NCBI RefSeq assembly: GCF_037042905.1
Contig: NC_087251.1
Span: 372,001 to 436,000 of the forward strand
Length of the DNA: 64,000 nucleotides
Origin: Lytechinus pictus
Taxonomy: Eukaryota
Direction: 5' to 3'
Numbering within the stretch: position 1 is the stretch's first letter; every line of letters begins with the position of its first letter. Shown piece by piece: positions 1 to 64,000 of the stretch. A program made the position numbers and the translations under genes. The notes beneath the pieces were generated by a model. That model saw only the letters and a program-made list of their open reading frames with translations. It was not told the origin of the DNA and ran no database searches.

Positions 1-1039
1 ACTTGCCAAATAAAATCAATCAATCAACTGGATTTTGGTCCTGGGACATAGACTGATGACATTTGTGTTACCGTTCTTCTGCTTAATTTCGCTGCCCCTA
101 CCAAATCTACAAAGGTAACGCCAGAGCCAAGACCGTGATGTTCTGGTCTAGCCGCGCCGAAACTTCGCCGGTCACCTGTACCTCGGTGCGCGTACTGCGC
201 TGCGTGAATGATAATGCTGACTGCACTGCACTGGCATGATAATCTCGACGCGACTCGACTTAGCTATATAGATATGGACTTAAAAGATATAGACTTGGTC
301 TGTCATTGATGTGGCACTATGGCGGATGAGCAACGATAAATATTCAAGGTTAGAATTTTAATTTTCACTTACAGTGTAGATTGTAGTCTGAAAATCTAAA
401 ATAATTATGCTATATCCACAAATCCAACCCACATTTTGCAATCCATCAGGCAGGATCGAATACGCCACTATAAACAAAACAGCAAAGCCAAGTCCCAGTC
501 TATAAACGTTAGACAGAAATTATCTGGTTCAGTATCGAGCTATGTATATTCCGACGGGTCTTGACTTGAGACGAATTATCAAGGGGCGAAGGTCTATGTC
601 ACATCTACCATTTTCATTCCATAATTTTACAAAAATTTGTGTTAGCATATGCATGCAGCCCACCGTACCCTACCTCAGCACCGACCGGCCCGGGGCGCCG
701 GGGCGGCCATGGCGCTTGTATACTCAAGAGGCGGTGCTGGATTGTGTAGGCGCATTATGGTGCAGCGAAATTTAGATGAAGACGTATCAACCTCACGTAT
801 ACTTGTTACCATATTGATATGCTAAGTCATAAAACTGTTGTCACTACCATGTAATATTTTATGAAAAATACAGGAATAAGTATTTCATATTTTAAGCATG
901 ATATTTGATGTAAAAACATTTCAAGCAAAAATAATGATAAAGAGGAAATGAAAATAAATCAACTCTACAATCTACTAAAAAAGTGCTCTGAGAGGTTTTC
1001 GGTGGTCACAAAACATAGAGATATATATATACTAATAAG

Positions 1040-1335
1040 TAATTAGCAATCCAATTGTTTCAGTTCTTGGTAGACAAATTATGAATAAACCTAATTTCAT
1101 ATAATAAAATACAAATGAACAAGTCATGCAAGTGGGGATATGACATCATCAGCCCGCGAACCTAATGAATATTCATAAAGACATGCCTAGAACTGTTTCG
1201 CCGGAATGATGCAAATTTTTAAAATTCAATAACTTTGTTATTTGTTATCCGATTTTGATCAAATTTGCAGCATTTTGCTTTGTGAATTTTACTCTATTTA
1301 TTGAGATATAAATATCTCCAGCATGGACCATCCCT
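1040..1335. mobile_element. Partial Kolobok-like MITE (right half of the AGGGATGGTCC family)
   Basis: Ends GGACCATCCCT|TTAA; homologous to 27600-27872. Confidence 0.7.
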
Positions 1336-1590
1336 TTAATTAGTCAAGAGTAGATCGACAAATTTGAGCGCGGGAGCGAGGATGGATCAAGGGGGAAAGG
1401 CGAGATGGGATAGAAGGGGAGAGATTGCAAGAGGGAGGTTGAGAGAAACATATGAGTGCAAGAGAGAGAGAGAGTGAAACTAGATGGAGAGGAGGGGGGT
1501 GGCGAGGACATTATGCGAGTCCATTCAGTCATGTTTCAGAAAGAAACAGAGGGGGAGAGAGAGGTTGCATGAAAGTGGGGGGAGCACAAA

Positions 1591-2068
1591 AGGTGGTTTC
1601 AAACCGCCTCGATCACAAGAATCCCCGTTAAATTACGAGAACTTTTTTAGGCTGAAAAATACCCATTAATTATCCCTGCATTCACACCGCCCTGAAACAT
1701 ACCCTTCGGGATAAGTTCCTGAAGTTACGAGCATGCGCAGTATGGTCTGATAAGCAGCAAGGCGCGAAATTCAAAATCACTAGCCCAGCAGCAACCCATG
1801 CACGGCGCCGCACCCAACGACACGCTGGGCTAAAAGTTCCCGTAATTTGCTTTCAGACCGCCAAAATACCCACGACCTTGGAAAAATCCCCGCGAAAGTT
1901 CTCGTAATTTCGCCAAGTACCTACTATTTATCGGGTATTTTCTTTCGGGGATATTACGCGTAGTTTGCTTTCACACCGCCAAAATACCTGGTATTTTCTG
2001 ATCGGGGTAAATTTCCCGATCAGAGAATACCTGGAACTGGCGAACTTCGAGGCGGTCTGAAACCACCT
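1591..2068. mobile_element. MITE, PIF/Harbinger-like
   Basis: TIR AGGTGGTTTCAAACCGCCTCGA / TCGAGGCGGTCTGAAACCACCT, 3-bp A-rich flanks, internal reiteration of TTTCACACCGCC. Confidence 0.7.
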
Positions 2069-2471
2069 AAAGAGAAAGAGAACGAAACTTAAGCCGTCGG
2101 TCCTCTGGTTGCTTGCTCACAGGCATTCGTGCTTTCTTAGCAGTCAGGTAAAAACCTCGGTATAACATTTAATGACCGGTTTAATGATAACATTTAATAA
2201 ATTTAGATGGAGGGGTGGCGAGGACATTCATTGCTAGAGAGAGGAAGGGAGAGAGATTGCAAGAGAGAAATCGAAACTTGAGGAAGCAGAGAGAGGGGGA
2301 TGGAGTCCATTCATGTACAAAAGTGTGCGTCCATTCGTTCATGTACAAATTGGCAAGTCCATGCGCCTGCGCACTTCAGATTTTCAGCTCAATTTATGAA
2401 TAATTCATGTCCCATAGCGTTTCCATGTACGGAAAAAATATTCGCGGCCCGGGCTGCCGTTCTAAGCTTAA

Positions 2472-3046
2472 AGGAGAATGAAACCCTTGAAACCAGCTGA
2501 ATCCATACCAAAGAGAAAAATCAAAGAAACATATTGTTGAACGTTTGAGGAAGATTGAATGAATAATAAGAAAATTATGAGCATTTGAATATTGAGATCA
2601 CTAATGCCATGTAGATCCTCCCATTGGCAATGCGACCAAGATCTGTGATGTCACACACGTACAACTCCCTCATTACTTTAGTACTTATTTCACTTATATT
2701 CTCACTTTTATAGAGTAAGGTGAGGTGTTCTCTTTCAGAGTACAAGTACAGAGGTTTCACAACATTATATCATTGATGAATCGTTTGTCATATGATTAGA
2801 AAGAGCAAAAAGAGATGTTTTGGGGTATATTTTCAGTGTCCAAAAGGGGAGAGTTGTTCATCTGTGACATAATATATCTTGGTCGCATTGCCAATGGGAG
2901 GATCTCCATAGCATTAGTGATCTCGACATTCAAATGCTCACAACTCTTCTATTGCTAGTCCTATTTTACTCAAACTTTTGTTGATCTTATTCTTTGATTT
3001 TTCTGCTTTCACAAAAGCGAACTTGCTCCAAGAGTTTCATTCTCCT
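2472..3046. mobile_element. Kolobok-like MITE (TTAA TSD, AGGAGAATGAAAC termini)
   Basis: TTAA|AGGAGAATGAAACC...GTTTCATTCTCCT|TTAA; near-identical reverse complement of 51212-51795. Confidence 0.82.
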
Positions 3047-3946
3047 TTAATTGCGCCAGTCAAGACAGGAATAACCGTCGTTTCTGGGGATTTCCTTTCT
3101 GGCATTTCACTACGCCGCACAGTGGGCCAGGAGAGAGCAAAAGTGCGCAAAAACTGGTTTTTGGTCATGAAACAAATTTTGTTTTTTCATGTTCTAAGCA
3201 AATATAAGAACCTGTAGAATGTCTCCACACAATATTTTTCCATGAAATTGATTATTAGTTGCAAATTTTTCACAATATTATCTGAAAATGACTCTTTACG
3301 GCTACCGCATGTGTAAATGACACGTTTTAGATATTTCACTGTTGTAACAAAACGGATTGATTTATGTATTGTAACGTGAGACCCTAGCTCCTATCAAAAG
3401 GTAAAATGCTGCAACCACATACTTGTCTAGGGGTATATTATAAGGTCTTTGGTATGAGCCCTTGGGGTGTCACGCGCGTAAAACATTCCCCATAGACTTG
3501 TGTGTTAAAATGGCACTTAAGAAAAATTCATAAAAAATAAATGTGAAATTAGAGGGTCGAATGTTTACTACCTTTGGATAGGATATATATCTGACATTCC
3601 ATATCTGACCAGAGAAGGGTATCGTAGCCAGCTCATTTTAAAAATAAATCGCCATTTATGAAGATAACTATGATGGGATCAAATTCATCAACTGAAACAG
3701 TAAAATTATGGCCCCAATTCTTCCGCCAGTCAAAAAATAGTTCCAAATCATTGATATATCTTCCCAATTTGGGCAAAGGAAGTTCAGTAGTTACCATTTC
3801 TAGAATCAGTGTTAGATTTTGAATCATATTCATACACTTTTGTCAATCAGCAATTGGGTCGAACGAATATATTTAGCCCTCCTGATGTAATTAGGCTCAT
3901 GGTACCTTGGCTGTTTCGGAGAAATCCAGACAACCTATACAGAAAT

Positions 3947-5369
3947 CCCGGGGGGCCACTTACATTGACGAGTGGATACCATGCGCGACCAAAAAAACAC
4001 GTAAAAAGGGTGTCTTTTTCAAGATAGGGCACGTTACATACGTAACGTGATAAGGGTGTCAAAAACACAAAAATATTGAAAAAAGGGTATCTATTTCGCT
4101 CGGAAAATATACGTGTTTAGGGTCAAATATGCGGGGATGATAAAACAAAATCAAAATGTTTTATAAAGGATGTCCTTTTTGCCCCAACACTAAGTGTTTA
4201 GAGTCCGATTTGCGCGAGGTGTGGAAGGTCGGGCCGTACTAAACCAAAATAATGGTGTGTAAAGAAAAACCGACGATCGACGGACCCGTGATATCGCTTT
4301 ACTTGTTTAGAGCTTCATTTCAGGGAATACTTGCCAATTATCGTTTTTTTTTCAATACTTGTTTTGGGGTGCATTTTCAGAATATGGAAAATACATTGCT
4401 GTACTTGTTTAGGGGCTCAATTCTGGGAGTACTTGCCAATACTTGTTAACCCTAATTCTCCCGGGGGGGGGCCATTATGGCCCCCCCCCCCCCCCCCCCC
4501 CTCGACAATTTTCGCGATATATCTGCTGCGCAAATTTTTTTGACCTCGCCGCTCACTGACTTTTTACTTTCAAGTCTCGCGCAAATTTTGAGACCAAATT
4601 TGTGACGCCCGGGTACGTGGTTACGACATTACGCAACATTATGTAAGTGCATGTCAGACCCAAAATTGCTCATAAACGTGATTTCATGTACAAATCCAAT
4701 GCAAATTGTGTATTTGGCCAAAATTCATAAATGTATCATTATTTCTACTTTTAATGATTAAACTTAATTAATTTTGCCTTGTTTATGATCAGAATTAAGT
4801 CTGGAACTATTTCCATCGAAAAAAACAATAAAAAACAAAAAGTAAAAAAACAAAGAAATACATAAGAAATTTAAAAAACAATAAAATACATAAGAAATCG
4901 GTCTTTGTACCAGAATTTTTTTCATTCACAATTGTTAGGAATGCTATAAAGAATATTTTCACCAAACAATAGCATTCTAGGAGCTTTATTTAGTGAATCA
5001 GAGCAAAAAGTATGATTTCATGAATAAATTAGCATAATTAATTCATATAAAATAAAAATATATGAATTCAGTGAAATATACCAATGCAACTGCGTAGATT
5101 ACGTCATTCTCTACCATCATGCAAATTTTCGTTGTGATCGCGCAATCCACGGCTGAGATCTTAAGGGGGGGCCATAATGCCCCCCCCCCCCCCCGGGAAT
5201 GACAAGAATCAAAATCCCCGGGAGATTGAGGGTTAAGGGTAGGGTTTCACACGCCAACACTTGTTAAGGGGTGCATTTTCAGAATATGGAAAATACGTGT
5301 TTAGGGTGCTTTTCAAGACCCCGTGGTCGCGCATGGTATCCACTCGTCAATGGAAGTGGCCCCTCCGGG
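3947..5369. mobile_element. TIR element with 8-bp TSD (CCCGGGGG termini), superfamily uncertain
   Basis: TIR CCCGGGGGGCCACTTACATTGACGAGTGGATACCATGCGCGACC; TSD ACAGAAAT at 3939-3946 and 5370-5377. Further copies at ~29540-29635 and 63620-64000. Confidence 0.85.
4450..5232. mobile_element. piggyBac-like MITE nested in the 3947-5369 element
   Basis: TTAA|CCCTAATTCTCCCGGGG...CCCCGGGAGATTGAGGG|TTAA. Confidence 0.82.
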
Positions 5370-5776
5370 ACAGAAATCCATACTGGGTAGACAAGGGGGG
5401 GGGGGTGAGGACTGGGAACACTGGGAAGGGCATGACTCATGCTCGATCTCCTCAATCAGTCGCACGTGCATGCGCTATATGCACGACACTCACACTCACC
5501 ATCCATATGGACCTACTATATACAGGTACTAGTCCGGTCCATGCACTCCACAATGCATACACGACCGGAGACCCAAGTCCAGCTGACTGACCAAACATTT
5601 GACTCCTTCTCCACTCTCGTTCCCAAGACCAGCATCACATCAATCAAGAATTTATCTGGTAAGTCAACTGATCATCCCTGCTAATTCGCTAAACTATTCA
5701 CGACTGGTCAAGCTCAACAATCAATCAATCTAACTTACTTCACTCACTTCGAACATTCACATTGTTCAGTTAGAGT

Positions 5777-6432
5777 TACCTCGAGCGAAGTTCGTGCAGG
5801 CTCCACTCCACACTACTCTTCACCTACCCGAACTTCGAGACCATGAACTCGATCGGATATTCCGAGTGATAAAAGGTGGGATTTTATGGGGACAAAATAC
5901 AAATTTCATGCAACATCACGATCTTTAAAAACAAGTACAACTAATATTCTTACTTTACACAAAGTTTCGCTTCTTTTTGATGCTTCTATCAGTCTCAAAT
6001 TTGATGATTTAGAGCCAACATGAAGTTCCTCACACGTATAAATATTAATGCGCTGCCGACTTCAAAACATCGCATGCGGGAGGTACCGACTACCGGGTCT
6101 GGTCCGAGCTCGGACCCTCGCGCGCATGCGATGTTCTGAAATCGGCAGCGAATTATTACGTGTAAGGAACTTCATGTTGGCTCTAAATCATCAATTTTGA
6201 GACTGATAGAAGCATGGAAAAGAAGTGAAACTTTGTGTAAAGTAAGAATATTAGTTGTACTTGTTTTTAAAGATCGTGATGTTGCATGAATTTTGTATTT
6301 TCTCCCCATAAAATCCCACCTTTTGTCACTCAGAATATCCGATCGAGTTCATGGTCTCGAAGTTCGGGTAGGTGGAGCGTAGTGTAGCGGTAGTGAAGTG
6401 GAGTGGAGCCTGCACGAACTTCACTCGAGGTA
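5777..6432. mobile_element. Foldback MITE with ~300-bp arms (TACCTCGAG termini)
   Basis: Near-perfect palindrome. ATTGTTCAGT occurs on both flanks (5761-5770 and 6433-6442), with 6 extra bases on the left. Confidence 0.8.
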
Positions 6433-6499
6433 ATTGTTCAGTATGCACACAACGTTGTACGGGGTACGGACAGCCCGACCACCGGACAGCCCGACCCTG

Positions 6500-6659
6500 G
6501 GGAGTGTTTCATCAACATTTTCATCCGACAAGTTGTCAGATCTAGTGACATCTTTCTCTGATGTTGATTCGCTGAGAGGTACTGTTACTATGGTAACTGT
6601 CAGATAAAATGGGACTTGTCGGATGAAACGTCCGACAAGTCCTTTCATGAAACGCCCCC
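6500..6659. mobile_element. Small Harbinger-like MITE
   Basis: GGGAGTGTTTCAT...ATGAAACGCCCCC flanked by CTG; similar termini at 55099-55285. Confidence 0.65.
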
Positions 6660-7381
6660 CTGGACAGCCCGACCCGCTGCCCTGGACAACTCGTCCCGGT
6701 CGAGTTGTCCAGGGTTGGCTCTGAATCGGACAACTCGACCACTTGAATTCTTCTTCAAGATCAACATTTCATGAAATAAAATTTCAAATTTTACTTTAAA
6801 AGTATTTTCCCGCATAATCCATGTTTACAATGGATACAATACATACAATACATTCTCGACAGAAAATTTGACATTTCAGTGCATTTTGAGCTATTTTGAA
6901 AGAAAATAAAGCGAGTTCCCTTGCAACGAGATTACTGCCCCCGGTATCTTGATAAATTAATAATCCGATACCGCCGGCGAGCTGTGTTCAATGTCTGCAA
7001 ATTTGAGTTGATTTTTCTGTCACTTGACATATTTTAATGGTGAGGGTGTGCTATTTTGTATTTTCATATTCCATTTTCACATTTCCTCTACTTATTTAAA
7101 GTTATTGTATTTCACAAAACTGATACTTAATGCAAACTTTTTGAGATAGTTCACCTGGAAAAGACACCCGATGCGGTGCTTCGCCTCGCAGGCCAGCTGG
7201 GTGACCGGCTGTGCTGTGATTGTAACTGAGTGTGGCACTCGGCTCAACGAGCTATGCGAGGTCGAACTTACTTATTTTAGTAAATTTTTCCGTCTCTTGA
7301 CATATTCCAATGGCGAGAGTGTTCTATTTTTGTATTTTCACACTTCTTCCACCTATTAAAAAGTTTTTTTATGTCACAAAT

Positions 7382-7829
7382 ACCGTGTTTACACTTAATC
7401 GGCATTTTAATCGGCTCGCGGTTCTGAACCGCGAGCCGATTCAGCATCGGCTTTTTCATAGAGTGTAAACTCGAGCAACTTGAATCGGCTCGCGGTTCAG
7501 AACCGGCAATTTGCACCACCAAAGTAGTAGGTTCTGAACCGCGAGCCGATGCAGAATCGGCTTTTTTACTACGTGTAAACAGAAAGCCGATTCTGCACCG
7601 GCAATTTGTGCGCATTTCAATTACTTTACCATTGTGACGTAATTGTAAGCGCACTGATCCAGCGTTGTCTTTATTATGACGTATATTGTAGGTATGCGTA
7701 TCATTTCAGGTTTTTGCATCGGCTCGCGGTTCTGAACCGCGAGCTGTAACAACGTGTAAACGCAATCCAATGCCGATTCTGCATCGGCATTTGGTTCAGA
7801 ACCAATTGCCGATTAAGTGTAAACAAGGT
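7382..7829. mobile_element. Palindromic MITE inserted in the left arm of the foldback element
   Basis: TIR ACCGTGTTTACACTTAATCGGCA / TGCCGATTAAGTGTAAACAAGGT, flanked by AAAT; absent from the right arm; internal repeats of TCGGCTCGCGGTTCTGAACCGCGAGCCGA. Confidence 0.8.
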
Positions 7830-8687
7830 AAATGCTGATTATAGGACAGTGACTGCGTAGTTGGAATGCGCTTCCCCAAACCATCCTTGACGCCCCTCTT
7901 TGGAGGCCTTAAACAAAGTTCAGGCCAGGGGGTGCTTCCAACCAACATCTAAACCAATTATGGAAATAGATTTGAAAATGTCTCAGTATGTAAGTTATGA
8001 AGTTTACAATATGGAATAGTTTATTGAAAAAAGAAATATATTCTTTATTTCTACCGTAATTGAAAAACTTAACTTTTTTATCAAAATCTAAAACTTGCCT
8101 TTCGTTATCGAAAAACATGTGTCTCATTTTTTACCTGTCGGTTTATACTGTCACAACTTTTTTAAATGCAACTTCCATTGGAAACAACGGGTCTTCTGGA
8201 GGATACCAGCACTTGGGCTGGTACCAACCACCTACACCCGGGATGAGGAGAAGAGGTTTCATACTCGACATGCGATGGCCTTTCCATTTCTTTCACGAGC
8301 AGAAATAATACTGAGTTCCAATGACTTGGGCATCAGAGCGGCAGTCCCTTGATCGATGAGGTAATACAGCTTTTTAGATACAATAAATCAATTTTTGTGC
8401 ACTTCATGCAGGCATATCAAAGTTCAATTTTTTTTCTTCAAATTCTTTTAAAGAAAGAAAGGACAATTGAATTTAACAAAAAATTAACTTATTTTTTTCT
8501 TATTTTATTAATAAAAATTCAAAATTGCTTCTTAAAAATGTGAGTAACCACTACATTGTTAGGTTTAGTAGAAGTTGTAACATTCTAAATTAATTTTGGG
8601 TATGTAGAGGTTATGCTTAATTCATGTGGAACATTTATGTTATATACATCTTCTAGATGATACCAAGTATCGTTCAAGTGAGTTTGA

Positions 8688-9151
8688 AGGGAAAGTTCAC
8701 CCTGACAAAAAATTTATTGTAAAAACAACAGAAATAATTAAAAATATTGCCGAAGGTTTGAGGAAAATCCATCAAAGAATTTAAAAGTTATTAGAATTTC
8801 AATTATTTGATTTGTGATGTCATATGCAACCAGCATTTCTACATAATGAATGGTAAAAAATCAATTGTCATTTTCTCAGAAAATGCTTTTACTATACCTT
8901 TTGTATATCAAAAGACAAAAAATTTCACACCCAAACATGAAAAGAAAACAAAAATAAGTCATCAGGAACCATTAAAAAAAAAAAATCATGCACTTTTAAT
9001 TACATAATATATTTGGCAGCTGCTCGTTTATGACGCCACAAATCCAAACTTAAATTGAATAACATTTTTAATCTTCAAACATTCACCAATATTTTTTTAT
9101 TATTTTTCTGCTATTTTTACAACAAAATTTTCTTCAGAGTGAACTTTCCCT
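8688..9151. mobile_element. Kolobok-like MITE
   Basis: TTGA|AGGGAAAGTTCACCCTG...CAGAGTGAACTTTCCCT|TTAA. Confidence 0.7.
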
Positions 9152-10199
9152 TTAAGATTGAATTAGTTGCAATAAACTTAACTTTAATATATTTTAAAAA
9201 TGTATTTGCTTCTAAATTAAAGGTTGAAATGGTATGATTTGTTTCAGTAGCAAAAGAGGTGCAGAGCATCAAATAGTTGAAATTACTATATCGTCAATAC
9301 TTTATTTTATTTCTATCTTTCCAGCTCTTTGAGACCACCTGAATTGCAAACTCTGTATGGCCAGTTTTTGTATGACAAAAAAAAGATGAGGGTTGAAAAT
9401 CCCTCTAGCTAAGCGAGGGATCATTTAATTGCCATGGAAACCAAATATAATAATGTATAACAGGTTGTATATTCCTGATAGTGCAATTGTTAATGTTAAT
9501 TTATATTGGCACTAATGTAATTTTAAGATTGTCCTTATTGTTAGCTTTACATAAACACCAAAAGCAGAGGATATTGTTCCCAACTGGAATTGTGATGATA
9601 AATAAGACTATGCTATAGTCATATTTATCATCATAATAACATATTTGGTAATGTAATACTATTTGAAATTTTGAACCAGTATTTCATCTATGTGGGATAT
9701 ATTTTATATACACTGAAGTTCAATATGTGTTACTATGTAATTTTACATCTGATCAAGTTTACCTTAATGTTACTTAATAAAACCCACTTAACTCCAAAGA
9801 AGTATTTTGAATATTTGGTTCTTTCACTATTGTGTATCCTTTTTCTCGCTGAATATAAATTTACCTTTTAATGAGAGCTGTGGTGACAGGTTCCATGACA
9901 TTTGCTCTGGCAACAATTGCTCCGCTGTAAATTCCACACCGTAATCTTATGAACAGCTTCAACCAGTAAGGCCTAAACCTAACCTAAAACTATATTGCAA
10001 CCCTAAAACCTCTATCTTAAGGGGCTTTCACAATTGCTTGTGCGATCGTTTGCGATTACTTGGTCACAATATATGTTGCACAGTATTGCAACAGTGAACG
10101 GTCGTAAGCAGTCGCACCACCAATTGTGAAAGGGACAAAATTAAGCCCGGGCAATTGTCGCAGGAGTAAATGTTGTGTCACATGATAATCAGATGGATA

Positions 10200-11260
10200 T
10201 AATTGGAGAGATGAAGAGGGGGGAGGATGGAGATGATGAAAGGTGGGATGGCCATGATGAGGAGTGATGGAGTTGATGAGAGGGGTGTGGATGATGTGTG
10301 CATGGGTGGAGGTGATGAGAGGACGGATGGGGATGATGTTGGGAGGGATGGAGATAAGGTTTAGAGATGAGGATGGAGATGGTGAGGAGTGGTGGAGATG
10401 ATGTGGAAGTGTTGACATGACTTGGGGTGGAGATGAAGAGGAGGGATTGAGATGAAACAGGGATGGAGATGCAAAAATGGTTGAAGATTTTCTTTAACTT
10501 TGGTCTGCAGGACTATCCCCATAACATATTTATCTTGGTGCCCCCTACAAAAGTTCAAGGCCCCCAGTGCCCCCAAAGCTGAATAAACCCAGCTACGCCA
10601 CTGATGAGATCGAGTCAAATTGCCTTCGGGATTGCATCATTTCCAAGAGGTTCTCAATAATATTCCTGAGATGATGAAAAGGATGTTGGTGGCGATGATG
10701 TTTGTGATTATGATAATGATGAACATTGGTGATGACGGTGACGATGATGATGCTTGCTGATGATGGTGATTATAGTGGTGATACGATGATAATGATGACA
10801 ATAATGGTGGATGATGTTGTGATGATGATGGTGGTGATGGCAATGATGATTGTGATGATGAAGATAATGGTGATGCTTATGATGGTGATTATGAGGGTGA
10901 TGATAGTGGTGATGGCGATGATGATAAGGACTGGATGAGAATGATGCTGGTGGTGATGTTGGTGTGATGATGATGGTGGTGATGGCAATGATTGTGATAT
11001 TGATGGTGGCGATGATGTTGAATGGTAATGTGATGATGGTGATTAAGATAATGATGGCAATGATGATAGCGATAGTGATTATGGTGATGATGATGATAAG
11101 TGATGATAATGATGGCGATGAATATAGCGATAGCGATGATAATTAAGATAATGGTGATGATAATGATGGCGATAGTGTTTATAGAGATGATGATGATGGT
11201 GGTGATGGCACTGATTGTGACGATCGTGATGGTGGCGATGATAGAGATGATGGTGGTGAT
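10200..11260. repeat. Degenerate (GAT/GGT/GGA)n low-complexity tract
   Basis: Direct inspection; it produces the spurious Met/Ile/His-rich ORFs. Confidence 0.9.
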
Positions 11261-11269
11261 GTTTCTAAA

Positions 11270-11620
11270 AGGGATGGTCCGGGCTGAAAATATTTATATC
11301 TTAATACGTAGAGTAGAATTCACTGAGCAAAATGCCGAAAATTTCTTCAAAATCGGATAACAAAATTATTGAAGTTTAAAGTTTAGCAATATTTTGTGAA
11401 AACAATGAATATTCATTAGGTGGGCTGATGATGTCACATCCCACTTTCCATTTTCTTATGTTATTACTTAAAATCATTTTTTCATTATTTCATGTCTCCC
11501 TTATAATGTAATAAGTTGCAGCAATAAATTTCTAGTTCTTGGAGGAAAAAAATTGAATAAACCTTACTTCATATAATAAAATACAAAAGAACAAATGGGG
11601 ATGTGACATCATCAGCCCAG
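11270..11620. mobile_element. Truncated Kolobok-like MITE (AGGGATGGTCC family)
   Basis: Homologous to 27299-27715. Confidence 0.75.
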
Positions 11621-12605
11621 TATTGAACAAAAATAAACAATAAAGAGTAAAAAAGACACTTTCCTACAAAAATTGTAAACTTCATAACTTACATACTGAG
11701 GCATTTTCAAATCTATATCCTTAATTTGTTTATATGTTGGTTGGAAGCACCCCCCCTGGCCTGAAGGCCTCCAAAAAGGGGCGTCAAGGATGGTTTTGGG
11801 AAGCACATTCCGACCACGCATTCACTGTCCTATACTCCTATAATCAGCTTAGTGACATTAAAAAAAACTTTTTAATAAGTGGAAGAAGTGTGAAAATACA
11901 AAAATAGCACACTCTCGCCATTGGAATATGTCAAGAGACAGAAAAATTTACTAAAATAAGTAAGTTCGACCTCGCATAGCTAGTTGAGCCGAGTGCCACA
12001 CTCAGTCACAATCACAGCACGGTACCTCACAGCACAGCCAGTCGCCCAGCTGGCCGGCGAGGCGAAGCACCGCATCGGGTGTCCTTTCCAGGTGAACTAC
12101 CTCAAAAGTTTGCATTAAGTATCAGTTTTGTGAAATGCAATAACTTTAAATAAGTAGAGGAAATGTGAAAATGGAATATGAAAATACAAAATAGCACACC
12201 CTCATCATTAAAATATGTCAAGTGACGGAAAAATCAACCCAAATTTGCAGACCTGGAACACAGCTAGCCGGCGGTATCGGATTATCAATTTATCAAGATA
12301 CCGGTAATCTCGTTGCAAGGGAACTCGCTTTATTTTCTTTCAAAATAGCTCAAAATGCACTGAAATGTCAAATTTTCTGTCGAGAATGTATTGAAGAAAC
12401 ATGGATTATGCGGGAAAATACTTTTGAAATAAAGTTTGAAAAAAACTATTTCATGAAATGTTGAAGAAGAATTCAAGTGGTCGAGCTGTCCGATTCAGAG
12501 CCAACCCTGGACAACTCGACCGGGACGAGTTGTCCAGGGCAGCGGGTCGGGCTGTCCCGGAACCCATTGCACACACAACCAAATTACAAAGAGTAGCCAT
12601 TATTG

Positions 12606-13480
12606 TATGGCAGTGTATCGTATTGCCGGACACCTTTATTTCATTGCTTTAAAAATGACAACTAGAGGAAATACAATCAAGAAAAATTCACACTTGCTAT
12701 TCCAAATATTATGAAAATTATGAATATGATAAAATTATTTTATATTTACCAACCATTTTCTTTGCATCGCACTTGCCGCATACCCCTCCACGATAAACAA
12801 TTATTTTGTGTGCGCGACAAATTACATCATGATTCCGGACGCGCGCCGGACGGGTAAAGATATCCTTGATTATAATGATGTAAGAGCAAATTTGTGTGAT
12901 TTTTTTCTTCTTATATCATATCATGAGTAAATTCTAAGTATTATTTGCTTTTTTATATAGAATCTGAGCAGATGTTGGTAATAAATTTGTGTTTCATAAC
13001 TTATTTTATTTTGTCTTGTTAGCTGCATGTTCCAATAATAATATGCTCGCCTTCGTATCGTGACGCTCATCAAGTTCTATCGATGCGCTGCCGATCGACG
13101 GCTCTGCTCACGGTAAACCTCGCGCGCGGGTACCGTCTTGAGAACTAGCCGTCGACGATCACCCACAATACACCATACCTCATCATTCGATCGAAGGAGT
13201 GGACGAGATTGAAATTCGGCAAATCAGGCCCATATTTCTGTTAGAAAATATATCAATTGTTAATGGAAAACTATGTAATATGATATTTTAAGCATTTTCT
13301 GTCATTTTAGAGATAAATAAGGTAAAAGTTGGATTTTTTCGCCTTGTTTTTGCAATCTTGTTCTATGTATTGCTCTGTGAAATTAAATTGCGGAAGTCTT
13401 ACGGTACGAAATTGTTTTCGAACGCAGTAATATGCGCGTCCGGAATCATAATAGTGTCCGGTAATACAATACGTGACTAT
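12606..13480. mobile_element. Degenerate TIR element
   Basis: GTATCGTATTGCCGGACAC / GTGTCCGGTAATACAATAC at the ends and an inner inverted pair ATGATTCCGGACGCGC / GCGCGTCCGGAATCAT. Confidence 0.6.
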
Positions 13481-15082
13481 ACATGCACAGTGGTCGCTCG
13501 TTCGTTGTAACTTCGGTCAATACAACAACAGCACTTCAGTCACTCATAACAGTCTCGAGCACACAACAAGCACATCTATCGGCCATCCAAGAACATTTCC
13601 AGTAGCAAACCACAGATGCCCAGCATACATCATGTTCATTCAGACTTCTCTCTAACTGACATTCTGTCTCACGGATAGCATGGTGATTAAGTCGAGGGTC
13701 GATGACGGGGACGTTTGTTCAAAATATACGAACACTCTATCTATAAAATACTAAGAGTAAGACTTAAGACTATTTACTACAATTCCATGATTCACATCAA
13801 AGATCACTGGTCACTACTCGATCTAATCAGACATTCGTGCAACTAAACCAGGTCTAAGTAATTTCTCATTTGGAAACCATCAAGTCGAGTTATACCCGAT
13901 TAAAACATTTATTAACAACAAATAACTTTAACAATTCAAACTCTTGTAAATTCATGAATAGTAAAAGTGGCATTTTTATCAGATGTTTATATACAGTATT
14001 GACATATTTACATGCTTAAAACTAAGTCCTAGGTTACATGGCTGACGTCTTAATACAAATAATTAAATGTTCACCGTCCTAGGTTACATGGCTGACGTCT
14101 TAATAAAAATAATTAAATGTTCACCGAACATTTAATAAACCTACACTGTAAATAAATGACGAGAAATTTCTGCTTCGTCACTCTTTGAATAAACTATCTT
14201 AAATTCTACAACATAGTCTGTTTGATTTGTGTTCAGTATTAAAAAGTGTGAACTTCATAAATATTTCTATCTAACTTCATCATTTCCATAACCTTGCTGC
14301 GAGTAGGCCTATTCTATATTCTCTACGGTCTTCCGAACAACATTCCAAGTTGGTATAAAGATGTCTTTGTTTCTACACCATCACTTTGCTTAACATATCT
14401 AATGCCTGCATCTAGATATCAAATCCTTTTCTCCTAACTATAAAATAATCCTAAACTTTCCTGTGTCCAACCCATTTGCGCCACTTCAATGGCCATTCCA
14501 AGGTCTCTCCACCACGGCCTATTTCCTGCCACTAACTCCTAGTAATATCTGGCCTCGAGATTTTATCTCCCAAATATTAGACTAACAAAGTCCTTTTTAT
14601 ACCAACAACTTTCTATGTTCAACCTGGTCCATAACAAGACATAAAACTTAACATTCCAACCATTCTAACTCGTTGCATTAGAATCAAGTAATGTTCTGAT
14701 TAAATATTTGGAAATAACTTTATAATAATTAATACACTACCAAAATACAAGTTATGAATAATTGTATATGTGCAAGAATAACTTGGAAGAATGAGAGAGA
14801 AGGGGGGGGGGGGGTAAGAGTCGAAACGCCAAGAGGGATTCCATGCTGTCGAAGAATAGAAGAAACATCGAAGAAAACATGGTGAAGACTGCTTAAATTC
14901 GTTCCCTATCCGGGATTGAATGTAATAAACACTGAAGAAAACATGGTGAAGACTGCTTAAATTCGTTCCCTACTCAGGATTGAATATAAGAAAGCAGCTA
15001 TGAAGTCATCTCAGATGGACAGGACATTCGGTAGACGGTGCCCAATGTTTGCTATGATGAACAGTGATCGCTGGTATGGAGT

Positions 15083-15505
15083 TAGACAGCTGGCAGCTGT
15101 CTGTTTCGAGGAGTTTTTAAACATTTTTTATTTTTTTAATTTCTCCTCGTACACAGACGGCTCGCTATCGTGCAGCCACCATTAGGGGACTTACAATGCA
15201 AAATCCCCCCGTCGGGGCTTTTCAATTTTTGTCTTAAATGAATCAAACTTTTGAAAATTAACGCGACCGAAATGCAAATTAATATTCCCTCTTTGCATTA
15301 ATTGCCAAAAAACGGGGAAAATCAAGTTTAAAGGAACAAAAACAACTTCACTGCCCTGTTTTATCTGAACTTAATACACATAAACATATGGCCATTGGGT
15401 CCCCTGTACAGATCGCGCTAGAACTTCGGTCTCTGTATTTGGTGAGTGAAGCCAACGGAGTTCAGCTGAACAACCAACATAACAGAGACCGAAGCTTTTG
15501 GTCTA
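15083..15505 (+). mobile_element. TAGAC...GTCTA-family non-autonomous DNA transposon, 9-bp TSD
   Basis: Termini TAGACAG/TGGTCTA; TSD GTATGGAGT at 15074-15082 and 15506-15514; subterminal hairpin CTTCGGTCTCTGT...ACAGAGACCGAAG. Confidence 0.82.
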
Positions 15506-16241
15506 GTATGGAGTAGGCCTACTGAGTACGCGATGCAAGATGACAAGTACAGAGTACCGAGTACGCGATGCATGACGACAAGTACAGAGTACCGGTGCAT
15601 GACGAACAGTACAGCTACAGGGTGTGGCAGGCGTTTCGGCAAGTGAAGACCGGCGAGCGAGATGAGTGTGATGTAACTGAACTTGGTTCATCCATCAAGA
15701 CGTTCCTTATGCAGGATTGTCAATTGTACTGCTGGATTGGTGACAATCCTTATTCAGGGTATTTTAGACTTCCTTTCTGCCAACTGCTGTAACTGTTGGC
15801 GACGTTCCTTATTCAGGATTGTCACTTGTCGAACCTCTCATTTCTGCTGCCGTCAATCTACTTCGTTCGAGCTGCCCTCGATCGGCCTCTCGGTACCGTA
15901 CTTCAACGCCAGCCAATTTCGTCGAAGGGAAGGGGGGGAATTCATATTCTTCCATGCACAATACAATAAAATCTACATCCACATTCTCATTTCAATCGAT
16001 TTCTCCGACTTAAAAAAAAACAGTCTACAACACTTTAGTTTTATAGACACATCATAAAATTAACACCTGAATATTAATCTCTCAAGACTTAGGCAACTAC
16101 GACGAGGTACAAAACAAAGTCTACATAAACTACGAGGTACCCTTGCATTTTGTCCCTACGTTACCCCAATTTCCCTAACGCTACGATGTTTCATACTTCT
16201 GCGTTTATCAATTGAGAAAGAGGGAAAACAAAAACAAAACT

Positions 16242-17908
16242 CAGGGACTCGGTTTTATAATTATAAGGGGAGCAATAAAAAGCTCTCCTAGAACTTTTAA
16301 GGAGAGCGGTAGAGGAGCACTTCAAAAAGCTCTTCTTCAACGTACAAGGGGAGCTTTTTGCCCAATTAACAAAATGGATGGAGGAAATGTATGTACTATA
16401 AAATTACAATCAACAACCAAAGGAAGTATTTATAATTGTTTTACAATGTATTGTAATTAGATTGTGTGTTGTAAAACCTGTTTTAGTTAGGTTTTGACTT
16501 GGCTAAAAGTTAAGTCACTGACAATTTTTTTTTTTTTTTTCGGGGGCTCCATTTTAATTTTTTTGTCAAATTTCGGGGGCTCTTTTTAAATGCTACTTTT
16601 TTGTATTTTGAGGAATACCTGTTCACTTATTAAGGAATTATTACTTTTTGTTTAATATTAAATATTGTATGATTTTTAAAGTTATTTATCATGTTTAGAA
16701 TCTTGGATGTGGGTGTGTGTGGATGGGTGGGTGTGTGTGGGTGTGTGCGTGTGTGTGTGACTGTGAGTTGGACTTGGATATTTTATAAATGAATTCAATA
16801 TCTAATTTCTACTCCATTTATTCCAGTACAATACCCTAGTCAGCCATGTACATGTAATAAAGGCCCATCACATACCCTAACTTTTCCTGAAGTTCTTTGA
16901 AAACGCAGATCTCCATGAAAATTTAATTTCTCTATGGGGGAGTCTAAATTTGGTGAGAATGTATTCATTAAGAACTTAAATATACATGACAATGAAGAAA
17001 TCATCAAACTTTATTGGCAGTTTTGAATAATATTCCTGAAATATAAACTCTGTCTGAAACAGAAAATCACCATCATTGAGGCCTTTACTGAGCGAATTGT
17101 CCCCCAGAGCTCTGGCAGAGAGACAGAGCTCCAACTGGCTAGCTAGTAAAAGCGCCAATGCGTGAGCCTGCCGCCGTCCTTGTAAAAAAGATGGAGCTTT
17201 GTTTGATGATTTATTGTCTGATATAATACCTCATCCCCTAGAAAAAGAAAACAAATGATTTTTTAGTTATAATTGATAAATTAGATAACTTATTTTGGAA
17301 GTTAATAAGCCGTTTTGAAAAGCAAAGCCGAATGACAACTCACCAATGCTAGGTTACTAGACTCTGGGATTTATTTCCTGTGTAATTCGAATTATTTTAT
17401 CACAGAATTGTGATATCTGTAGGGGAAACATGTGCATTCGAAATGGCACACGGTGGTAGTCATAATGGACCCCTATACATGCAACTCTTTCCCGACCGTT
17501 GCGTTGATTTTTTTTTCCATACCTGGTACCATGTGTATGGAAATACCGGTACGTGGTACAGAAAAAATAACGCAACTTCGGAATTTGAAACTGCGCTACT
17601 CGCTACTTTTAAGGCTTATTCGTGATTTTGAGTGTGGATTTTGGATGGTTTTTAAATGGTAAGCGGAGCTCGAGCATATGGCACTAGTGGGCGGTTGAGT
17701 TGTTATCACTCGGCAATAATTTCGGGGGCGACATTCAGATTTTATGTCGCCCCCGAAAGCATGATTTTGGGTGATTTCGAGGGCGACTTTAGGCATTTTC
17801 GCGCAGGTCAGCTATCGCGAGGCGCGCGATAAATCGCACTACCAAAAATGGATTAAGGCGCGCATGTAGCGCGCGATCGCTCTCGCGCGCCTTAAAATCG
17901 AGTCCCTG
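16242..17908. mobile_element. hAT-like non-autonomous element
   Basis: TIR CAGGGACTCGGTTTTA / TAAAATCGAGTCCCTG; flanks share AAAACT (imperfect TSD). Confidence 0.65.
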
Positions 17909-19383
17909 AAAACTCTCCTTAAATTCTGTTGTGTACCACATACAAAATAAAATCAGCAATCACGCAATTTTTCTAAGACTAATGTTAAGGGCAGACATCA
18001 AAATATTCATCTCATCGAACAGGCATCAAGCCAAAAATTTCTATAAAGAACTTCGAAATTCCAGTTCTGACAAATTTAATCGAAAATTCCTTTTTATAGA
18101 AAAGGGGAGGGGGGTATTATGTAACCTTAAGAAGTTTAAAAGAAATATTCCACTTACGATTCTTGCTAAGATCAAACGCTTGGACTATCAACTGTAAGAC
18201 TGGACTAAAGAACAAACTCAACTGTCTTGGGGTTCCCTCTGAACAAATACTCTCTAAGATGCAAAGTGAAGAAATTTTCACCCCCTGCCCCTTTTATACC
18301 CCTAGGTATCGGGCCCCTATCGCCTGACAAAAACTTTGTGATGTCATCACTCGCAAAACACGAAATACAGACTGTACCATTTCCGGTAGGGAATAATCAC
18401 TTCTAGTGACTAAAATAGGATCATTAAAGACATCATTTTATAATAAAAGGGAAAAATAGAGCATCAAGCTAATCACTTTAAAGACATTTACAAGGTAAAT
18501 GACAATTTATCGAGAAAACTCGCTCCGTGCATCGCCGTGCACGCCATTAACCTAACCTTGTCCCACGTACTAAATCCTATGTATTGCTGTGGTTCTAAAA
18601 ATAGCACAATCCGCCTCCGTTACTATATTCATTGACTGCTGTAGTAAACACTCAGCTGATTTCACTACGTTCATTCAAGATTCAAAACAAACAACAGCTG
18701 TGAGTGGTGGCGTTGTATTAAAGTGAAATTTTGAGAAGATTTTGGATAATTAATTCTGGCTGGAAGTAAGCACAGATCTAAATAGAAAATATTAAAAGAA
18801 AATTTTGGGGGTATTTCTTCACAGTATTTCCAATTCACGGTGCTCATTGATGAATGATTGTTTTAAGTGATCGAAGATTTTCAAGATAAAATGATAATCT
18901 CTTCAGAGGTAATTTTGGACGAAACCATTTGACAACTGACAATGGGGGGTTTTAGCAATTTTTTTTTTCATGAGCATTTCTTTTACAAATTGCTGCCGAT
19001 TGCTGCGCTATAAATACCATGACGGTCTTTGTTATAGTTCATGCTTTACACTGATACCAAATTTAGCTGCATATACGTGCATTTTCTGGAGATATAACAA
19101 ATTTTCCAACCACATGTTCGCCGTATTTATCACAAAAATTGTTCCAAGTTAGTGTCCCATTATGCGCGTGCCGAACGTTGAGGGTGACATTAAACAAATC
19201 CCCGTCGCGTGCTGGGAGAGAGAGAGGGGGAGGGAGGGAGACGGGTAGGGGCAATCCAATGTTTACATTAAATGGTTGAAATGACCATAAATGTCTGGCT
19301 CAGATTGTGACTGGTATCTGCCTAAAATATTTTCGTTAAACCTACATAAAGACAAGCTTTCATTTCCACTTCCAGTAACTATA

Positions 19384-20734
19384 CAGTGCGTAAAAAAACC
19401 GGGACAGATTTGAAGTCTTTAAAATTTTTGTTTCAAATTATGATCTCTATATTTTGGTGTTAATAGGTGCTCTGAAGTCTTATCTTTCAAATGCCATTTA
19501 AAAAATTAGTGTCGTTCATGCTTGAGCGAACAAGGAATGTTTTTGTCTGGGGTTAAAAAGGAGGCTTGCACCAAAATGGCATAAAATGATAAATATGATG
19601 ATCGGACTTCTTGCTAATCAGCAGACTTCCTCTTAACCTTTCATTATCTTTGCCATAATTTTTCAAATTATGCGGTCAAAATTAATTTTCAAATCTATTC
19701 ATTTGCTTGAATTGTTCTGTTGTTGTTTCTTTTTAATATGTTCTCTTTTAGCTTTGAATATTCCTTCTTCAAACAAAAACAATTTTTTTTCAACCGAAGT
19801 ATGGGAGAGCGTGTATTTTTTTTCAAATCCTTTCATTGTGTTCTACAAAGGTTATGGTGCCTTTTGAACAGTGCCATACAGATGGGCGGGGCTCGGGGAT
19901 GCCCCCCCCCCCCCCCCTCAATTGAAAAATATCATGACCAAGAAAAAAAAGTGGAAAAGAAATAAAAGGAAAGGTAGAAAGTAAAATATATTATTTTCTG
20001 AATATTATGTCAAAATCTATCACAAAATTTGATATTGTTATTAAAGAGTGGGAATATTTGCGTGCTCGCTTCACTCGCTCACAACTTTTTAATACATTTT
20101 ACCCAATCTGCGTAATCTAGCTCCTTCAAAATTGACTCAATACACCATTGCCATTGAACGACATGAATCCCTTCCTGTTTGTCCTGTCAAGCATAAAATT
20201 AAACTTGGTCAAGGAATCAATAACGCCTTAAAAAATTGATTCATGTCTTTAAAGGTACCATAACATAATTTGTTTCACATAATAAAAGGATTTGAATAAT
20301 TACAAGTTTTCCCAATAATAATGCAAATCTTCTTGCTTGGGTTGACAAAAAGTCTTCTTTTTATATGATGGAAAATTCAAAAGTAAAAGAAGTTTAAATG
20401 AAAAAACAAACAAAATAATTCAAGTAAATAAATAAATTTGTAAATAAAATTTGACACCATAATTCGAAAATTATGGCACAGATTATGAAAAGGTTAAGAG
20501 GAAGTCTGCTGATTAGCAAGAAGTCTGATCATCATATATTATGCCATTCTGGCGCAAGCCTCTTTTTGAACCCTGGCAAAAAGTCCCGTGTTCGCTCAAG
20601 CATGAACAATTTTTTTTTTGCATATCAAAGATAAGATTTCAGAGCATCTATTAACATCAAAATATAGATATCATAATTTGAAACAAATTTTTTTTATAGA
20701 CTTCAAAACTGTCCCGTTTTTTTGATACGCACTG
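19384..20734. mobile_element. Tc1/mariner-like MITE with long TIRs
   Basis: TA|CAGTGCGTA...TACGCACTG|TA with ~280-bp inverted arms. Confidence 0.82.
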
Positions 20735-20859
20735 TATAATAATACGTGTATCACAACTTCATTTTGATGCCAAACTGTTTCATCCCGTGTTCCATATCTG
20801 ATATGCTGTCATCCTGAGAAGATTAGTTCTTAAGATAAGATTATTAGTTTGTTTTGTTG

Positions 20860-21040
20860 GTGCCACTATCTTGTCATCTTCAGTCCTGCCAATCGGAATG
20901 ATGAGTGAGGAGGCGCAAGAAACCAGGAACAAAGACAAGATCTACAGACGAATGCATGCGAGAAAGACATCTCGTACAGACACCATGAGTGATGTATTCC
21001 ACAGACTGATGGTAACAGGTGACAATGTGATTACTAGCAA
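20860..21040 (+). pseudogene. Transib transposase C-terminal fragment (RAG1-core homologue)
   Basis: GATILSSSVLPIGMMSEEAQETRNKDKIYRRMHARKTSRTDTMSDVFHRLMVTGDNVITS matches the Transib pattern LPIGxxSEEAQEARNK...HxRKxSR...DVFxRL; no upstream part of the ORF was found. Confidence 0.85.
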
Positions 21041-21727
21041 GTCTTTAAGAGTACAACAATCACAGCCTCTCCCTCTTGCTCTATCATTTATCATTGGAAT
21101 CATTATTTTAAATATTTTACTGTCCACTTCTGGTATCAATCCATTTTAATTCATGTAGGTGTGCATCATTGTACCCAGGGAATGAAAATACTCCTTTGCA
21201 TTTTTTTTACAATTTCACTTTGAATTTTACAATTCTGGATTCATGGTATAGGGCGCCCTCTTTAAGCGATACTCAAGTCACCAATTGAATTGTTTGTACC
21301 CCGAGCACAGAGTTTTCTTGTTTGTTTGCCTGTTGGTGTGTTTGCTGTTTGCTAATATGCTTAATTACTGCTGAAATTTCTCTAAAACTAGTTTCTGAAA
21401 TTTTGAAACTTATTGTACAATTAGAAACATGTAATTTCTTCTCAAATGTTAACAGCCAATCAGAAAATGGTATTTTGACGACGTCATCAATATTTGAAAA
21501 TACTTTTATTGAATTCTACGGGTGAACTTACCCCTATCTACCAACTTTAATCGTACAAATATGTGAATAATGGGTTTTGGCGCACTTTGGATTCATTCTG
21601 GCCCACTGTGCGCTGGTATGTGGAGCCAACGTAGTTCAGCGGAACAACCAAATTCCAAAATACAGACTGAAGCTTCATTTTGGTCTAGCGCCAGTCATGC
21701 CAATGCAGTGACAGTGTGTAGCCTGTA

Positions 21728-21947
21728 TACCCAGTTGTTGTGTGTCCGGATAATCAATTTTAGAAAGTCATTTGGAAAAAATTACAAGCGAAGTTTCATC
21801 AATTTTTAGTACAAAATGTTAGGAAATATTATAAAGAAAAAAATAGAAGATGATTACAAGTATTGAATTCATATTTTTAGTGTAATCCAAAGACAAAAAA
21901 AAGGCTTCAAAAAGAAAAACTGTCCGGACACCCGACCCCCCATCCTA
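21728..21947. repeat. Interspersed ~220-bp repeat, inverted copy at 36121-36356
   Basis: Direct reverse-complement similarity; TGTCCGGACA palindromes near both ends. Confidence 0.75.
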
Positions 21948-22104
21948 CTGTCTGTAGACTGTAGTGTAGTGTAGTAGCCTGTAGGCATGTGGACTAACTT
22001 TTGTTATATCCTATGCCTGCCCTGGCCTGGCAAATGCCAGAGATCGGGGTATTCATTCATGGTATCAACTCTTTATTTTCATTCTAGGCCTATTCTGATG
22101 AAAG

Positions 22105-22242
22105 ATGATCAAGTTTGTATTGATGATCTCCAAGTCCAACCGCACATGCTTTTCTCGTTACTTTGAAGACAGGGAATTGAAAGAGAGAGTTTTACTCGAA
22201 TCAGACCTGATCAGAACAATCTTGGCAAGAAAAACCAAAGGT
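22105..22242 (+). CDS. AP4S1: AP4S1-like coding exon 1 (46 codons)
   Basis: ATG at 22105, donor GTAAGT at 22243. The pyrimidine tract and AG (ctttattttcattctag) ending at 22087 suggest a further non-coding exon upstream. Confidence 0.9.
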
Positions 22243-25200
22243 GTAAGTTCAGTTACTAATACTAGTTACTTAGATCTAGACCTAATTAACTTTTACAGGG
22301 GCCGCGGAACGGTTTTCAAAGTGGGGGGCATAGCCTTGGCTTGAGGACTCCATGTCTGACATTTTTTTTATATTTTAGTGTAGTTGAGTTTAGTTTACTC
22401 CAGGGTCATTCCATCTGGATTCACCCAGTGGCTGCACCCGACCCTCTCAGTTTTTGTTGTAAATTGGTACACATAAAATTCCCCATGGCCCAAGCACAAA
22501 ACAAAAAAAATTAGTCCAATCGGTTCTCGCGCTACGGCCCGCCCTTTTCTCCATGTTTTGACAAATATGGTTATGACCTTAAACTTTCAATGGCCATTGC
22601 GTTGTAATGTGTCGACCAATTTTCACGAAACTGGTACCAATCAAAAGGAAATTTAGAGAGGAATCCAAAACATGCATCAAATAATGTATTGGAACGATTT
22701 ATAAGGTCATGACCTTTACTTTGACCTTGAGTTTGACCCCCTGACAAATATTTTTTTTACTTGATTTTTCGTGTATGTTAATTATTAGTATGATAATGAC
22801 AAAATATGTTAAAACCAATGATGATATTTTATTTCTTCACCTATTAAAACTCTTCCAAAGATACCAATTATCTGATCTGAAATTTCACTCTAGTCATACA
22901 TACTGATATTAATAGTGAAGTGTTTACCAGTCCTATGATACATGATTTCTTCCAATCTTAAGTTTCAGTATGCAAACAGATGAAAAGAAATTAAGCTTAT
23001 CAGTAGACCAAAAGCTTCAGTCTCTGTATTTTGGTTGTTCCGCTGAACTGCGTTGGCTCACTCACCAATACAAAGACTGAAGAGCTTGGAGGCCAGTACG
23101 TACAGACAACGTATTGGCCTCCAGCAGTAGTGTTAGATCTAACATTCGGCGGAAACCCGATTTTCCGATCGTTTTTTTTTCTCATAAAATGTCACATTAC
23201 GAAAAAGAAATCACATCCATATTTACGAAAAAATGTTTAGAATTAAGAAATATCGTACCTTAGACCGCAGTTACCGCTAATTCCTTTCAAATGATGATCG
23301 AAACATCGTCATCTTCGATCAACGTAAGTTGCCATCTTTGATGACGTCATCATCCTTACAGACGTATTTACCAGTCGCTATATATCGCGATTTGTGCCGC
23401 TGCTTTGCGCTTGTAGATGTGCGTGCGTTCGGAACTTGTCGCTCGCATTGATTGGTCAGGATATCGAAAATTTAATAGGAAAGCCTTGATAAAAGCACAA
23501 CTCGTTGACGGCTGCCATTTAAAAATAAGGAATAATCCGGGGAATAACTCATCGGTAACGTATATTTTCGATATTTTATAGAACTTACATAGTATCAAAA
23601 AAAAAGATTAGAGTATAACAAAATTAGTGGGCCTTCGCGTTCAAGATAATATAATGTCATTTAGAATCTAAAAGAAATTAAAATCTGGACAAAACCCGTC
23701 CTCCTAATTGCCGACCAGATTACACATGCAGGCTCGCACTAACACACTACCGTCGGTGAATGGGGATTATAGTAAAATGTCAGAAATTGTTGAATAAATC
23801 CTCAAAAACGACGGTTATTCCTGTCTAGCTTATCAGTTGATAAATGAAACATTAAACATTTATGCTTATGAATACATGTAGGTACTTGTATAGGCATTTT
23901 GATATTGGACAATATACAGTGCGTCCCAGAAAAAACGAAACCGAGATTAAGCGATGATTTATCATAACTTAATCACAAATACAATAGACAAATGACCTAC
24001 CATTGTAAAGCTTAGAATCTCTTCTTTCATCTGAAATTACTTAGATTATTCCCCATTCACGCATGAGTGAGCAAAAAGAATTTGAAGAGGGGATACCAAA
24101 ATGTCATTTGGCGGGTTATATCTGGGTTTCAAAAAGAAAACCACATTTTTAAAAAGTTCAATATCTGCTCTTTAATTTGGTACCTCAATCACAGAAAATG
24201 GTCAAGAAATAAAGTTCTGGTTATTTGAAATAAGGCTTGAATTTCAATAATTTAATAAAATTAAGAGGTTCTGCAGGCTAGCGTTGAAACTCACTTGACA
24301 CTCCGTTTTGTTTACGATCAGCCATGCATTAAGTCTTTTGTTAACCATGCGATAGTTTCTGTGGGAAACCGGTGAAAACTTGTTTATTTAATGAAATTAT
24401 GGAAATACAACCATTGTTTCGAGGGAACATAACTTTTTAACTTTTTGACCATTTTTTGTGATTAAGGTATCAAATGAAAGAGCAGATATTGAACTTTTTA
24501 GGCATGTGATTTTCTTTTTGAAATTCAGATACCCCCCGCCAAATGAGGTTTTGGTATCCTTTCTTCAAATTGTTTTTGCTCACTCATGCGTGAATGGGGA
24601 ATAATCTAAGTAATAAGATTAAAGAGGGGATTCTAAGCTTTACATTGGTAGGTCATTTGTCTATTGTATTTGTGATTAAGTTATGATAAATCATCGCTTA
24701 ATCTCGGTTTCGTTTTTTCTGGGACGCACTGTATAATAACTCAAAAAACCACTGGGAACTGCAATATCCTGCTTTCTAGTCATCTGTACTCCCCCAAAGT
24801 GAAAACACCCTTGAGATCTTTGAAGCATCAGCATTGGATACATTCTTTAAAATGATGATGCTAGAGATGGATGATCAGTTGGACAGAAAATATTGTATCT
24901 AGCTATTCAACAGGTATCCTTTTCACTGCCTCCCCAATAAAAAAAGACAGTATGTACATTTGCACAAGTTCAGATATTAAAGCATTTTGTGTTTTCCAAA
25001 GCTGCTCAAAACTATTTCATTTCTTAGTATTCTTTTATCATCAAATTGTTGAGTATATATGAGCCTATTTAAGGCTCCCAAAACAAATATTTTTTTTTTG
25101 AGATATTGAAGAAAAGTCAAAGCGAATGCTCGGTTTCTCCATGGAAAAATGCAGTACCCTGTACATGTATCTGCAGACGGACCAGAATTCCATTTAGTTT

Positions 25201-28200
25201 TATTATCACTTGCTTCATTACCATGAAATAATGTCATTGTGTATTTCAAGGGGGAAATAATACCTTAGATACACAGAGGGCGCCCTGATAAAAGTTTAAA
25301 TTAACATGTTCTTCATATGTGGGTACCGGTATACTGACTGACTTCTGGAAAAAAAAATTGAAAAAAAAAAGTCAGACACTGCGTTTTTCCATAGAGAGAG
25401 GTGCAGTGTAAAGATATATACATGTACCTGCTGGATAGTTAAAAACAATATTATCTCTCCAATTGATCATCCATCTCTAACATCATCATCAAGAACTTAC
25501 ATGTATGATGCTTCAAGGATCTGAAGGATGTATCCACTTTAGGGAGTACAGCTTACTAGAAAGCAAGATATGATGCTTCAAGGATCTGAAGGATGTATCC
25601 ACTTTAGGGAGTACAGCTTACTAGAAAGCAAGATATTGCAGTTCCCAGCAGTTTTCTAATAATGAATTATTATATATTGCCCAACATCAAAATGCCTAAA
25701 CGGATACCTATTCATGAGCATAAATGTTTAATGTTTCATTTTTTAACTGATGAGCTTGATTTCTTTTCATCTGTTTGCATACTCGAACTTAAGATTGGAA
25801 GAAATCATGTATCATGGGACTGGTAAACACTTTACTAACATGAATATCAGTATGTGGGACTAGAGTGAAATTTCAGATCAGATAATTGGTATCTTTGGAA
25901 GAATTTTAATAGGTGAAGAAATAAAACATCATCATTGGTTTTAACATATTTTGTCAATATCATACTAGTAATTAACATACACGAAAATCAAGTTAAAAAA
26001 TTATTTGTCCAAGGGTCAAACTCAAGGTCAAAGTAAAGGTCAAAGGTCATGACCTTATAAATCACTCCAATACATTATTTTATGCATGTTTGGATTCCTC
26101 CCTAAATTTCCTTTTGAATGGTACCAGTTTCGTGAAAATTGGTCGACACGTTACGACGCAATGGCCATCGAAAGTTGAAGGTCACGCCCATTTTTGTCAA
26201 AAACATGGTGAAAAGGGCCGGCCATAGCGCAAGAACCGACAGACCGATTGGACTAATTTTGTTTGTTTTGTGCTTGGGCCATGGGGAATTTTATGTGTAC
26301 CAAATTACAACAAATTCTGAGAGGGTCGGGTGCAAAATTGCACATTCATTGAGTGAATTGGCATGGAATGACCCTCCAACGATGTTGTAACTTGTAGACT
26401 AAGCCTGTTCATCGATCAAAGTAGAATGTCTATTGCTGCTCTTCTTCAGACAAAATTAGATGTGCTACTTATGTTGGCAGGGAGGGGTGGCAGAGGTATC
26501 GTAGTGTTATGTAGTATCTATTTAACTTCCTGTTATCCTTTCAGTCATTCACCTTCACTTGTTTACAAACTCCCCCAATGTCATCTAAGAATTCCTAAAC
26601 CCCCAATACCATTTAACTCCTAAACCTTGACCAAAAAGACCAACCCTCAGTGACGTCAGCTAACTTCAAGGAAGAAGTGTGACTCACACTTCCAGCCCCA
26701 GTCACTTGCATAGAGCATCACCACACCCCTTATACCAGAGAAAGTTTGATAGACAGTTACCTGTAGACCAATCAGATCAAGTTTTGATCAATCCCACCTT
26801 AAATTGTTAAAACCCCAAAACTAATGATATAAATAAGACTTATTGATTATTAAAGATATAGAATATACAGAAGAATACTAGACCCACACTCATCCAGATA
26901 GACTGACTGATTTCAAGACTTAGACGTTCATCAAATATTATCTTAACTTCACAATCTCAATCTGATACTTCTAAATTATTTTATATTCATCGTCTCTTAT
27001 TATATCTGAATCTTCATGTACTTCGAACTGTAGCTGAATATTGATAATTAAATACTTTGTGACTTTGAACTGTATAACTTTCTCAAAAGTTTCTTCATTA
27101 CGCTTCCCTTCTTATAATTACCGATCCCAACACGACAGTAGACAGCAAAAAATTCCATGAAAACACACGAGAATGGACAAAAAATCACTCAAAATCATAG
27201 GCAATCTTCTCCCAATGCTTATCCAGTCTATTCTCAAATGCAATCACTTCTACAGACATGGAGCCTTGAACCGCCGGTCATATACGTATAAGACTTAAAG
27301 GGATGGTCCAGGCTGAAAATATTTATATCTTAATACATAGAGTAGAATTCACTGAGCAAAATGCCGAAAATTTCATCAAAATCGGATAACTAATAAAATA
27401 GTTATTGAAGTTTAAAGTTTAGCAATATTTTGTGAAAACAGTCGTCATGAATATTCATTAGGTGGGCTGATGATGTCACATCCCCACTTTTCGTTTTCTT
27501 ATGTTATTACATAAAATCATATTTTTTTCATTATTTCATACTTGTGTGAATAATATGTCTCCCTTACAATAAAATAAGTTGCAGCAATAAATATCTAATG
27601 CACTAAATCAGTTGTCAATTCAATTTCATAGTTCTTGGAGGAAAAAATTTGAATAAACCTAATTTCATATAATAAAATACAAAAGAACAAGTGGGGATGT
27701 GACATCATCAGCCCACCTAATGAATATTCATGACGACTGTTTTCACAAAATATCGCTAAACTTTAAAATTCAATAACTTTGTTATCCGATTTTGATGAAA
27801 TTTTTGGCATTTTGCTCAGTGAATTCTACTCTATTCATTAAGCTATAAATACTTTCAGCCCGGACCATCCCTTTAAGAGACACATGTACACAAAGATGGA
27901 TTTCCCTAGGAAATCCATAGTTAGAGGGTGAAATCGGTTTGTAGGGGTAAATTTTAGTTTATCTATGAACCTTCATGCGCCTAATGCGTATAAAAGGATA
28001 AAAATTATTTCACTATCAATGGTAAAAATGAGACGTATCTTACCAGACCGATCTCCTGTAGATCCCTCGATCCGTTTGTCAACAAAGCAAAGACAATAGG
28101 CCTGACCCTTGAACCGCTTTGTTATGACGTAGATCCGGTTAGCGATGCCATTTTGAAGAACAATTTATAGATAAGAATTATTATTTCACAAATACTAAAA

Positions 28201-31200
28201 TTTAATACGTGATTATAAATAATTAGTAGTATATACTAATTATTTATAATCATGTATTAAATTTTTTCATTATTTCATACTTGTGTGAATAATATGTCTC
28301 CCTTATAATGAAATAAGTTGCAGCAATAAATATCTAATGCACTAAATCAGTTGTCAATTCAATTTTATAGTTCTTGGAGGAAAAAATTTGAATAAACCTA
28401 ATTTCATATAATAAAATACGAAAGAACAAGTGGGAATGTGACATCATCAGCCCACCTAATGAATATTCATGACGACTGTTTTCACAAAATATTGCTAAAC
28501 TTTAAAATTCAATAACTTTGTTATCCGATTTTGATGAAATTTTTGGCATTTTGCTCAGTGAATTCTACTCTATTTATTAAGCTATAAATACTTTCAGCCC
28601 GGACCATCCCTTTAAGAGACACATGTACACAAAGATGGATTTCCCTAGGAAATCCATAGTTAGAGGGTGAAATCGGTTTGTATTGTCGAATTTTATTTTA
28701 TCTATGAACCTTCATGCGCCTAATGCGTATAAAAGGATAAAAATTAACACTATAAATGGTAAAAATGAGACGTTTCTTACCAGACCGATCTCCTGTAGAT
28801 CCCTCGATCCGTTTGTCAACAAAGCAAAGACAATAGGCCTGACCCTTGAACCGCTTCGTTATGACGTAGATCCGGTTAGCGATGCCATTTTGAAGAACAA
28901 TTTATAGATAAGAATTATTATTTCACAAATACTAAAATTTAATACATGATTATAAATAATTGGTATATACTACTAATTATTTATCATCACGTATTAGATT
29001 TTAGTATTTGTGAAATAATAATTCATGTTCATCAACTCGGTCACCAAAATCTTTTGTTTATCACACCACTGCCCAAGCCGAATCCTTTGCCGCCACTCAG
29101 GCTGAACCTTTTGTCAATCACACCGCCATCAAAATCCCCCCGACGGGGCTCCTCGATTTTTGTCTTTATTTCATTCATAGAAATAAAAGAACTGGACCAA
29201 AATAAAGATTATTAGGGTCTATTCCGTTTTGGCCTGAAATGCACCATAACGTAACGGGGAAAAAATAAACTTAAAAGGAAAGGTCTAGGTCTGCTTCGGC
29301 TGTCGCGCAATTCCCACTTCCCTGCTGGTTTATCCGAACTTATTACATAAACATATGGCCATTGAGTCCCTGTACAGATTGAGTTAGAACTTCGGTCTCT
29401 GCAATTGTAATTGCCAACCATGTCTGGTTCCAGGACTGGATGTAGGTACTAGTCAGTGCAGATGATATATGATGCAACATGAAAGCATCTTAATAACATG
29501 TTAGAGAATTTCTTGTACCAAGCCTCCTCTGGGCCGCTACCAGGAGGGCCACTTTCATTGACGAGTGGATACCATGGGTGACCCAAAAAACATGTAAAAA
29601 GGATATCTTTTTCAAGATAGGGCACGTCATGTACGTATTACACAAGTAAACTATAAAAATTAATACACATTACTGGGTAGGTACAGTACTCGCCTCTAAA
29701 GTGGCAATGCTACTTTCAAGATTTTGATTTTGAGGTGCTACTGAATTTGTGCTCCATATGGCCATGTGCACTGGGCTGTGAGTGTGAGACGTTCTCTATG
29801 CTAAAAATCTGTGCAAAGGAACTGTCTCAACTACAACACAAAAGTTCAGTAATCCATTTGACCCTACGATTCTAGAGCCGTGAGCTAAAAACTAACAGGT
29901 AGCCTTATTTAACCCCACTCTCCCCGATATCTTGCTTTTTTTTTTCATTTTTGGAATTGATTGTATTGCAGTTTCAAGGGGGCTCATTAGTGGTACGTAC
30001 TACACATATTAACACAGAACACTGATTCTTTGCTTGGATGTCCCTTTAATATTCCTTCTCACTCACATTAACTCAGAAGCCTTTCTACCATGTTGACATG
30101 GACTGGACACACCACTGTGAGATTGGAGCAGGGTCATACACCAAGGATATTGTAAATAAATAAATGAAACTGTTTTTATATTTTGTAAAATAGTGCATAG
30201 CTATAGTACAATAAATAAAATAGGAAAATTAAATCAGACAAACATGGATCTTAACATTTAATAAATCCATATATATTTTTATCAATAACCTAATAAAATG
30301 ACAGGAATTATTTAATGGTTAATTTGGTCAGCTTTTCAGCAGATTAACAAACTGCTTCCCTACTCATACTAGCCTATAATCTAGGCGGAGGCTGCATTTA
30401 TTGTCTTTGCTGTTATTGCTGAACGTAAGCAATACGTCTGATCTGGCGAAGACTACTCATTCTGGCTGCATTAGCATTAGCAGCCACCGCCGAAACACTC
30501 CCGTCTTGCTTTAGATGTTTTTTTTTTATTATCGACTATGAAATGACGCCAGTTTTTTGTACGAAAAATTATCATGCATATGTATGAAGAAGAAATAAAT
30601 CGGACCAACCACAAATACGTTGGAAAGAAGAAGTCACGTGATATGACGTCTCTTTCTTCATCCAAAATGGCGAGTCCGATTACACGCGAGAAAGTTCTGG
30701 GAGAGTTTGGATTATGCTGCCGATAAACAGGTCATTCCTAGTGGAAAATTCCTAGACCTTTATGAATCTGTCATTCGTAGCATTATTGACGACGGGAAGG
30801 ATGTGGAAAAAGCGAAATCTACCATGCAATCCCTATGTGTAACTATTATATCTTCGCTTTTATGATCTCAAGTCTTTGGCACACGACAGCAATACAGGTA
30901 CCGGTATGGTCCCGATACCACAACATGTCAAACGAGATGAATATTGATTAGACAGACGGGAGTGTGAGGTGGTGGCTGCTAACGCAGCCACAATGCGTAG
31001 TCTTTGCCAGATCAGACGTATCGCTTGTGTTTAGCATAACAGCAAAGACAATAAATACAGCCTCCGTCTAGATTATAGGCTATACTGATACACACTCTGA
31101 ACAAAAATTAATGTGTTTTTAAGTTAGAACTTTACCTTGTTGACATCGACTGGACACAACACCATTAGAGATTGGAGCGGGGTCAAACACAAAACATATA

Positions 31201-34200
31201 CAAAATATATAAATGAAACTGTTATGATTTTTTTTTTATACGCCCGTCCTAGACGGGACGTATTATGGTATCACGCTCTGTGTCCGTCCGTTAACTTTTC
31301 CTTGTAAACGCGATAACTTCAGTTTGACTTAACCTAGGCTCATATAATTTGGTTTGTATGATACTAGCATGGATCCCAGGAAGCCTATCGATTTTGAGGT
31401 TCAAAGGTCAAAGTCACAGTGACATGTTTTCATCTTACCCTTCTGCAGTCCTTTATGTGGTAGCTTCAGTTTAACTTAACCTAGGCTAATATAATTTGGT
31501 GTGTATGATCATGGACCTATTACGAATGGACATTCAACGAGAGCATTTTATGACCTCCACCTGTTTCCAGCTGTCAAAATCGCTGTCTAACCCTTAACTT
31601 TCTCTTTACGCGGTTTTTACGACGACCGCCCGGGGCGATTGTTTACACAAGCTCCTTTCGGCCATTGATCGTCACTGATCGATCACTGGCCCTCTTTCGA
31701 CCAAAGACGGTCATGTTTTAGCCCCGATTGCCAATTGGGAAAGTCCCTACATTACCTAGAATGCAATGCGCAATTCATATTTGGTTTTTCAGTACATTAT
31801 TTTAGGCTGTCTATAATGTGCAATTGTCGTCTGACCATCAAAAAAATCCTGTTAAATTTCATCAATCCTGTGGAATTTAATGCCCAAATGAAAATCAACT
31901 TCTGACCGAAGGTAAGCGCTACTATCGACATCAATACTGTCCGAAAACGATTCATTTTTAACGTTTTTCCGCACATTTCTCCGTCAAATTTCAACTGCTT
32001 TTTTGCTGTAGATATACTGATCTGCACGGCGATGTCAATGCATTTCATGTGCGGTTGTTTGCAATGTACGTAAAAAATATGTTTATGCACGCCTGTTTTC
32101 TTGTTTCTGCAATCATTTTCATAGCGCTAACGTTCGCTGAATGAACAACATCGCAATGGGTAGGAGCAGCGTACAATTGATTTCCACTGTCCATCAGTGA
32201 TAGCGTGTTTTACGACCGGCTTGATGGGCGTCAGCTGCCAGCGCTCTGTTTATAAAAGGATTAGCGGTGACGGTCTTCGGCCGAAAGGAGAGGATTCGTT
32301 GAATGTCCATTTGTGATAGGTCCATGGTATGATACTAGCATGGATCCTAGGAAGCCTATTGATTTTGAGGTAAAAAAGGTCAAGGTCACAGTGACATGTT
32401 TTCATCTTACCCTTCTAAAGTCCTTGTAAACACGATAACTTTAGTTTAACTTAACCTAGGCTCATATAGTTTGGTGATTATGATACAAGCATGGATCCCA
32501 GGAATCCTATTGATTTTGAGGTCAGAAGGTCAAATGTCAAGATCACAGTGACATGTTTTCATCTTACTCTTCTGAAGTCTTTGTTAACGTGATAACTTAA
32601 GTTGAACTTAACCTAGGCTCATATACTTTGGTGTGTATGATACTACCATAGATCCCAGCTATTCTATTGATTTTGAGGTCAGAAGGTCAAAGGTGAAGTC
32701 GCCACCTTCCAATTTTCTTGTTTGACCAATACCGGTAACTCCATTTTACGTGTTACAGGCGGGCGTATTATGTGCTCATCTTAGCGACACTCTTGTAAGA
32801 TATTGAATGTAGTCAATGCAATCGTGAAAATTTGTCTACGATCATTTATAAGATTTGTGTTACAAGCTCCAGCTTTTTGTATGAATGGAAATTGCAGAGC
32901 AGAGCCTGCGCCTTTCAAAACAAGTTCGATCATGGTGCTACTATGCAAAGCAAACCCTTGTCTTTTTCATCATCTCGTACGTACTCAATCTTTTTTTTCC
33001 ACTTTCTAGTACATGTATTTTTAAGGAGGCCTATAAGAGACATTTTGTTATTCCATTTGACAACAATACCACAAAAGTAAGTATGCTTTGGTGAAGAATT
33101 GCTTTGTGTGCCAGGTTGAAATTGGTGGAAGGTGTTCATTCAGCTCTATTTTTTTTTGCTCAATGTTGTCGCTAGTGCTGCGGTAACTCGCCAGCACCAC
33201 GGCGCCAAGGTGCATATATGTTACATGGTTTGGCTGAGCATGCAGCGAGCATTCCATTCATGAGAAAAAAGGGAAGAATAGATTTACAAGTATTTACAAG
33301 ATATACAGTAGATTCTAATTTTGATAAGACTGGAAAGCTTATATAAATGATAGACCAATATCAGATTATGTCAAATAGATATAAAATAATGAATTATTTT
33401 AGGAATTTGATTTTCAAATGCGGGCTGGTGACGGGAAACTCAATATCAAGTTTCAGCGGCCTGAGTGAGAAATGTATTCTCTTCATGAGTCACTGCAAAC
33501 AGTTAAAGGAGAAATATATTGATTATGAATATGGCCTTATTATATATCAGTGGAAAGGTCATGATGTGGGGATTATCATTTGGTCATTCAAAAATAACGA
33601 AAGTAATACATAAGGTGGAAATCACCAATTGAAAAGCGCTAAAATGCCTCTCCAAAATATGCCTCCCATCGGTCTCTGAATTGACTCGAATTTGATGACG
33701 TGTATAAGTGTACGAGAGACGTGATTGGCTCTCCCACGTCAATCTCCATTGCATGCAAAACCTGTTGCGAGGGTACGTTTTCTCCACACTGTCACTGAAT
33801 ACTTCGATCACGAAATGAAAGAAAACCCAGAAGTTTATCTAGATTTTGGATTTTCAAATTGATAATTTTGAAGATGAAGAGAATGATGATGAAGTTTCTA
33901 GCTCTAGTGACGTGGATGGAGGTAAATTAGGGGAATTATGCCTACGATGATGAGTCGGACAATTCAACTTGCATGCCGATTCGCTACCAACTCATGCAGC
34001 TGCTAGTGCTAGCTGCACGTACCGCGGGTCAAAATAAATCCATGAAAATGAATTCCAGCCTGACCATCCACTCCAGACAGAGTCTCTTCCCTCGGTCAAT
34101 AAAATTTGGAGAGCCTGATTTACGTGGCTGGGATAAATTGTCACTTGTTCTGTTAGAAATAATTTCTATCTCATTATTTTGACAAAATTGAAACTCGGGG

Positions 34201-37200
34201 GAATTATTTATCTATATAAAAATATAGTAACACCTCGAACTATTTTTGGAATTACGATTAAACCTTTTTTGAATAAATCGGTTAAGGTAATTGAATAAAA
34301 ATTATGTGATTGTGATTGTAAACAAAAACACACATTGCTTGCTCGCCTTGGCTGAGAGAGTAGATGCACGTGTTGCACAGCTCTCAATCGGCATTTTGGA
34401 TGGTTTGTTTACAATCACATATGAGCTACGCATGTTGGGGATGATCTTTAACATCTAATTTTAATTTACCTCAACGTTTTGCCCTAAAAAAATGTTTTAT
34501 CATAATTTAAAAAATAGTACGAGGTGTTACTATATTTTATATAGATAAATAATTCCCCGAGTTTCGTAATTTTGTCAAAATAATGAGGTAGAAATTATAC
34601 CTAATAAAGCGAGTGACAATTTATCCCAGCCACGTGTATTAGTTTATCGTCGGTGTAGCGGGACAGCTTTGCGAGATGGCCGGTGGCCGCCCACCGTCTC
34701 ACGCTGACCCGTACAAGAAAAAGACGGAGTCGAAAAATGACAAATTCGAACGAAGAGATGAAGTAAAGTTCTGCATTGAGTTTATTATGAATCAGCGTCA
34801 ATCCATTTATATGTTGGTACAATTAATAATACGTCAAATCTCTGGGCTGGACGATCGACATTTAAGAAAATTAAGCCTCCATGGCCTACGGCAGCAAAAC
34901 AAATGGTAAATCAAAAGAACTACCGGTACCCCGCACAACCTAGCACACACCCTTTTTATACATCTTGGCTCAAACACCACATGGCGAGAAGACCCTTCCC
35001 CAAATCGGTCCTATCACTTTTGGTGCAATGTCTTATCGGCTCAGTTATCTCTCACACCTGTTCTCTCTCTCTCTCTCTCTCTCTCTCTAGTCGCTGAAGA
35101 ATGCAAGTGAGCCGGAGAACAGGAAATCAGAAGCAGAATAGAAAAATATTTAAGTTCAGCTGGACCGTCCATAAATTCTATTCAGTATTCAATTCAACTC
35201 TTCCAAATCCATCGAGTCCCAAAAAATACTAATCCTAAATCCAAGACAGCCCAAACGCCTAGCAACTATTCAGTTTGCATTCTTTTACCTTTCACTCCCT
35301 ACATTCCAAACGCCAGCTTGACCCAAAAAGTTGACAACTGAAATTTGCACTTAACGGAATGGTAACAGAGCAAGTCAGAAGGCAAACAAACTTTTACCAA
35401 AACAAACAAATCTCTATTTTCCACCCCGCTATATATCAAAGCAGAATTCTTCCCAAAATATCTAAAACAATGATATTTGCAGATGACAACATACATGTAT
35501 AGGCCTTACGTTTGAAATAAAATAATATGGAAGACAGAATCAAGTCGATCCGAACAATTCTCGGTCAACTCACACTCACAGTCCAGACTCGCAAACACAC
35601 GACAGCCCGTATACTACACTCACTCTCCCGCCCGAAACGAGGGGCGTGCTTGCAGCCCAACAAGTGAGCCTAGCGGAGACCAACTTGGCCGAGATGTAGT
35701 TGGATCCAAAATGAGCTCCAAATTGATGGGAATAAATATCATACGTAATTTTCTCAGGATGGTCATTTGAATTCGTATTCTATGCTGATATAACGATTGT
35801 AAGAAAAGTTTGTGGAATATGAGTTATGACGATGTTCGAGAATTAATGCTGATAATGATATATTTGATAATCCATTTTTAGACTCAGGATAATTGCAGAG
35901 CACCGACTTGACCGAAATAAGTATGAATGTCTCAAATTGAGCTCTAAATTTATATGAATGATTATGGATGTAAATTATTGTTAATTACGATTTAATAAAA
36001 TTCTATGGCCATACTAAAAATATTGGAAATGTCAGCAAAGTTGTGTTATGTTGGAATATGGAAGTACTCTGGACGTCTCCGAGATAAAGAAGCACATTGA
36101 GCATGGGCGATTGATGACATAGGATGGGGGATCGGGTGTCCGGACACTTTATATTTTGAAGCCTTCTTTTTTGTCTTTGGATTACACTAAAAATATGAAT
36201 TCAATAGTTATAATCATCTTCAATTTTGTTCTCTCTAATATTTCCTAACATTTTGAACTAAAAATTGATGAAACTTCGCTTGTAAATTTTTCCAAATTAC
36301 TTTCTAAAATTGATCGTCCGGACACACAACCTGTCCGGACACACAACAACTGGGTATACCGGTAATTTTCCATTCATGAATTCTAATTCGGAGATGGGCA
36401 CAAACAAGCTTCAAATTGATGGGAATAAATATCAAATGTAATTTTCTCTGCTTTGTCATGTAAAATTGTATTCTATGGTGATATTACGATCGTGAGAAGA
36501 GTTTCTTCAACGACGATGTTTGAAAATCAATCGTGGCGTGATATAATTTTTTTAGACAAATGCACCCATCACTCGTTAATTTGTGATGTCGGTCATTAAA
36601 AATGGAAACGAAATACAAATTGAATTGAATGGAGTAACAGCAAGATCTAAATTCTTATTAATGGTTATCATTTGCAAATTAAATATAAAAATATTACAAT
36701 TAAATAATGTTCTATGGTCATAATAAGAAATATTGTTAATGAAAGCAAGCTTTATTTTACGTTGATCGCGTCATGATTTTCCTTTCAGAACAATTTCGAT
36801 CTGGTTTGATAAAAGCACAATGCACATGCGCAATCGATGACGGTAAATTCCATTCATGAATTCATCGTGCATAAATTACTTCAGCATGAACAGACGAGTA
36901 AGACTCGAATTAAGATAAAAATAAAACTTCAAATTAATGCCGAATAGGCATCATTATTGCACATGGTTTCATTTCGGGGAAATAGAAATCTAGTAAGTAG
37001 TAGTTATTAAGGAGCGCCAAAAAGCTCATAGCTAGTTTTATCAATCATAACGTCACTGCATCGTATGTAAACATCGTGAACGCTGCCCGTGCCCCAGGCC
37101 GGCCCAAGACAGATTTCATTCATAAAAAATGTGAGTGAGCGCCGTGGCTTCTTGCGCAAATACAGAACTTCAAGGGTGGGTATGCAAGTAGAATTTTAGT

Positions 37201-40200
37201 GATTAAAACTTTTGCAGCGTCAGGGAACTTGCAATTAATGTGAGGCTGTGAGCATGGTAATAGAATTGTGTTCAATCAAATAATTGTTCACTTGTTTACA
37301 ACTCCCACGCAAGTTTTATACAGATGCTACTGTGTACACGGTCATGAAATTCAGTACACGTGCACTGACTTGACCGGGCGTGAACACGTGTACCCGAAAC
37401 GGGCCTAATCGGCGCGCTGCGTATGTAAATTGCGGTTTTTTTTTCTTCAGATCCATCAAGGTCAAGAAACACATGTTTAGATACTTAAATAACTGGCCCG
37501 GGGTGATTGAGGTTTTCCATGGTTCGTAATCGGGGGGTTTGCCTTCTACAACAACGGTTTCGCCTCATGCCTCAGACTAAAAAAATGCATATATATATAT
37601 ATCAACAACAGATTTGTACACAGTATCTGTTGCAGAATTGGTTTCCTGCAAAAAGGTGATTTGATTGGTATGCATATTCCTACCGCCCACTTTCTCTCTC
37701 TCTCTCTCCCTCTCTATGTAGTTCAATATTCCAAGCTTAGCATGTACATGTGTCAATGCATGCACATTGTTCCCAATAAGGATTGCAGCAAAATTTGTTG
37801 TTTTTTGTTATTTCTTTATTGTTGTATTATCATTCTATTTCTGTGCAGTGTTCTTTCTTTGATTACCATGACCTGAAGATCATTTTCCGTCAATTTGCAT
37901 CAGTTTTCATCATCTGTGGTGTGGACGAGGAGGAGGTAAGAAATATGTCGATCATGAAATCTGCGAAGGGCTAAAATTAAGGTAAAGGTAATCTAACAAA
38001 ATGCTAAGTTTTTTTCTCACCTGCATAGCAGCGCGAGGCTATAGGCAGTGAGGGCGGTGTCATCAACATTGAAATCTTAACCAAGATTAAGTTTTTTAAA
38101 TTTTGTCATGATTAAGTTAGAAAGTATGTGGACATACTTGTACTGTAGTTCAAGAAACAAGGACAATTGTAATTAAGTATCAGTGAAAATCCTGCATGAT
38201 TTTCAGAAAGTTTTTGAAATGTCATAAGTTAGAAAGTATGTGGACATAGTTCATAAAAAAGACGTGTGTAATCAAGTGTCAGTAAATATCCTTTTTCAGG
38301 TCACATGACAAAGGTCATTCAAGGTCAATGAACTTTGCCCATGTTGGGGTATTTGTTGAAGTGTCATAACTTTGAAAGTTTATTGATCTAATTTATGAAA
38401 CATGGACATTAGTGTAATCAAGTATTATTGATTGTGTTGATCAAGTCTTACATGTATTTCACAAAATAAAGGTCATATAGGGTCAAAGAATATAGAAATT
38501 TATTATACAGACACTCCGTATCAGAAAAAATTTCCACTTAGAAATAATGCTGTAAAATTATGAATTTGCAATATCCTGAAGCTTTTTCCACATTTTAACA
38601 TTGGTACAGATCTCTTTAAGCAAATGACGATATAACTGTTGAAAAATCTTTCCACTTGAGTGAGCACCACTCACTTTTGAAAAGTTCGTGAAAAATGATT
38701 TGCGCAGAACTTGGAAATAGTTATGTGAATAAAAGTAGAACACATGGACTTAAGCTAGGAAGATTGATTTGAAGATATCTTTTTCCGTTAAAGCTTTTTC
38801 CTTGCCAAAAACACTTCACAAAGCGCCATTGTGCCCCCCCCCCCACACACACACACACATACCAAGGGCCATCGTGATGATATGAATGAATTTATTTATT
38901 ATCCAATGCAATGATAATAACAATTTATAAGTTTACAGCCAATCAGTTATGAATACATAGAAAAGCAAGGATAATAGGAACCAGAAAATAGCATGAATGC
39001 TAGTCAAGCCTGGCCCCTTCTAGTTTAGGCAGATAGAAACATGTTTCTTAACTTGTTAGTTAAGAATGAACAATCGTGAGTCTACTAAATATACTCTATA
39101 TTATATAAACAATGCCTACATAACAATTTTAACAAAAACTAACAGTATATGAAAGATATATAGATAACAAAAATACCGTTAAGATGATAACAAAGTTTCA
39201 TTTTTCCAACAGATGTTCAACAACAGCTCTACGAAAACTTGATCTTGATGGTTTCTTTCTGATTTTGATTGGTAGCTCGTTCCAAGAAGTTGTGCCTACA
39301 TAAGATAAACACTCTTTTCCCAAGCTTGTCCTAACCTTTGGTACATACAGATTCTCATCTTCCTTTTGCCTTGTATTATATCTATGTTGAATTAGTGAAC
39401 AATATTGTAGCAGTGAATGTGGCAAATTTGTATTAATTAGCTCATACATAGAACTACAGATAGATAATCTATACAGTTGGAAAATGTCAAGTATCTTAAG
39501 AACCCTGAATAATGGTGCTGATCTTGTCATGTACGTACTGAATGTTATAGCATGCACTGCCATTTTTTAAATCAATAATATAGAATCCAGATCAATTTTT
39601 CTAGCCCCACCCCAGACTTCAATACTATATATGATGTGGGGCTTCATGAATGTCTAGTACAGCAGAATCAAAATACTTCTTGGCACAAACTGTCTCAGTC
39701 AATATAGAATACCAACTTTCTTGAGTAGGCCCTATGCATAATTTAATTTTTGCAATATGACTTTTCCAAGTCAAATGTTTATCAATGTCTACACCAATAA
39801 ATGTTGTAACATCTACTTCATGCACCTCTGTGTCCATGAGTTGAATTTTCCCTGTTACCTTGATTGCCTGTCTCTTCTCTCTAATTAGCATATACATGTA
39901 CATGTAATTTGTCTTTGACAAGTTTATAGTAACTTCATTGACATTACTCCAATTTAGAACTTTCTTCAATTCTAGGGTCACTTCTCCCAGATCTATCTCA
40001 TATTTTCCGGCCTGAAATGTATGAAACAAATTGGAATCATCAGCAAACAATCTAAAAGTGAAATAGTCACTTGACCTTGGTATAAGTCATTACTATACAA
40101 AAGAAAGAGAGTTGGTCCAAGAACAGACCCCTGAGATACGCTGCAAGTTATTGGACTGTACTCAGAAAGTACCCCATTATAAGTTACAAACTGAAATCTA

Positions 40201-43200
40201 TCAGATAAGTAATCCTTGAAACATTGAAGGGGCAGACCTTCCAACCCATAATGTTCTAATTTCTTGAACAAAATAGTATGATCTATTGTATCAAATGCCT
40301 TTTTAAAATCAATGAAAATTCCAATTGTAACCATTCTGTTGTCTGTCGACTTAATAACATCATTAATCAGGTTAATTAAGGAAAGTTTTGTACTTAACTT
40401 TTCCTAAAACCATACTGATGCTTATACAATGTTTCATTCCTTTCCAAGAAGACAAGTAATCTATCATTTATCATTCTTTTTAAAACCTTTGCAAATAGTG
40501 GAAGGACAGATATTGGACGATAATTACCAGGGTTATCCATTTCACCCTTTTTTTAGGTAGGAGTGACTTTGGCCACTTTCATTGAATTTGGAACTCTCCC
40601 TGTAAGAAGTGAGAGATGAAAAATATGAGACAATGGTTTCGCAATAAAATCTGCTGCATCACTTATTAACCTAGCTGGGATAGTATCATGACCACATGCT
40701 TTATTTACATTCAGAGACAGTAATTGACATTGGACCTCATATTCTGTAACTGGTTTATAGGGATACTCCATGCTGAAAATATCTCAATAAATAGAGTGAA
40801 ATTCACAGAGCAAAATGCCGAAAATTTGATCCAAGTTAGATAACAAATAACAGAGTTATTGAATTTTAAAGATTTGCATTATTCCGGTGAAAGAAACAGT
40901 TTAAGGCTTGTCTTCATGAATATTCAATGAGCAAACTGATGATGTCATATCCCCACTTGTTCTTTTGTATTTTATTATATGAAATTAGGTTTATTAAAAA
41001 AAAAATTACCAAGAACTAAAACATTTGGATTGACAACTGATTAAGTGCATTAATTATTCATTGCTGCAACATATTTCATTATAATGGAGACACATCATTT
41101 ACACATGTATGAAAAAATGAAACAATTGTGATTTCATGTAATCACATAAGAAAAAGGAAAGTGGGAATGTGACATCATCAACCCACCTAATGAATAATCA
41201 TAATGACATGCATATAACTGTTTAAAAAAAATATTGCTAAACTTTAAATTTTAAACTTCGTTATTTGTTATCCGATTTTGATGAAATTGTCAGCATTTTG
41301 CTCTATAAAATTTACTCTATTTATTTTGATATAAATATTATTCAGCCCGGACCATCCCTTTAAAAGCCATTGTATCTTTACCTTTATTGCAAAGATAATC
41401 TCTAAACCTACCACCAGTAGTGTCTTCATGTATGTAACTTGCTAATTTCGGACCCACATTTACGAAAAAGTTATTAAAAACCTGCCGATTTCCTCTGCAG
41501 AAGAAACTTGAGTCCTCCCTCCACTGGTATCTGAGCACAACTTTTCAACCTGTGTGACCTTTGATGTACTGTTATCACTATGGAGGAGGTCATTTATCAC
41601 TTTCCAGGTCTGACCTGTGTCATTTTTATTAGTCATGAATAAGCAGCTGTGATATTCCCTTTTCACCTTTCTCAGAATATTCGTCAAGATGTTCCGAAAC
41701 TTCTTGTATTTTTCTACATGCTGTGGATGGTGGTTAGATGAAATCATTTTAGAATAAAGCTTGTGTTTCGTTTTGATTGATTTCAATATAGCTTTTGTTA
41801 TCCATGGGTTCCTTGCCCCTTTATTTATAACAGAACACTTCAAAATTAGAGCGTGTTTATTACAAATGGCTCCAAAAGTTTGTAAGAATATATCATTAAG
41901 CATCATGTACACTGGTTTTATTTACAATATCACTCCAGTCTTTAGCAGAGAGCTCTTCACAAAAACTTACCTTTTTATAGTACAGGTCTATAATTCCTCT
42001 TAAATAGTGTCTGTTTATCTTTTCGCATCTTTAATTCATTCTCAAATATAACATAAATGGGAAAATGATCAGAAATATCAGTATCTATTGTACCTGAATA
42101 AACACATTTTGAAACTAGAACTGCAATCGTTTCAGAACGATGTGCATGCATTGACGCCTGTGAATTTCCAAAGATATTACCATAAGCAACCAATGAAAAT
42201 ATGAGACCAAAATGAATGAAAACGAGGAAGTTGGCAATTTTACTATTTTCGATATTTCAATAGAGGGCGCTATTTCTTAAAGGTAATGGTCACTGATGCG
42301 TGAAAAACATATGGATTATGTGGAATGATACAAATGGCATACCCTGAAAATATGAGACCGAAATGAATGAAAAAAAATGAACTTATGGCCATTTTAATAT
42401 TTATTTAGTTTGCAATATAGGGCGTTATTTCTAAATGTAATAGTCACTGATGCGTGAGAATATGGATTATGTAGGATGGTACCATAAGCAAACCCTGAAA
42501 ATATGAGACCAAAATGGATGAAAACAAGGAAGTTATGACAATTTTACATTTTGAGACTTTTCAATAGAGGGCGCTATTTATTTAGGTAACGATTACTGAT
42601 GCGTAAAAACCTTTTAAATACGAGAGACGATACTAGAGAAAAACCCTGAAAATTTGAGACCAAAATGAATGAAAACAAGGAAATTATGGCCATTTTACTA
42701 TTTTGCACTTTTCAATAGAGGGCGCTATTTATTAAGATAATGGTCACTGATGCGTGAAAAAACAAATTAATTAGTAAAAATGTTACCATTACAAAACCCT
42801 GAAAATGTCAAACCAAAATGAATGAAAACAAGGAACTTACGGCCATTTTAATATTTCTTTAGTTTGCAATAGAGGGCGCTATTTCTAAATTTAATAGTCA
42901 CTGATGTGTAAAAATTTGTTGAATTGTGTAGGAAGATACCCTTAGTAAATATGAAACCCATTTAAATATGAGACCAAAATGGATTCAAACGAGGAAGTTA
43001 TGGCAATTTTACATTTTCCAACTTTTCAATAGAGGGCGCTACTTCTACAGGTAATGGTTACTGATTCGTAAAAAATTGATGAATTAGAAAACATGTTACT
43101 ATTAGCAAAGCCTGAAAATTTTAGACCAAAATGAATGAAAACATGGATATTATGGCCATTTTACTATTTTGCACTTTTCAATAGAGGGCGCTATTTCTTA

Positions 43201-46200
43201 AAGGGAATAATCACTGATGCGTGAAAAAATATAGATTATGTGGAATGATACAATAAGCATACCCTGAAAATATGAGACCGAAATTAATGAAAACAAGGAA
43301 CTTATGGCCATTTTAATATTTCTTTAGTTTGCAATAGAGGGCACTATTTCTAAATGTAATGGTCACTGATGCGTAAAAAGAATATGGATTATGAAGGATG
43401 ATATCATAAGCCAGCCCTGAAAATATAAGACCGAAATGAATGATAACAACAAAGTTATTGTCATTTGACTATTTGTTGACTTTGCAATAGAGGGCGCTAT
43501 TTGTAAATTTGAAAGTCACTGATGCATAAAATCTTGTTGAATAATGGAGGATGATACCATTAGTAAACCATGAAAATATGAGACGAAAATGAGTAAAAAC
43601 AAGGAAGTTATGGCCATTTTACGATTTTCCTAATTTGCATTTCAATAAATATGAACATTTTGAACGTAGACTATCTTCGATTCGAATTTAGGGCATGAAG
43701 ACGGCATTTTGAAGGGCAAGTCGTATTTTTTATATGAAAGGGCAACTCTTAAACAATCTACTGAAATTTGTTAGAAGTCTGTAGCATGCATGCAGGATGC
43801 GGGAGTTAGGACAAAATTAGGAATGGTATGCAAATGGACTTGAAATTTACAAAATGGCGCCTGGATGGTCATGCATGAGTGATTTTGGAAAATGAAATAG
43901 AAGGTGCACAACTAGGGGTGCTGGTCAACATGTCTACCAAGTTTGGAGGGATTTGGATGAGGGACGTGGCCTGGGCAGAGTTAACAAACTATGTGTTAAG
44001 TGAATGGGGTTTTTGGCAGAAGACGAAGAAGAAGAAGAAGAAGATTGCGGAATAGGAATACGGAACAAGAACAATGCATTGTCGCCTGTAGGCGTCAATG
44101 CAATAAAGTTTGATTATACATGATCAATCAAAGAACTTGACAAATTATTCACCCTTGTCGGAACCTTAATAAGTTGTTGAAATTGCATGCACTGTAAAGC
44201 TGAAATAAATCATCTTCTGTATTTCCAGGGTAATTCATATTAATGTTAAAATCACCCATTAAAATGCACTTTGTTTTATCCACTTTTAAGGTTTCAAGTG
44301 CATCAAGTAAACTTTCCTGAAATTCTAATACATCTGTATTCTGTGTTTGGTTTTCTATAAAATATGCCAATAAGATAAGTCTGCTTTTCAAATTATGCTT
44401 CAATCCAAAGGGATTCAGTATCTTTCACTTCAAAGCTGGGACTTAATACTTTGTATGGTACAGATGAATGAATATATGCGCCAACACCTCCCCCTCTTTG
44501 AGGCGCTTAACGGCACTGAACTTCTAATGAATATCCTTGTAAACCTAACATCTGTGGATAAGATACATTCCAAACTTCAGACAATCCAAATATGAACATT
44601 CATATAGTAATCGTAAACTATCAATATTTTTTGTAGGGATCTTATGTTTACATGTGAAATATTTGAAGCATTTTCAGTAATCTTGTTTACCTTAACATCA
44701 AATGAACATGGACATAAGTTTGTGGAGTTTATCTCTATATCATCAGTTTCATGATTATTAATCATTATTTATGGAAGTAACATGAGGCAGTGCCGTTCTG
44801 GAGAACAAGAAAATCAAGCGAAAATGTGAAGGCCAAAATTGTTGTATGCGACATCGTCCACTCCAATGTCAAAGAGGTCATCTGGTGACCGAAGAGTCTT
44901 GTAAGTGTCATCTTTCATTTTACAAATAATGTTGCCATTCTTAGTTGACACAACCTTTACAGTGGTCGCCTTCTTTGCTGCCGTGAGGATGGAGTACCTG
45001 ACTATTGTAATGTCCTCTTTTATGAAGACACCTTTGCAGGCATCTTTCCCTTTCAATTTAATCTGCTGTCATACAGTTCGTTTCTTTCCTTCATTGTCGT
45101 GAACCTCATGATAACTTGTCTTGGTTTGCCTTGGCTTTTGGTTGGGGATCCCAGGCGATGACAGGTAGAGATATCGGCTTCTGAAATCTTGACACCTGCT
45201 GTATCTGCCACCTTGACGATCTTGTAAGATCATCTTCGCTCTCATCATCAGACTCCTGAATGCCCATAAAGCTGAGATTCTCTCGGCGAGTATACTGCTC
45301 AAGAGCATCCATTATCCATTTTGAACTGAGATCGGAGGACATGAGGATATCTGCTCTCCATGGAGCTGTTATTCACATGAAATGGCTTAGGCTTGTATTT
45401 AGGTTTCTTAATCATTGTAAAGCTTGGGAAAATAGTGGAGAAACAAGTATCAAATGAAATGTGAAATGTCCCACTCTAAATGATAACAGTTAGTGAAAGA
45501 ACGCTGGCGATGTCTGAAATAAACTTTTGTTTACAATCTTTTATGTCCTCAGATCAAGCCGGCGTAAAAAAGGTAAAGGTTGTGCTTCCCTACGGTTAAA
45601 ATTTTAATTTGGGTGGCAAGGTTGTTACAAAATATCTAAATGAATCTGTTTTATTTCAATTCGCTAAAAATGGAAAAGAATTGTATGAGAAATGTACCAC
45701 ACGGTCACTTTGTTTTCGCCAGACTATAGGCGCCGCTTTTACGACGGCGATGGCGGCGTCGTCAGCATTGAAATCTTAACCAAGGTTAAGTTTTTGAAAT
45801 GTCATAACTTAGAATGTATGTGGACCTTGTTCATGAAACTTGAACATAAGGGTAATCAAGTATTACTGAACATCCTGCCTGAGTTTCAGGTCACATGACC
45901 AAGGTCAAAGGTCATTTAGGGTCAATGAACTTAGACCATGTTGGGGGAATCAATATCAAAATCTTAACCTAAGGTTAAGTTTTTGAAATGTCATCATAAT
46001 TTCGAAAGTATATGGACCTAGTTCATAAAACTTAGATATAAGGGTAATAGTGTATCACTGAAGATTCTGCCTGAGTTTCATGTCACATGATTAAGGTCAA
46101 AGATCACTTAGGGTCAACAAACTTTGGCCATGTTGGGGTTTTTGTCTCACCTGCATAGCAGAGTGAGACTATAGGCGCCGCTTTTCCGACGGCGGCGGCG

Positions 46201-49200
46201 GCGTCAACACCAAATCTTAACCTGAGGTTAAGTTTTTGAAATGACAGCATAACTTAGAAATTATATGGACCTAGTTCATGAAACTTGGCCATAAGGTTAA
46301 TCAAGTATTACTGAACATCCTGCCTGAGTTTCATGTCACATGACCAAGGTCAAAGGTCATTTAGGGTCAATGAACTTAGACCATGTTGGGGGAATCAACA
46401 TCAAAATCTTAACCTAAGGTTAAGTTTTTGAAATGTCATCATAACTTAGAAAATATATGGACCTAGTTCATGAAACTTATACATAAGGTTAATCAAGTAT
46501 CACTGAACATCCTGCATGAGTTTCACGTCACATGACCAAGGTCAAAGGTCATTTAGGGTCAATGAACTTTGGCCGAATTCGGGGTATCTGTCGAATTACC
46601 ATCATAACTTTGAAAGTTTATGGATCTGATTCATGAAACTTGGACATAATAGTAATCAAGTATTACTGAACATCCTGTGCAAGTTTCAGGTCACATGATC
46701 AAGGTCAAAGGTCATTTAGGGTCAATGAACTTTGGCCAAATTGGGGTATTTGTTGAATTACAGCCATAAATTTGAAAGTGTGTTGGTCTAGTTCATAAAA
46801 CTTGGACATAATAGTAATCAAGTATCACTGAACATCCTGTGCGAGTTTCAGGTCACATGATCAAGGTCAAAGGTCATGTAAGGTCAAAGAACTTTGGCCA
46901 CGTTGGGGGTATTTGTTGAATTGCCATCATATCTCTATAAGTGTATTGGTCTAGTTCATAAAACGTGGAAATAAGAGTAACCAAGTATCACTGAACATCT
47001 TGTGCGAGTTATAGTAGTTTTCAAAATCAGCACTGCTGCTATATTGAATCGCGTGATGCAGGTGAGACGGCCAGAGGCATTCCACTTGTTTAGGAATTGT
47101 CATCATAACTTTAAAAGTTTATGGATCTAGTTTATGAAACTTGGATATAAGAGCAGTAATGTATCCCTGAATACACTGTGCGTGTTTCAGGAACATGGCC
47201 AAGATCAAAGGTCATTGAAAGGTTAATGACCTCTGGCAATGTTGGGAGTATGTGTTGAATTGGCATCATAACTTAAAAACTTTATGGATCTAGCTCATGA
47301 AACATTGACATAAGGGTAATCAAATATGAATGATTGTTTTGCACATGTGTTAGGTCACATGATCACAGTTAAAGGTCATTTTGGGTGAATGGACATAATA
47401 TTTTATTATTAATGAGTGCTTTCTTCTGTGAATAATTATTCATTAGCTGTTTTCAAAGGCAGCACTGCTGCTATATTGAAGAGCATAATGCAGGCGAGAC
47501 TGCCAGAGGCGTTCCACTTGTTCCTTGACAAAGTGTGAAAATTAGCATTTCTGCGAGCTTTACAAAAATGGACAGTGCTCACTCAAGTGTAACATTATGA
47601 CAAAACTTTTACTTTCATTTTATAGATGAGACCCAAACCCAAGAATATATGTGAAAAATATATCCCTATGTTGTATATTTTTCAACTCTCAGGACTTTTT
47701 CAAAGTGTAAACTTTTTATTGAAACGTACTGTATAAAAGTTGTGGGTTGTGAATAATTATGTAATAGTTGTTTTCAAATTCACCACTGCTGCTATATAGA
47801 ATCCTGTATGCAGGCCATACTGCCATGGGCACAAGCAAGAAGAAATTCAAATGATTTAATCTGATTAGTCTCCTTTTGCAAATGATCTAAGATGGTGCAG
47901 TCGTGCATATACATGTAGATGTGCCTTTGCACCCTTGTCTTCATGAATTAGCAGCATGTACAGTAGTTGAACATACTTGTATATCTCTCTTACTCATAAA
48001 TTTCGTATTCTCATTCCCTCTCTTTACAGAATGAAATTGGCATATTAGAATTCATTCAATTATTTGTAGAAATATTGGACAGCTATTTTCCAAAAGTGGT
48101 GAGTAAATGTTTTTATTGTTTATCCTAGTACAAATTATCCTAAAAATTTGCATGTAAATGCTAGTTCTTGTAACGATTTCTAAATGAGTTTGTACAGCAT
48201 TTAATAAAATTTATGAAAAAAAAGGCCAAAAGAATCTGGTAGAATTATGTAATGAGATATTTGCAAAATAACCATGGCAATCCAGTTAATTGGTCTTTTT
48301 CCCAACAATGATGATACACTATCCCACATGTGCTTTAATATCTGTATTGGCAATCATCTGTGTGATCATTTTGTCTCGCCTGCAAGGCAGAGCGAGACCC
48401 TAGGCTTTCCCGGCTTCGGTGGCGGAGTCAACATTGAAATCTTAACCGAAGGTTAAGTTTTTGAAATGTCATCATAATTTAGAAAGTATATGGACCTATT
48501 TCATGAAACTTGGACATAAGGGCAAACCAGTATTACTGAATATCCTACCTGAGCTTCAGGTCACATGACTGAGGTCAAAGGTCATTTAGGGTCAATGAAC
48601 TAAGACCATGTTGGGGTAATCAACATCGAAATCTTAATTTTAACCAAAGGTTTAGTTCTTGAAATTTCATCATGACTTTAAGTTATATGGACCTAGTTTA
48701 TCAAACCTGGACAAAGGGGTAATCAAGTATTACTGAACATTCTACTAGAGGTTCAGGTCACATGACCAAGGTCAAAGGTCAAATTAATTTTGGCCATGTT
48801 GGGGGTTTAGGTTGATTTGCGATCGCACCTCTGAAAGTTTATGGATCAGTTCATGAAACTTGGACATAAGAGTAATCAAGTATCAGTGAACATCCTGCAT
48901 GAGTTTCATTTAAGGTCAATGAACTTTGGCCAAATTGGGGGGTATTTTTTTAATTGCTATCATAACTTTGAAAGTTTACGGATACAGTTCATGAATTGTC
49001 GACATAGGGGTAATCAAGTATCACTGATCGTCTTGCAGGAGTCTTAGGTCACATGGTCAAGGTCAAATGTCAGTTAGGGTCAATGAACATAGTTTTTTAT
49101 TACCATGTGAATGATTATTCTATTGTCATTTTCAGAGTCAGCACTGTTGCTATATCGAAGCGCGTAATGCAGGCAAAAGACAGCCAGAGGCACTCCACTT

Positions 49201-52200
49201 GTTCAGTTTAGATTCCAGGATTTCACAGAGTTCAGTTTAAATTTAACTGTGCCAGATCTAGATCTACAACAATATGATGACAATTAGATCTAACTTTGGT
49301 TTTACCAAGACTCCACAGTATTAAACTCTTTTGGTGATGGCCCGTTTGGGCCACCAAAACTATTGTTTTGTTTTTTGTGGCCTGATATTCAGTGAAATTT
49401 GGTGGCCAAACAGAATAAAGAAAAACATCAAAAATGGAAAGGACAGACTTGCAGAATATAAAGATGTGACCCCCCCCCCCCCCTCCTTTTTTTATTGAAA
49501 TAATAGTCTAAATTCTGGTTCAGAGACTTTGGTCTGGTATGGTTCATGAGATTGCTGAACTGGCTATAGGTGCTGTATTACAAACATCTTGGCATACTTA
49601 CATCCTGACCACTCCCAAGAGACCACACTCCTTAGATCTCTTCATCCAGCCCCTCCTCTCTCTCCTTCTTCCTCTCCTTGTTCCCTCCCCCATCCCTTTT
49701 CCCTTCTACTCCTACATGTAGGTTCCCCTTTTCCTTTGCCCGTCCTCTTTGACTTTTGCTTCTCCCCTCTACCTCCCCCCTTCTCCCCTCCATGTCCTTC
49801 TTTCCTCTCCCTTCTTCATCAATCCTCTTCCTCTTCTCCCCTCCACCCCTCCCTTCTCATTCTCCCATCCTCTTCCCCTTCTCCCCTCTTACCCTCAGTC
49901 TTTTTTCTCTTTCTCCCCTCCTCAAATCTTATATAGATACTTGAAATACACTTAATAGTAATAATGAAAGCTAAGAATCTCATTTGAATGCACTATCATG
50001 GTACGTTACTACGTTATATTCTTTCCTTTTTTTATTTTCTTTCCACAGTCTGACTTTGATGTATCCTTTGAAAGAACTTTGAAAGAAATGAATATTTCCT
50101 ATTGACATGTACATGTAGAGAGTAGTTTATAAAGGATGTTTAAGTGTTAGCTCGCCCATGATTTAAAGTTGCTTATAAAGTGGGGGGAAAAAAGAAACCC
50201 CTGTTATTGAAAGTTTGATAAACATATGCAAGCAATTCCTCCATACAGGTTTGTCATGTGATATGTATTAGTAGATACATGTACCTGTTGATGTTATCAT
50301 TTTATACCAGTTGATGAGAAAAATATTTTCAGTCATCATGAACCAATTAAAATAAAGAATTTATGGAATTCATATTATGTGACCTACACTGAGGGCAGCT
50401 GCTTTCATATGACATCACGAATGCAAATTAAAAACTTTGAAATTCATGAATATTTTATTGGATCGATTCTCATTCCTTCACTAATATTTTTCTCTAAAAT
50501 TCTGTGTAAATAATCATCAGGTATCTTGCTACACAGATGATGTGCTTGTGCCCATGTCAATTTGAAGAAATATATGAACTTGAAAAAGGATGGGTGCGGT
50601 TCTATCTCTGCATCATTAAATTAAGCATTATTTTAAGTGACTTTGAAAAAAAATTATCGAAAATGAGGAAAAATTATTTAATCAATGACAGTAATACTAA
50701 CATTCTTGTAGATTAATAAAATATTTCAAAAGAATTTGTGACGAATATGGTCTTTGAAAATGATGCATGAAATAATGTGATATGGACATCTAAAAGAGAT
50801 AACAGTGTTTTTCATTTTTTCAAAGAAATCCATGTAAACACGTGTTAGCATATTGTGCAAGCTCATTTGAATTTAATAAATTGACACAATCTCACTCCTT
50901 TGCCACACTTCCTGGCAGAAATGATTTTCATTGGTTGAGTGAGATGAGAGTGCTATAAAACAGCCTTTCTCATTGATATTTCTTCATAAATAGGTGTGTT
51001 TTACAGAGATAAATTGAAGGTAAATGGTTCTTGGAATACCATCCCAGGACATTTCTAATCTGCAACTTTAAAAACCATTACAATTGAACTATTTGAATAT
51101 GTTACATAATTGAACAGCTAAAGTTACTTGCTGAAAAAGGGGTTTTTAGATTTGAAATTTGATTGAGATACCTGCAGCAGTGTTAAATTTCCCACTTTGA
51201 TGGCAATTTAAAGGAGAATGAAACTCTTGGAGCAAGTTAGCTTTTGTGAAAGCAGAAAAATCAAAGAATAAGATCAACAAAAGTTTGAGTAAAATAGGAC
51301 TAGCAATAGAAGAGTTATGAGCATTTGAATGTCGAGATCACTAATGCTATGGAGATCCTCCAATTGGCAACGCAACCAAGATCTATGATATCACAGATGA
51401 ACAACTCTCCCCTTTTGGACACTGAAAATATACCCCAAAACATCTCTTTTTGCTCTTTCTAATCATATGACAAATGATTCATCAATGATACAATGTTGTG
51501 AAACCTCTGTACTTGTCCTCTCATAAAGAGAACACCTCACCTTGTGATAGATTCTATAAAAGTGAGAATGTAAGTGAAATAAGTACTAAAGCAATGAGGG
51601 AGTTGTACGTGTGTGACATCACAGATCTTGGTCGCATTGCCAATGGGAGGATCTACATGGCATTAGTGATCTCAATATTCAAATGCTCATAACTTTCTTA
51701 TTATTCATTCAATCTTCCTCAAACTTTCAACAATATGTTTCTTTGATTTTTCTTTTTGATATGGATTCAACTTGTTTCAAGGGTTTCATTCTCCTTTAAG
51801 AACTCCAAAGCTGATTTTCTTTTTAGGTGATCTGTCAATCGACAGATCAACTATTAATTTCGTACAAATTTTCTTTTTTATTTATTTATTATTTTTCTTT
51901 ATTTTCCGCCCTTTTCTTGTTAGCACAAAATCTCCAAATCTACATCATCAATTATCTTCAGAATATCATCAGATATGGGGACTTGTGATGTGTATAAAAC
52001 AAGTTCAAGGTCAAAAGGTCATCATGACGTCATCTAGACGCCATTTTGTAAAATCACATTATCAATTATCAAAAATTAACAATATTTACATCACATTAAC
52101 TTCAGGTCAAAGGTCAACTGTCCATGTCATCAAAGGTCATGTAAAGGTCACGACGTGCGCGTACGCGCGCGTCAAAATTTTAAAATGCTCAAAATCACTT

Positions 52201-53776
52201 TTTGACCAAAGTAGAGTACGAATCAGGTCATTTTAAGCATTTCAAAAATTTGCGCGCGCGCACGGTTACGCGCGCGTTCTCGCGCGTAACGGCACTATAC
52301 AACATAAGATCGGCATTTTCTTTATATCAATGCATTGATAATATTCTGAGTAATTTGATACCTTGATCAACCTTCTACGACAAGTAATAACGGAATTAGC
52401 CTCCATCAAAGTTTACAGCACGCAAGCGCGCGCGCACTAACCATAGACAATATATGTGCAAAAACATGCCTATACAAAACTCATTATAGCTCTTCAGGTA
52501 GTCCGTTGACCCCCAATTTTTTTTTCATATTCGAATAGAGTATGGATGGGAGATATGATTTCATGTCACATTTGACCCGAAATTTCATCATGACGTCATC
52601 AAAATGGCGTCGAAACTCTAAATTCCCATTTTGCTACTTATGATGTCATCATAGTTAGGCAAATTTGACTCTAACTCCATAAATATTGGTCAATTTTCAC
52701 TCAGTTTCTTATATGTTGTAGCTGAGGACATACTCTTTCTAATGTGATGGCTATATTTACATTTAAAGGAATGGATCATCCTGAAAAATGGCAAGTTATA
52801 GAGGCATGTCATTTTCGCTCATTTTGTGTGCAATCTCTATGGGAAATGACTTTTTCTCAAAACTTGATTTTACATTCTTCTATTTCGCGAGCCATATCTC
52901 CATTTCTTTTTGTTGGTTTTCTCTGAACTTGGAGTATGTTGTAGCTGAGATTGTAAGCTATGGCTAATGTGGTCTCCATTTTCCAATCAGATCCCGGGAT
53001 CATGCCCGTATTTCTCTTGCAAAATTGGATTTGAGATCCTATGTGTAAAGTCTATGGGAAATAGTGCTTATGTGTAAAGTCTATGGGAAATAGTGTAGCT
53101 CAGTTGGTAAGGCATCAGACTTGCTTTCTCAGGGTCGAGGGTTGGAACCCAGGGGTGAACATGAGATTTTTTTTTTTTTTTTTTTCTTTTCAACATTTCA
53201 CAAATGGTCCTTCATGACCATTACAAGGTATATAAGTTAAAACATTGCACAATAAAATAGTTTAAAAAATCCTTTTCATATAACATGTACATGTACCATG
53301 TGTATCATTTACACCTATTTTCCAAAGTTTCTCATTTCTTTCTTTTCAAGAGTATTCAACACGTTCTTTTCGTAAGAGAAGTTCAGTTTTCATCATGATG
53401 ATCATATTGATCTCAATAAACATGCTAATTGTCTTCCTCATCATGAAATCAGAGACAGATCACCTAATTCGTCCTCATGACGAATTAAAATTCTAGTTTA
53501 GACTTCATTTCATGTACATGTAGGCCTACATGCAAGATGGTATTAGTTTTACATGTAATCCTTTTAGTATATTGAGTGGGTACCAAGCCAATCACTACAT
53601 TAATTGATGTTTAGGAAATAATGAAAGTTATAGCCTTAATGATTGATACACAGATCATGTTGAACCTGGAGAAGGTGCACATAATACTGGAAGAGATGCT
53701 GAGTAATGGACACATTACAGAGACAAGGAAGGGCCACATTCTATCCCAGCTAGGTCTTATGGATTCTAACAGATGA
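22105..53776 (+). CDS. AP4S1: AP-4 complex sigma subunit-like gene, spliced CDS join(22105..22242,37849..37935,48030..48098,50049..50060,53654..53776), 142 aa
   Basis: The manually spliced translation MIKFVLMISKSNRTCFSRYFEDRELKERVLLESDLIRTILARKTKG/CSFFDYHDLKIIFRQFASVFIICGVDEEE/NEIGILEFIQLFVEILDSYFPKV/SDFD/IMLNLEKVHIILEEMLSNGHITETRKGHILSQLGLMDSNR* aligns colinearly with AP sigma subunits, best with sigma4 as recalled. All introns are phase 0 GT-AG. Exon sizes 138/87/69/12 match the vertebrate AP4S1 layout as recalled. Confidence 0.9.
23004..23827 (-). mobile_element. TAGAC...GTCTA-family non-autonomous DNA transposon, 9-bp TSD
   Basis: Termini TAGACC/CTGTCTA; TSD GCTTATCAG at 22995-23003 and 23828-23836. 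It interrupts the left arm of the 22403-26374 element. Confidence 0.85.
23917..24731. mobile_element. Tc1/mariner-like MITE
   Basis: TA|CAGTGCGTCCCAGAAAAAACGAAACCGAG...CTGGGACGCACTG|TA; second copy at 60426-61590. Confidence 0.88.
27299..27872. mobile_element. Complete Kolobok-like MITE (AGGGATGGTCC family)
   Basis: TTAA|AGGGATGGTCCAGGCTG...CAGCCCGGACCATCCCT|TTAA with ~190-bp arms. Confidence 0.85.
27525..28996 (+). repeat. Tandem duplication of a ~737-bp unit
   Basis: 27525-28260 is repeated nearly identically at 28261-28996, including the right half of the MITE and its flank. Confidence 0.9.
29130..29405 (+). repeat. Fragment related to the interior of the 15083-15505 element
   Basis: Shares CAAAATCCCCCCG..GGGGCT and CATAAACATATGGCCATTG..CCCTGTACAGAT..TAGAACTTCGGTCTCTG with 15198-15437. 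Confidence 0.65.
30370..31082. mobile_element. MITE with TAG...CTA termini and 9-bp TSD
   Basis: TIR TAGCCTATAATCTAG(G/A)CGGAGGCTG of ~120 bp; TSD TACTCATAC (30361-30369) / TACTGATAC (31083-31091). Confidence 0.82.
31236..32796 (+). mobile_element. Helentron-associated (HINE/DINE-1-like) element with ~120-bp internal tandem repeats
   Basis: T-run then ATACGCCCGTC subterminal IR with adjacent hairpin, (GTCC)n microsatellite, tandem units, then 3' GGCGGGCGTAT + hairpin + CTTGT. Confidence 0.78.
31510..32326. mobile_element. P-element-like non-autonomous element nested in the HINE
   Basis: TIR CATGGACCTATTACGAATGGACATTCAACGA / TCGTTGAATGTCCATTTGTGATAGGTCCATG; 7-bp TSD GTATGAT at 31503-31509 and 32327-32333. 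Confidence 0.78.
34121..34638. mobile_element. Palindromic MITE
   Basis: ACGTGGCTGGGATAAATTGTCACT... inverted at ...AGTGACAATTTATCCCAGCCACGT; arms ~130-200 bp. Confidence 0.75.
37849..37935 (+). CDS. AP4S1: AP4S1-like coding exon 2 (29 codons)
   Basis: Acceptor ttctgtgcag, donor GTAAGA at 37936; encodes CSFFDYHDLKIIFRQFASVFIICGVDEEE. Confidence 0.92.
38009..38510 (+). mobile_element. Decayed HINE-like element (GTCTCACCTGCA family)
   Basis: Same 5' module and tandem unit as 46140-47090. Confidence 0.65.
40759..41359. mobile_element. Kolobok-like MITE inserted in LINE ORF2
   Basis: TTAT|AGGGATACTCC...GGACCATCCCT|TTAA; removing it rejoins the LINE frame KDTMAFK/PVTEYEVQ. Confidence 0.8.
42114..44106 (-). 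mobile_element. HINE-like element with ~10 tandem units of ~154 bp, inserted in LINE ORF2
   Basis: Subterminal IR TGCATTGACGCCT at both ends, (CTT)n microsatellite near the 5' end, 3' hairpin + CTAGTT; AGAGGGCGCTATT recurs every ~154 bp. Confidence 0.8.
45709..47522 (+). mobile_element. HINE-like element (GTCTCACCTGCA family) containing a younger copy of the same family at 46140-47090
   Basis: Two 5' modules (GACTATAGGCGCCGCTTTT + (GGC)n) and two 3' modules (TGCAGG(T/C)GAGAC..GCCAGAGGC..TCCACTTGTT) in nested order; ~160-bp tandem units. Confidence 0.82.
48030..48098 (+). CDS. AP4S1: AP4S1-like coding exon 3 (23 codons)
   Basis: Acceptor ctctctttacag, donor GTGAGT at 48099; encodes NEIGILEFIQLFVEILDSYFPKV. 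Confidence 0.92.
48369..49203 (+). mobile_element. HINE-like element (GTCTCACCTGCA family)
   Basis: TTTTGTCTCGCCTGCAAGGCAGAGCGAGAC 5' module, tandem units, 3' CCAGAGGCACTCCACTTGTT. Confidence 0.8.
49640..49925. repeat. Polypyrimidine (CT-rich) low-complexity tract
   Basis: Direct inspection. Confidence 0.85.
50049..50060 (+). CDS. AP4S1: AP4S1-like 12-nt microexon (SDFD)
   Basis: Strong U2 acceptor ttttctttccacag, then TCTGACTTTGAT, then U12 donor GTATCCTTTG. It fills exactly the 4-aa gap (S/C-E-L-D position) between exons 3 and 5. Confidence 0.88.
51212..51795. mobile_element. Kolobok-like MITE, inverted copy of 2472-3046
   Basis: TTAA|AGGAGAATGAAACTC...GGTTTCATTCTCCT|TTAA. Confidence 0.85.
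51821..53498 (+). mobile_element. HINE-like element (TAGGTGATCTGTC family) in the U12 intron
   Basis: 5' TTTTAGGTGATCTGTC..GACAGATCAACTA; 3' GACAGATCACCTAA + hairpin AATTCGTC-CTCAT-GACGAATT + CTAGTT. Confidence 0.78.
53094..53160 (+). pseudogene. tRNA-derived sequence (pseudogene or SINE head)
   Basis: A box TAGCTCAGTTGG and B-box-like GGTTGGAACCC, followed by a T run; acceptor and anticodon stems are degenerate. Confidence 0.6.
53654..53776 (+). CDS. AP4S1: AP4S1-like last coding exon (40 codons + TGA)
   Basis: Acceptor CAG at 53651-53653; encodes IMLNLEKVHIILEEMLSNGHITETRKGHILSQLGLMDSNR*. Confidence 0.92.
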   Translation: MMLNLEKVHIILEEMLSNGHITETRKGHILSQLGLMDSNR

Positions 53777-54571
53777 TCATGAACATCTTGTATAATCCTT
53801 ACAACAGGCAAGGATGAGCTGTTTGAGCTACATCTCATGGAGTTAAACACATTTAATCCAGGGACCATTTCATGAAAGCTGTTAGCACTGACAATTTTTT
53901 GTTATCGTTCATTACCCAAACTAGTAACAATGGGACACCTGTGCTTCTCAGCAAATCCAAATCAAAGAAAGTTGTCAGATATGATGCTAATGGTCCAGTC
54001 CCAAGTGGCAAGGTGGTTTGGATGATACCTTTGGTAATGGAGCTAACTTTCATCAAATAAGGACAAGTTGTCTTAGCTACATCGTCCTTTTCACTGGTTC
54101 CCTGGCTACTGAGCTGCATACTGTGTGGTAAATTTGTCTTGCGTCACCTCAGATTTTTGCCCTTGGCATTTGTGTTAATGCTACTAAATGTCCCTGCAAC
54201 AGTTCTTGTAATTTTGAAAATTACCTACCAATTCACAGCTATTTTCTTTCTGGGATATTATTGGTACATTGCTTTTACATTAACAAAATACCAGCTGTTT
54301 TCCTGATTGTGCCAGGGTAGGTGTAATTGCATCTATGAACTGTAGTAGATAATGCTGTCCTCCACACTTTCTTCAACCCTCTCCCTATCTGTTTGCTTAC
54401 ATGATGCACATGTATGTATTTATACTCTTACTAGTATCTCTACATTGTATACTGTTTCACAGGTGATCTATGTGTTAAAAAGCTGTGCTTTTAATTGATC
54501 ACCTAAATCCTGCCTTTAATTAGTGTTTATGCATTGTTAATTTATTGATGACATTATGTTTTGTGAAATTG

Positions 54572-54577
54572 AATAAA
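54572..54577 (+). promoter_or_regulatory. Probable polyadenylation signal of the AP4S1-like gene
   Basis: AATAAA (with an overlapping second copy) ~800 nt after the stop, followed by T-rich sequence. Confidence 0.55.
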
Positions 54578-55098
54578 ATAAACTTTAATTTTACTTTGAA
54601 ACTTTGAATTTTAAATTGTACCATGCCTACTTAGCTTATTGGGAGGCTTTACCCTAAAACTGCCAGAGGGGGGGGGGGTTGTTAATCAACCCCCCCCCAA
54701 CATTTTCCGCAACCATTCCGCTGTGCCAAACTTTTCAACCACACCACTCACTGACTTTTTATTTTGAAATCTTGCGCATTTTTAGACCAAAATTACGATA
54801 CCCAGGTATGCGGTTTGAAAATAACGCAACATTATGTAAGTGCGTGTCAGACCCAAAATTGCTCTAAAACATGACTTTGTGTACAAAGTCAATGTAAAAT
54901 GAGTTTTCTCATCTTATTCTTAAAGATATTATTGTTTTTACTTTCATCAGCTGAAATTAATTGATTTTACCTTAATTATGCTTTAAAAATGCTCTGCAAG
55001 AAATTGAGTTTTAAAAAAGAAAAACAAGGAAAAAAAAACAACGAAATACTAGAAATTCATTAAACAATGAAATACAAAAGAAATTCATTTTTAAACTT

Positions 55099-55285
55099 GG
55101 TGGGTGTTTCATAAAGCTGTTCATAAGTTAAGAGCAACTTTAAGAATGACTGGTGATCCTTTCTTGTGGTAAATGGTATACACCAAAATGTTCATTGGCG
55201 ATGGTTCAACTCATAACAAAGGTTCACCATTCTTTCTTAATAAAGTCGCTCTTAACTTACTAACAGCTTTATAAAACAGCCCCCC
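55099..55285. mobile_element. Small Harbinger-like MITE
   Basis: GGGTGTTTCATAAAGCTGTT...AACAGCTTTATAAAACAGCCCCC. Confidence 0.65.
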
Positions 55286-55900
55286 GGATTTTTTTTAATT
55301 TGTAATTGTTAGCAATGATATAAAGAATATTTACACCAAAAATTTGCATTCTAAGAGCTTTTTATAGTGAATTAGAGCAAAAAAAGTGATTTAAGCATAA
55401 ATTAGCATAATTCATTTAAAAGAATCTATTGATTTAGGAAAAATTAACCATAGAGCCTTGTAGATTACATCCTACACTATTATCATGCCAATTTTCATGG
55501 CGTTCACGCGATCGGCTGCCAAGATCTCGTATCATTTCCATTGATACCCTATTTGTGCCACGCATGACACAATTAAGTGATGTTGAAGACAACAGGTGCA
55601 GATACCACTTTTTCCAAGTTTTTGAAAACTTGATGAAAGAGCAGATGCTGATGTAAATACTTTCATTTCATTTCATTTTATTTCCACAAAATTAAAATAT
55701 ATACAAAGCAATATAAAAATACATTTTGAAATAGTGGTGGACCAAATTAAAGCTCATCAGGCTTGTTTGGATGGCCCAAAATAAGATTCATAAGCGCATA
55801 CATAATACATAAAACATAATACATACATAATCATAAAAATACATTCATATGGCATAAGACAGGACAGGAAAGAAGGAGGAAAGAAACAGAGAGGCTATGA

Positions 55901-58900
55901 TTATTTGTCAAGAGAAAGGGGTTGGTCAGTGTAAAGTAAGTGTCGTTTGTAGTTAAAGTTGAAAAGTTTACATGTCTTAGCTGTCTGAAGTTTAACAGAG
56001 AGATTGTTCCACAGTATAGGGCCCTGATAAAAAATGGTTGATTTGGCTAGCTCTGTGCGACACAGAGGAGGATGAAATTTACACCTATTTCCTGTATTAT
56101 GGGAATGAATGGATCGATTCAATATAAAATAATTCAAAAGTGACGGTGGTATATTACCATGATAACAGTTATTCATGAATGAACCAGTTTGTAAAGAAAT
56201 AATACTATGAATTGAAAGAATATTCATTTTGGAAAATAAAGGGGAAGAAGGGTGTAAATGATGAGAATGAGTTATAACTCTTAGTGCCCTTTTCTGTAGA
56301 CGAAATATACGATTAAGATTATATTTTGATGAAAAGCCCCACACTGTGGAACAATAACTTAAATGAGAAGATATTAAAGAATGATACAATAATTTAAGAA
56401 CATTTCTGGGCAAAAATGATAATTTCCTAAGAATTCCAATATTTCTAGATATGGTACCACATAGATGACTTATATGATTATTCCAAGACAACTTATCATC
56501 AATAATAACACCTAAGAACTTCGTACTTGACACTCTATTAATAATACGATCATTATAATGAATATTTGGGATGTTATTACTAATTTTACGTGTACCAAAT
56601 ATTACATAGTTAGTTTTATCTACATTTAAAATCAACTTATTGGCACACATCCATTGATGTAATTTTATTAATTGGGTGTTCATGGTATTGATAAGTTGAG
56701 TTGGATCAGGATTGGAAAGAAAAATACTGGTGTCGTCTGCAAATAATATGTAATTTAATAAGGTTGAACATTTTGGCAAGTCATTTATGTAAATCAAAAA
56801 CAGAAGGGGACCAAGTATAGAGCCTTGGGGCACTCCACATCTTACTGTATTGTATTTTGATTCCACACCATCTATAACTGTATACTGTTGTCGTTCATTC
56901 AAATAACTTCGAAACCAGTTTAAAACAATACCTCTGATCCCATAGTAATGTAATTTATGAAATAAAATTGAGTGATCTATAATGTCAAAAGCTTTTGACA
57001 AATCAATAAAAACTGTTAATGTATATTCTTTCCTTTCTATTGCTTGTGTAATTTTATGAATCAATTCCAATATTGCAGAAGATGTGGAGTGCCCACATCT
57101 AAAACCAAACTGAGTACAGAAAAGAACTTGGAGTTTATCAAAAAAAGAAACAACTCTATTATACATACATCTTTCGAGTATTTTAGCAAATATTGAGAGT
57201 ACAGAGATTGGTCTATAATTATTAAGTTCACTCGTATCACCTTTTTTGTAAACTGGGGTTACTCTGGCTATTTTCATTAAATCAGGATATTTGCCAGTAG
57301 ATATACTACAGTTAAAAATATGACTAAGATTTTCACAAATGACTGGTAAACGAATTATTTTCTTTACAACTTTGATACCCAGAGAATCTTGACCAGAACT
57401 TGTATTGCTTTTCATTTTTAAAACTATATCAATAATTTCACTTGGTTTTATTGGTTTGAGATATAGCGATTGCAAATTGGGGTCATCTAGATAAGAAGCA
57501 AAATTAGTGTTAGAATTATTAGTGTGTTGAGAAGACAATTTAATACCAATTGTAGCAAAAAAATCATTAAAGGCATTTGCAATTGTTTCTTTATTAGTTA
57601 CAATTTCACCATTCAGTTTTATAGCATTAATACTTGAAGATGAGCTTTTATTTTTTCCCAGAATTGTATTAATACATTGCCAAGTCTTTCTTGTATTGTC
57701 TTTGAAATCATTGAATTTCTTGAAATAAAAATTACTCTTAGCTTGCCTAAGCTTTAAGGTTACATAATTTCTGAATCTTTTATATGTTTTCTCACGATAC
57801 TGTGTAGGATATTGTAAAAACTTTTTATAGAGTTCTGATTTTTTCTGGCAGAGCTTTTTTAAATCATGCGTCATCCATACTCTTTTATTACATATCTTTT
57901 TCTGTTGACATTCTTTTTTCATAAAGCATTTATTATATAAATTGGTAAAATTTGTGAGAAATGAATTGTACGAACTATTTACATCATCAGTTAAATTAAA
58001 TGACAGATTTTGAACTTCACTATAAAACATATTAATTGTGTCATCATTGATACAGCGTACAGTATAAATAGATTCATGTGGCACACTTGTTAACGAACCA
58101 GTAATTGCAAAAACAGGTAAATGGTCGCTTACCGGTATATCAGATATGAGAATACCAGCATTGATAAATAAATCTGAGTTAACAAAAATATTATCCAACA
58201 AAGTGGCAGACGAAGTTGTAACACGAGTTGGTGCACCAATAAGCGGCTGAAAAGAATAACTTAGCATCAAATCGAAAAAAGCATCGATTTTAATATTTTG
58301 TGAAACTTTTAACATATCTAAGTTGAAATCACCCATGATGTAACATTCATAATTATTCATAATATTGTTTTGAAAAACATTTGTAAAATCTTCTAAAAAA
58401 CCATCAACAGATTTGTCAGGAGGGCGATAAATGACACCAATCAATTTATTTTTACCCTTTTGTGGAATTTCAATGAATAACGATTCAAAAGTACTGTATT
58501 GTGTAGCTAAATCATTAATTTTGTAATGCACAGACTTATTGATATACATTCCAATTCCACCACCTTTTTTACCAACTCGGTGTTTATGTTCAAATAAATA
58601 ATCTTCTAATTGAAACATTGATAAAGGAGATGAATCATTTAGCCAAGTCTCGGATATTCCAATAATATCAAAGTGATGTTCAATTTCATTTAAAAATATG
58701 TCTAAATTTTCAAAATTTTTATTAAGACTTCTGCAATTGAGATGTATAATAGAATATGTTTTACCTAATGATCTGTTATTTTCGTTAAATGTTTTTACAG
58801 TAAAATACTGGTCTGACAAATTAATAGGATCAAAAGGCTCATCATTATTCAAGGATAACTTTGGTGTGCCATTATTAATCATTTCATGTAGGAATGAATC

Positions 58901-59158
58901 TGAAAACTTTTTTCTACGGTCATTAAGAGACATATGGCATGTATCATAGAATTGTTCATCATTAACATTATTAAAAGGAAAAATTTCACTTAAGCATTTA
59001 TTACATAAAAAGTTATTGTTTGTTACATCATTTCCAAAGCCAAGCAAATCATGTTTCAAATCATAAATGTTTTCTGTAATGCTACAATTTGAACATTTTA
59101 CCCAATAATTATCAAGATTCACTGGAGAGGAATCACAGTTAATTACTGACAGAGACAT
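55901..59158 (-). CDS. LINE ORF2: AP endonuclease + reverse transcriptase, 1085 aa
   Basis: APE motifs HLNCRSL, ISETWL, VIYRPP, MGDFNLD, LLDNIF, SDHLPVF; RT motifs NYRPISVL, FIDLSKAFD, GVPQGSILGPLLFLIYIND, FADD, KFLGV; no stops or frameshifts. Confidence 0.96.
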   Translation of the reverse strand: MSLSVINCDSSPVNLDNYWVKCSNCSITENIYDLKHDLLGFGNDVTNNNFLCNKCLSEIFPFNNVNDEQFYDTCHMSLNDRRKKFSDSFLHEMINNGTPKLSLNNDEPFDPINLSDQYFTVKTFNENNRSLGKTYSIIHLNCRSLNKNFENLDIFLNEIEHHFDIIGISETWLNDSSPLSMFQLEDYLFEHKHRVGKKGGGIGMYINKSVHYKINDLATQYSTFESLFIEIPQKGKNKLIGVIYRPPDKSVDGFLEDFTNVFQNNIMNNYECYIMGDFNLDMLKVSQNIKIDAFFDLMLSYSFQPLIGAPTRVTTSSATLLDNIFVNSDLFINAGILISDIPVSDHLPVFAITGSLTSVPHESIYTVRCINDDTINMFYSEVQNLSFNLTDDVNSSYNSFLTNFTNLYNKCFMKKECQQKKICNKRVWMTHDLKKLCQKKSELYKKFLQYPTQYREKTYKRFRNYVTLKLRQAKSNFYFKKFNDFKDNTRKTWQCINTILGKNKSSSSSINAIKLNGEIVTNKETIANAFNDFFATIGIKLSSQHTNNSNTNFASYLDDPNLQSLYLKPIKPSEIIDIVLKMKSNTSSGQDSLGIKVVKKIIRLPVICENLSHIFNCSISTGKYPDLMKIARVTPVYKKGDTSELNNYRPISVLSIFAKILERCMYNRVVSFFDKLQVLFCTQFGFRCGHSTSSAILELIHKITQAIERKEYTLTVFIDLSKAFDIIDHSILFHKLHYYGIRGIVLNWFRSYLNERQQYTVIDGVESKYNTVRCGVPQGSILGPLLFLIYINDLPKCSTLLNYILFADDTSIFLSNPDPTQLINTMNTQLIKLHQWMCANKLILNVDKTNYVIFGTRKISNNIPNIHYNDRIINRVSSTKFLGVIIDDKLSWNNHISHLCGTISRNIGILRKLSFLPRNVLKLLYHSLISSHLSYCSTVWGFSSKYNLNRIFRLQKRALRVITHSHHLHPSSPLFSKMNILSIHSIISLQTGSFMNNCYHGNIPPSLLNYFILNRSIHSHNTGNRCKFHPPLCRTELAKSTIFYQGPILWNNLSVKLQTAKTCKLFNFNYKRHLLYTDQPLSLDK

Positions 59159-59487
59159 GTACGAATAAAGTTTTGAAACAAGCCAAGTAATTGGAGAGAG
59201 GAAAGACAGAAGAGAAAAACTTGAGAAAAGAGAGGAAATGAAGAAAGATACAACATTATAAAAAGCATATCACAACATATAAAATCAATCTTTGTAGTAA
59301 CAGAGCAAGCTTGTGAGAAATACATGGAAATGTGAAAAAAGTTCAGTATCAGTTCAATAGCAGTCAACATATAGGAGTCCACCAGGGTACATATAAATAA
59401 TGCATTTCCCATGTGTATGATTCAGTTGGAAGTGTTTGCTTCATGCATGTATTTCCTCTTCATTTGTTTACATTCACTTTGATATGC

Positions 59488-59620
59488 TTATAGTTTATTC
59501 AAGTCTTCTTCGCAGGTAATCAGCTTAGTCATGGTCTTCCCTCCTTGGGCTGGTAGCAGGGCGATGATACGACCATCTGATGACCAACACTGTACAACTT
59601 CAATGCCTGAGCTTGCAAAA
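59488..59620 (-). pseudogene. C-terminal fragment of LINE ORF1
   Basis: FASSGIEVVQCWSSDGRIIALLPAQGGKTMTKLITCEEDLNKL*; W-S/T-x-D/N-G-x-I is typical of CR1-group ORF1 ends. Confidence 0.7.
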
Positions 59621-60113
59621 ATCTTGATTGGACCTTTTTCTTCCACAGGAGTTTAAATGGGCGAATGTACTTGCAAATGATTAACAAGGAAATTGTACCA
59701 GTCGGACCAAGATTTTGAGAGGCAGGTTCGAGGAGTGTACCTGCATCTTTGGTGGATTCAGGACTAGCACTCCTGTCCATTGTTCCAACATCTTTCTAAA
59801 TAGACTCAAAGAACTCTTTGGAGTTTGGACATCAAGTTGTTGCCCTCAACCATGACGTAGAATGCCCACCAAGATTCTCTGACCTTGCGCCTGTGATTAT
59901 TTCCTTTGGGGACACTTAAAAAACAAGGTATTTGTAATTCCTTCTCAAGATCTTGATGATTTGCAGGGCCGAATTCGACATGAGTTGGATGCTTTTTGTG
60001 CAATGATCCGGCAATGGTAAGACGAGCTGTCCAAGATATCCTTAATCCCTCCATGCTACCAGTTTTGTGAGCAAAGGAGAGGAAATGTTGAAGGTTTGGG
60101 TGAATTTGAATAA
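59621..60113 (+). pseudogene. Tc1/mariner (DDxD-type) transposase C-terminal remnant
   Basis: Frameshifted motifs ILIGPF, LNGRMYLQMINKEIVP, WWIQD, HDVECPPRFSDLA-CDYFLWGHLKNKVF (consensus WPPRSPDLTPCDFFLWGYLK). Confidence 0.85.
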
Positions 60114-60425
60114 GACATTAACCTTTCAATCACCATATCAGAGGAATGCATTGACTCTTCATTCCAAAATTACTTTTTTACATTTTATTCTATCAAGCGC
60201 ACATTTTACCCACTTTACACAAACTTGGAAAAAATAGTACCTGCACCTGTTATCTTCAACATCAATAAAATCGGTCATGAGCAGCGCAAATGGTACAAAT
60301 AGGGTATCAATGGAAAGCTGATGAGTTTTTCTTTCATATTCATGCAGAATAATTCCACAAAATTAAATATGATCCAAATATCGGCCCTCTAGATTTGGAT
60401 TACCTTTTTTCTGAAACGCACTATA

Positions 60426-61590
60426 CAGTGCGTCCCACAAAACACGAAACCGAGATTTATCATAACTTAATCACAAATACAATAGACAAATTACCTACCA
60501 TTGTAAAGCTTAGAATCTCCTCTTTCATCTTAAATTACTTAGATTATTTCTCATTCACGCATGAGTGAGCAATAACAATTTGAAGAGGGGATACCAAAAA
60601 GTCATTTGGCGGGCTGTACCTGGGTTTCAAAAAGAAAACCACAATTTTAAAAAGTTCAATATCTGCTCTTTAATTTGATACCTCAATTACAGAAAATGGT
60701 CAAGAAATAACAAAGTTATGGTTATTTGAAATGAGGCTAATTTCAATAATTTCATAAAATTAAGGGGTTCTACAGGCTAGCGTTCAAACTCACTTGACAC
60801 TCCGTTTTGTTGACGATCAGCCATGCATCAAGTCTTTTGTTAACCATGCGATAGCTTCTGTGGGAAACCGGTGAAAACACGTTTATTTAATGAAATTATG
60901 GAAATACAAGCATTGTTTCGAGGGAACATAACTTTTTACTTCTTGACCATTTTTTGTGATTAAAGAGAAATTCCAGTAGTTGCAGTAAACACTGATTTCA
61001 TGAGAAAGTCTGTAAAACCAGGCTTAATTGTCAGTATATCATCGAGGATCTAGATCTGGTACAGTTACATAAACTGAACTTTGTGAAATCTTGAAATCTA
61101 CGCTGAAAAATGTTCAGACTGAACTTCCCCAACACAGATAAGCGCACGTGGGACTGTGTATAATTATTGCTTTGAGCGTCGGGCCTGACGCTCTACCCGA
61201 ATCCTGTGCTTATTTGCTGATTTCTCAGCAATTACACAATTTCTTCCAGAATCCTTTGGCACATGCGTTTTATTTATGCAAACAGACACTTTGGTGGTCA
61301 TTTCATTGGATTCTGTACGAACTCATTTTGGTATCGTTACCAAAACTAGCATTTACCTTAGGTATCAAATAAAAGAGCAGATATTGAACTTTTTAGGCAT
61401 GTGATTTTCTTTTTGAAATTCAGGTACCCCCGCCTAATGAGTTTTTGGTATCCTTTCTTCAAATTTTTGCTCACTCATGCGTGAATGGGGAATAATCTAA
61501 GTAATATCAGATGGAAGAGGAGATTCTAAGCTTTACAATGGTAGGTAAATCATCGCTAAATCTCGGTTTTGTTTTTTCTGGGACGCACTG
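60426..61590. mobile_element. Tc1/mariner-like MITE, same family as 23917-24731
   Basis: TA|CAGTGCGTCCCA...TGGGACGCACTG|TA, with a nested insertion. Confidence 0.85.
60964..61358. mobile_element. Kolobok-like MITE nested in the Tc1-like MITE
   Basis: Inserted at the TTAA of GTGATTAAGGTATC, which is uninterrupted in the sister copy near 24460. Confidence 0.78.
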
Positions 61591-61784
61591 TATAACACCC
61601 AAAAACCTGTCTGGTAGGGTTAACATGCAACATTCATTCCATCACACAAGTACCATCCCAAATTTACCATTGCATGATTAGAGGACCTCACAATCCGATT
61701 CAATTCATCACACTAGCTAGATGCAATACACATTTGCCTATCTGCTATTAGTACACTGAATAGCATCTTATCTCCAACATCCAA

Positions 61785-62670
61785 AGCCAGGGTCACACCA
61801 GACCCAAATCAGCTGCAAATTCATTTGAATACATGTATTCGGGAGGATTCTGGTCTCCCTTCCCGAATACAAGAAAATTCTGGAGGAATTCAGGAACATT
61901 TGTGGAGGGATTTAGCTTGTTTCGAAATGTTTAAAGCTAGCCAAATACCCTCCAAAATACTCCCGAATGTGGACACAACAAATTTCATTTAGACCACGTT
62001 GGAGATGTATTCGGATTGAATTCGGTTGGATTATGGGAGGCATTTGGGCTATTCTGGGCAGAATCGGACCTATTTGTATTTGTGAAATAACGGTCCAAAT
62101 CATTTAGCCAAATAGACCCGAATATCATGAAAAGAGCAGAATATGCCCAGAATGCCCTGAATATCTCCCCAAATCCATACGAATCGTCTCCTTAATACAG
62201 AGCAGAATACAGGCAAGAGAGCCATATAGGCCAGGATACGGCAGAATAGCAGCCAAACGGGTCGATTTCGGCCCAATTCAGTTGATTCTGGTGGAATTTT
62301 CGGGAAATTCAGTGGCGTACTCGACGCATTCGGCAAATTTGTTCTGATTCGGGTCGACATTTGGGTAATCTTTTGGTTATAAATGGAACATTCAGGCCAC
62401 ATGTGGCTTGATTCTTGCCATCTTTGGCTTGATTCTTGCCCACTAATTGGGTTGGCATACCACTTTATTCAGGATGGCCAATATTGATTCATGTCACTTG
62501 GCAATTCTGCTCAGATTCGGGACCTATCATGGACCTATTCATCTCTGATTCGGGGAACTCACTAAATCAGTGACTAATAGGTTTCGAATCCACTGAATCC
62601 ATCAGGCCATATTCGGGCCGAAACAATCAACATTTATTTGGGAGAATTCAATTTTAGTGATACCCTGGCT
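61785..62670. mobile_element. Harbinger-like TIR element rich in CGAAT/ATTCG motifs
   Basis: AGCCAGGGTCACAC / GTGATACCCTGGCT termini. Confidence 0.6.
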
Positions 62671-62864
62671 TTATCTTGCCAAGTTGACTTCTAAAAAGTT
62701 TCATGTCGACATGGCGAGATATAATATCTTGCCATGTGCACATGGTGAGATACATGGTGGGCATATCTTAGCATGTTTATATACAACTTTATAAGTCGGC
62801 TCCTAAGGACCATTGAACTTTGACTGCATTAAATTTTTTTATCACAAGTAAACAAATTGTTTAA

Positions 62865-63452
62865 AGGACAAGTCCACCCCAACAAAAAGTTGATTTGAAA
62901 AGAAAGAGAAAAATCCAACAAGCATAACACCGAACATTTCATCAAAATCGGATACAACATAAGAAAGTTATGACATTTTAAAGTTTTGCTTAATTGCACA
63001 TCCTGGTCGATATGCAAATGAGGAGACTGGTGACGTCATCCACTCCCTATTTCTTTTGTATTTTATTATACGAAATATGAAATATTTTAATTTTCCCCTC
63101 ATTGTCAAGTGAAACAACAATTAATTCCTCCCTGAACATGTGGAATTAGCATTGTTTAATACTATAATGGTTCAGTCAAGTTGGTCCTTATTGTCAAATG
63201 TGTAAAACAATGAAATATTGTATTATTCAAACAATAAAAAACAAAAGAAATAGTGAGTGAGGGATATCATCGACTGACTCATTTACATGTCACTGAGTTG
63301 TGCATATCACTGTTTTGTGAAAAATAAGGGAAACTTTAAAATGCCATAACTTTCTTATTCTATATCCGATTTTGATGAAATTTTCAGCGTTCTGCTAGTG
63401 TGATTTTTCTCTATTTATTCAAATCAACATTTTTTTGGGGTGGACTTAACCT
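62865..63452. mobile_element. Kolobok-like MITE (AGGACAAGTCCACCCC family)
   Basis: TTAA|AGGACAAGTCCACCCC...GGGGTGGACTTAACCT|GTAA with inverted arms. Confidence 0.78.
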
Positions 63453-63619
63453 GTAACATGGTTATTTTATACTCAATAAAGAAACTTAATTGGATATGAA
63501 TATATATATTGTATTCCTCTCCTTTCAATTGAGTTTGGATGTGAGAAGAGTGATGACTTAACATAAAACGGAATGGGAATGGAAGAAGAGTGATAGGGTA
63601 ACAGAGGGATGGGTAGAGG

Positions 63620-64000
63620 CCCGGGGGGGGGGGGCCACTTGCATTGACGAGTGGATACCATGGGCGACCAAAAAAAAACACGTAAAAAGGATGTCTTTTC
63701 AAGATAGGGCACGTACGTAACGTAATAAGGGTGTCAAAAACACTAAAATAATTAAAACCAGGTATCACTATACGTGTTTAGAGTCCGATTTGCGGGAGGT
63801 GTGGGAGGTAGGGCTGTACTAAACCCAATGATGTAGGTAAAGGTGAAACCGATGTCCCCGACAGAAAACAAAATATCGCTGTATTTGTTTAGAGGTTCAA
63901 TTCAAAGAATACTTGCCAAGGATATCGTTTTGCTTCCAATACTTAGGATTTCACATGCCAATACTTGTTAAGGGGTGCATTTTCAGAAAATGGAAAATAC
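63620..64000. mobile_element. Second copy of the CCCGGGGG/8-bp-TSD element, running off the window
   Basis: Homologous to 3947-4445 and 5237-5296. Confidence 0.8.

Follow-up and report, generated by a model that had tools for sequence, protein, structure and literature searches.

A 64,000-bp stretch of the Lytechinus pictus genome, hereafter the window, contains two inverted V(D)J-type heptamers at the outer limits of an 18.5-kb segment (3118-21610), which raises the questions of whether this segment is one transposable element, to which group of RAG1-related elements it belongs, and whether it can still move. Our analysis indicates that 3118-21610 is very probably one non-autonomous copy, now dead, of a DNA transposon of the canonical Transib type. 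As a kind of object it is known: an ordinary dead Transib copy, enlarged to 18.5 kb by repeats inserted within it. Transib backbone accounts for only about 1.7 kb of it; the rest is a 15.45-kb composite block and a 1.35-kb element. A first-pass annotation of the window had proposed a single, heavily nested Transib element that has symmetric RSS23-like ends, retains a transposase relic and is flanked by a 5-bp duplication. Our results support all of this and reproduce its coordinates and end motifs as given; several of its finer points are revised below.

Ends and target site

The 5' terminal inverted repeat (3118-3155, plus strand) comprises the heptamer CACAGTG (3118-3124), a 22-nt spacer and the nonamer-like block GCAAAAACT (3147-3155), and the 3' terminal inverted repeat (21573-21610, minus strand) has the same layout, with the heptamer reverse-complemented at 21604-21610, a 22-nt spacer and the nonamer-like block GCCAAAACC (reverse complement of 21573-21581). 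Across the 38-bp ends, positions 1-13 and 23-37 are the same save for one private change, and positions 14-22 differ, in agreement with the mid-spacer divergence described in the first-pass annotation. The bare heptamer is not special (9 occurrences in the window, 5.06 expected), and the 13-mer CACAGTGGGCCAG occurs in the window exactly twice, in inverted orientation, with a mean of 0.49 matches in shuffled sequences when up to two mismatches are allowed. Compared with the majority of twenty 5' ends of the family, the left end carries a private C>A at 3149; the 7/9 match of the left nonamer to the RSS consensus, although present as annotated, is due to this change, the family majority at both ends being GCCAAAAC. 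The majority of twenty 5' and twenty-seven 3' family ends keep heptamer positions 1-3 and nonamer positions 5-6, and the spacer variant AATGAATCC of the 3' end is common to copies that carry the 1.35-kb insert.

The left target-site duplication copy, CGCCG (3113-3117), fits the family target CGNCG, and the right copy, CGCTG (21611-21615), matches it at four of five positions, the sole difference being a C>T at a CpG. This imperfect duplication counts against the single-copy reading. No empty site was found: the flanks (about 3052-3117 and 21611-21722) occur only once in the assembly, their best non-self matches being confined to the adjoining high-copy repeats, and the assembly therefore offers no alternative haplotype for an empty-site comparison. 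When sequencing runs were searched with the locus, the best run contained at most 0.27 of the query words, and none reached half; contigs of four runs (three samples) were mostly repeat noise, and none of the 15 joints listed, from a set that includes 1,969 more, skips 3118-21610.

Architecture of the 18.5-kb copy

The backbone consists of plus-strand blocks that are collinear and non-redundant relative to the approximately 2-kb copies of the same family. The 5' subterminal block (3118-3370) is collinear with positions 1-257 of these copies (90-93% identity); the second block (18824-19383), whose first 5 nt are the second copy of a (G)TATT duplication, corresponds to positions ~257-770 (83-86%); the third (20735-20858), the last 5' non-coding piece before an internal deletion junction, corresponds to positions ~770-880; and the 3' subterminal region (21079-21610) is 86-94% identical to other copies. 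The blocks join at exact points, 3370 to 18825 and 19383 to 20735, and because they are collinear, non-redundant and meet at exact points, we read 3118-21610 as one element, not two. The joins 3366 to 18825 and 19381 to 20735 recur in other family copies and in contigs from sequencing runs, the former as a direct join in three of the four runs.

The interruption between the first two backbone blocks is a composite nested block of 15.45 kb (3371-18823), whose junctions were read directly: it is bounded by the 4-5 bp duplication (G)TATT, and other copies join across it. Nine nested units were separated within it, at 3947-4441 with 5233-5369, 4446-5236, 5776-6433 (a foldback), 6658-12560 (a large inverted-arm element), 7381-7833, 12605-13482, 13481-15049, 15083-15506 and 16241-17908. 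Nine is a minimum; the stretches 3371-3946, 5370-5775, 6434-6657 and 17909-18823 lie outside these units. The heavy nesting described earlier thus stands; the count of more than ten insertions becomes nine separable units in this block, and the backbone itself is interrupted at two sites only. A Pfam scan of 23 inner ORFs of at least 80 aa yielded no credible match (22 blank and one sub-threshold chance match to FlhC, 16 bits against a cut-off of 27); these 23 were drawn from 32 ORFs; of the nine others, one overlaps the left flank, seven at 10056-11360 are of low complexity, and the last is the relic frame, which was scanned separately. No kelch or PHD (RAG2-like) family was matched by the 23 inner ORFs, a scan that decayed frames would escape and that concerns a copy whose parent element was not recovered whole.

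The second interruption (19384-20734) is a non-autonomous element of 1,351 bp with inverted arms of about 400 bp (inverted pairs I8 and I11), termini CAGTGCG...CGCACTG and a TA on both sides, lacking transposase coding sequence. A TA duplication together with inverted ends that start with CAGT marks Tc1/mariner elements, and the insert is Tc1/mariner-like by these features. Its junction with the Transib backbone recurs at five or more other loci, of which three show perfect target-site duplications of their own, and it was therefore carried in with the element rather than inserted later, a departure from the earlier reading in which nested insertions had inflated the element. Typical 2-kb copies lack the insert, run contigs join 19381 directly to 20735, and among the copies found only 3118-21610 combines it with a transposase relic.

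Transposase relic and the wider family

The relic comprises 73 codons (20859-21074, plus strand) with a conserved SEEAQE.RNKD block and is the sole transposase match in the window. Protein comparison against Transib and RAG1, run as the annotation had proposed, placed the frame 20802-21149 on residues 394-458 of the HzTransib chain 6pqn_A (E 4e-8), and showed no match of the relic to RAG1 chains even at E up to 10. The relic corresponds to residues 395-467 of a 495-codon Transib frame on contig 15 of the same 812-Mb genome (94.5% identity, E 2.4e-37) and to residues 601-673 of a 697-aa relative, P0001. It ends 536 bp from the right end, with SEEAQE about 690 bp in; a fragment had been noted at about 570 bp, correct as to its presence and only approximate as to its place. 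Instead of the intact ORF of about 700 aa with a full DDE triad that an autonomous element would carry, 73 codons are left and the regions with the two aspartates are gone; a deletion of about 160 bp at 21074/21079, private to this copy, took out the last 28 codons and the stop. The copy encodes nothing functional.

Pfam assigned no family to the 115-aa relic frame, to a 473-aa contig-15 frame or to the 697-aa relative, so that the assignment of the protein depends on homologue searches and on the match to the PDB sequence. The 495-codon frame matches 6pqn_A over residues 69-459 at E 3.8e-83, compared with only E 5.8e-5 for the amphioxus RAG1L chain 6b40_A, so that the transposase belongs to the canonical Transib clade and the label "RAG1-like" is withdrawn. 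In homologue searches, this frame found a Lytechinus pictus protein at 97% identity and, as the nearest named Strongylocentrotus purpuratus (S. purpuratus) protein, one at 63%; its closest full-length relatives are transposase-only proteins of 665-720 aa.

The element is neither hidden nor special: the non-autonomous family to which it belongs is abundant, the assembly yielding at least 144 left-end and at least 173 right-end candidates, and all 40 scored per search match at 95% or more. A genome search for paired ends, as had been suggested, located the same two ends paired at 14 other independent loci, 1.8-8.5 kb in length, of which 12 have perfect 5-bp duplications, one a 4/5 duplication and one none. 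Both observations on which the first reading could have failed thus came out in its favour: the peptide matches Transib transposase, and the two ends pair with each other elsewhere between 5-bp duplications. At other loci, 44 of the 49 distinct ends of the family adjoin CGNCG, in a genome region of 30-43% G+C. Identity between the copy at 3118-21610 and other copies is 91.4-91.7%, compared with 91-95% among those copies. Scoring covered the best 40-64 candidates of each search; the counts are therefore minima, and an intact transposase may have escaped.

Among the candidates scored, no full-length intact transposase was found in the assembly. In a search with the 697-aa relative (best 64 of 126), only the contig-15 site spans more than about 120 residues free of stops, and just residues 239-683; likewise, in an ORF scan of eight transposase loci, the 495-codon frame was the sole open frame of at least 250 aa covering transposase. 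As a candidate for the autonomous parent this frame was rejected, about 238 N-terminal residues being missing and no family ends lying within 6 kb; its family homology ends 11 bp beyond the stop codon, where another repeat begins. Copies on contig 11 cover residues 6-677 of the relative with several frame changes, and a copy on contig 8 extends, with stops, across about 22 kb; both were likewise set aside.

The residues retained here (395-467) differ from those in the common 2-kb copies (only 441-495), and on this sequence comparison 3118-21610 is a deletion derivative independent of them. Its deletion junction had no second genomic site among the candidates scored (best 40 of 758; 12 of 12). 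In the history that we propose, an autonomous parent would have lost nearly its whole transposase gene by internal deletion, leaving 73 codons; this derivative would then have gained the 1.35-kb Tc1/mariner-like element and been moved by a transposase acting in trans, by cut-and-paste, into a CGCCG site with formation of the 5-bp duplication; the deletion of about 160 bp, point decay and the nested-repeat pile at 3370/3371 would have followed insertion. Because the autonomous parent was not recovered whole, the order of deletions is inferred from partial copies. By analogy with the superfamily literature, the transposase would bind the heptamer and nonamer-like block of both 38-bp ends, cleave by a nick-hairpin route and integrate with a 5-bp stagger at GC-rich sites.

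Alternative readings and known systems

The segment could instead be two truncated Transib insertions whose ends face each other 18.5 kb apart by chance. One base does differ between the flanking pentamers, independent sites could look alike given the strong CGNCG preference, and abutting copies exist elsewhere (at L033/L034 a second end lies 9 bp past a full copy); against this, the internal blocks continue at exact reference positions with small insertion-type duplications and without overlap or redundancy, their 5'-to-3' order and orientation match a single copy, and both joins are present in other copies and run contigs, which leaves this explanation highly improbable. We regard as equally remote an origin from a RAG-like (RAGL/TransibSU-type) element in which RAG1-like and RAG2-like genes were once present. 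An exact RSS heptamer and an RSS23-like layout would suit such an element, and the host group has RAG1L-RAG2L loci according to PMC4411706, but the E-values of the long frame, the failure of the relic to match RAG1 chains, the transposase-only nature of the closest full-length relatives and the lack of kelch or PHD matches in all 23 inner ORFs point to canonical Transib.

A single Transib copy could also still be mobile: its ends would be functional, and a Transib transposase resident in the genome would act on them. In its heptamers and over most of both ends the copy agrees with the family majority, it shares 97% identity with some family ends, a stop-free 495-codon frame exists on contig 15, and insert-bearing derivatives have transposed, since three of four such paired copies have their own perfect duplication. 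However, no full-length open transposase frame was found (best 64 of 126 candidates; eight loci ORF-scanned), the contig-15 frame is truncated and lacks nearby family ends, the copy is about nine times the usual length, and it carries a private change in the left nonamer-like block and about 8% divergence; we consider this reading very unlikely. With no intact full-length transposase found in the assembly among the candidates scored, present-day mobility is unsupported, and we judge the copy to be immobile today. There is similarly a slim chance that the contig-15 frame has been retained as a transposase derivative, perhaps with a domesticated or regulatory role, within a family recently or still active, with 3118-21610 as the surviving precursor of the short insert-bearing subfamily, a role suggested by the combination of insert and relic at this locus alone.

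As a single dead Transib copy, the locus presents a clean textbook anatomy, with RSS-like ends, a 5-bp duplication and a strict CGNCG target, and illustrates how independent internal deletions yield non-autonomous derivatives able to carry a passenger transposon. Its importance beyond annotation is small and it opens no new question; it may serve the curation of echinoderm repeat libraries and the masking of this region.

All hallmarks of the copy are already published for Transib. Kapitonov and Jurka 2005 (PMC1131882) established the link of Transib to RAG1 and RSS, sea-urchin families included, and described 5-bp duplications, 38-bp RSS23-like ends, GC-rich targets and the elements Transib1_SP and TransibN1_SP of the purple sea urchin. 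As there described, the latter share with the present family an echinoid host, a CGNCG-type 5-bp duplication (CGGCG for Transib1_SP), 38-bp RSS23-like ends, a transposase-only organization and a population in which non-autonomous derivatives are many and intact autonomous copies few or absent. With the nearest named S. purpuratus protein only 63% identical to the long frame and a Lytechinus pictus protein 97% identical, ours probably represents another family, of the Lytechinus lineage. The Hztransib element of Helicoverpa zea (PDB 6pqn and related), as described in PMC4840297, shows nick-hairpin cleavage and invariant, GC-enriched 5-bp duplications, and resembles the present family in its homologous transposase, cut-and-paste movement and heptamer-like termini. 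It is, however, an active, autonomous insect element with ends that barely resemble the RSS nonamer, whereas the copy described here is dead, and the ends of its family conserve a 15-nt inner block that closes with a 6-7/9 nonamer match; the family target is strictly CGNCG. RAGL/TransibSU/ProtoRAG elements, as described in PMC4411706, belong to the same superfamily and have CAC-initiated ends and 5-bp duplications; they encode RAG1L and RAG2L, whereas the transposase here is far closer to canonical Transib and no RAG2-like coding was seen in the 23 inner ORFs. Relative to the V(D)J RSS23, the heptamer CACAGTG is identical, the 22-nt spacer falls within 23 ± 1, and the five positions described as universally conserved in PMC1131882 (heptamer 1-3, nonamer 5-6) are all present. 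Unlike RSSs, which lie beside gene segments, these sequences bound a transposon and are flanked by a target duplication, and their nonamer match is only 6-7/9; both spacers being 22 nt, both ends are of the 23 type, and the element therefore lacks the 12/23 asymmetry of a V(D)J pair.

Paired ends and target sites

Each end of the Transib copy at 3118-21610, on the plus strand from 3118 and on the minus strand from 21610, opens with CACAGTG and a 22-nt spacer, followed by GCAAAAACT on the left and GCCAAAACC on the right, so that direct reading of the sequence bears out the first-pass annotation's description of RSS-like termini. Across positions 1-13 and 23-37 the two ends differ by a single base, and they are unlike throughout positions 14-22. 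Their opening 13-mer occurs at only two sites in the 64-kb window, mutually inverted; the CACAGTG heptamer alone is unremarkable (9 observed versus 5.06 expected). The flanking pentamers, CGCCG and CGCTG, are mismatched by a C>T change at a CpG.

Searches of the assembly returned at least 144 candidates for the first 100 bp of the element and at least 173 for its last 200 bp, and in both cases all of the best 40 candidates, which were scored, matched at 95-97%. Many loci have a left and a right end in the correct orientation, separated by 1.8-8.5 kb. Two sets of stretches (13 and 5) were fetched and contain 14 further paired copies that are independent; L038 and L069 are one locus, and L033 and L034 were counted once because they represent the same segmental duplicate. 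The two end types joined into one element by the first-pass annotation pair with each other elsewhere, with a perfect 5-bp duplication in 12 of the 14 copies, 4 of 5 matching bases in L043 and no duplication in L065. Across all fetched loci, CGNCG adjoins 44 of 49 distinct family ends, and four of the remaining five are one base off. The majority sequence of 20 5' ends and 27 3' ends carries GCCAAAAC at either end, so that the better nonamer match of the window copy's left end comes from a C>A substitution at 3149 that is private to this copy.

The duplicated loci L033 (589-6730) and L034 (552-6695), on contig 8 at ~38.03 and 28.73 Mb, hold 6.1-kb family copies with identical flanks in opposite orientation, indicating segmental duplication. 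In each, a second Transib end lies 9 bp beyond the first copy, in a CGG-rich target.

Backbone and nested insertions

Three stretches of the window copy (3118-3370, 18824-19383 and 20735-21610) are collinear with a 2,067-bp copy and form a backbone of ~1.7 kb, the other 16.8 kb consisting of two inserts. Single-copy flank extends for only ~65 bp to the left of the element and 112 bp to its right. The flank repeats at 2718-3050 and 21723-21950 are very high-copy, with at least 1,483 and at least 2,431 candidates, respectively, at 96-97% identity.

The first insert (3371-18823) has a 4-5-bp duplication, (G)TATT, at its borders, and position 3366 is joined directly to 18825 in other family copies and in contigs of three of four sequencing runs. 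The insert is composite, with nine units separated by self-comparison and genome searches, and the more than ten insertions proposed by the first-pass annotation are plausible. A small inverted-end element (3947-4441 and 5233-5369) is split by a ~790-bp high-copy repeat (4446-5236) and followed by a foldback at 5776-6433. In the ~5.9-kb element at 6658-12560, two inverted arms (0.9-1.35 kb, 94-100% complementary) enclose a core containing a GAT/TGA-rich microsatellite with strong GC skew (10694-11261); at least eight similarly built genome copies exist at 91-94% identity, these copies lack the piece at 7381-7833, and no ORF with a family match was found in the element. A ~880-bp high-copy repeat (12605-13482) adjoins a low-copy unit (13481-15049), the only other copies of which (94-95%) occur on contigs 1 and 3 as pairs with a spacing of ~10 kb, suggesting that the unit is a portion of a larger tandemly duplicated segment. 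Beyond another repeat (15083-15506) lies a 1,668-bp repeat (16241-17908), with 93-99% identity to 39 other scored copies and no coding capacity seen, which is much younger than the host Transib. A joint from 6405 to 15131 in sequencing-run contigs represents deeper nesting. None of the 23 ORFs tested in the first insert gave a credible Pfam match.

The second insert (19384-20734) has the termini CAGTGCG.../...CGCACTG, ~400-bp inverted arms and a duplicated TA, and is Tc1/mariner-like by these features. Its junction with the Transib was found again at five other loci, four of which hold paired copies 1.83-2.1 kb in length, a perfect duplication of their own flanking three of these; all junction-sharing copies carry the form of the 3' spacer seen in the window copy. 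This recurrence of both junction and spacer variant indicates that the second insert predates the arrival of the window copy and moved with it. The short insert-bearing copies correspond to the window form less ~20050-21152.

Transposase relic and candidate sources

The frame at 20802-21149 aligns with residues 394-458 of the Helicoverpa zea Transib transposase whose structure has been solved (6pqn_A, E 4e-8), confirming the transposase fragment called in the first pass; a Pfam search of this frame gave no match. Its conserved SEEA.E.RNKD block is what we take to be the carrier of the third catalytic residue (motif 10). A peptide search of the 812-Mb assembly, with all 12 candidates scored, gave eight matches, one of which (contig 15, 94% identity) lies within a stop-free 495-codon Transib transposase frame (L045:2845-4332, contig 15 of assembly G000 at ~7470344-7471831, minus strand). 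By tblastn, the relic at 20859-21074 is 94.5% identical to this frame over residues 395-467 of the latter. It is also the sole match in the 64-kb window to P0001, a relative of 697 aa that comes from a public assembly and is 71% identical to the contig-15 frame; since the match spans only the 73 residues 601-673, what survives of a canonical Transib transposase is roughly one tenth, and nothing else.

The common 2-kb copies keep residues 441-495 and the stop. The window copy, with residues 395-467, has a private deletion of ~160 bp at 21074/21079, and its junction was found neither among the best 40 of 758 candidates nor among the 12 peptide-search candidates. Because the retained residues differ, the window copy and the 2-kb copies are independent deletion derivatives of one parent. 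Other partial copies keep residues 264-473 (L032) and 388-495 (L031). End-region identity is 91.4-91.7% between the window copy and others and 91-95% among the others; on sequence divergence, the window copy is a middle-aged to old family member.

The contig-15 frame aligns with chain residues 69-459 of 6pqn_A (E 3.8e-83) and only at E 5.8e-5 with amphioxus RAG1L (6b40_A). Its identity to P0002, an annotated protein of Lytechinus pictus (321 aa), is 97%; a Strongylocentrotus purpuratus protein reaches 63%. It covers only residues 239-683 of P0001, lacking ~238 N-terminal residues; family homology ends 11 bp past its stop, where another repeat begins, and there is no family end within 6 kb of the frame. 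The frame may be either a gene that has been retained or a master copy truncated only recently. The P0001 genome search, in which the best 64 of 126 candidates were scored, revealed no intact autonomous element. A contig-8 copy was rejected as an autonomous source, being spread over ~22 kb with stops, as were the contig-11 copies, which belong to a second family (57% identity to P0001, 74-76% to the window relic) and contain several frame changes. The latter form a cluster (L059-L062, ~0.21, 0.43, 0.96 and 1.18 Mb) in which nearly the whole transposase is covered and two copies look identical. Separately, L031 (contig 8, ~39.006 Mb) carries a 312-codon open frame on the plus strand (1-936), which begins at the edge of the locus and lies upstream of a 3' piece of a Transib.

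Comparison with known Transib elements

Transib transposases bind the element ends, cleave by nicking and hairpin formation, and integrate at GC-rich sites with 5-bp duplications, according to the portions consulted of PMC4840297 and PMC1131882. All testable defining features of Transibs were found in the window copy; those of an autonomous element, a RAGL element or a 12/23 RSS pair were not, with 23 inner ORFs covered for RAG2-like kelch or PHD matches. In canonical Transibs the transposase is the only gene, RAG2-like genes belonging to the TransibSU/RAGL group, as stated in the excerpted text of PMC4411706; that text covers RAG1L/RAG2L loci and does not describe the family of the window copy. 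Sea-urchin families were reported in 2005, including, in the sections of PMC1131882 consulted, TransibN1_SP and Transib1_SP, the latter of 4,132 bp with a CGGCG duplication and a 676-aa transposase from two exons. The Transib in the window is genuine but ordinary.
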